From the NCBI RefSeq assembly GCF_000012805.1, contig NC_007484.1, forward strand, positions 3,060,001 through 3,092,000: a stretch of DNA of 32,000 nt, written 5' to 3'. The translations under genes were made by a program, and so were the position numbers. Each line of letters opens with the position of its first letter. Within the stretch, counting starts at the first letter, position 1. The stretch is from Nitrosococcus oceani ATCC 19707. GTDB taxonomy: Bacteria > Pseudomonadota > Gammaproteobacteria > Nitrosococcales > Nitrosococcaceae. Below the pieces are notes generated by a model, which was not told where the DNA came from, did no database searches, and saw only the letters and a list, made by a program, of their open reading frames with translations. Below, piece after piece: positions 1 through 32,000 of this stretch.

Positions 1-59
1 CTCTTTAACGATTTCTTCGGCACTTTTCACATCTGGTATTAGAAAATAAAGTCTTCTCA
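1..59. repeat. Copy 1 of a 59-bp perfect direct repeat (identical to 788..846)
   Basis: Base-by-base comparison: ctctttaacgatttcttcggcacttttcacatctggtattagaaaataaagtcttctca occurs at 1..59 and at 788..846. The next base differs (t at 60, c at 847). Confidence 0.95.
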
Positions 60-60
60 T
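1..60 (-). CDS. 5' end (first 20 codons) of a paralogue of the 338..847 glycine-zipper membrane protein; partial, continues off the left edge
   Basis: The reverse complement of 1..60 reads ATG AGA AGA CTT TAT TTT ... = MRRLYFLIPDVKSAEEIVKE, identical to the N-terminus of the 338..847 product. A GGGAGAAG Shine-Dalgarno-like stretch lies just upstream (complement of about 64-72). Confidence 0.6.
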   Translation of the reverse strand, partial: MRRLYFLIPDVKSAEEIVKE

Positions 61-337
61 GTTCTTCTCCCTTCTTGCTACATCCGCAATCAGTAGATGA
101 AGTAATTGCTTTGCTTTAAATTGATATGGTAAAAATCACTCTTAATTCCAAGCCTTATTTTCAGCTCCACCCAATTATCAGCACTTTCTAAAATCTCACT
201 GAGTTTTATCTCATAAGTAAAATAGAGACTTTATATTTATTTCAGAAATTAGAGTATTCGTGTAGAAATACGTTCCCAACGTCGCGCTTATCCCTTCCAG
301 CAGGCAATGCAATTTTCCAAAGTACAAAATTTCTCCT

Positions 338-847
338 CTAGGGGAATGGCGGAATGGTAGGCTCGGTTCCGCTAATTTCTGCTTCGGGATGGTGCTTTTT
401 CACCAACTCATCAATCTCATCGACTCGGTCTTTAGGAACATCCACCATCATCAGAAGCTCTCCCCCTTTGATGGCTTCTTCAAACTGCTCAATCTGCGAA
501 TTGGTCCCACCCACGCCAATCATGGACGAAGCCCAACCCCCAATACCCGCACCCGCAAGGGCGGTAGCCAAGATAGCACCTCCCCCCAGTACCACGCCTG
601 CTGGCGGAAAAGTAACCGCCGCTATTCCCGCCAAGGCGCCGGTAGCGCCTCCTACCGCAACCCCCCGTTCAAGGGATGGAATAAAATCGCTTCTTTGTGC
701 CAATCCCGCCTCTGGCAGATCCCCCATGGGCGTTCCTTCCTTAGCCACAATATAGATATGCCGCGCTTCCACCCGAGCCAATAACAGCTCTTTAACGATT
801 TCTTCGGCACTTTTCACATCTGGTATTAGAAAATAAAGTCTTCTCAC
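338..847 (-). CDS. Glycine-zipper membrane protein with flanking alpha/beta modules (DUF1269 / YflT general-stress-like architecture)
   Basis: 169-aa ORF with a GTG start (complement of 845-847). The central G/A-rich hydrophobic stretch (GVAVGGATGALAGIAAVTFPPAGVVLGGGAILATALAGAGIGGW) is typical of glycine-zipper TM segments. It is flanked by charged soluble segments (DVKSAEEIVKELL..., IEQFEEAIKGGELLMMVDVPKDRVDEIDELVKKHHPE). Confidence 0.75.
   Translation of the reverse strand: MRRLYFLIPDVKSAEEIVKELLLARVEARHIYIVAKEGTPMGDLPEAGLAQRSDFIPSLERGVAVGGATGALAGIAAVTFPPAGVVLGGGAILATALAGAGIGGWASSMIGVGGTNSQIEQFEEAIKGGELLMMVDVPKDRVDEIDELVKKHHPEAEISGTEPTIPPFP
788..846. repeat. Copy 2 of the 59-bp perfect direct repeat (identical to 1..59)
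   Basis: Same as above; the offset between copies is 787 bp. Confidence 0.95.
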
Positions 848-1016
848 CTTTAGTTTCCTCTCTATCTTGTCTTCGTTACAAAAAATCTGATAACAGCTTT
901 TTGGGAATTTGGCTCATTAGTCATACTGTATGCCCTTGTTCTCTTCCTTCTAAAGCAAACTTAGACTAATATCTGTCCTCTTTCCAATAGAAAGAACTCA
1001 TTTTTATGTTAATGCC

Positions 1017-1910
1017 TTGTTTAGAGTACAATATCTAGACTCAGCCTATCAGCCTCAGCCCTCTATGAAGCTTAGCGTTAAAGAATTTAAAGCTTGGAAA
1101 AACAGACGCATTACCCTCCTAGGGATGTCCGGTGTAGGTAAAACGCGTCTGGCTTATATGCTACGCAAACATCATTGGTTTCACTATTCTGGAGATTACC
1201 GGGTAGGAACCCGCTATTTGGATGAGGCCATCCTGGACAACATTAAGCAGAAGGTCATGGGGATTCCCTTTCTCAGGGATTTGCTCTATTCCGACTCCAT
1301 CTACATTCGCAATAATATTAATGTTGATAACCTAAAGCCCGTGTCCAGTTTCCTGGGTAAGCTCGGTAATCCTGAACAGGGAGGACTAGGCTTAACAGAA
1401 TTCAAGCGCCGCCAGGAATTGCACCGGCAAGCGGAAATTGCAGCGATGAAAGATGTGCCGGTGTTTATTCGCAGGGCGCAACAAATCTATGATTACCCAC
1501 ATTTTGTCAACGATGCGGGCGGAAGTATTTCTGAGCTAGACGACCCAGAGGTGCTTCAAACCCTAGATCAACACACCCTCATCCTCTATATCAAGGCTAC
1601 ACAGAGAGATGAACGGAAACTTATCCAGCGAGCGGAAGAAGAGCCAAAACCCCTCTATTACCGTGAATCTTTCCTGGATGAACAGCTTGCCATCTATAGG
1701 GAAAAACACGACTTACCCTATGTGGCTTTGATTGAACCGGATGAGTTCGTCCGGTGGATATTCCCCCGTCTCTTTTACTCTCGGCTCCCCCGCTACCAGG
1801 CGATAGCCGATGAGTATGGGTACACAGTGTCCACCGATCAACTCGCTCAAGTTAATGACGAAACAGGTTTTCTGGAGTTACTGGAAACTGTAGTAGCAAA
1901 ACAACCTTAA
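1017..1910 (+). CDS. P-loop NTPase of unknown function (shikimate-kinase-like / small-kinase-like Walker A)
   Basis: 297-aa ORF with Walker A motif GMSGVGKT. The track start at 1017 is TTG; the ATG at 1065 (MKLSVKEF...) is an alternative start. It ends 38 nt before metA on the same strand. Confidence 0.75.
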   Translation: MFRVQYLDSAYQPQPSMKLSVKEFKAWKNRRITLLGMSGVGKTRLAYMLRKHHWFHYSGDYRVGTRYLDEAILDNIKQKVMGIPFLRDLLYSDSIYIRNNINVDNLKPVSSFLGKLGNPEQGGLGLTEFKRRQELHRQAEIAAMKDVPVFIRRAQQIYDYPHFVNDAGGSISELDDPEVLQTLDQHTLILYIKATQRDERKLIQRAEEEPKPLYYRESFLDEQLAIYREKHDLPYVALIEPDEFVRWIFPRLFYSRLPRYQAIADEYGYTVSTDQLAQVNDETGFLELLETVVAKQP

Positions 1911-1948
1911 AATTTTAATCATCACCTCAAAACACGGATAGATGATCC

Positions 1949-3025
1949 ATGCCTTTGGTTGCTAATTCTGATTTACCTGCTTTTGAACGGCTCAGGGAAG
2001 AGGGTGAAACCGTCATCCCAAGGGATGTGGCGCTCCACCAGGATATTCGCGAGATGCATATTGGCCTGCTTAATATGATGCCTGATGCTGCCCTGGCCGC
2101 AACCGAACGTCAGTTCTTTCGCCTCATTGGGGAGAGCAACCAAATTGCTCAATTTTACATCCACCCCTTTACTCTGAAGGAGATCCAGCGGAGCCTGGAA
2201 GCCAACCACTATGTAGAACGCTACTACCAAACCTTTGAACAGATTCAGGCAGAAGGGCTCGACGCCCTGATCATTACGGGTGCCAACGTCACGCAACCCC
2301 AGCTCTCCCTAGAGCCTTTCTGGAAACCGCTCATTAAAGTCATTAGCTGGGCCTACGAGAACGTGACCTCTACCCTCTGTTCCTGTCTCGCTACCCATGC
2401 TGTTCTTGATTTCCGCTACGGCCAAAAACGACGGCGATTATCCTCCAAACGGTGGGGAGTATATTCCCATCGGGTAGTCAACCGTTCCCATCCCCTGGTA
2501 CGGGGAGTGAATACCCGCTTTGATGTTCCCCACTCCCGTTTCAACGAAATCAGCCGCGACCAGTTTGAAGCAGCAGGGCTTCATGTCCTAGCGGAAAGTG
2601 AAAAGGGCGGAGCCCACTTAGCCGTAAGCGAGGATCTGTTTCGAATCGTGTTCTGCCAAGGACACCCGGAATATGACAGTATCAGCCTGCTAAAAGAATA
2701 CAAGCGGGAAATCCTACGCTTTGCCTCTGGACAACGGGATAACTACCCCCCCTTTCCAGAGAATTACTTTTCCCCGAAAATCCAGGCTATATTAGAAGAG
2801 TACCAAGAACAGATAATCATAGCTCGGGACAAGGATCTCCCTCTCCCCCAATTGCCAGAACCTCTGATTGTGGATTATCTGGACAATACCTGGCATGACA
2901 CCGCTGAAGCTATCATTAACAACTGGATGGGCAACGTCTATCAAATTACCCATAGTGACCGCAAGCGGCCCTTTATGGAAGATATCGCTCCAGACGATCC
3001 ATTAGGATTGCGGCGGCCCACTTAA
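1949..3025 (+). CDS. metA: Homoserine O-acyltransferase, MetA (HTS) family; succinyl versus acetyl specificity not assignable from sequence alone
   Basis: Collinear with E. coli MetA: IGLLNMMP (E. coli ILNLMP), TSTLCSCLA (catalytic Cys region, E. coli TSTLFVCWA), PHSRF, GHPEYD. At 358 aa it is about 50 aa longer than E. coli MetA at the C-terminus. Confidence 0.9.
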   Translation: MPLVANSDLPAFERLREEGETVIPRDVALHQDIREMHIGLLNMMPDAALAATERQFFRLIGESNQIAQFYIHPFTLKEIQRSLEANHYVERYYQTFEQIQAEGLDALIITGANVTQPQLSLEPFWKPLIKVISWAYENVTSTLCSCLATHAVLDFRYGQKRRRLSSKRWGVYSHRVVNRSHPLVRGVNTRFDVPHSRFNEISRDQFEAAGLHVLAESEKGGAHLAVSEDLFRIVFCQGHPEYDSISLLKEYKREILRFASGQRDNYPPFPENYFSPKIQAILEEYQEQIIIARDKDLPLPQLPEPLIVDYLDNTWHDTAEAIINNWMGNVYQITHSDRKRPFMEDIAPDDPLGLRRPT

Positions 3026-3168
3026 AGCAAGATAAGGGTATTTTATCTGCAATAGTCGCCAGCCAGCACCAAAATGGTACCTTTCTACGCGATGGGAGAT
3101 TGCTACGGAACGTTCCGTCTTAAAGCGTCGGCTTAATCCTCTGAGGAAGGTTCGAGAAAAAACAGGCT

Positions 3169-4119
3169 TTATTGGCTTCCTCGCCGATTCAGCCAAACGA
3201 CCAATCCCTGGGCGTTCAAGCTGATATCCATTCCCAGTAGAGTGTCGCGCCGGCGGTCATCCTGGGGGAAGCCGTGGGCATCCAAGCGAGTCCATAGGTA
3301 AGCGCGCAGCCTCCGCTTAATGGCCCCTAACCGATCTTCCTCTCCTTCACAATCCTTCGCCAAAGCAACAAAAGCATCGAGATCCCGATGTAAATCTTTA
3401 GCAAGCCTCTTAAGATCGGTAACCCGGCTGTAATGAGTCAAGTAAATCCCTTCTGGCTCATATCCCATGAGACGTTCGATAGAGGCATGGGCTGCGTCCG
3501 GGTCAAAATGAACGGGCGTGGTGGCGGGAAAAATAAATTCCCCCGCCAGGGTATCAAAATCCCGGTAGGAAATACCAAAGGTATCGCCAGCAAATATGCC
3601 CCGGCTGTCCCGGTCAATAATACAATAATGGTGCAAGGCATGCCCCGGGGTATGAATAAACTTCAAACGACTTCCACCCAGCTCCAGCCACGCCTCATCC
3701 TCTATGGTAATAATACGGTCTGCCGGTATAGGAACTACCTCTCCATACAAACGCCTGAATATTTTGTCCCCATATACGGCTTTCGTTCCCGCAACGAGCT
3801 TCTCGGGATCGATAAGATGGGATGCCCCTCGTGGATGCACCACCACTTGTGCGTGGGGAAGCCGCCGCACTAACTCGCCCGCGCCGCCAGCGTGATCCAA
3901 GTGGATATGAGTAAGTAATATGTAATCTATCTGTTGGGGGGTAATTTTCAGTGTTACCAGTGCGTCCATGAGCCGGGATACGGAAGGCGTGGGTCCGGTA
4001 TCTATAAAAGCAGCCCGTCCCTGGCGAAGAACGAGGTGGCTAGCATCCATTTCAGGACGCACAAAACCCGTATCAATGGCGGTAATACCGCTAGGAAAGG
4101 AAATAATATTCTCCTTCAC
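3169..4119 (-). CDS. MBL-fold metallo-hydrolase
   Basis: 316-aa ORF with HxHxDH motif (THIHLDHAGG), downstream TPGH and a further Asp/His; GTG start. Confidence 0.9.
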   Translation of the reverse strand: MKENIISFPSGITAIDTGFVRPEMDASHLVLRQGRAAFIDTGPTPSVSRLMDALVTLKITPQQIDYILLTHIHLDHAGGAGELVRRLPHAQVVVHPRGASHLIDPEKLVAGTKAVYGDKIFRRLYGEVVPIPADRIITIEDEAWLELGGSRLKFIHTPGHALHHYCIIDRDSRGIFAGDTFGISYRDFDTLAGEFIFPATTPVHFDPDAAHASIERLMGYEPEGIYLTHYSRVTDLKRLAKDLHRDLDAFVALAKDCEGEEDRLGAIKRRLRAYLWTRLDAHGFPQDDRRRDTLLGMDISLNAQGLVVWLNRRGSQ

Positions 4120-4176
4120 GGGGCTATCTCAGGGAGAGAAATAATGGCAATTGTTCTCGCCAACCTCTTACCCTTT

Positions 4177-4902
4177 TTAGTGCCCTGAGGCCAATTGCCA
4201 TTCGTGGGTAAGCTTTATAGCCTCTGCCATTTGCGAGGTATTCATATCCTTAGCAAGGGTATCTCTGATCTTCTCTGCATTTTTATCTCCTTGTTTCGCT
4301 GCTACATTGAACCAGAAATAGGCTTGTACATAATCCTTTGCTATTCCCTGACCTTCGCTATACATCACGCCCAGATTATTCTGCGCCTCCACAATTCCCT
4401 GATTAGCTGCATCCCGGTACCATTTGAGCGCCTCTTCTCTGTCCTGGGGAACGCCATACCCGTTATCATAGATAAAACCCAAATTAAACTGGGCTTCGGC
4501 ATCTCCCTCTGCCGCCGCCTTTTTAAACCAAGCAATAGCTTTTTCAACGTTTTTTGGTACCGATTTGCCTTGATAGTACATGATGCCCAGATTGAATTTG
4601 GCACTCACATCAAGATGCTCACTAAACTTCTCAAACCATTTGTCAGCCTCTTCCGGGTCCTTGGGCAAACCATATCCATTGGCGTACATCAAACCCATAT
4701 AAAACTGCGCATTTTCATCGCCTTGTTCAGCAAGGGGCATAAATTCCTTAAGCGCGAGCTCATAATCTTGGCTCTTATAGGCTTCCCTTCCAGCATCAAC
4801 ATCCGCTTGGGCGACTTGTAAGAAGCCCAAAAACAATATCGCTCCCAGGAATGACCATACGCCAGTTTCATTTCGATAATGAGTTCTAGGGTTTTTATCC
4901 AT
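4177..4902 (-). CDS. Secreted Sel1-like (SLR/TPR) repeat protein
   Basis: 241-aa ORF. It has an N-terminal hydrophobic signal-like segment (VWSFLGAILFLGFLQVAQA) and at least 4 Sel1 repeats (AQFYMGLMYANGYGLPKD..A.KWF, AKFNLGIMYYQGKSVPKN, AQFNLGFIYDNGYGVPQD, AQNNLGVMYSEGQGIAKD). ATG start with GGAG about 11 nt upstream. It lies 57 bp upstream of the MBL gene on the same strand. Confidence 0.9.
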   Translation of the reverse strand: MDKNPRTHYRNETGVWSFLGAILFLGFLQVAQADVDAGREAYKSQDYELALKEFMPLAEQGDENAQFYMGLMYANGYGLPKDPEEADKWFEKFSEHLDVSAKFNLGIMYYQGKSVPKNVEKAIAWFKKAAAEGDAEAQFNLGFIYDNGYGVPQDREEALKWYRDAANQGIVEAQNNLGVMYSEGQGIAKDYVQAYFWFNVAAKQGDKNAEKIRDTLAKDMNTSQMAEAIKLTHEWQLASGH

Positions 4903-5691
4903 GAATGGTTACTCCGTTCATAACCGTTATTAGAGATCAATGATGGTAATACTTAGCAAGCAATTTATCATTAGGAAAACAACCAATGAGAGCATTGTTC
5001 AACCACTGAGTTCCGTTGAATTTTCAAATTTTTGCTCAAAGCCGTCACGCCTAACCTGATAGAGATTTGCGGTGATAAGCTTGCTTCAGGCCACGGTGAT
5101 ACCCACACTACTCCCTTAAATTCATCTTTCAAGTTAGAGATCAAGCTAAAACTATACTAGCGAGGATAGATTCGGCAAATTTTTATTGGCTGCTAACAAG
5201 TTTGCTAAAAATTATCCGGAATAGGCGTACCTATTACTGAGAGGAGATCCAAGACGAATATGAGGGAAATACGCTGGTATGCACTACCTCGAGGCGGGCC
5301 ATAAAAATACGCCTGTTGCGTCCGATTCTGAACTACAAGCAGGTAATTGAGGAGACGATATTATCTATTTAATTTCGTATGAGGAAAAATCTTAAAGTAT
5401 CAGCGCCGGATTGCCAAATCAAAATTGCAAGAACTAAGCGCCAGACAGGTCGCGACCGCCAAATAACTTAAGGCGGATTATACCAAAGTTCGCTGTAGCT
5501 TTAGGCTCGCGGGAAACCGCATACTCTCCTTTCCCGCACGTGGACCCTCAAATGAAAGCAGAAAAAAGAGGAAGTACCAGCAGAGTTCGCCAATTTTATG
5601 GAAAGTGAAAGGGAAAAATTTGCCAATAACAAGAATTACTTTTACTTTCTATAAATCCGCCTGTAAAGGCATTACTATTGGCCTATCCTCT

Positions 5692-5907
5692 TCAAGCATA
5701 GCCCAGCATCAATGCGCCCAAATATACCGTACTTGCTATTGTCAGCGTGCCCCCCATAAATATGATCCAAGGTATCCGGGTACGAAGTCCGAAGAAGCAG
5801 ATTCCAATCCCCACCACCAGCGCATACACGGCCATTCCTATTATGACCCCTTCATCACCCGCCGGGGCACCTATATCTCCGGTTATAGCATCTTCTCGAT
5901 AACGCAT
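5692..5907 (-). CDS. Small two-TM membrane protein (about 71 aa), unknown function
   Basis: The track ORF 5692..5922 has two hydrophobic helices (VIIGMAVYALVVGIGICFFGL; WIIFMGGTLTIASTVYLGALMLG). The internal ATG at 5907 is preceded by GGAGGAG, which is the first codons of the longer ORF, so it is the more plausible start. The overlapping + strand ORF looks non-protein-like. Confidence 0.5.
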   Translation of the reverse strand: MRYREDAITGDIGAPAGDEGVIIGMAVYALVVGIGICFFGLRTRIPWIIFMGGTLTIASTVYLGALMLGYA

Positions 5908-6041
5908 GAAACGCTCCTCCATGTTACTTTAAAAAGGTAAAACCTGATATTTTTATACATCTTTACCGCATCGTAACCAATTCGGATATTCAATTCAATA
6001 ATATTATGACATCTGATAATAATTTGCCGTGAAAAAAGCGG

Positions 6042-8291
6042 CTAATGCTCCCTTAACCGTTCAGCCTCACGGCGCACAGCCTCACTGCCAAAGTGCAAAA
6101 CCAGGGGGCGCAGGGCCTGGCGCAGGGCTTCAATCACCTGGACCCGGCCTGAAAGTTCTAGGACCGCGGCGGCCTCTCGCCAACTCCTTTTCTGCAATAC
6201 CTTGACGATTAACGCATTCCTCTCCATTTCCCTCAAAAGTGCTTCGCTCTCAGGCACCGGGAGCGCCCCGCAAGCCAGCTTCCAAATAGGCGCAATACAC
6301 ACCTCGTACATACGCCTGCCAAAGGCAAAAGCCAGCACATCACACCAGTCCTGGCGATCCAAGGACAGTGGGCTGGCCTGACCCCCGCAGCGCAGAAAGC
6401 AAGCTGCAAGAGGGGGCTCTAGCTCCCGGAGCGGATCTGATAGCTGGTGAGGTAGATGTGCCTGGAAGCGATGACGGGCTACTTTCACTAGCGCCTGACC
6501 CGAATTTGACAGTGGATAAAGAACAAGAGCGGAGTGGGCACCACTCGTGGCACCCCGTTTCACACTGAGGCGCACCGGCAGAAAATCTAGCCGTTCCCAA
6601 AAACGCAGCAGCTCCTCGGTAGCGCCAAAACTACTTCCTAAATAATCGAGATTTTCCGCGCTTAATGCCTTGATCAGTATCCCCACCAATTGGCTCCCAA
6701 GGCCCTGGTTTTGCACAGTGGGATGGACGGCAATACGCATTATCCGGGCGCACCGCAGCCTGGGCGCCTGTGCCAATCCCAAATGGGCCGCCAAGGATTC
6801 CGGAAGTAAATGCCCATGGGGGCGGATACACCCTTCCCATATTCCTCTCGCTGTCTCCTCATCAAATCCTCCCTCCAAAGCCAGCAAGGCCGTAGCTACT
6901 ACATGTCCCCGATAGCGCATTACATACACCAGCAAATTAGGGCCATCAAGCAAATGGCGAAGGTCGTAAGGCCGGGTCTGATAATGGGCCAGCACCAGTA
7001 AACCGAAGAGTTCGGAAAGGGTAGCCTCATCCTTTACCAGAACTTCCCGGTCCAGCTGTTCCACCAAAGTGTTTTCAGGACGCGCTAGCGCAACCGCCGA
7101 AGCGGGTGCAGCCTTGGCATTTAGCAGCAGCGCTTGAAAGGCGAAATGCTCCAAGGGATCGCCGCTTCTCCAACGGATGGGCGTCTCTAACCGCAGTGCC
7201 TTCCATCCCCGGGTCCGTTCATCCAACACCTTGTGAAAGCGAAGGGCAAACCCCCGCCCGGTCCCTTCATAACCATGAATGGTGGTGGCAAACGCAATAC
7301 GTGGGTAACGCTGGAGCAGCTGTTCCAGCAAAGGGGTAGGAAGAGCGGCCGCCTCATCCACAAGCAGTAGGTCCGCGGGCTGGAGAGTACGAATAAGTGC
7401 ATCGGGGGCGGCAAATTCCAGGCGTGCCCCATGGAGAGTAAGCACCGTTCTGGAAACGCTGGCTTGGGGCAATAGACGTTGGGCATGCCGGAACAGGGGC
7501 ACTACCGTATCCAACCGCGGTCCCGTCACGATGATGCGCTTGAGTCCCCGCTGCAATAACCGCGCTGCTCCGATTCCCAAGGCCGCCGACTTGCCTCGAC
7601 CACGATCCGAGGTTAGCACCACGGGCCGCCGCCGTTGTCCCGTCACAACTTTTACAATAGCCTCCACTGCTCGGCGCTGATCCGCTGTACGGCATTCCCC
7701 ATCCTCTTCTTTATCAGCAAGAGGGCTATCGCTGATTCTGATATTAGCTGAAGTGACTTGCTGGACTCTAGGGAACCCTTTTTCTTGCTCTATGAATACC
7801 ATCCCTTCTGCTCCACGGATGAGCCGTACCAAGCGTTCAATAAAACGACCGGTAACATCGGTAATTCGATAGGGAAACGTCACAATACGGGCATGCTCAG
7901 GATCAGGGAAGCTTGGCCACGACTCTAGGGGCGGGGTAAGCAACAGCAGGAGCCCGCCGCCCCGGATAGCGCCAGTAATAATTCCGAAGGCATCTAAATC
8001 AAAACCACTGTGGGCATTAAACACCAGGGCATCCACTTCTTGCCCCAGAAATTGATGCGCCTTAGCTGCCTCCAATTTCCATACCTTTTCAGGGGCAGAA
8101 GCAGAAATCCATGGAACCCGCTCCAATGAAGCACCTTCCAGGCTTGCTTGGGCGGCTTGCAGACACCAATTTTGATCCCCTGAAAGCACCAAAGCCCGCC
8201 GCTGGTAACTCGCCTTAGCCGCAGTTACCAAAGCGGCCGTTATTTTTCTGAAATTATCCAAGATTTGAAAAGAGAAATAGACTCTGTACAA
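6042..8291 (-). CDS. tmcA: tRNA(Met) cytidine acetyltransferase TmcA (helicase-like ATPase + GNAT)
   Basis: 749-aa ORF. It shares with E. coli TmcA: RRALVLSGDQNWC (E. coli RRLLVLSGEEGWC), Walker A RGRGKSAALG, Walker B LLLVDEAAALP, TIHGYEGTGRGF, HYQTRPYDLRHLLD, and GNAT motif RIMRIAVHPTVQNQGLGSQL. The track start is TTG, so the exact start is uncertain. Confidence 0.9.
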   Translation of the reverse strand: MYRVYFSFQILDNFRKITAALVTAAKASYQRRALVLSGDQNWCLQAAQASLEGASLERVPWISASAPEKVWKLEAAKAHQFLGQEVDALVFNAHSGFDLDAFGIITGAIRGGGLLLLLTPPLESWPSFPDPEHARIVTFPYRITDVTGRFIERLVRLIRGAEGMVFIEQEKGFPRVQQVTSANIRISDSPLADKEEDGECRTADQRRAVEAIVKVVTGQRRRPVVLTSDRGRGKSAALGIGAARLLQRGLKRIIVTGPRLDTVVPLFRHAQRLLPQASVSRTVLTLHGARLEFAAPDALIRTLQPADLLLVDEAAALPTPLLEQLLQRYPRIAFATTIHGYEGTGRGFALRFHKVLDERTRGWKALRLETPIRWRSGDPLEHFAFQALLLNAKAAPASAVALARPENTLVEQLDREVLVKDEATLSELFGLLVLAHYQTRPYDLRHLLDGPNLLVYVMRYRGHVVATALLALEGGFDEETARGIWEGCIRPHGHLLPESLAAHLGLAQAPRLRCARIMRIAVHPTVQNQGLGSQLVGILIKALSAENLDYLGSSFGATEELLRFWERLDFLPVRLSVKRGATSGAHSALVLYPLSNSGQALVKVARHRFQAHLPHQLSDPLRELEPPLAACFLRCGGQASPLSLDRQDWCDVLAFAFGRRMYEVCIAPIWKLACGALPVPESEALLREMERNALIVKVLQKRSWREAAAVLELSGRVQVIEALRQALRPLVLHFGSEAVRREAERLREH

Positions 8292-8316
8292 CTAGTAACC
8301 AGATGGGATAGGAGCC

Positions 8317-8475
8317 TTACAGCTGAGACGCCTGAGTCACCAAATAAACCACGAATACCACCACAGCAAGCAGGATTCCCCAAGTCAAGGACACAATAAA
8401 CCGGCTCATAGTCTCTAATAAGCGATCTAAGAGGGACTTTTTCTGCTTTCTATTTTCTTCCTTAGGTTTAGTCAT
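8317..8475 (-). CDS. Possible 52-aa tail-anchored small membrane protein (below the ORF-track cutoff)
   Basis: My own translation of the complement gives MTKPKEENRKQKKSLLDRLLETMSRFIVSLTWGILLAVVVFVVYLVTQASQL*. It has a basic N-terminal half and one clear TM helix. It sits in the tmcA/aconitase intergenic region. Support is ORF shape only. Confidence 0.35.
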   Translation of the reverse strand: MTKPKEENRKQKKSLLDRLLETMSRFIVSLTWGILLAVVVFVVYLVTQASQL

Positions 8476-8576
8476 CTCGTTGGGTGATTTTCCTATGCTG
8501 TCTCCAAAACGTGTTTCTATGTCTTCTTATGCTAAGCTTTTTAAGAGGTCAAATAAAATTGAATAGGCCCAACATC

Positions 8577-10511
8577 ATGGCTCAAAACGTCACCCAAAAA
8601 CTGATTGCAAACCACCTGGTTTCCGGTGAAATGGAAGCCGGTACGGAAATCGCCTTGCGTATCGATCAAACCTTAACCCAGGACGCCACCGGCACCCTCG
8701 TGATGCTGGAATTCGAGGCCATGGGAATTCCCCAGGTCAAAACTGAATGTTCCGTCCAGTACGTTGACCATAACCTCATTCAGGCAGACTTTAAAAACCC
8801 GGATGACCATCTGTTTCTGCGTAGTGCCTGCAAAAAATTTGGCCTCTGGTATAGCCGCCCCGGTAATGGGGTCAGCCATCCCGTACATATGGAACGCTTT
8901 GGCATCCCAGGCAAAACCTTATTAGGCTCGGATAGCCATACGCCCGCTGCGGGCTCCCTGGGAATGCTAGCCATAGGCGCTGGAGGGCTGGAAGTAGCCA
9001 TGGCCATGGCGGGCGAGCCGCTTTACACTAAGATGCCCAAAGTGTGGGGCGTCAAACTGACAGGCCAACTTCCCGCTTGGGTGAGTGCCAAGGACGTTAT
9101 TTTAGAGATGCTGCGCCGGCACGACGTGAAGGGAGGCGTAGGCAAGATCATTGAATACTACGGGCCAGGCCTGGCGAATCTAACCGCTATGGATCGACAC
9201 GTTATCGCCAATATGGGGGCCGAACTGGGTGCGACTACCACTGTCTTTCCGGCTGATGGGGCAGTAAAAGCGTTTCTTGAGACTCAAGAGCGGGGAGATG
9301 TCTGGAGAGAACTGCTGGCGGATGAGAATGCCAAGTACGATGAGTATGAAGAAATCAATCTCTCTGAACTGGAACCCCTCATTGCCCTTCCCAGCAGTCC
9401 GGGGAAGGTAGCGCCTGTACGGGAAGTGGCTGGCCGGGAAATTTACCAAACCTATATTGGCTCATCCGCTAATCCCGGCCTGCGGGACTTTGCCATAGGC
9501 GCATTGATTGTCGATGGCAAGCAAGTTCATGATCGGGTGTCCTTTGATATTAACCCCACCTCGCGACAGATCCTGGAAAATTTGATCTCTTTGGGGTTAC
9601 TGGAAAAACTCATCCGGGCCGGCGCGCGCCTACATCAAGCCGGCTGCAATGGCTGTATTGGTATGGGCCAAGCGCCAGCCACCGGGCGTATCAGCCTGCG
9701 CACCGTCCCCCGAAATTTTCCAGGGCGTTCAGGCACTAAGGAAGATCAAGTCTATCTATGCAGCCCGGAGACGGCCGCGGCCTCGGCCTTAACTGGGAAA
9801 ATTACCGATCCGCGTACCCTGGACATGGACTATCCCCATTTCCAGGAACCCAAATCCATCCTCATCAACACCAGCATGCTTTCTCCCCCGGTTGAAAAGA
9901 AAGAAGGGATTGCGCTGGAGAAAGGGCCTAACATCAAGCCCCTGCCCCCTTTCGAGCCGCTCCCCGATAATTTTGAGGGGCCGGTGTTGCTAAAGGTTGC
10001 TGACGATATTTCCACGGATGGAATTATGCCCGCCGGGGCCAGGGTGCTGCCTTATCGCAGCAATATCCCGGAGATTAGTAAATTTGTCTTCGAGCCTATC
10101 GACGAAAATTACTACCAGCGGGCCATGGCCCATCAACAGCAAGGTTCCTTGGTGGTAGGAGGAGAGAATTATGGCCAAGGATCGAGCCGGGAACATGCTG
10201 CCCTGGCTCCTCGCTACCTGGGTCTAAAAGTAGTTCTTGCCAAAAGTTTTGCCCGGATTCACTGGCAAAATCTAGTCAACTTCGGTATCTTGCCCTTAAC
10301 CTTCGTCAAGTTGGATGATTGGGAACGCATCGATCAGGATGATATCCTTTACCTTGCCGCTATCCGTAGCGCCATTCAAAAAGGAAAAAGAATAACCATC
10401 CGCAATAAAACTAAACAAGAAGATTATGAGTTTGAACACTCGCTTAGTTCCCGGCAAATTGAGATGATCCTGGAAGGCAGCCTTATTAATGTGATTCGCA
10501 AGAAGCAGTGA
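8577..10511 (+). CDS. Aconitate hydratase (short, about 644-aa aconitase-family enzyme)
   Basis: Aconitase-family motifs are present: IDQTLTQDATG, GSDSHTPAAG, Fe-S Cys region GCNGCIGMG, and swivel-domain GENYGQGSSREHAA. The track ORF begins at 8484, but its first 31 codons (MIFLCCLQNVFLCLL...) look non-native. The ATG at 8577 (MAQNVTQKLI) is taken as the start. Confidence 0.9.
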   Translation: MAQNVTQKLIANHLVSGEMEAGTEIALRIDQTLTQDATGTLVMLEFEAMGIPQVKTECSVQYVDHNLIQADFKNPDDHLFLRSACKKFGLWYSRPGNGVSHPVHMERFGIPGKTLLGSDSHTPAAGSLGMLAIGAGGLEVAMAMAGEPLYTKMPKVWGVKLTGQLPAWVSAKDVILEMLRRHDVKGGVGKIIEYYGPGLANLTAMDRHVIANMGAELGATTTVFPADGAVKAFLETQERGDVWRELLADENAKYDEYEEINLSELEPLIALPSSPGKVAPVREVAGREIYQTYIGSSANPGLRDFAIGALIVDGKQVHDRVSFDINPTSRQILENLISLGLLEKLIRAGARLHQAGCNGCIGMGQAPATGRISLRTVPRNFPGRSGTKEDQVYLCSPETAAASALTGKITDPRTLDMDYPHFQEPKSILINTSMLSPPVEKKEGIALEKGPNIKPLPPFEPLPDNFEGPVLLKVADDISTDGIMPAGARVLPYRSNIPEISKFVFEPIDENYYQRAMAHQQQGSLVVGGENYGQGSSREHAALAPRYLGLKVVLAKSFARIHWQNLVNFGILPLTFVKLDDWERIDQDDILYLAAIRSAIQKGKRITIRNKTKQEDYEFEHSLSSRQIEMILEGSLINVIRKKQ

Positions 10512-10673
10512 AGCAATCCTCAAAACGTTTTCCCCTAGAGCCATCACGAATGGTACACATGATTAAGTGATCTTACGCTAATACCCTCATAGCTTCGAAG
10601 GTATACAAGAGGGATTTCCTTTGCTCGAAATAGCACTCCCGGCAGGAGCGCTATACTTCCCTGTATTCCTTCA

Positions 10674-11321
10674 ATGTCTAGGAAAAATCCCATGAACTTT
10701 CAACCCAGCCCTTTACAGGCATTAATCTTGTGGCGGTTACTGACTAGCGAAGGACGAGCCTACCTGACCGATATCCGTCCTAAACCCAAGCGGCGCGACC
10801 GGGAAGCCCTGCTAGAGGCGAAATTTATCGAAGAACAATGGCGACGCAAACCCCAGGGCAGCCGGGCAATCTATGTCCAACTCACCGATAGAGCCTGGGC
10901 TTGGGCCGGAGAACATATGGATGCCAAACTCTCCCATCGGTCCCCGGCGGCAGGCCCTATCCTCCAGAGCTTTCTTGCCCGCTTGCAACCCATCCTGCAA
11001 AGTCGACATATCACGCTGGCGGAAATTTTTAGCTCAACTCAAGCGCCTCCCCCAAGCGAAGATTCGGAACAACAGCTACGGGAGGCCTATTTCCATCTCT
11101 CTGGCGGCGAGAGGAATATTCGAGTTCGGCTCGCTCAACTCCGGCAACAGTTAGGAGCTATTCCTCGTCCCAGACTAGACGAATTATTGCTGAAATTACA
11201 AAGGGAAGGAAAATTGGTGCTGTCTCCTCTCGATGATTCCCGGGAAATTTTACCGGAGGACCAAAAAGCAGCCCTAAGTGTCGCCGGATTTAAGCGGCAT
11301 CTGGTGTATATGCAAAAATAA
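10674..11321 (+). CDS. Uncharacterised protein with two winged-helix-like segments; first gene of a two-gene module
   Basis: 215-aa ORF. The N-terminal segment (LQALILWRLLTSEGRAYLTDI...LLEAKFIEEQ...IYVQLTDRAW) and C-terminal segment (VRLAQLRQQLGAIPRPRLDELLLKLQREGKLVLSPLDD) resemble wHTH units, separated by a Pro/Ser linker. The ATG at 10692 has an AGGAAA about 6 nt upstream and may be the true start. The stop lies 8 nt before the next gene's ATG. Confidence 0.7.
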   Translation: MSRKNPMNFQPSPLQALILWRLLTSEGRAYLTDIRPKPKRRDREALLEAKFIEEQWRRKPQGSRAIYVQLTDRAWAWAGEHMDAKLSHRSPAAGPILQSFLARLQPILQSRHITLAEIFSSTQAPPPSEDSEQQLREAYFHLSGGERNIRVRLAQLRQQLGAIPRPRLDELLLKLQREGKLVLSPLDDSREILPEDQKAALSVAGFKRHLVYMQK

Positions 11322-11328
11322 TCAGCCA

Positions 11329-14300
11329 ATGGACGAATATAGAGTACTAAAAACCGTTAATTTTGACTGGACCATGCAATTACAAAGCGTATGGCGCAAC
11401 TCGCCGCTACACGTACCGGGTCTCCATGAAAACCTGCGAACCGAGCTTATGGAAACCTTGAAAGAGAGGATGGGAAGCCAGGATCAAAATCCCCTCGGGC
11501 AAATCATTACGGGCCCAGCAGGTGCCGGGAAAACCCATCTCCTTAGCGCCATACGCCAGGAGGTTGCCGCCCTCCCGGCCTGGTTTGTATTGGTGGATAT
11601 GACCGATATCAAGGATTTCTGGGAAACAGTGCTACTGGGATATCTCAACTCCCTGCAGCAAGCAACTTCAGGAAACCGACCCCAATTTCAAAGCCTCCTA
11701 AAACACCTCCTAAACCCGGACGTAAAACCCCAAAACCCTTTTTCTTCCTTTTATCGAACTCCGTCTCGGTCGAGAAAATCCCCACTCCAATGGCTGACGG
11801 CGCTGTTAGCGGGCAAAAAAGCCCAGCGCCAGGAAGCTGCTCCTGCTACGCCCCGGCAAATCGCGGAATATGGGGACAAGGAACTCGCCCAAGTCATCCG
11901 GCAGACTATCAACCGCCTGAGCACGCAATACCCGGAGGAGATCCGGGCCCATCAAGACGCCCTCCGCGCTTTGATGCTGCTCAATTCTAACGATCTCGAG
12001 CGCGCCAACGTAGGCTACAGTTGGCTCCAAGGCATGGCTATTGACGAAACTGATCGGCATCTCTTCGGCTTTTTATGGCCCCAGCGGCAGCCTTCTGAAA
12101 TCGTAAAGTCCTTGTCCTGGCTAATGAGCCGGTATGCACCTACCCTGCTGGCTTTCGATCAATTAGATGCCATTATGAGCCAACACCATATCACTACTGC
12201 CAGCTCTGGCGAAGGGGAGCGGATGACGGGGGAGCAGCGCGCTTCCCAAGCCATCATCGAAGGGATTGCGGACGGCTTTATGGCCGTCCGGGATACGGTC
12301 TATCGCACCGCCACCATCTTAGCTTGCCTGGAAGGAAGTTGGGAAATATTGCGAAAGGGGAGTCTGAAATCGGCGACCGATCGGTTTGCTTCCCCCCAGC
12401 CCCTACCGCCCATTAATAATGCCACGCTCGCAGAGGAAATCATCGCCCTTCGCCTCGCTCATGCTTACCATGCCCACGGCTTTACGCCCCCCTATCCCAG
12501 CTGGCCTTTCCAACCACAAGTCTTTGCCAGCGCGGCCACGCTCTTACCCCGGGAATTGTTAAAACGGTGCGAGGAGCATCGGCTTCAATGTTTAAGCAAG
12601 GGCGAGGTCATAGAGCTAGCCTGTTTCGAATCGCCACCAGAAGCCACCGAGACCTTAGCTACCATCCGCCCAGATCCCGGGCTTGACCACGCTTACCAGG
12701 AACTCTGCCGCCAGGCCCCCATACAGGAACTGCTATCCGAGGAAGCAGAAGATGAAGTACTGGGGATGCTGATACCGGCCCTATGCCGCTGTCTCCTGCG
12801 GGAAACCCCACTGCCGAAAAGCAGGCGGGGAGTGGTGGATACCGAATTCCCAGGCGATAAAAACTACCGCGCTCTTCATGCCCGGCTCCGGATCATCGAC
12901 TCCAGCCAAGAGAATCGAGAACAACATTACTGCTTTCGTGCTTTGCAAAAAACCCACGCCACCGCCTATCAAAACCGTCTTAACGGAGCCCTTACTGCTT
13001 CCGGGATTGACTCCAAGCTGCCTTTCAGAAGGCTTATCATCGTCCGCACCACCCCTCTGCCCTTGGGCAAGGTTACCCGGGAAATCACTGACAAATTTCT
13101 CCAGGCAAAGGGTAAATTCGCCGCGCCTAACGAACAAGATCTAAGAACCATGTGGGCGCTCCATAAGCTTGAGCAACAAAACTTGCCTGGCTTTGAAGCA
13201 TGGCTTCGCGAGCGCCACCCCGCAACTCAACTCCAATGGCTTCAGGAAACAAAAATTACCGAATGCCTTGCTGCTGATGCATTCCCTCTGGAAAATAACC
13301 TGCCTTTAAATGCAAAAGAGAACACGGATATCTGGGCCAAACTCCCGGCCCCAAAACGGCACAATTATAAGGCCACCACTCCCTCCTATCCGTCGGCCCT
13401 GCCGGTAGGGAAAATTCTGTCCAACCCTGCCGAAAAGATAACTATCCCCTTGCCCCTTCTCACACAATATACTGGAATATTGGCGGGGAGTGGTTCGGGC
13501 AAGACGGTGCTCTTGAAAAGATGGGTGGAAGAAGCCGCATTGCTAGGTATCCCCTCCATCGTGATAGACCGTACCAATACGCTGGTGTCTTTAGGGGAAC
13601 AGTGGCCCGCCCCCCCCACCTCCTGGACTCCCGAAGATCAGGAAAAGGCGGAACATTATCATGCCAACAACGAGGTGATTATCTGGACCCCCGGACAAGC
13701 AGATGGTAATCCCTTGCAATTAGAGCCATTGCCCGATCTCGCTTCGCTCCTGGAGCAGCCGGAAAAATTCCAGCAAGCTCTTGAAATGGCCCAATCCACC
13801 CTGAAAGAAATCGTAGCCCCCGGCAAATCCGCCCATTCAGACTATAAAATGGACGTTCTCACTGCGGCGCTAAAACTCTTTGCTATCCAAAAGGGGAAAA
13901 CCCTGCCGGATCTTATCGCCATTCTCTCCCACCTACCGGCGGAAATCAGTACCAGTATCTCCAGCGCCGCTCGCCTGGGGAGCGAAATGGCCCAGCGTCT
14001 GCAAGCGGAGATACAAAACAATCGCTTGTTCTATCCGGAAAGCCCTTTCCTCGATCCTGGCTGCCTCTTTAAAGGAACTTCAGCAAATAGGAGCAGGATA
14101 TCCATCATCAACCTGGCCGGTTTACCTGACCTTAAAACCCAGCAGCAGTTTCTTAATCAGTTAGCCATAACCCTGCTAGGCTGGATAAAACAGCATTCCG
14201 CCTCTCCTTCCATGCCAGTACAGGGTTTTTTGATACTGGACGAGGCCGAGGATTTTATCCCTGCCGAACAATCCACCCCCTGCAAAGACAACTTGCTAAA

Positions 14301-14649
14301 GCTTGCGGAATACGCCCCTACCGGCGGTCTCGGATTAGTTTTCTCTACCCAAAACCCCAAAAATATTGCCCCCCCTATCATTTCTGACTGCTTCACCCAG
14401 TTTGCTGGGAAAGCTAGCGCACCGGCCATCATCGAAGCCATACGGGAGCAGTTTAAAATACGCGGTGGCGAGGAGGACGACATCCCCGTCCTGGAAGCTG
14501 GTCATTTTTACCTCCATACAGAGGGGATGCCAGCCCCGGTAAAAGTGGCGATACCCTGGTGCCTCTCCTACCATCCCCCCCACCCTCCGGAGAAGGCCGA
14601 GGTCCTAAAACGAGCCGCCGCCTCTCGCCTCCAGGCCCAAAATCCATAA
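11329..14649 (+). CDS. Large (about 1106 aa) dual P-loop NTPase: N-terminal ORC/Cdc6-like AAA+ module plus C-terminal HerA/FtsK-like (DUF87-type) module
   Basis: - Module 1: Walker A GPAGAGKTHLL (11511-11543), Walker B-like LLAFDQLDAI (12145-12174), and a lid-like PPINNATLAEEIIALRL.
- Module 2: Walker A GILAGSGSGKTVLLKR (GSGSGKT at 13486-13506), Walker B FLILDEAEDF (14227-14256), and the HerA-typical GLGLVFSTQNPKNI.
- Start taken at ATG 11329; the track ORF starts at a GTG at 11278 that overlaps the upstream gene. Confidence 0.85.
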   Translation: MDEYRVLKTVNFDWTMQLQSVWRNSPLHVPGLHENLRTELMETLKERMGSQDQNPLGQIITGPAGAGKTHLLSAIRQEVAALPAWFVLVDMTDIKDFWETVLLGYLNSLQQATSGNRPQFQSLLKHLLNPDVKPQNPFSSFYRTPSRSRKSPLQWLTALLAGKKAQRQEAAPATPRQIAEYGDKELAQVIRQTINRLSTQYPEEIRAHQDALRALMLLNSNDLERANVGYSWLQGMAIDETDRHLFGFLWPQRQPSEIVKSLSWLMSRYAPTLLAFDQLDAIMSQHHITTASSGEGERMTGEQRASQAIIEGIADGFMAVRDTVYRTATILACLEGSWEILRKGSLKSATDRFASPQPLPPINNATLAEEIIALRLAHAYHAHGFTPPYPSWPFQPQVFASAATLLPRELLKRCEEHRLQCLSKGEVIELACFESPPEATETLATIRPDPGLDHAYQELCRQAPIQELLSEEAEDEVLGMLIPALCRCLLRETPLPKSRRGVVDTEFPGDKNYRALHARLRIIDSSQENREQHYCFRALQKTHATAYQNRLNGALTASGIDSKLPFRRLIIVRTTPLPLGKVTREITDKFLQAKGKFAAPNEQDLRTMWALHKLEQQNLPGFEAWLRERHPATQLQWLQETKITECLAADAFPLENNLPLNAKENTDIWAKLPAPKRHNYKATTPSYPSALPVGKILSNPAEKITIPLPLLTQYTGILAGSGSGKTVLLKRWVEEAALLGIPSIVIDRTNTLVSLGEQWPAPPTSWTPEDQEKAEHYHANNEVIIWTPGQADGNPLQLEPLPDLASLLEQPEKFQQALEMAQSTLKEIVAPGKSAHSDYKMDVLTAALKLFAIQKGKTLPDLIAILSHLPAEISTSISSAARLGSEMAQRLQAEIQNNRLFYPESPFLDPGCLFKGTSANRSRISIINLAGLPDLKTQQQFLNQLAITLLGWIKQHSASPSMPVQGFLILDEAEDFIPAEQSTPCKDNLLKLAEYAPTGGLGLVFSTQNPKNIAPPIISDCFTQFAGKASAPAIIEAIREQFKIRGGEEDDIPVLEAGHFYLHTEGMPAPVKVAIPWCLSYHPPHPPEKAEVLKRAAASRLQAQNP

Positions 14650-14910
14650 GGAGATTCGACTATATTTTTACCAAGGCCCACTCTCTCTGGAAGAGACTAT
14701 TCTTATGAATTTTCTCACCTTTCTGGAAACTTTTCCAAAAGCTTTACGGTTTTTTACAAATAAAACTTGCAAAATAAATATATTTATTCTTTAATAGGTA
14801 CTAAGAATACGTTTTTATAGCAACAGTCTGGAGACAGCAAACGTTTTTTCATGAGTGATTCCCTTCGATAGCATCAAGCTGGTCCAAAGAGTATTTTCTT
14901 TGGCCTTTAA

Positions 14911-14941
14911 GCCTCGCGATGATTTCCCGAGGCTTTTTTTT
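14911..14941 (+). terminator. Rho-independent terminator-like hairpin about 260 nt downstream of the large ATPase gene
   Basis: Stem gcctcg (14911-14916) pairs with cgaggc (14928-14933) around an 11-nt loop, followed by a run of 8 T (14934-14941). Confidence 0.5.
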
Positions 14942-15040
14942 ATGCAACACAACCGGCAACAGTATGAAATCAGCCTGATCCAGAGCTTGCTGTCCAGATT
15001 TTCCTCTCCTGCTTCCCGCCTTGTCAGCAGGTGATTATCC

Positions 15041-15072
15041 AAAAAAGGATGGAGAACCTTTATAGGCTCTCC
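15041..15072 (-). terminator. Probable terminator of the TRL-like lipoprotein gene
   Basis: On the minus strand, ggagagcc-tataaa-ggttctcc forms an 8-bp stem with one mismatch, followed by atcctttttt (complement of 15041-15050). It lies about 30 nt after the stop at 15101. Confidence 0.5.
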
Positions 15073-15100
15073 AAACGAAAGCAGCTGTATTAAGCCAAAT

Positions 15101-15409
15101 CTAGTTGCCGTACACCGTCAGGGTGTAGTTGCCGATGATGCCGAGGATGTTACGTGCATGCCAGTCAACGTGGGTAACTTCTTGAATACCCCCATTAGCT
15201 TTAGCCGTTTCAATACTACAGTCGCCAGTCGCTACGAGTGACAGAACACTCTGACATTTGGCAGTACCCGTTTTAGTGGCGGTGGCGTTTGAGGTAGCGG
15301 TTACGGGAAGATCCAATTCTGTGTACAGTCCACCGATTGGCCTAGAAGTTGCACACCCACCAAGAGCTATAGAAGCTGCAATAATTCCACTAGCAAATAT
15401 TTTTTTCAT
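15101..15409 (-). CDS. TRL-like small lipoprotein
   Basis: MKKIFASGIIAASIALGGC is a signal peptide with a lipobox (LGGC). The mature part has the pattern typical of the TRL-like family (GGLYTELDLPVTAT..., C...GDCSIE..., GNYTLTVYGN). Start taken at ATG 15409 rather than the track's 15460. Confidence 0.8.
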   Translation of the reverse strand: MKKIFASGIIAASIALGGCATSRPIGGLYTELDLPVTATSNATATKTGTAKCQSVLSLVATGDCSIETAKANGGIQEVTHVDWHARNILGIIGNYTLTVYGN

Positions 15410-15687
15410 GGTTAACCCATCCTTTCTAGATTTTTTGGATTTCCTCAAATGCAGGACCACTCATTCCCGCCCATCTTAGTATAGTGTATAGGAAAATAAA
15501 TACTTCCTTCTTTTTTATAAGAGGATGAAATACGGGAAATTCCTTGGGCCGTTAACCACCCCGACAAGTAATCAGAAATTGACAAAATGATGAAGGGGTT
15601 GAGTTAAGCCGAAGGTGAATGAAGGAGGCTGGAAATAGAGAAGAGTTGATGGGGCGGCATCAAGCAATGGTGTGGGCCACCTTTCCC

Positions 15688-17058
15688 TCAGTGCCGACCA
15701 GCGGAATAATCGTTAAAGTAACGCCGTGCCGCAGCGTTTACTTTCGGCGCCAGCAGCAGCGTGGCAGTCATGGTGGGAATGGCCATCATGGCATACATGC
15801 CGTCGACCAGCCCGATTATGGTTTTCAGCGAGACTACAGATCCAACAACAATAAGTACTCCGTAGATCCAGACATAATGGTGCTGATACTCGGCGCCAAT
15901 GAGAAAGCCGAAGCACTTAGCACCGTAGTACCAAAAAGTAATGATAGTGCTCAAGCTGAGAAAGATAACCAGCAACGTCAGTAGGTAGGCCCCCGCACCG
16001 GGCAAAGCATCCTCAAAGGCTTCGGCAGTCAGCGTCACACCCGTGGCCTGACCCTGCCATACGTCTGTAATAAGGATCACCAGTGCAGTGCAAGTACATA
16101 CCAGCAGGGTATCGATGACTGGACCCAGCATAGCCACCAGCCCCTCGCGCACTGGCTCGCTGGTTTTGGCCGCCCCGTGGGCCATGACCTCAGTACCGAT
16201 ACCCGCCTCGTTAGAAAAGGCGCCGCGGCGGACTCCCATGAGAATCACCGTGCCCAGGGCGCCACTGGCAACAGCATGCCCGGTGAACGCATCCGAAAAA
16301 ATCAACGCGAGGGCGCCGGGTATCTGCGCTGCGTGTTGCACGAGAATCACAAGGGTCAGTAGTAGATAGAATAGCACCATGCCCGGGACCAGGGCCGCAG
16401 TGACCCTGCCAATGCGCTGGATATTGCCCAGGATAATGGTCAGCGTTGCGGCAGCAAGAAGGGCACCAATAAGCAGATCATAACCAAAGTGCGCATCGGC
16501 ACGCGCCCAGCCCAAAGGAATAGCGAAGACGTCCCGGGTAATCTGCACAAGCTGGTTGGCTTGGAAGACAGGCAGTGTACCCACCATCCCGGTAACCGCA
16601 AAGAGACCCGCAAGCGGTAGCCAGCGGCGGCTCAACCCCTCACGGATCACATACATCGGGCCACCCTGCCATTCACCGCGGCTGTCGCGGCCACGGAACA
16701 TAATCGCTAGGGTGCAAGTATAGAATTTTGTGGCGACGCCGACTATCGCCGTCACCCACATCCAGAATATGGCGCCCGGCCCTCCCATCGTAATGGCTAC
16801 CGCTACTCCTGCAAGGTTGCCCAAACCAAGGGTGCCGGACAGTGCCGTTGTCAGCGCCTGGAAGTGGGGGATCTGGCCGGTCTCATCCGGGTCGTCGTAC
16901 CTGCCCAGAAGAATGCCGATACTGTGGCGAAAATGCAGATAGGGAAGGCAGCGCGAGTAGAAAACGAGGAAGGTACCCCCGCCAACCAGCAATAGGACCA
17001 GAGGCATGCCCCACATGAAGGCGGCGAAGGCGGTGAACCAATGTTCCAGTTGTTGCAT
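15688..17058 (-). CDS. Alanine/glycine:cation (sodium) symporter, AGCS family
   Basis: 456-aa polytopic ORF with AGCS-typical motifs: FQALTTALSGTLGLGNLAGVAVAITMGGPGAIFWMW, GGPMYVI, RGAFSNEAGIGT. Confidence 0.9.
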   Translation of the reverse strand: MQQLEHWFTAFAAFMWGMPLVLLLVGGGTFLVFYSRCLPYLHFRHSIGILLGRYDDPDETGQIPHFQALTTALSGTLGLGNLAGVAVAITMGGPGAIFWMWVTAIVGVATKFYTCTLAIMFRGRDSRGEWQGGPMYVIREGLSRRWLPLAGLFAVTGMVGTLPVFQANQLVQITRDVFAIPLGWARADAHFGYDLLIGALLAAATLTIILGNIQRIGRVTAALVPGMVLFYLLLTLVILVQHAAQIPGALALIFSDAFTGHAVASGALGTVILMGVRRGAFSNEAGIGTEVMAHGAAKTSEPVREGLVAMLGPVIDTLLVCTCTALVILITDVWQGQATGVTLTAEAFEDALPGAGAYLLTLLVIFLSLSTIITFWYYGAKCFGFLIGAEYQHHYVWIYGVLIVVGSVVSLKTIIGLVDGMYAMMAIPTMTATLLLAPKVNAAARRYFNDYSAGRH

Positions 17059-17138
17059 CGCTCAAGCTTTCTTTTCTAGTATGGCTATAATCTGATTGAT
17101 TGCGGGTGCCATTGCAAACAGCCCACCGGAGAAAGCCG

Positions 17139-17681
17139 ATGGTAGAGAGAGAAAAAGCACTACTCTATTATTTTGCCTATGGTTCGAATATGGCCGTGGA
17201 GCGCCTGCGGGCGCGCGTTCCCAGCGCCAGGCGGATCGTTACGGCCCGTCTCATGGGCTATGCCTTACGTTTTCACAAGAAAGGCATGGATGGTTCCGGC
17301 AAGTGTGATGTGGTGTCCACTGGCAATCCTGCAGATTGCGTACACGGCATAGTATTTGAAATCGCCACGGCTGAAAAGCCGGCATTGGATCGGGTGGAAG
17401 GCCCCCGCTATATACAGCAGAATGTGCAACTGGCGTTGGCTGACGGCAATTGGGTCGACGCCTTTCTCTACGTGGTGGCGGACAAGCGACGTTTCACGGA
17501 TGCGGCTATGAAACCCTTCTGCTGGTACAAATATCATGTGTTATACGGTGCGCGCAGTAACGGACTGCCCGGTGACTACATCGCCCGTATAGAAGCCGAA
17601 CTGGAGCAGCCAGACGGTGACGACCAGCGCCGGGCGCATGAAATGCGTATCTACGCCAAAGGTGCAGCCTGTGGGCCGTGA
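17139..17681 (+). CDS. Gamma-glutamylcyclotransferase-like (AIG2/GGCT-fold) protein
   Basis: YYFAYGSNM motif near the N-terminus, GIVFEI, E in LDRVEG. Start taken at ATG 17139 with GGAGAA 5-6 nt upstream; the track ORF starts at 17100. Confidence 0.8.
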   Translation: MVEREKALLYYFAYGSNMAVERLRARVPSARRIVTARLMGYALRFHKKGMDGSGKCDVVSTGNPADCVHGIVFEIATAEKPALDRVEGPRYIQQNVQLALADGNWVDAFLYVVADKRRFTDAAMKPFCWYKYHVLYGARSNGLPGDYIARIEAELEQPDGDDQRRAHEMRIYAKGAACGP

Positions 17682-17908
17682 ACGCCCATAGGCACGCCGG
17701 CGATGCGGGTATCCAGCGATCCTCCCGTGGCTATCATTACGCCGTTGCCTAAGTAGCTGCACAACTTCGGGACATTATCATTATCAAAGCGTACGGTTTC
17801 GATACAGGCGAAAAAGGGCTGCCGGAAGTTCATAGGGCCAACCGCGGCGGCAGCAGCGGACGACGCAGTGATCACTCGGCAGTGATACCACGCCAATCCG
17901 CTTGGCGA

Positions 17909-18352
17909 CTACCCCGGCTCGGACCAGAAGGCCACAGCGCGGCGTAGCTGCTCAGCATGAAACGCCCGGGCTTGCGGGCCGCTTGTGGCGCCATGATAAA
18001 CTCCCACCGCATGGGCCTTGGCAAAATAGCCTGGTGCCGGCAGGCCATCGCGTCGTCTACTAATCACCAGCGAAGCAATCAGCGGCGCCCCGGCCGCTGC
18101 ATCTTCCTCGATCAACCGCTCCAGCATCATCGCCAGCCGGTGGATAGTCTGCGGCGGCTCTAGCGCCAACGCCCGCGCGGCGTCACGGTAGTACACCGGC
18201 ACACCGCTGCCGGCGACTGTTTTGAGATAGACGCGCAAGACATCACTAGCCGTCACAAGCGGTATCCCAGGAATAAAAATTGAAGCATTATCACCTCTTG
18301 CCCCTATGGGGCAGCGTATAGAAAAGCTGATATGGCCATCGCCAGGGGGCAA
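17909..18352 (-). CDS. Hypothetical protein, possibly winged-helix-like; start uncertain
   Basis: 147-aa ORF with a TTG track start. The segment PLIASLVISRRRDGLPAPGYF loosely resembles the recognition-helix/wing region of MGMT/ATL-like wHTH domains. No catalytic motif was recognised. Confidence 0.45.
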   Translation of the reverse strand: MPPGDGHISFSIRCPIGARGDNASIFIPGIPLVTASDVLRVYLKTVAGSGVPVYYRDAARALALEPPQTIHRLAMMLERLIEEDAAAGAPLIASLVISRRRDGLPAPGYFAKAHAVGVYHGATSGPQARAFHAEQLRRAVAFWSEPG

Positions 18353-18519
18353 TAGCCTCGTACCGCCCCGCGCTGCTCATCGTGGATGCTAAAGTAATCC
18401 TTATCAGACTGATATTGGGATGGGAAATGTTGCAGCCATGGGCTTTATTTGTCGCAGTGTATCCCATAATCTTGTCCTACATTCTTTTGCATCTATTAAC
18501 CCCACATTAAGGAATCGGC

Positions 18520-19791
18520 ATGAAACTTGAGACTATTGCGCTGCATGCAGGCTTTAGCGGCGACCCCACCACTAATGCTGCGACCACACCCATTTACCAA
18601 ACGACCTCTTTTACCTTTGATGACACTCAGCACGGCGCCGATCTATTCGACCTAAAGGTCCAGGGTAATATTTACTCGCGGATCATGAACCCCACCAACG
18701 GGGTACTCGAAGAACGCTTGGCCCAGCTCGAGGGTGGCGTGGGCGCGCTGGCGGTAGCCTCCGGGATGTCAGCCACCACCTACGCGCTCCAAACAATCTG
18801 CCGCACGGGTAATAACATTGTCAGCACCAGTCAGGTTTATGGTGGCACCTACAATCTGTTTGCCCACACCTTGCCCAACCAGGGCATCAATGTACGCTTT
18901 GCCAAACACGACGACTTGGACACGGTTGAGGCGGCTATCGATGAGAACACCCGTGCCCTATTTTGTGAGTCCATTGGTAACCCCGCAGGCAATGTGGTCG
19001 ACATTCAAAAGTGGGCCGAGATCGCCCATGCCCATGGTCTGCCATTGATTGTTGATAACACCGTGGCTACCCCCTTCCTATGCCGCCCCTTTGAGCATGG
19101 TGCGGACATCATCGTCCACGCCTTGACCAAGTACATGGGCGGCCACGGCACCACTATCGCCGGTGCGGTGGTTGATTCGGGCAAATTTGATTGGACTGCG
19201 AACGCTGATAAATTTCCCATGCTTAACGAACCCGATCCCTCCTACCACGGTGTGGTCTACACGGAGGCCCTCGGTCCCGCCGCCTTTATCGGCCGCTGTC
19301 GCGTGGTGCCTTTGCGCAACACCGGCGCCGCGTTATCGCCTTTCAACGCCTTTTTGATTATGCAGGGCCTGGAAACCCTCGGCCTGCGTATGGAGCGTCA
19401 CTGCGAGAACAGCGAAAAGGTCGCCAACTACCTGCAGAATCATGACAAGGTCGCGTGGGTCAACTACGCCACACTGGATGACAGTCCTTACAAAGCCACT
19501 TGCGATAAGATCTGTGGCGGCCGCGCCTCGGGCATTCTCAGCTTTGGCATTAAAGGGGGCATTGAGGGCGGTACCCGCTTTATCGATGCCCTGCAGATGA
19601 TTTACCGTTTGGTTAATATCGGCGATGCCAAGACATTGGCCTGCCACCCAGCCTCAACAACCCACCGCCAACTCAACGAAGAAGAGTTGGCCTCGGCAGG
19701 TGTGAGCAAGGATTTAGTGCGCCTGTCCATTGGCATCGAGCACATCGATGATATCATCGCCGACCTCGAACAGGCCCTGGCCCAGGTGTAA
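18520..19791 (+). CDS. metY: O-acetylhomoserine (thiol)-lyase / sulfhydrylase, PLP-dependent Cys/Met-metabolism family
   Basis: 423 aa. It has the typical N-terminus (ETIALHAG...TPIYQTTSFTF, GNIYSRIMNPT), PLP-lysine motif HALTKYMGGHG, and LVNIGDAKTLACHPASTTH. Confidence 0.92.
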   Translation: MKLETIALHAGFSGDPTTNAATTPIYQTTSFTFDDTQHGADLFDLKVQGNIYSRIMNPTNGVLEERLAQLEGGVGALAVASGMSATTYALQTICRTGNNIVSTSQVYGGTYNLFAHTLPNQGINVRFAKHDDLDTVEAAIDENTRALFCESIGNPAGNVVDIQKWAEIAHAHGLPLIVDNTVATPFLCRPFEHGADIIVHALTKYMGGHGTTIAGAVVDSGKFDWTANADKFPMLNEPDPSYHGVVYTEALGPAAFIGRCRVVPLRNTGAALSPFNAFLIMQGLETLGLRMERHCENSEKVANYLQNHDKVAWVNYATLDDSPYKATCDKICGGRASGILSFGIKGGIEGGTRFIDALQMIYRLVNIGDAKTLACHPASTTHRQLNEEELASAGVSKDLVRLSIGIEHIDDIIADLEQALAQV

Positions 19792-19810
19792 GTCCAGTCC
19801 ACTCAGCTCT

Positions 19811-19838
19811 AAAAAGGCCACCCAAAGGTGGCCTTTTT
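19811..19838. terminator. Bidirectional Rho-independent terminator between convergent metY and the ypfJ-like gene
   Basis: aaaaa-ggccacc(19816-19822)-caaa-ggtggcc(19827-19833)-ttttt: a perfect 7-bp GC-rich stem with an A-run on one side and a T-run on the other. Confidence 0.75.
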
Positions 19839-19937
19839 ATGGAGGTTATAAATCAAAACAACAGGCTACCTTCTCAACTGACCCCACCTTCGCTTTATTG
19901 GACGCCAAAATGATTTTATCCTTTGTGATTACAGCGT

Positions 19938-20870
19938 TCACTGCCAGTTTGCGCCGAATGTATTACAAGACGACACATCACCAGACGCCAGGCCGGTCCG
20001 GAACCAATGCACTCTTTGCGCTGAGGTCCCGTGAGTAAAAGATTCCGGGGTAATATAGCCTTGACTCCGCTTCTGCAGACGATCATCGCCAATCGCACTC
20101 GCAGCTTTCAATCCTTCTTCAATATCGCCCTTTTCCAGTAATTGGCGATTACTGTCGGCATGGTGCCCCCAAATACCGGCAAAGCAATCAGCCTGTAACT
20201 CCTGGAGCACGGATAATTTATTGACCTCAGCCTTGCTCCGCCCCTGTTTAGCCTTCATAACCCTGGCGGAGATGCCAAATAAAGTCTGCACATGGTGGCC
20301 GATTTCGTGCGCAATGACATAGGCCTGGGCAAAATCCCCAGGCACGCCATAACGGGAGCGCAGCTCATCGAAAAAGCTGAAATCAAGATACACCTTGTGA
20401 TCACCAGGGCAGTAAAAGGGTCCCATCGCTGCCTGGCCCATACCACACGCCGAATCGATCATGCCACGATAGACCACCAACCGTGGCTCCCTATAGGTTT
20501 TACCAGCTTGTGCAAACAGATTGTGCCAAGTGAGTTCGGTATCCGCCAGCACCACGGATACAAACTCCATGAGCTCCGCTTCCTCCGCTGACTGGCGTAT
20601 CTCACCACCTTCACTGGAAGAACCCGTCGTCTCAGTATGACTCACCTGGGTGCCCCCTAACAGGTCGCCAAGTTCGCCTCCGCTGAAATAGAAGTAGGCG
20701 CCGACGCCCAGAACCACCAGCAAGGTTCCTTTAATACCGAGAAACCGGATGGCTAGCGGCAGCAGTCGTATCAGCCCGCCGCCCCCCCGTCCACCGACCG
20801 CAAAACCACGCCCGGATGAACCCCGCCGGTCCTCAACGTTATCGCTCTGTCGTCTGCCCTTCCAACGCAT
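19938..20870 (-). CDS. ypfJ: YpfJ-family neutral zinc metallopeptidase (membrane-anchored)
   Basis: MRWKGRRQSDNVEDRRG matches the conserved YpfJ N-terminus (E. coli MRWQGRRESDNVEDRR). It also has a TM segment and HExxH (AHEIGHH). Start taken at ATG 20870; the track start is at 20885. Confidence 0.88.
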   Translation of the reverse strand: MRWKGRRQSDNVEDRRGSSGRGFAVGGRGGGGLIRLLPLAIRFLGIKGTLLVVLGVGAYFYFSGGELGDLLGGTQVSHTETTGSSSEGGEIRQSAEEAELMEFVSVVLADTELTWHNLFAQAGKTYREPRLVVYRGMIDSACGMGQAAMGPFYCPGDHKVYLDFSFFDELRSRYGVPGDFAQAYVIAHEIGHHVQTLFGISARVMKAKQGRSKAEVNKLSVLQELQADCFAGIWGHHADSNRQLLEKGDIEEGLKAASAIGDDRLQKRSQGYITPESFTHGTSAQRVHWFRTGLASGDVSSCNTFGANWQ

Positions 20871-21188
20871 GGCCATTCTCCTCACGCACGGCTATACAAG
20901 AATATTAGGAAGAATAAACACCCTTGTGAACCGAGACAAGTTCATCTTGCCACCCGTAGCATCGCTCTAAGCAGGTAGACTAAAGCCGTCCCCTTGCCTA
21001 CAGTAATGAAAACGACTTTGTTTTCTCAGATGCCACCCACACACGGCCATGTGGCTGTTGGACAACACGACTATAATACCCTTCCTGCACTTCAAACGTT
21101 GACGCGCGGTATTGCCATCCGATACGCAAAAAACACATCACCATTACTACACTATTTAATACACTGGATTAATGGAGGCGCTTTACAG

Positions 21189-22415
21189 GTGAATAGTGAC
21201 GGCAACATCCTGGTATTCAACAGCGGCAGTTCCTCGCTGAAGTTTCAACTATTTGAAATGGATGCAATCACACCGGCCAGTAGGGTGCGGGGAGTGGTTC
21301 GGAACCTTGGTGATGATGCAATCTGCGAATGGCTCTCCCGTGGCAAACGGGAACATACCTCTGTTTCCGCCTACGATCACGGTACCGCTGCTCGATATGT
21401 ACTCGAGTTATTAGAACATATCACCGACGCAGGCCAACCACTGCTGCATACCATTACCGCCATGGGGCACCGCATCGTCCACGGCGGCGATACCTTTACC
21501 GCCCCAATACTGCTCACGAGCCGTGCACTGACAGCCCTCGATGCCTTAAGCCCCCTGGCCCCGCTGCATAATCCGCCGGCCCTAGCAGTGGTGCGGGCAT
21601 GCCAGGAACACCTGCCGGATATCCCCATGGCAGCCGTATTCGATACGGCATTTTTCCACGAACTGCCCGATTACGTCCGTGCTTACGCGCTGCCTGCCGA
21701 ATGGAGAGAAGGATCGCGGCCGATCCGACGTTACGGTTTTCATGGACTAGCACATCGGTATATGGTCGAGCACTTCTCCACCATCCATCCGACTAACACC
21801 CCGTCGAGCAGGCTCATCACGCTGCAACTAGGCCACGGATGTTCAGTCGCCGCCCTCCGTGATGGACATCCGCTGGAAACCAGCATGGGATTCACACCCC
21901 TGGAGGGTTTGATCATGGCCACGCGGCCTGGCGATGTGGATATCGGTGTGGTGCTGCATTTGCTCGAGGGCGCCGAGGTGACGGCGAGTGAATTAAGCGA
22001 GGGTCTGAATCATCGCGCTGGCCTGCTCGGATTATCCGGTGCCAGCGCGGACATGGAGGAACTGCTGGCACTGGAAGCACGGGGGCACTCCGGCGCGCAT
22101 CTTGCTATCGAGGCATTCTGTCACCGCGCCCGCAAGTACCTGGGCGCCTATCTGGCCGTGCTCGGCGGTGCCGATGCAATCCTGTTTGGCGGCGGTATCG
22201 GCGAGCACGCGCCTGAAATCCGTGCGCGGATCTGCGCCGGACTGAACTGGTGCGGACTGGAGCTGGATACCCAAGCCAATGAAGCGGCGGCCCCGGATGG
22301 CGAGGAACGAATATCCACGGCCGATTCCCGCCTGGCGGCCTATGTGATTCCGGTCAATGAGGAAGCGCTCATCGCCCAGGATACCCGGCGGTGCCTAAGC
22401 ACGGCGCTAGTCTAA
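21189..22415 (+). CDS. ackA: Acetate kinase
   Basis: ILVFNSGSSSLKF near the N-terminus, HRIVHGG, PLHNP, FDTAFH, HLGHG-like LQLGHGCS, TSMGFTPLEG, GGIGE. Start taken at GTG 21189 with GGAGG (21174-21178) 10 nt upstream; the track ORF extends to a TTG at 20994. Confidence 0.9.
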   Translation: MNSDGNILVFNSGSSSLKFQLFEMDAITPASRVRGVVRNLGDDAICEWLSRGKREHTSVSAYDHGTAARYVLELLEHITDAGQPLLHTITAMGHRIVHGGDTFTAPILLTSRALTALDALSPLAPLHNPPALAVVRACQEHLPDIPMAAVFDTAFFHELPDYVRAYALPAEWREGSRPIRRYGFHGLAHRYMVEHFSTIHPTNTPSSRLITLQLGHGCSVAALRDGHPLETSMGFTPLEGLIMATRPGDVDIGVVLHLLEGAEVTASELSEGLNHRAGLLGLSGASADMEELLALEARGHSGAHLAIEAFCHRARKYLGAYLAVLGGADAILFGGGIGEHAPEIRARICAGLNWCGLELDTQANEAAAPDGEERISTADSRLAAYVIPVNEEALIAQDTRRCLSTALV

Positions 22416-22454
22416 CGTATTCACCTTTTCATCTCTAATAGAGAGGAGACGATC

Positions 22455-24869
22455 ATGGAACAAAGACTGCAAACCGAGCATGCCAAGAGCAGGATCGAGG
22501 CGAGTCCGCTGGCAGCGGACGAACTGCGCAACATGGACTGCTACTGGCGGGCGGCCAATTATCTGTCAGTAGGGCAGATCTACCTGCGGGACAATCCGTT
22601 GCTTACCGAGCCGCTCACACTGGAACACGTTAAGGCACGATTGCTCGGCCACTGGGGAACCACCCCAGGATTGAATTTCATCTACGTGCATTTGAACCGC
22701 CTAATTAAGGCGTGTGATCTCAGTATGATCTATGTGACGGGACCTGGCCACGGCGCTCCGGGGCTGGTTGCGAACACTTGGCTGGAAGGCAGTTACACCG
22801 CAGTTTATCCGAATATTCCCCAGGACGCGGTGGGCATGCAGCGGCTGTTCAAGCAGTTCTCCTTCCCGGGCGGCGTGCCGAGTCACGTCGCCCCGGAAAC
22901 GCCGGGTTCAATCAACGAAGGCGGCGAACTCGGCTATGGATTAGCCCATGCCTACGGCGCAGTGTTTGACAACCCGGACCTAATCGCCGCCTGTGTGGTG
23001 GGCGACGGCGAGGCCGAAACCGGCCCCCTCGCCACGGCCTGGCATTCCAACAAGTTTCTGAACCCCGCGCGCGACGGCGCAGTGTTGCCGATCCTGCATC
23101 TAAACGGCTACAAAATCGCTAACCCCACCGTGCTGGCGCGCATCAGCCGCGAGGATTTGGAAAGCCTGCTCATTGGCTACGGCTACCATCCCTATGTGGT
23201 TGAAGGTGACGAACCGGAACGGATGCACCAGCTAATGGCGGCCACCCTCGACCAGGTGGTTGCCGAAATCCATACGATTCAACGGGCCGCACGCAGCCAA
23301 GGCGCCACCCCCTGCCCGCGCTGGCCAATGATCATTCTGCGGACCCCGAAGGGTTGGACAGGCCCGAAGGAAGTCGATGGTAAGAAGACCGAGGGCTACT
23401 GGCGGTCGCACCAGGTACCGTTGGCCCAACTGGCTGACAAACCGGAGCACCTGCGACTGCTAGAGAAATGGATGAAGAGTTACCGTCCCGAGGAATTGTT
23501 TGACGAGCAAGGCACCCTGCGGCCGGAACTGGCGGCGCTGGCGCCACAGGGGGAGCGGCGCATGGGCGCCAATCCACACGCCAACGGCGGGCTGCTACTC
23601 AAGGATCTGCGGCTACCCGAGTTCCGGGATTATGCCGTTGACGTGAACGGTCCCGGCGCAAAGCTGGCGGAGGCGACCCGGGTTATGGGCGGCTATTTAC
23701 GCGACGTGATGAAACTGAACATGGATGGCCGGAATTTCCGCGTGATGGGACCGGACGAGACCAACTCTAACCGCCTTGATGCCTTGTTTGAGGCGACTGA
23801 TCGCACCTGGATGGCCGAAACGCTGCCAGAGGACGAGCACCTTGCGCCGGACGGCCGGGTGATGGAGATTCTCTCCGAGCACACCTGCCAGGGCTGGCTG
23901 GAAGGCTACCTGCTCACCGGCCGCCATGGCCTATTTTCCTGCTACGAGGCTTTCATTCACATTGTCGATTCCATGTTTAACCAACATGCCAAGTGGCTCA
24001 AGGTCACCGGCAAGGAAATCCCCTGGCGCCGCCCCATCGCCTCCCTCAACTACCTGCTGACCTCCCATGTGTGGCGCCAGGACCACAACGGTTTTTCACA
24101 TCAGGATCCCGGCTTCATCGATCACGTGGTGAACAAGAAGGCGGACGTGATCCGGGTTTATCTGCCACCGGACGCCAATACGCTGCTATGTGTCACCGAC
24201 CACTGCCTACGTTCGCGCAACTTCATTAACGTTATCGTCGCCGGCAAGCAACCCCAGCCCCAGTGGCTCGACATGGATGCGGCTGTCAAGCACTGCACCG
24301 CAGGCATCGGTATCTGGGAGTGGGCCAGCAATGACCAGGGCAGCGAACCGGACGTGGTGATGGCCTGCGCCGGTGACGTGCCGACCCTGGAGACCTTGGC
24401 AGCAGTGGATATCCTGCGCCGCCATCTGCCTGAACTCAAGGTACGGGTCATCAACGTGGTGGATCTCATGACCCTGCAGGACAAAGAGCAGCATCCTCAT
24501 GGACTCTCGCACAAGGACTTCGATACGATCTTTACCACCGACCAACCCATCATCTTCGCCTACCATGGTTACCCCTGGTTGATCCATCGTCTAACCTACC
24601 GGCGTACTAATCACAAAAACCTGCACGTACGCGGTTACAAGGAAGAGGGGACGACCACCACACCCTTTGATATGGTCGTCCTCAACGACATGGACCGGTT
24701 TGACCTGGTGGCAGACGTCATCGATCGCGTGCCCAAGCTGGGATCGACGGCGGCATATCTCAAGCAATGGCTCCGCGACAAACATATCGAACATAAGCAA
24801 TACATCACCAAGCACGGGGTCGACATGCCGGAAATAACGCAATGGCAATGGGGCAAGAGCAGCGATTGA
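22455..24869 (+). CDS. xfp: Xylulose-5-phosphate/fructose-6-phosphate phosphoketolase
   Basis: 804 aa with [35 protein letters not shown] and GDGEAETGP, which are phosphoketolase signatures. AGGAGA RBS present. It lies 39 nt downstream of ackA. Confidence 0.95.
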
Positions 24870-24991
24870 ACCTACCCTGTTCGACGTTGGTAACCTTCTT
24901 CCTGCTCTAAATAAAGGACGCGGGGGTGTTTACCACACTCAGGCGCGCCATTAAGCCACCCTGAGAGTAGCGTCAGTGGATTCCCAAGGTC

Positions 24992-26107
24992 TTAAGACCG
25001 CCTGTATTCCCTTGATGATAACTGCAAAAAATAGCCTTTCTCCCTGAGCATTTGCATCACTTCCCTGGTATTGGCCTGGGCCAGGGAGATCTCGGGACGC
25101 AGCTCCAGTCTCATGACAAACTCTAGCTTTCCAAGCATTTCCAACAATTTTCCAGGAACGCGGGAAAAATCATCCTGAGATTCCACATATAAGTAGCTAT
25201 CATTTCTTTTACAGCTTCGATAAATGGCGCAGGATTGTGCCGTTTCTTCCTCCGCTGACTCTTCTCTCCCTGTTTCCATCCATGCCCGGGTTTCAGGAAA
25301 AAAATGGGCTAGGCCCTCTAGCACTCCCGCGCTGTAATAACCGTTAAGCCCCATAAAGCCACCCCGGGCGAGATAAAGCTGCTGACTATGCTCTGGCGGG
25401 AGGCGGCGGAGAGCTTCCTGGCGCACTTCTTCCTGGGCATTGCGGACCAGAATAGCTTGGAGACCGCTAGCTAACACCTCCAGGTCGTTGCCACTATCCC
25501 CCGCAAAAACGGTATGGCTTTTATCAAAATGCTGACGCTCCATTAAAAAGCGAATGGCATGGAGTTTGTTGGCCCGCTTTGGCAGGATATCGAGCAAACC
25601 GATCTGGGCAGTTTCATCTACACTCCAAATGAAAGAAGCCTGGATTCCCTGCGCTTGTAACCGCTGGGCCAATTGGGGAATCAGATTCTCCCAATCTAGC
25701 TCCGGTGGAGCATAATAGCTGAGCTTATAGCGGTTTTGCTTTTCCGGCTCTTGCAACCGCAGTGGAGTAATGTCAGCAAAAAGTTTTGCCAGCCCAGCCT
25801 GGTTTATTCCTTGCCAATCCTGGCTGATTTCTTTACTCCAGTCTTCCCAAGGATGCCATTGATTATCCGTAATTTGATAGATAGTCGTCCCCACATCACC
25901 AATGGCAAAGTCAGGAAGAGGAAGATCATATTCTCGAATAGCGCTTTGAATGAGCGCCTTATGACGACCGCTGACATAGGCCAAAATAATGCCAGGACGC
26001 TGGGCCAATCGTTGCAGCCGAAGCCGCGCCTGGGGCGACTCCGCTTGATGGCCGTTGGGAAGCAGGGTCCGATCCAGATCAGAACAAAGCAAAATTTTTT
26101 GTTTCAC
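24992..26107 (-). CDS. HAD-IIB hydrolase (sucrose-6F-phosphate-phosphatase-like) fused to a C-terminal YcgL (DUF709) domain
   Basis: - HAD motif I SDLDRTLL (26063-26080), YVSGR, PDFAIGDVGTTIY, and motif IV GDSGNDLE (25484-25501).
- The C-terminal 79 aa (24995-25231), CAIYRSCKRNDSYLYVESQDDFSRVPGKLLEMLG...GYFLQL, aligns with E. coli YcgL ([34 protein letters not shown]...GYYLQL).
- Start taken at GTG 26107. The track ATG at 26179 would overlap the upstream gene by 59 nt. Confidence 0.8.
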   Translation of the reverse strand: MKQKILLCSDLDRTLLPNGHQAESPQARLRLQRLAQRPGIILAYVSGRHKALIQSAIREYDLPLPDFAIGDVGTTIYQITDNQWHPWEDWSKEISQDWQGINQAGLAKLFADITPLRLQEPEKQNRYKLSYYAPPELDWENLIPQLAQRLQAQGIQASFIWSVDETAQIGLLDILPKRANKLHAIRFLMERQHFDKSHTVFAGDSGNDLEVLASGLQAILVRNAQEEVRQEALRRLPPEHSQQLYLARGGFMGLNGYYSAGVLEGLAHFFPETRAWMETGREESAEEETAQSCAIYRSCKRNDSYLYVESQDDFSRVPGKLLEMLGKLEFVMRLELRPEISLAQANTREVMQMLREKGYFLQLSSREYRRS

Positions 26108-26120
26108 AGCTATTCCCGGA

Positions 26121-27005
26121 TTAAGTCTGGAAACTGGAGTTTCTCTCCCCTTGGGTATCCAGACGTTCATATTCTGCAATTACCTGAGCGCCAAACAGCA
26201 CAATAATCGCTGCTGCTTCCAAGCTCAATAGAATCATCACCACTGCTGCAAATGAGCCATAGATGATGTTAACAAAGGATAAGGTTGAAAAATACCATAC
26301 CAGTGCCTGCCGGGTGAGTTCCCATAGCAGCGTGGCTACCATCCCACCAATGAAGGCATGACGGAATACAATCCGGCCCACGGGCATAACCAGGTAAAGA
26401 GAGGTCAACAGTAAAACTTCACCCAATAAACCCACAATATAAATTCCAATGGCGTAATAACTGCCAAAGATGTTACCTAACAAAGGAACAGTGCGATCAT
26501 CCAGAGTATGCAAGGCGCTGCTCACGAGCGTCACGACAAACAACCCCAGCCCCAGAAGAAATAAATAGCAGAAGGGCAAAATTGCCGAAACCAAAAAATG
26601 GCGCCGATGAATCGCTACCCGATGAAAAAATATAACCGACATGGCATTTTCCAGCACGGTAAACGCCATTGAGCTAAAAAACAGGAGTACGAGGAACCCG
26701 ACCACGCCGATTAACTTCCAGTTTTCTAGGAACTCTGCAATTTGCTGGGTTAGAATTTCCGCCTGCCCTGGGGCAAGGAGTGCCAGATAGTCATGGGTGG
26801 CCTCCAGCAGCTGCTCTGGGTCAATGATCTGGGAAAGTCCCACTAAAATCAGCGCAAACATGGGAACCACGGATAACAAAGCGTAATAAGCAATGGCCCC
26901 CGCCAGTAATAACCCTTGGTTGGCGCGAAATCCGCTAATAACCCGCGACAGAAAACACAGCGGCTGGGCGAGAATAAATTGGACTCGGCGTGAAAGATCC
27001 CTCAT
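26121..27005 (-). CDS. YihY/BrkB (virulence factor BrkB / formerly RNase BN) family inner-membrane protein
   Basis: 294 aa, polytopic, with the family-typical LLAGAIAYYALLSVVPMFALIL near the N-terminus and YGSFAAVVMILLSLEAAAIIVLFGA near the C-terminus. Confidence 0.88.
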   Translation of the reverse strand: MRDLSRRVQFILAQPLCFLSRVISGFRANQGLLLAGAIAYYALLSVVPMFALILVGLSQIIDPEQLLEATHDYLALLAPGQAEILTQQIAEFLENWKLIGVVGFLVLLFFSSMAFTVLENAMSVIFFHRVAIHRRHFLVSAILPFCYLFLLGLGLFVVTLVSSALHTLDDRTVPLLGNIFGSYYAIGIYIVGLLGEVLLLTSLYLVMPVGRIVFRHAFIGGMVATLLWELTRQALVWYFSTLSFVNIIYGSFAAVVMILLSLEAAAIIVLFGAQVIAEYERLDTQGERNSSFQT

Positions 27006-27120
27006 ACCTTGTCAGTCTGCAAATTTATTGCAACGGTTCTCCTCCTTGCGAGGCAGATGTTAATAAAGACAGCGACACCAAACAATAATACTTCACTCCT
27101 AACTGTATCACCCACTCAAT

Positions 27121-30021
27121 CTATCCTACACGCCTATCATGACCATCAAGGAGCCCGTCCTCGTCGCGGTCAATACCCATCCGTACACCGGAACCAGGAG
27201 GCGCGCAAGTGTAAGTGAGCTCTCCGTAAGGCAAGTACGCCGTGGCACGGAGGAGAAAGTCCGAGACAGAAGGTATCCACCGATATGAACCCCTGAACTT
27301 TCCTTTTCCAATATAGAGAAAACTGCCCCAGCGATTTTTTGCCACTAAATCACAGGCTTTTGCCTCGGCTTGCGCAATAAGCAAATCGATGCGCGCTCCT
27401 ACTTCCGCTCCATTCGAGTGGGTAAGGGTAACTTGCTGACCCACAATGGGGGCAAGGTTACTGTCGAAGGCAAGCAGAAATGCTTCCAATTCCCGGCGTT
27501 GAGCGATGCCTTCCGGAGTGAGGGGCAGACCGCCAAGATTACCCGGATCGGGCACCATGTCAGGGGGCGTGCGGGGATCGAGGCTGGGGATCGTGCCCGG
27601 CTCCCGTGCTGCGAAGACCGCTCCACTTAAAAAGCGAAATACCGTATCCGTACTGCCGTCATGAAGGAAACCAAAACCCCGGACCTGGGGCCCCATGGAA
27701 CCATTATTGGCGAGCGGAGCGAAAATCAGGCTTCCCAGGGGCGCGGGTTGGGAGGGATCAAACGGAGGAGGCGAGGGAGGCGGTGGCGGGGCCATGCCAA
27801 ACATCCCCACTTTCTGGTAGAGATTGCGCAGGTGGGGAATTTTAAAGAACTGGGACTCCCCCTCGAAGGAAAATTGACCGTCGGTACCGAAGAACCCCGG
27901 CTTCTTCACCTCAACGAATTCCCGGTTGCCGTCCGGGTCCAACACATGACAGCCGTTGCAACTCAAAAAAGTATCGGAGGGCTGTTCCCTGAAGTAAAAA
28001 TCCTGTCCGGCCTGTTGCTGCTCCGTAAGAGAGTTGTCAAGGTTACGAATAGGATTGGGCGGATAGGTGATTTCCAAAACAAAATCAGTAAACTGCTGCA
28101 TCTCTTCCTCGGGAATAAAATCATGCCGTCCATTAAGGCTCATGAAGGCGACATTGAACTTGCGAAAAGCAAGATCCTCATCGAATGAACCTCCATTGGG
28201 CTGCGCGTTTGGCCCGGCGGATTCTCCCAGTATGGCCTCATTGCCGCCGGTGCGATCACCCCGCCAGTGCATGGACCCGTGATTATCCAGACCACGCAAG
28301 CTTTGGGTAGTCATGGGGCCCTTCATGGGGCGAAAGTGGGAATTTTCCGCTCGTCCCCGCAGGAGGAAAAAGCCGACCCCCTCACTGACGCGGAAGGGGC
28401 CAGTATTCAGGGTCTCCACATCGTCCGGATCACCCAAATCCCACGCTAACCCATCGAAATCACCAAAGACGTGGCAACTAGCGCAAGCGGAATCCCCATG
28501 ACTGGAAGTGAAAGAAGCGTCATAGAGAAATCGCCGCCCCGCTACAATATGCGCAGGTTCCGGGTTGTACATGGCAATATGGCTCACCTCGCTGCGATTC
28601 GCCGTATCAATAATCGAGATGGAGTTATCGAAGCGAGTCAGCACATAAAGCCGGCCCCGGACCTCATCCAACACGATGCCACTAGGGCCGCCGCCTGAAA
28701 CCGGAATCTGATTGGCCGGATCGGGAATAAAAGTATCATCCTCCAGCTTGCTCGTTTCATAGACCGCGATTTCGCTGGTACCAAAGGCCGTCACATAGAG
28801 GATCGAACCATCCTGGGTCAGCGCCATATCCTGGGGAAAGGCAATGCTAGTATCGTTCTCTTCATTGGGAATGGGGGCACAACATTGGCTGTAGTCAATG
28901 TGTTTGTTCAAGTGCCGCGGTTCAACCCGAGCCTTGCGACCCAGAACGGTAATATGGCTTTCATGAAGATGGCCCCGCACCGTACGGCCTCCCGAGAATA
29001 TTCCCGCCCCCTCGAAACGATTCTGATTCTGAGCCTCAGTATTCGATACGTACACCACGCCGCTGACCGGGTTCACAATCATGTTGAAAATGACTGTACC
29101 GACACCGCTGTAAGCGCCGCCCTCCACTTCTCTAGGAGGATTGGCCATGGCGTCAATGGTAAACACATCCTGATCGGGAAGCGTGAAGGGGACCAGATCA
29201 TCCCACTGCTGCCCTAACTCATCCACCCAGTGAGCGCCATCGTATTTTACAATCAATCCTACCGTGGGCTGGAGAATACCCTCGTGGTTGGTGAGCGGCC
29301 CTGGATAGATCCGAGGATCAGGTGGAGCAATGGCCTGGCGCACCAAAAACTCATTGAGAGTCGTCGTCCGGTTGCCAGTGTGGAAACCGGCGGCATACAC
29401 CAAAGCGCCATCCGGAGTCGCGGCCAAGGCCCGAGGCGTATCCGTGAAAAGAGTGAGCACAGTAAGCGGCTCCCCCTCCAGGGAATCGCCTAGCTGGTTG
29501 GCGTCAAATACCCACACATCCGCCCGCCCCACGCCGGGGGTAGTGAGCTGGGGATCGCGCCCGGTATTTTGGCCACGGTGGGCAGTGGTAATAAATGCCC
29601 GCCCCCGATCCGGGCCTGCGAATACAATATCCCGCGGCTCATCGCCGACCAGGAGTGTGCGTACCACACGACGGAAACGTGGCCGGTGTACATCGACAAT
29701 GCTAACGCTGTCCGAGAGATGATTGACGACCCATACCTCCCTATTAGAGCGGGCCGCAACGGCAACCGGCTCCAGGCCCACGGGAATGGAGTCGATATGC
29801 CGCAAACCCCGCTTGCGGACTCGAAATATCTCAAGCCGGTTATCCGGCGTATTAACGGCAAAAAGATGGCGGCCATCGGGTGACAGCGCCAAGGGGCGTA
29901 CCTGGCCGCTTTCGAATACAGTAATTTCAGACTGGGCGGGCGAAATAGCGATCATGCTTACGAGCATCACGCCAAACATCACCCAGAGAAAGAATTTGGG
30001 ACGGGAAAAGAAAATTGTCAT
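27121..30021 (-). CDS. Secreted 966-aa protein: N-terminal YVTN-type beta-propeller plus C-terminal di-haem cytochrome c peroxidase/MauG-like region
   Basis: - Signal peptide: [22 protein letters not shown].
- YVTN-like blades: [71 protein letters not shown].
- Two CXXCH motifs: CASCH (28471-28485) and CNGCH (27946-27960).
- CCP-like motifs: SLRGL...HWRGD and IPHLRNLY...GFLHDGS.
- In-frame PPPPPSPPP linker at about 27758-27795.
- GGAGG RBS 8 nt upstream of the ATG. Confidence 0.85.
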
Positions 30022-30340
30022 TGCGGATTCCTCCTCTGTGGAGGCTAGCTATACATTATAAGGAAAAAATCCCAGCGCTTCATAAAGAATTTGGAAACCA
30101 TACGGTTTATTTAGCAAACGCTAATAGCGTCTTCGCTATATAAAAATTATAGTAGTAGCTAATCAACTTCGTTGTGACAATTTACCCTCAATTTTGTGAT
30201 TTTTTATCGGTTTTATTGCTTCGTTTTTATAATCAAAGATCAAGGGATTGTTTACGATGAATCACTCCCATTATGAATAGGTTGATTACCCCTAAAGCCC
30301 GGGGAAAATTGAGGATAAAACTTATGAATATTAGGGGACC

Positions 30341-31588
30341 ATGCCAATGGACTTCTCTGCACAGGCCACGTTAGCCGTCTGCCATCACTGCGACTGGGTG
30401 ATGACCTTGCCACGACTACGGGCGGGCGAGACCGCTTGCTGCCCCCGATGCGAACACAAGTTACCTGGCCAACAGCACACTTCAATTCAAAGCCAACTTG
30501 CCTGGGCCAGCGCGGCATTAATCATGTTGGCAGCCGCGATCGCCTTTCCCTTCGTGAGCTTCGAGGTACAGGGGATTAAACACACCATTATCGTGGCAGA
30601 TACCGCACTAGCCCTCTTTGACTACGATTTTCCATTCTTGGGACTGGTTGTGCTTACGACCACGATTTTGTTGCCAACCGCCTATCTACTGGTCCTCCTT
30701 TATCTCCATGGAGTGCTGGCTTCGGGCCGCCGTCCCATGGGGGCGCAAACACTAGCGCGGCTACTGACAAGCATCAAACCTTGGGTGATGAGCGATGTGT
30801 TTGTGGTCGGGGTGCTAGTGAGCATGATCAAGGTGCTCTCCCTGGCGAGTCTGCAGCTCGGTCCTGCATTCCCGGCGTTTTGCGCCTATGCCGTGTTGCT
30901 GTTGAAGTCCATCTCTAGCTTCGATCCTGGAACCTTGTGGACGGCTATCAGTGGCCCGGTCGATCCTCCGGTTGATCTTGCCCCCGGCAGTCCTGCGGCT
31001 ACTCAAGGAGCCGCAGGCTGCACCCGCTGCAATGCCATCGTCAATACTGCCAGCCAGACACGCTGCCCACGTTGCGGCTACCATCCTATCGCGCCCAACC
31101 CGCGCCGCTTGCAAGCAACCTGGGCATTGCTCATCGCAGCAGGCATCTTGTATATTCCAGCCATGGCCTATCCCATCATGATCACCACCGAGCTCGGTAG
31201 AACCTCACCACAGACCGTAGTGGGCGGCGCCCGGCTTTTGCTGGAGACCGGTTCCTGGCCCATCGCCCTGATAATCTTTACGGCGAGCATTGTGGTGCCT
31301 ATCGGTAAGGTGCTCGCTCTTGGCTGGCTTTGTTTGCAGGCACAAGCGGGTACCGGGCGCAGCGCCTATGACCGACTCAGGCTGTACCGGCTTGTCGAGG
31401 CAATCGGCCGCTGGTCGTTCCTCGACGTATTTGTAGTTGCCCTGTTGACCGCCCTCATTCAGGCAGGTGAGCTTATGCGCGTACAGCCCAGCCCCGGTGT
31501 GGTTATCTTTGCAATTGTGGTGATCCTCACCATGCTGGCGGCAATGGCCTTTGACCCCCGCCTGATTTGGCGGGTCCATGAAAAATGA
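30341..31588 (+). CDS. pqiA: Paraquat-inducible protein A (PqiA) family inner-membrane protein
   Basis: 415 aa with two PqiA modules, each carrying a CxxC...CxxC zinc-ribbon-like motif (CHHCD...CPRCEH; CTRCN...CPRCGY) followed by TM helices. The stop overlaps the pqiB start (ATGA at 31585-31588). Confidence 0.9.
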   Translation: MPMDFSAQATLAVCHHCDWVMTLPRLRAGETACCPRCEHKLPGQQHTSIQSQLAWASAALIMLAAAIAFPFVSFEVQGIKHTIIVADTALALFDYDFPFLGLVVLTTTILLPTAYLLVLLYLHGVLASGRRPMGAQTLARLLTSIKPWVMSDVFVVGVLVSMIKVLSLASLQLGPAFPAFCAYAVLLLKSISSFDPGTLWTAISGPVDPPVDLAPGSPAATQGAAGCTRCNAIVNTASQTRCPRCGYHPIAPNPRRLQATWALLIAAGILYIPAMAYPIMITTELGRTSPQTVVGGARLLLETGSWPIALIIFTASIVVPIGKVLALGWLCLQAQAGTGRSAYDRLRLYRLVEAIGRWSFLDVFVVALLTALIQAGELMRVQPSPGVVIFAIVVILTMLAAMAFDPRLIWRVHEK

Positions 31589-32000
31589 GCGACTTGCTGA
31601 CTGAGGCCAAGATACGCCCGCCGCGGCGGATAAAGCTCTCGCCAGTCTGGCTGGTCCCCCTCGCAGCTGCACTGATCGGCGCGTGGCTGGTGTATCAGAA
31701 TATTGCATCTCAAGGTCCGGAGATCATATTGCAGCTCGACAACGCCGAAGGTGTGGAAGCTGGTAAAACAGTGGTTAAACTACACAATGTGGATGTGGGA
31801 CTGGTGGAGAAGGTACGCTTGTCCAAGGATTACACGGGAGCCATCGCCGAGGTGCGCATGAAGGCGGATATGGACCCTCTATTGGTGGAGGATACCCAAT
31901 TTTGGGTGGCCAAACCCCGGGTGGGACGGGAAGGTATTAGCGGCCTGAGCACAATCCTCTCTGGCGTCTATATCCAGATGCGCCCAGGCAACGCTCAAGA
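31585..32000 (+). CDS. pqiB: PqiB (MCE-domain intermembrane transport protein), 5' part; continues off the right edge
   Basis: My own translation, MSDLLTEAKIRPPRRIKLSPVWLVPLAAALIGAWLVYQNIASQGPEIILQLDNAEGVEAGKT...FWVAKPRVGREGISGLSTILSGVYIQMRPG, is collinear with the E. coli PqiB N-terminus (SPVWIFPIVTALIGAW...QGPEV...AEGIEGGKT...FWVVKPQIGREGISGLGTLLSGVYIELQPG). Confidence 0.85.
   Translation, partial: MSDLLTEAKIRPPRRIKLSPVWLVPLAAALIGAWLVYQNIASQGPEIILQLDNAEGVEAGKTVVKLHNVDVGLVEKVRLSKDYTGAIAEVRMKADMDPLLVEDTQFWVAKPRVGREGISGLSTILSGVYIQMRPGNAQ

Follow-up and report, generated by a model that had tools for sequence, protein, structure and literature searches.

A two-gene ATPase module of Nitrosococcus oceani with the domain grammar of predicted Orc/Cdc6-HerA/FtsK DNA-capture systems

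The gene pair, its products and an adjoining small-RNA-like gene

The window analysed here is a 32,000-nt stretch of Nitrosococcus oceani ATCC 19707 (contig NC_007484.1, positions 3,060,001 to 3,092,000), and all coordinates refer to it. Two adjacent genes lie on its plus strand: a small one (10692..11321), encoding a 209-aa tandem winged-helix protein, and a large one (11329..14649, read from the ATG at 11329), encoding a 1106-aa AAA+/HerA-FtsK fusion ATPase. A preliminary description of this DNA had given ORFs of 215 and 1106 aa that were 8 nt apart. Both ORFs exist, the smaller running from an alternative upstream ATG (10674-11321), but the intergenic gap is 7 nt. The homologues of the small protein all begin at its second methionine (MNFQ/MSFQ), a codon preceded by an AGGA some 10 nt away; the likely start is therefore 10692.

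The two wHTH-like segments noted earlier in the small protein appear in its AF2 model (pLDDT 90.6) as two winged-helix domains, wH1 (aa ~1-75) and wH2 (aa ~123-207), which a long helix connects. Foldseek matches to PadR/LmrR/MarR and TFE/Pol III C82 are weak (best E 4e-3), and no family match was found in Pfam, PADLOC or NCBIfam.

The AF2 model of the large protein (pLDDT 83.3) shows, in order, an AAA+ domain, a lid, an alpha/beta domain, a helical bundle, a disordered linker and a HerA/FtsK ATPase. Full-length homologues are found at E = 0, which places the observation far beyond chance. The protein had been described as having two complete P-loop modules, and both are indeed intact, with every catalytic residue present in the N. 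oceani copy and invariant in an alignment of 30 homologues (37-70% identity).

The first module, an initiator-clade (DnaA/Orc/Cdc6-like) AAA+ domain with its lid, occupies aa ~34-382 (11428..12474, plus strand) and contains a disordered insert at aa 135-168. Its Walker A motif, GPAGAGKTHLL, is present as first described, but at 11512-11544, one base on from the 11511-11543 given before; Walker B (hhhhDQxD, LLAFDQLDAI) lies at 12145-12174 and the lid helix motif PPINNATLAEEIIALRL, which contains R375, at 12406-12456. The invariant residues are G62, G65, G67, K68, T69, D277, D280 and R375. The earlier assignment as ORC/Cdc6-like agrees with the profile matches: AAA_16 matches all 31 homologues, Hda 23/31 and AAA_22 16/31, with weak matches to IstB, DnaA, DnaC/DnaI and Orc1/Cdc6. 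A role as a sensor is conjecture.

At the other end of the protein, the HerA/FtsK-type core spans aa ~690-1085 (13396..14583, plus strand), with a four-helix insert at aa 811-897 (13759-14019) and no N-terminal domain of HAS-barrel size. Walker A (GSGSGKT) lies at 13486-13506, Walker B (DE, FLILDEAEDF) at 14227-14256 and the sensor/TQxP motif GLGLVFSTQNPKNI at 14326-14367; G722, G724, K725, T726, D971, E972, Q1008 and P1010 are invariant in the alignment. The original naming of this half as HerA/FtsK-like is well founded. Pfam DUF87 scores 33.4 bits (cut-off 23.2), PADLOC matches are to mad8 (4e-18) and HerA (3e-9), and PDB profiles match HerA at 2e-12, the top PDB matches being HerA of NurA, SIR2 and DUF4297 complexes. 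Foldseek retrieves HerA-NurA, HerA-DUF4297 and SIR2-HerA (E 1e-12 to 1e-9); viral HerA/FtsK/packaging and conjugative ATPases are also among the fold matches.

The roughly 400 residues between the modules had been called unrecognisable. They are conserved and structured rather than filler, although the alpha/beta part has no sequence relative in Pfam or the PDB. This domain (aa ~474-600; 12748..13128, plus strand) was delimited from AF2 secondary structure and conservation. Its elements run alpha-beta-beta-beta-alpha-beta-alpha-beta, a restriction-endonuclease-like topology lacking the canonical catalytic D...(D/E)xK, and H517, E531, H533, R537, R550, R567 and R573 are fully or almost fully conserved. 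A profile of the domain, run against 1.84 billion representatives, retrieves only the large-protein family. The domain is a candidate inactive REase by analogy with a published prediction (PMC10853773); what fits an REase fold is the order of its secondary-structure elements. A short conserved bundle follows at aa ~602-648 (13132..13272, plus strand), with AF2 helices at 602-617, 622-629, 636-640 and 643-648 and invariant W625 and L626; it may represent the (w)HTH at the C-terminal end of the Orc/Cdc6 module. The linker beyond it (aa 650-686; 13276-13386) has pLDDT <50.

The spacer downstream had been described as AT-rich and poor in ORFs, with an orphan terminator. Its plus-strand terminator (14911-14941) in fact ends a conserved small-RNA-like gene (14767..14941, plus strand), recognised by its conservation, promoter and terminator, while the minus-strand one (15073-15050) serves the TRL gene. 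The small-RNA-like gene has a sigma-70-like promoter (TTGCAA-17 nt-TTTAAT, 14767-14795) and a first hairpin at ~14880-14906, its terminator stem shows compensatory changes across relatives, and it is kept beside the module in N. oceani, N. halophilus, Nitrosoglobus and a fourth relative (L088). That it forms part of the module is unproven.

Distribution, neighbourhoods and a nuclease common in relatives

When 185,579 species were scanned, each represented by one genome, the large protein was found in at least 539 species of about eight phyla, and carriers among the matches listed include cyanobacteria, planctomycetes, alpha-, gamma- and delta-proteobacteria/myxobacteria, Desulfobacterota, Acidobacteria and Actinobacteria. 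The preliminary description had proposed checks on conservation as a unit, patchiness and proximity to defence genes. The first two gave positive results: the small gene lies directly upstream of the large one in 77 of 80 loci, and the distribution is wide but patchy. Enrichment near defence genes, in contrast, is not evident. PADLOC gave only scattered single matches on 130 neighbouring ORFs, no more than 1-2 of 26 loci have a mad2- or mad3-like neighbour, and most common among the Pfam families nearby are metabolic ones. No further conserved neighbour gene was found among the sampled loci, and the neighbourhoods are variable and not clearly defence islands.

Synteny at a core position, which had been named as evidence against a defence role, is found in part. 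In the Nitrosococcaceae and in two to three Mycolicibacterium groups the module has semi-stable positions and the appearance of vertical inheritance, but each of the Methylobacterium, cyanobacterial and planctomycete species examined has it in a different context (eight contexts in eight species of Methylobacterium). The module occurs in 3 of 72,556 plasmid records, two of them megareplicons, and in none of 50,697 phage records.

The first reading also found no nuclease. This is true of the window, where six-frame searches revealed neither a DUF559 gene nor a remnant of one, but not of most relatives: of the 76 loci that could be evaluated, 50 have a DUF559 (Vsr-type) nuclease gene directly upstream in the same orientation, as independent gene calls confirm in Leptolyngbyaceae JSC-12, Schlesneria and the metagenome contig L089. 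The encoded protein joins an N-terminal domain of unknown fold to a C-terminal DUF559 endonuclease (Vsr-type PD-(D/E)xK) whose signature (E243, D277, E288, D290, H295, D304, R305, R307, D308) is invariant in 29 sequences; with its catalytic residues intact, it looks active. Judged from these sequences, the canonical system is one of three genes, encoding the DUF559 nuclease, the two-winged-helix protein and the ~1100-aa ATPase, which replaces the earlier picture of a large ATPase partnered only with a small DNA-binding-like protein.

The nuclease gene is also missing from the other Nitrosococcaceae and from at least ten other lineages, and the nuclease-less pairs that recur in these separate branches are still full-length. 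The closest outgroup, L089 (42% identity), carries all three genes, and a 69-aa DUF559 fragment lies ~2 kb from the module in the Nitrosococcus-like contig L088. The pair is under purifying selection in the nuclease-less Nitrosococcaceae: the large gene has dN/dS values of 0.15 and 0.10 and the small gene values of 0.07 and 0.09, though with dS >1, and at least four Nitrosococcus species, as well as Nitrosoglobus, retain both genes intact.

Possible roles of the pair

On balance, we favour a DNA-capture system that combines Orc/Cdc6 AAA+ with HerA/FtsK, of which the pair would form the conserved core and which has here lost its nuclease, so that the N. oceani pair would be a nuclease-less variant of a predicted anti-invader class. 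The winged-helix protein and the AAA+ module, with its degenerate REase-like and helical domains, would recognise or load onto particular DNA. The HerA/FtsK module would oligomerise into a ring and pump the captured duplex, and the nuclease would cut the DNA while it is fed through (compare HerA-NurA, HerA-DUF4297 and the translocation-coupled cleavage of the McrBC type). We infer that a ring forms and pumps DNA, that it is physically coupled to the nuclease and that the system serves in defence, most likely by restricting the DNA of invading plasmids or phages. Purifying selection on the two ATPase sites and on the winged-helix partner implies that the pair still does something ATP-dependent on DNA. 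In N. oceani it may capture or exclude DNA without cleavage, borrow a nuclease encoded elsewhere, or have been domesticated for DNA handling.

The varied contexts, the patchy but wide distribution, the upstream DUF559 gene and a motor closest to the HerA of nuclease and NADase complexes speak for a capture system. Repeated loss of the nuclease while the pair persists is odd for a system based on cleavage, and the lack of obvious defence islands, the rarity on plasmids, the absence from phages and the vertical inheritance in some groups also count against it.

A less probable explanation is that the pair serves to maintain or repair chromosomal DNA and is not an immune system. A HerA-type translocase would be loaded by the AAA+ module and its winged-helix partner at DNA structures such as breaks, stalled forks or dimer junctions, with DUF559, where it is present, as a processing nuclease, much as in HerA-NurA end resection or FtsK-XerCD. 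HerA-NurA is among the best structural matches of the motor, housekeeping or metabolic genes flank the module in the window and at many loci, and the pair outlives repeated nuclease loss. The vertical look and strong purifying selection in the Nitrosococcaceae, the syntenic Mycolicibacterium groups and the near absence from plasmids and phages fit as well. However, so patchy a distribution would be unusual for a repair function, the context changes with every species examined in Methylobacterium, the cyanobacteria and the planctomycetes, the sampled neighbourhoods do not link the module to Mre11/Rad50, Xer, RecA or any other repair gene, and the HerA domain is nearest to the defence-type HerA and mad8 models in PADLOC.

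We doubt more strongly that the N. oceani pair is an inert or decaying remnant of a three-gene defence system that has lost its effector. The absence of any trace of the nuclease from the window, the three-gene outgroup and the L088 fragment speak for such a remnant. Against this stand two genes left intact in Nitrosoglobus and at least four Nitrosococcus species, dN/dS of 0.07-0.15 (though at dS >1), complete catalytic residues in both ATPase modules and the full-length nuclease-less pairs of other branches.

Very improbable is a pump that belongs to a mobile element and, with a DNA-binding accessory, transfers or partitions DNA for that element and not for the host: the HerA/FtsK superfamily includes the TrwB/VirD4 coupling proteins, some homologues give weak TrwB_AAD_bind, AAA_10 and FtsK_SpoIIIE Pfam matches, viral and conjugative ATPases are among the fold matches and such neighbourhoods have been termed 'mobile' (PMC10853773), but relaxase, T4SS, integrase, transposase and replication genes are not recurrent among the sampled neighbours, plasmid records number only three, phage matches are nil, and unsystematic inspection noticed no repeats or attachment sites.

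Comparison with known systems

As first stated, the pair corresponds to no named defence system: PADLOC assigns none, and the similarity to mad8 and HerA is at the domain level. McrBC is an NTP-driven AAA+ ring motor with a DNA-binding domain that feeds a separate PD-(D/E)xK nuclease; it lacks a HerA module and its AAA+ clade is unrelated to the one here. Its likeness to the Nitrosococcus pair is a functional analogy, with no sequence similarity seen. Among the PADLOC models, mad8 of the methylation-associated defence system (MADS) matches the HerA module best (4e-18 here, 2e-27 for the cyanobacterial homologue), over most of its 314 positions. However, mad8 is a short stand-alone ATPase, and the operon here lacks mad1-7, the methyltransferase included.

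The anti-phage pairs SIR2-HerA and DUF4297-HerA and the HerA-NurA of archaea and bacteria share the HerA fold and motifs with the C-terminal 400 residues, as well as the logic of a ring ATPase with a nuclease. Here, however, the AAA+, REase-like and helical half and the disordered linker replace the HAS-barrel-sized domain, the partners are a tandem winged-helix protein and DUF559 rather than SIR2, DUF4297 or NurA, and sequence identity is only 12-17%.

DndFGH/DptFGH, which has been placed in one conceptual family with the capture systems (PMC10853773), combines a large multidomain protein with a terminal HerA/FtsK ATPase (DndH), a multi-wHTH DNA-binding partner (DndG) and an REase domain. Its sequence matches here are marginal (DndH E 0.013; DptH, PDB 7es4, E 0.65), our searches detected no similarity of the small protein to DndG, SspB or FokI, and the DndF kinase, the SWI2/SNF2 remnant and phosphorothioate modification genes are lacking.

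The closest parallel is the Orc/CDC6 plus HerA/FtsK 'capture systems', a sequence-based prediction (NAR 2024;52:1005, PMC10853773; restated in PMC12839542). Their domain grammar matches that of the module, which is not of an undescribed kind, contrary to what the preliminary description had thought possible. The predicted neighbourhoods encode an Orc/CDC6 AAA+, an inactive REase, a wHTH, HerA/FtsK, an active REase and in some cases a protein with 2-4 wHTHs, in one polypeptide or several; the inactive REase lies between the AAA+ core and the C-terminal wHTH, and HerA/FtsK carries a four-helix insert (PMC10853773). Two active REase families are named, one shared with AbiJ (PMC10853773). DUF559 does not occur in the text of that paper and no family accessions were found in it outside the relevant supplement, and the proposed link is through domain grammar; the class is itself computational, and we found no experiments on any family member in the literature. 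The N. oceani copy differs in lacking any active nuclease, and the DUF559/Vsr-type nuclease of its relatives is not one of those named. In common are the Orc/Cdc6 AAA+ followed by a degenerate REase-like and helical/wHTH region, the HerA/FtsK ATPase with its four-helix insert and without an FtsK-alpha domain, here fused into one polypeptide, the separate winged-helix protein and, in most relatives, a separate REase-fold nuclease that appears active.

The gene pair and its two proteins

The small gene occupies a reading frame of 215 aa on the forward strand (10674-11321), with a likelier start at 10692 (209 aa), since all its homologues begin at the second methionine, which an AGGA precedes by about 10 nt. 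The large gene follows on the same strand, from an ATG at 11329 to 14649 (1106 aa), across a gap of 7 nt rather than the 8 nt of the preliminary description. The motifs quoted there for the two reading frames were all recovered at their positions, at most one base off, and its domain calls proved largely right. WP_036502914 (P0001) is 99% identical to the large protein, and WP_011331041/ABA59162 shares its cluster at 90% identity. Across 30 aligned full-length homologues (37-70% identity), the following residues of both ATPase modules are invariant, among them those of the Walker motifs: G62, G65, G67, K68 and T69, D277 and D280, and the lid arginine R375 in module 1, and G722, G724, K725 and T726, D971 and E972, and Q1008 and P1010 of a 'TQxP' motif in module 2.

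We modelled the small protein with AlphaFold2 (43 homologues, pLDDT 90.6), finding two winged-helix domains (residues ~1-75 and ~123-207) with a long helix between them. Its Foldseek matches are all weak (best E 4e-3) and comprise PadR/LmrR/MarR regulators, TFE-alpha and the tandem winged helices of RNA polymerase III. It belongs to no family in Pfam, NCBIfam or PADLOC, a PDB profile search returned wHTH matches at E > 0.03 only, and neither that search nor Foldseek detected similarity to DndG, SspB or FokI. Among 80 loci fetched for homologues of the large protein, 77 carry a small-gene homologue in the same orientation immediately upstream (of the three others, one is truncated), showing that the pair is conserved as a unit.

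The AlphaFold2 model of the large protein (pLDDT 83.3) resolves six parts. The first is an AAA+ domain with its lid (residues ~34-382), containing the invariant Walker A, Walker B and lid arginine. Its Pfam matches among 31 homologues are AAA_16 (31/31), AAA_22 (16/31), nSTAND5 (8/31), NACHT (7/31) and, more rarely, BrxC/D, and its commonest NCBIfam matches are to the initiator clade (Hda in 23/31, IstB in 7, DnaA in 4, then DnaC/DnaI and Orc1/Cdc6 in 1-2); none of these matches reaches its curated cut-off, and most of what they cover is the P-loop region. Because initiator-clade families are the most frequent in NCBIfam, although all under cut-off, the earlier label 'ORC/Cdc6-like' is reasonable but not proven: the matches are consistent with the clade, with Hda foremost, and include only those one or two weak ones for Orc1/Cdc6 itself. 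In STAND NTPases (Avs/NLR-like), the NTPase is of NB-ARC/NACHT type and is joined to helical and winged-helix domains and to sensor repeats at the C terminus. The AAA+ module has marginal Avs2 matches in PADLOC and NCBIfam; the large protein has no repeat sensor domains, and initiator-clade matches outnumber those to NACHT/nSTAND across the 31 homologues.

A helical stretch (~383-470), an alpha/beta domain (~474-600), a small helical bundle directly after it (602-648) and a disordered linker (650-686) follow in the model. The preliminary description recognised nothing in the roughly 400 residues between the two modules, and indeed the region has no Pfam match among 31 homologues and no PDB relative by profile search. 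It is nevertheless conserved and structured. Its profile matched 557 proteins (clusters at 50% identity) among 1.84 billion representative proteins, and in the best 150 of these the domain sits at the same position in proteins of ~1050-1120 aa, or in fragments thereof; the middle region is a conserved, family-specific part of the large protein and not a linker. The alpha/beta domain has the element order of the REase fold (alpha-beta-beta-beta-alpha-beta-alpha-beta), with invariant H517, E531 and H533 in place of the canonical D...(D/E)xK and conserved arginines nearby. From this order of secondary-structure elements in the model, it is a candidate inactive REase. An hhalign comparison of the middle domain with the DUF559 family (see below) was negative.

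The last part (~690-1085) is the HerA/FtsK ATPase, and here the earlier call is supported: Pfam DUF87 matches over its cut-off, and the top PDB-profile and Foldseek matches of the large protein are HerA structures from NurA, SIR2 and DUF4297 complexes. HerA matches fill the whole-model Foldseek lists, so the structural matches concern this module. PADLOC matches the module to mad8 (4e-18) and, partially, to the C-terminal half of its HerA models only; matches in a viral library are to HerA-like, FtsK, conjugative and packaging ATPases. A four-helix insert (811-829, 835-853, 859-867 and 880-897) lies between strands of the core. The model has no barrel-sized domain ahead of the HerA Walker A, no TM segment and no FtsK-alpha domain.

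A DUF559 nuclease partner and its repeated absence

Clustering of neighbouring ORFs revealed one further conserved partner only, a gene of ~350 aa directly upstream of the small gene and on the same strand, in 50/76 loci (four of the 80 are cut off on the upstream side). No fourth gene recurs among the neighbouring ORFs of the 80 loci, which are otherwise heterogeneous. The C-terminal 100 residues of the partner form a DUF559 domain (PF04480, E 2e-8 to 1e-11; also REase_MTES_1575), whose sole PDB relative is 3hrl, an 'endonuclease-like protein'. Signature residues E243, D277, E288, D290, H295, D304, R305, R307 and D308 are invariant in 29 sequences, so that two thirds of the loci appear, from sequence, to encode an active endonuclease. 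The N-terminal 230 residues have no Pfam or PDB sequence match. This N-terminal domain (e.g. residues 1-230 of L084:853-1902, one of the fetched loci) is itself conserved, with an invariant W176 and the motifs 'LADxA..WPxW', 'PWLxAA' and 'DRxLYGA', and presumably serves to dock the DUF559 protein on the ATPase or on the winged-helix protein. The operon of DUF559, small and large genes is confirmed by independent gene calls in Leptolyngbyaceae JSC-12, Schlesneria and the metagenome contig L089.

The large protein had been described as partnered only with the small one. This is true of the window but not of the family. In the window, only 160 nt separate the end of the aconitase gene from the small gene, and the DUF559 protein has no match among ORFs or six-frame fragments. 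N. halophilus, Nitrosoglobus and two other relatives share the two-gene form; the nearest outgroup (42% identity) carries all three genes. The nuclease-less loci do not group together on a similarity dendrogram but fall into 2-3 mycobacterial blocks and ~11 isolated cases elsewhere, implying at least ten independent losses of the nuclease. They contain no nuclease remnant among six-frame fragments of ≥25 aa and no substitute effector in their flanks, where P450, thiolase, phosphoketolase, glycosyltransferase and similar metabolic genes are found instead.

On L088, a Nitrosococcus-like contig, a stand-alone DUF559 fragment of 69 aa (1117-1326, minus strand) lies ~2 kb upstream of a nuclease-less pair, on the opposite strand. 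It may derive from the lost gene or be a DUF559 remnant that has nothing to do with it. In locus L004, from the uncultured-bacterium MAG isolate RI_301, a shorter paralogue of the large ATPase (13480-15546, plus strand; ~688 aa, E 9e-125) stands directly downstream of the full-length gene, and is either a tandem partial duplication or an extra HerA-type subunit.

Distribution, genomic context and a conserved downstream small-RNA-like gene

A scan of one genome per species found relatives of the large protein in at least 539 species, including cyanobacteria, planctomycetes, Methylobacterium, Xanthobacter, Rhodopseudomonas, myxobacteria, Desulfobacterota and Acidobacteria, as well as Mycolicibacterium, Rhodococcus and other actinomycetes. 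In Nitrosococcaceae the region is loosely syntenic (N. halophilus has aconitase three genes off, and three relatives have an RF-1-family gene downstream), and the 17 Mycolicibacterium loci form two syntenic groups and one singleton. No fixed position exists in Methylobacterium, cyanobacteria or planctomycetes: there are zero common neighbours within eight Methylobacterium species, three cyanobacteria, four planctomycetes or four Rhodopseudomonas/Xanthobacter loci. PADLOC on 130 neighbouring ORFs from 26 loci gave scattered single matches (mad2 twice; mad3, PDC-S44, PDC-S48, PDC-S68, AriA and NsnB once each), and the commonest Pfam families in these ORFs are oxidoreductases, signalling domains and transporters. 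The large protein occurs in 3/72,556 plasmid records and 0/50,697 phage records. Given these mostly unshared neighbours, scattered PADLOC matches and few plasmid and no phage records, the module is accessory and has spread horizontally, and is neither a visible resident of defence islands nor a plasmid or phage gene. Thus, of the features of a defence system that the preliminary description had proposed to look for in other genomes, conservation as a unit and patchiness are present, and visible enrichment near defence genes is not.

The module's own neighbours in the window are the aconitase and TRL genes. Farther upstream are a TmcA/NAT10-type tRNA cytidine acetyltransferase (6042-8291, minus strand) and a metallo-beta-lactamase-fold protein (3169-4119, minus strand); the latter has a sub-threshold Anti-Pycsar Apyc1 match (19 bits vs a cut-off of 50), probably reflecting merely the generic fold. 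The surroundings of the pair in N. halophilus (L081) are more mobile-looking than those in N. oceani, with PhdYeFM-type antitoxins, an HTH_3/HI1420 pair and fragments of IS605 OrfB/TnpB and Transposase_20 (366-959, 1493-1908, 15696-15944, 17494-17838 and 18381-18671).

The spacer downstream of the large gene had been described as ORF-poor with an orphan terminator. The terminator is real but not an orphan, as it ends an unannotated small-RNA-like gene (14767-14941, plus strand) whose promoter, hairpin and terminator are conserved in four Nitrosococcaceae lineages. The sigma-70-type promoter (TTGCAA-17 nt-TTTAAT, 14767-14795) is nearly identical in all four, a conserved hairpin follows at ~14880-14906, and the stem of the intrinsic terminator (14911-14941) shows compensatory changes (GCCTCG/CGAGGC vs GCCCCG/CGGGGC). 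The gene retains 83-88% nucleotide identity across the lineages, although synonymous sites of adjacent genes are saturated (dS > 1). Its copies lie at L081:13538-14045, where an insertion of ~350 nt separates promoter from hairpins, L082:13451-13640 and L088:7465-7680. Rfam gave a single sub-threshold match (anti-hemB, 26 bits vs a gathering score of 49.5), and the hairpin motif matched two unrelated, apparently non-bacterial metagenome contigs, which we regard as chance matches. The small-RNA-like gene remains beside the module even though N. oceani and the other genera have different protein genes in the neighbourhood; with four related genomes only, this linkage is indistinguishable from plain synteny. 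A second terminator-like hairpin and T-run (15050-15073, minus strand) is not an orphan either: it lies directly downstream of the TRL-like lipoprotein gene (15101-15460, minus strand) and is hence its terminator.

Possible function and relation to known systems

Each chain of the large protein holds two types of intact, conserved NTPase site; DNA loading, ring formation, pumping and coupled cleavage are our inference. The winged-helix protein, together with the AAA+ module of initiator type and the REase-like and helical parts attached to that module, would select DNA or load onto it; the HerA/FtsK module would form a ring and pump the duplex, and the DUF559 protein, attached via its N-terminal domain, would cleave it. 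We lean, with some reserve, towards an anti-invader role as the most likely reading, since the family resembles HerA-nuclease and HerA-NADase systems and is distributed patchily and without regard to context. A role in chromosomal DNA maintenance is a serious rival, even if an unlikely one: housekeeping genes flank the module, inheritance is vertical in some genera, and the pair outlives the loss of its nuclease. The module could also be a decaying remnant in N. oceani, which is improbable and fits the data poorly. When N. oceani is compared with N. halophilus and Nitrosoglobus, the large gene has dN/dS values of 0.15 and 0.10 and the small gene 0.07 and 0.09, with dS similar to that of the adjoining aconitase gene (~1.0-1.4 for N. 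halophilus); the pair is maintained by purifying selection though the nuclease is missing. A mobile-element transfer pump fits poorly as well and is very unlikely. Conjugative coupling proteins and FtsK pumps have a membrane anchor or FtsK-alpha/gamma domains, plus a relaxase, T4SS or Xer context; the model of the large protein shows no TM segment or FtsK-alpha domain, the sampled loci have no relaxase, T4SS or Xer neighbour, and the family is rare on plasmids.

On a further, unlikely reading, the winged-helix protein and the double ATPase are the conserved functional unit and the nuclease is dispensable, nuclease-less pairs such as that of N. oceani acting independently of cleavage. Such pairs might use ATP to capture particular DNA and extrude or exclude it, or the invariant His/Glu/Arg site of the putatively 'inactive' REase-like domain might be catalytic, and in Nitrosococcaceae the tightly linked, conserved small RNA downstream could be involved. 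If true, HerA-type systems would have a new way of acting. Prokaryotic immunity is increasingly seen to reuse HerA/FtsK motors as a chassis, and their branch coupled to Orc/Cdc6-type AAA+ modules is known only as a computational prediction. Here, we delimit one large, clean family of this branch (at least 539 species; 557 clusters at 50% identity), fix its canonical three-gene architecture and catalytic residues, and show that it has repeatedly shed its nuclease, with selection continuing to act on the two-ATPase protein and on its DNA-binding partner. The three-gene and natural two-gene versions, together with four point mutants, provide constructs for testing whether 'DNA capture' is a genuine means of defence and whether it needs cutting at all. 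Two 'hypothetical' N. oceani genes also gain a probable role, and an unannotated conserved small RNA is revealed beside them.

As the preliminary description had supposed, the module matches no named defence system: PADLOC (2023), run on both proteins, the DUF559 partner and distant homologues, yields only the domain-level matches to mad8 and HerA. For MADS, SIR2-HerA, DUF4297-HerA, DndFGH, BREX BrxC/D, Gabija and Septu, partner genes are missing and matches are partial or marginal, and we therefore reject them. SIR2-HerA and DUF4297-HerA pairs place a HAS-barrel HerA beside a SIR2 or DUF4297 (Cap4-like) effector; neither effector gene occurs in the window or the 80 loci, and the large protein has no barrel-sized domain. 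MADS is a mad1-mad8 set including a methyltransferase, and our operon has the mad8 domain match without other mad genes. DndFGH consists of the DndF kinase, the triple-wHTH DndG and the multidomain DndH; PADLOC gave no DndF or DndG match, and DndH matched in one homologue only (E 0.013).

The closest relatives are the 'HerA/FtsK capture systems' described from comparative genomics (PMC10853773; Nucleic Acids Res 2024;52:1005), a computationally predicted class for which we found no experiment in the literature. As core domains they have an Orc/CDC6 ATPase, an active REase from either of two families, HerA/FtsK and wHTH, with an inactive REase between the AAA+ core and a C-terminal wHTH; a subset has an extra protein that contains 2-4 wHTHs, and one version of HerA carries a 4-helical bundle as an insert and lacks FtsK-alpha (PMC10853773). 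A later paper restates the class and proposes that the DNA-binding parts target invading DNA, which HerA/FtsK captures and channels to the nuclease (PMC12839542). The large protein likewise has the four-helix insert and no FtsK-alpha, and the small protein, with its two winged helices, matches the extra multi-wHTH protein. The Orc/CDC6 ATPase compares with an AAA+ module whose initiator-clade matches are all sub-threshold and mainly in the P loop, and the inactive REase with residues 474-600 and the bundle at 602-648, by likeness in element order. The active REase is absent from the window locus, and its counterpart in 50/76 related loci, DUF559, receives no mention in PMC10853773; full-text literature searches likewise gave nothing relevant for DUF559 with DUF87 or HerA, nor for the protein accessions. 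With its AAA+ module taken as a putative Orc/CDC6 ATPase, the family fits the capture-system grammar point by point, except for DUF559 and a middle domain whose REase fold is putative. Rather than the unprecedented kind of system first suggested, the N. oceani pair is the two-gene form, without nuclease, of a three-gene family, and this family fits the published, purely computational Orc/Cdc6-HerA/FtsK capture class.
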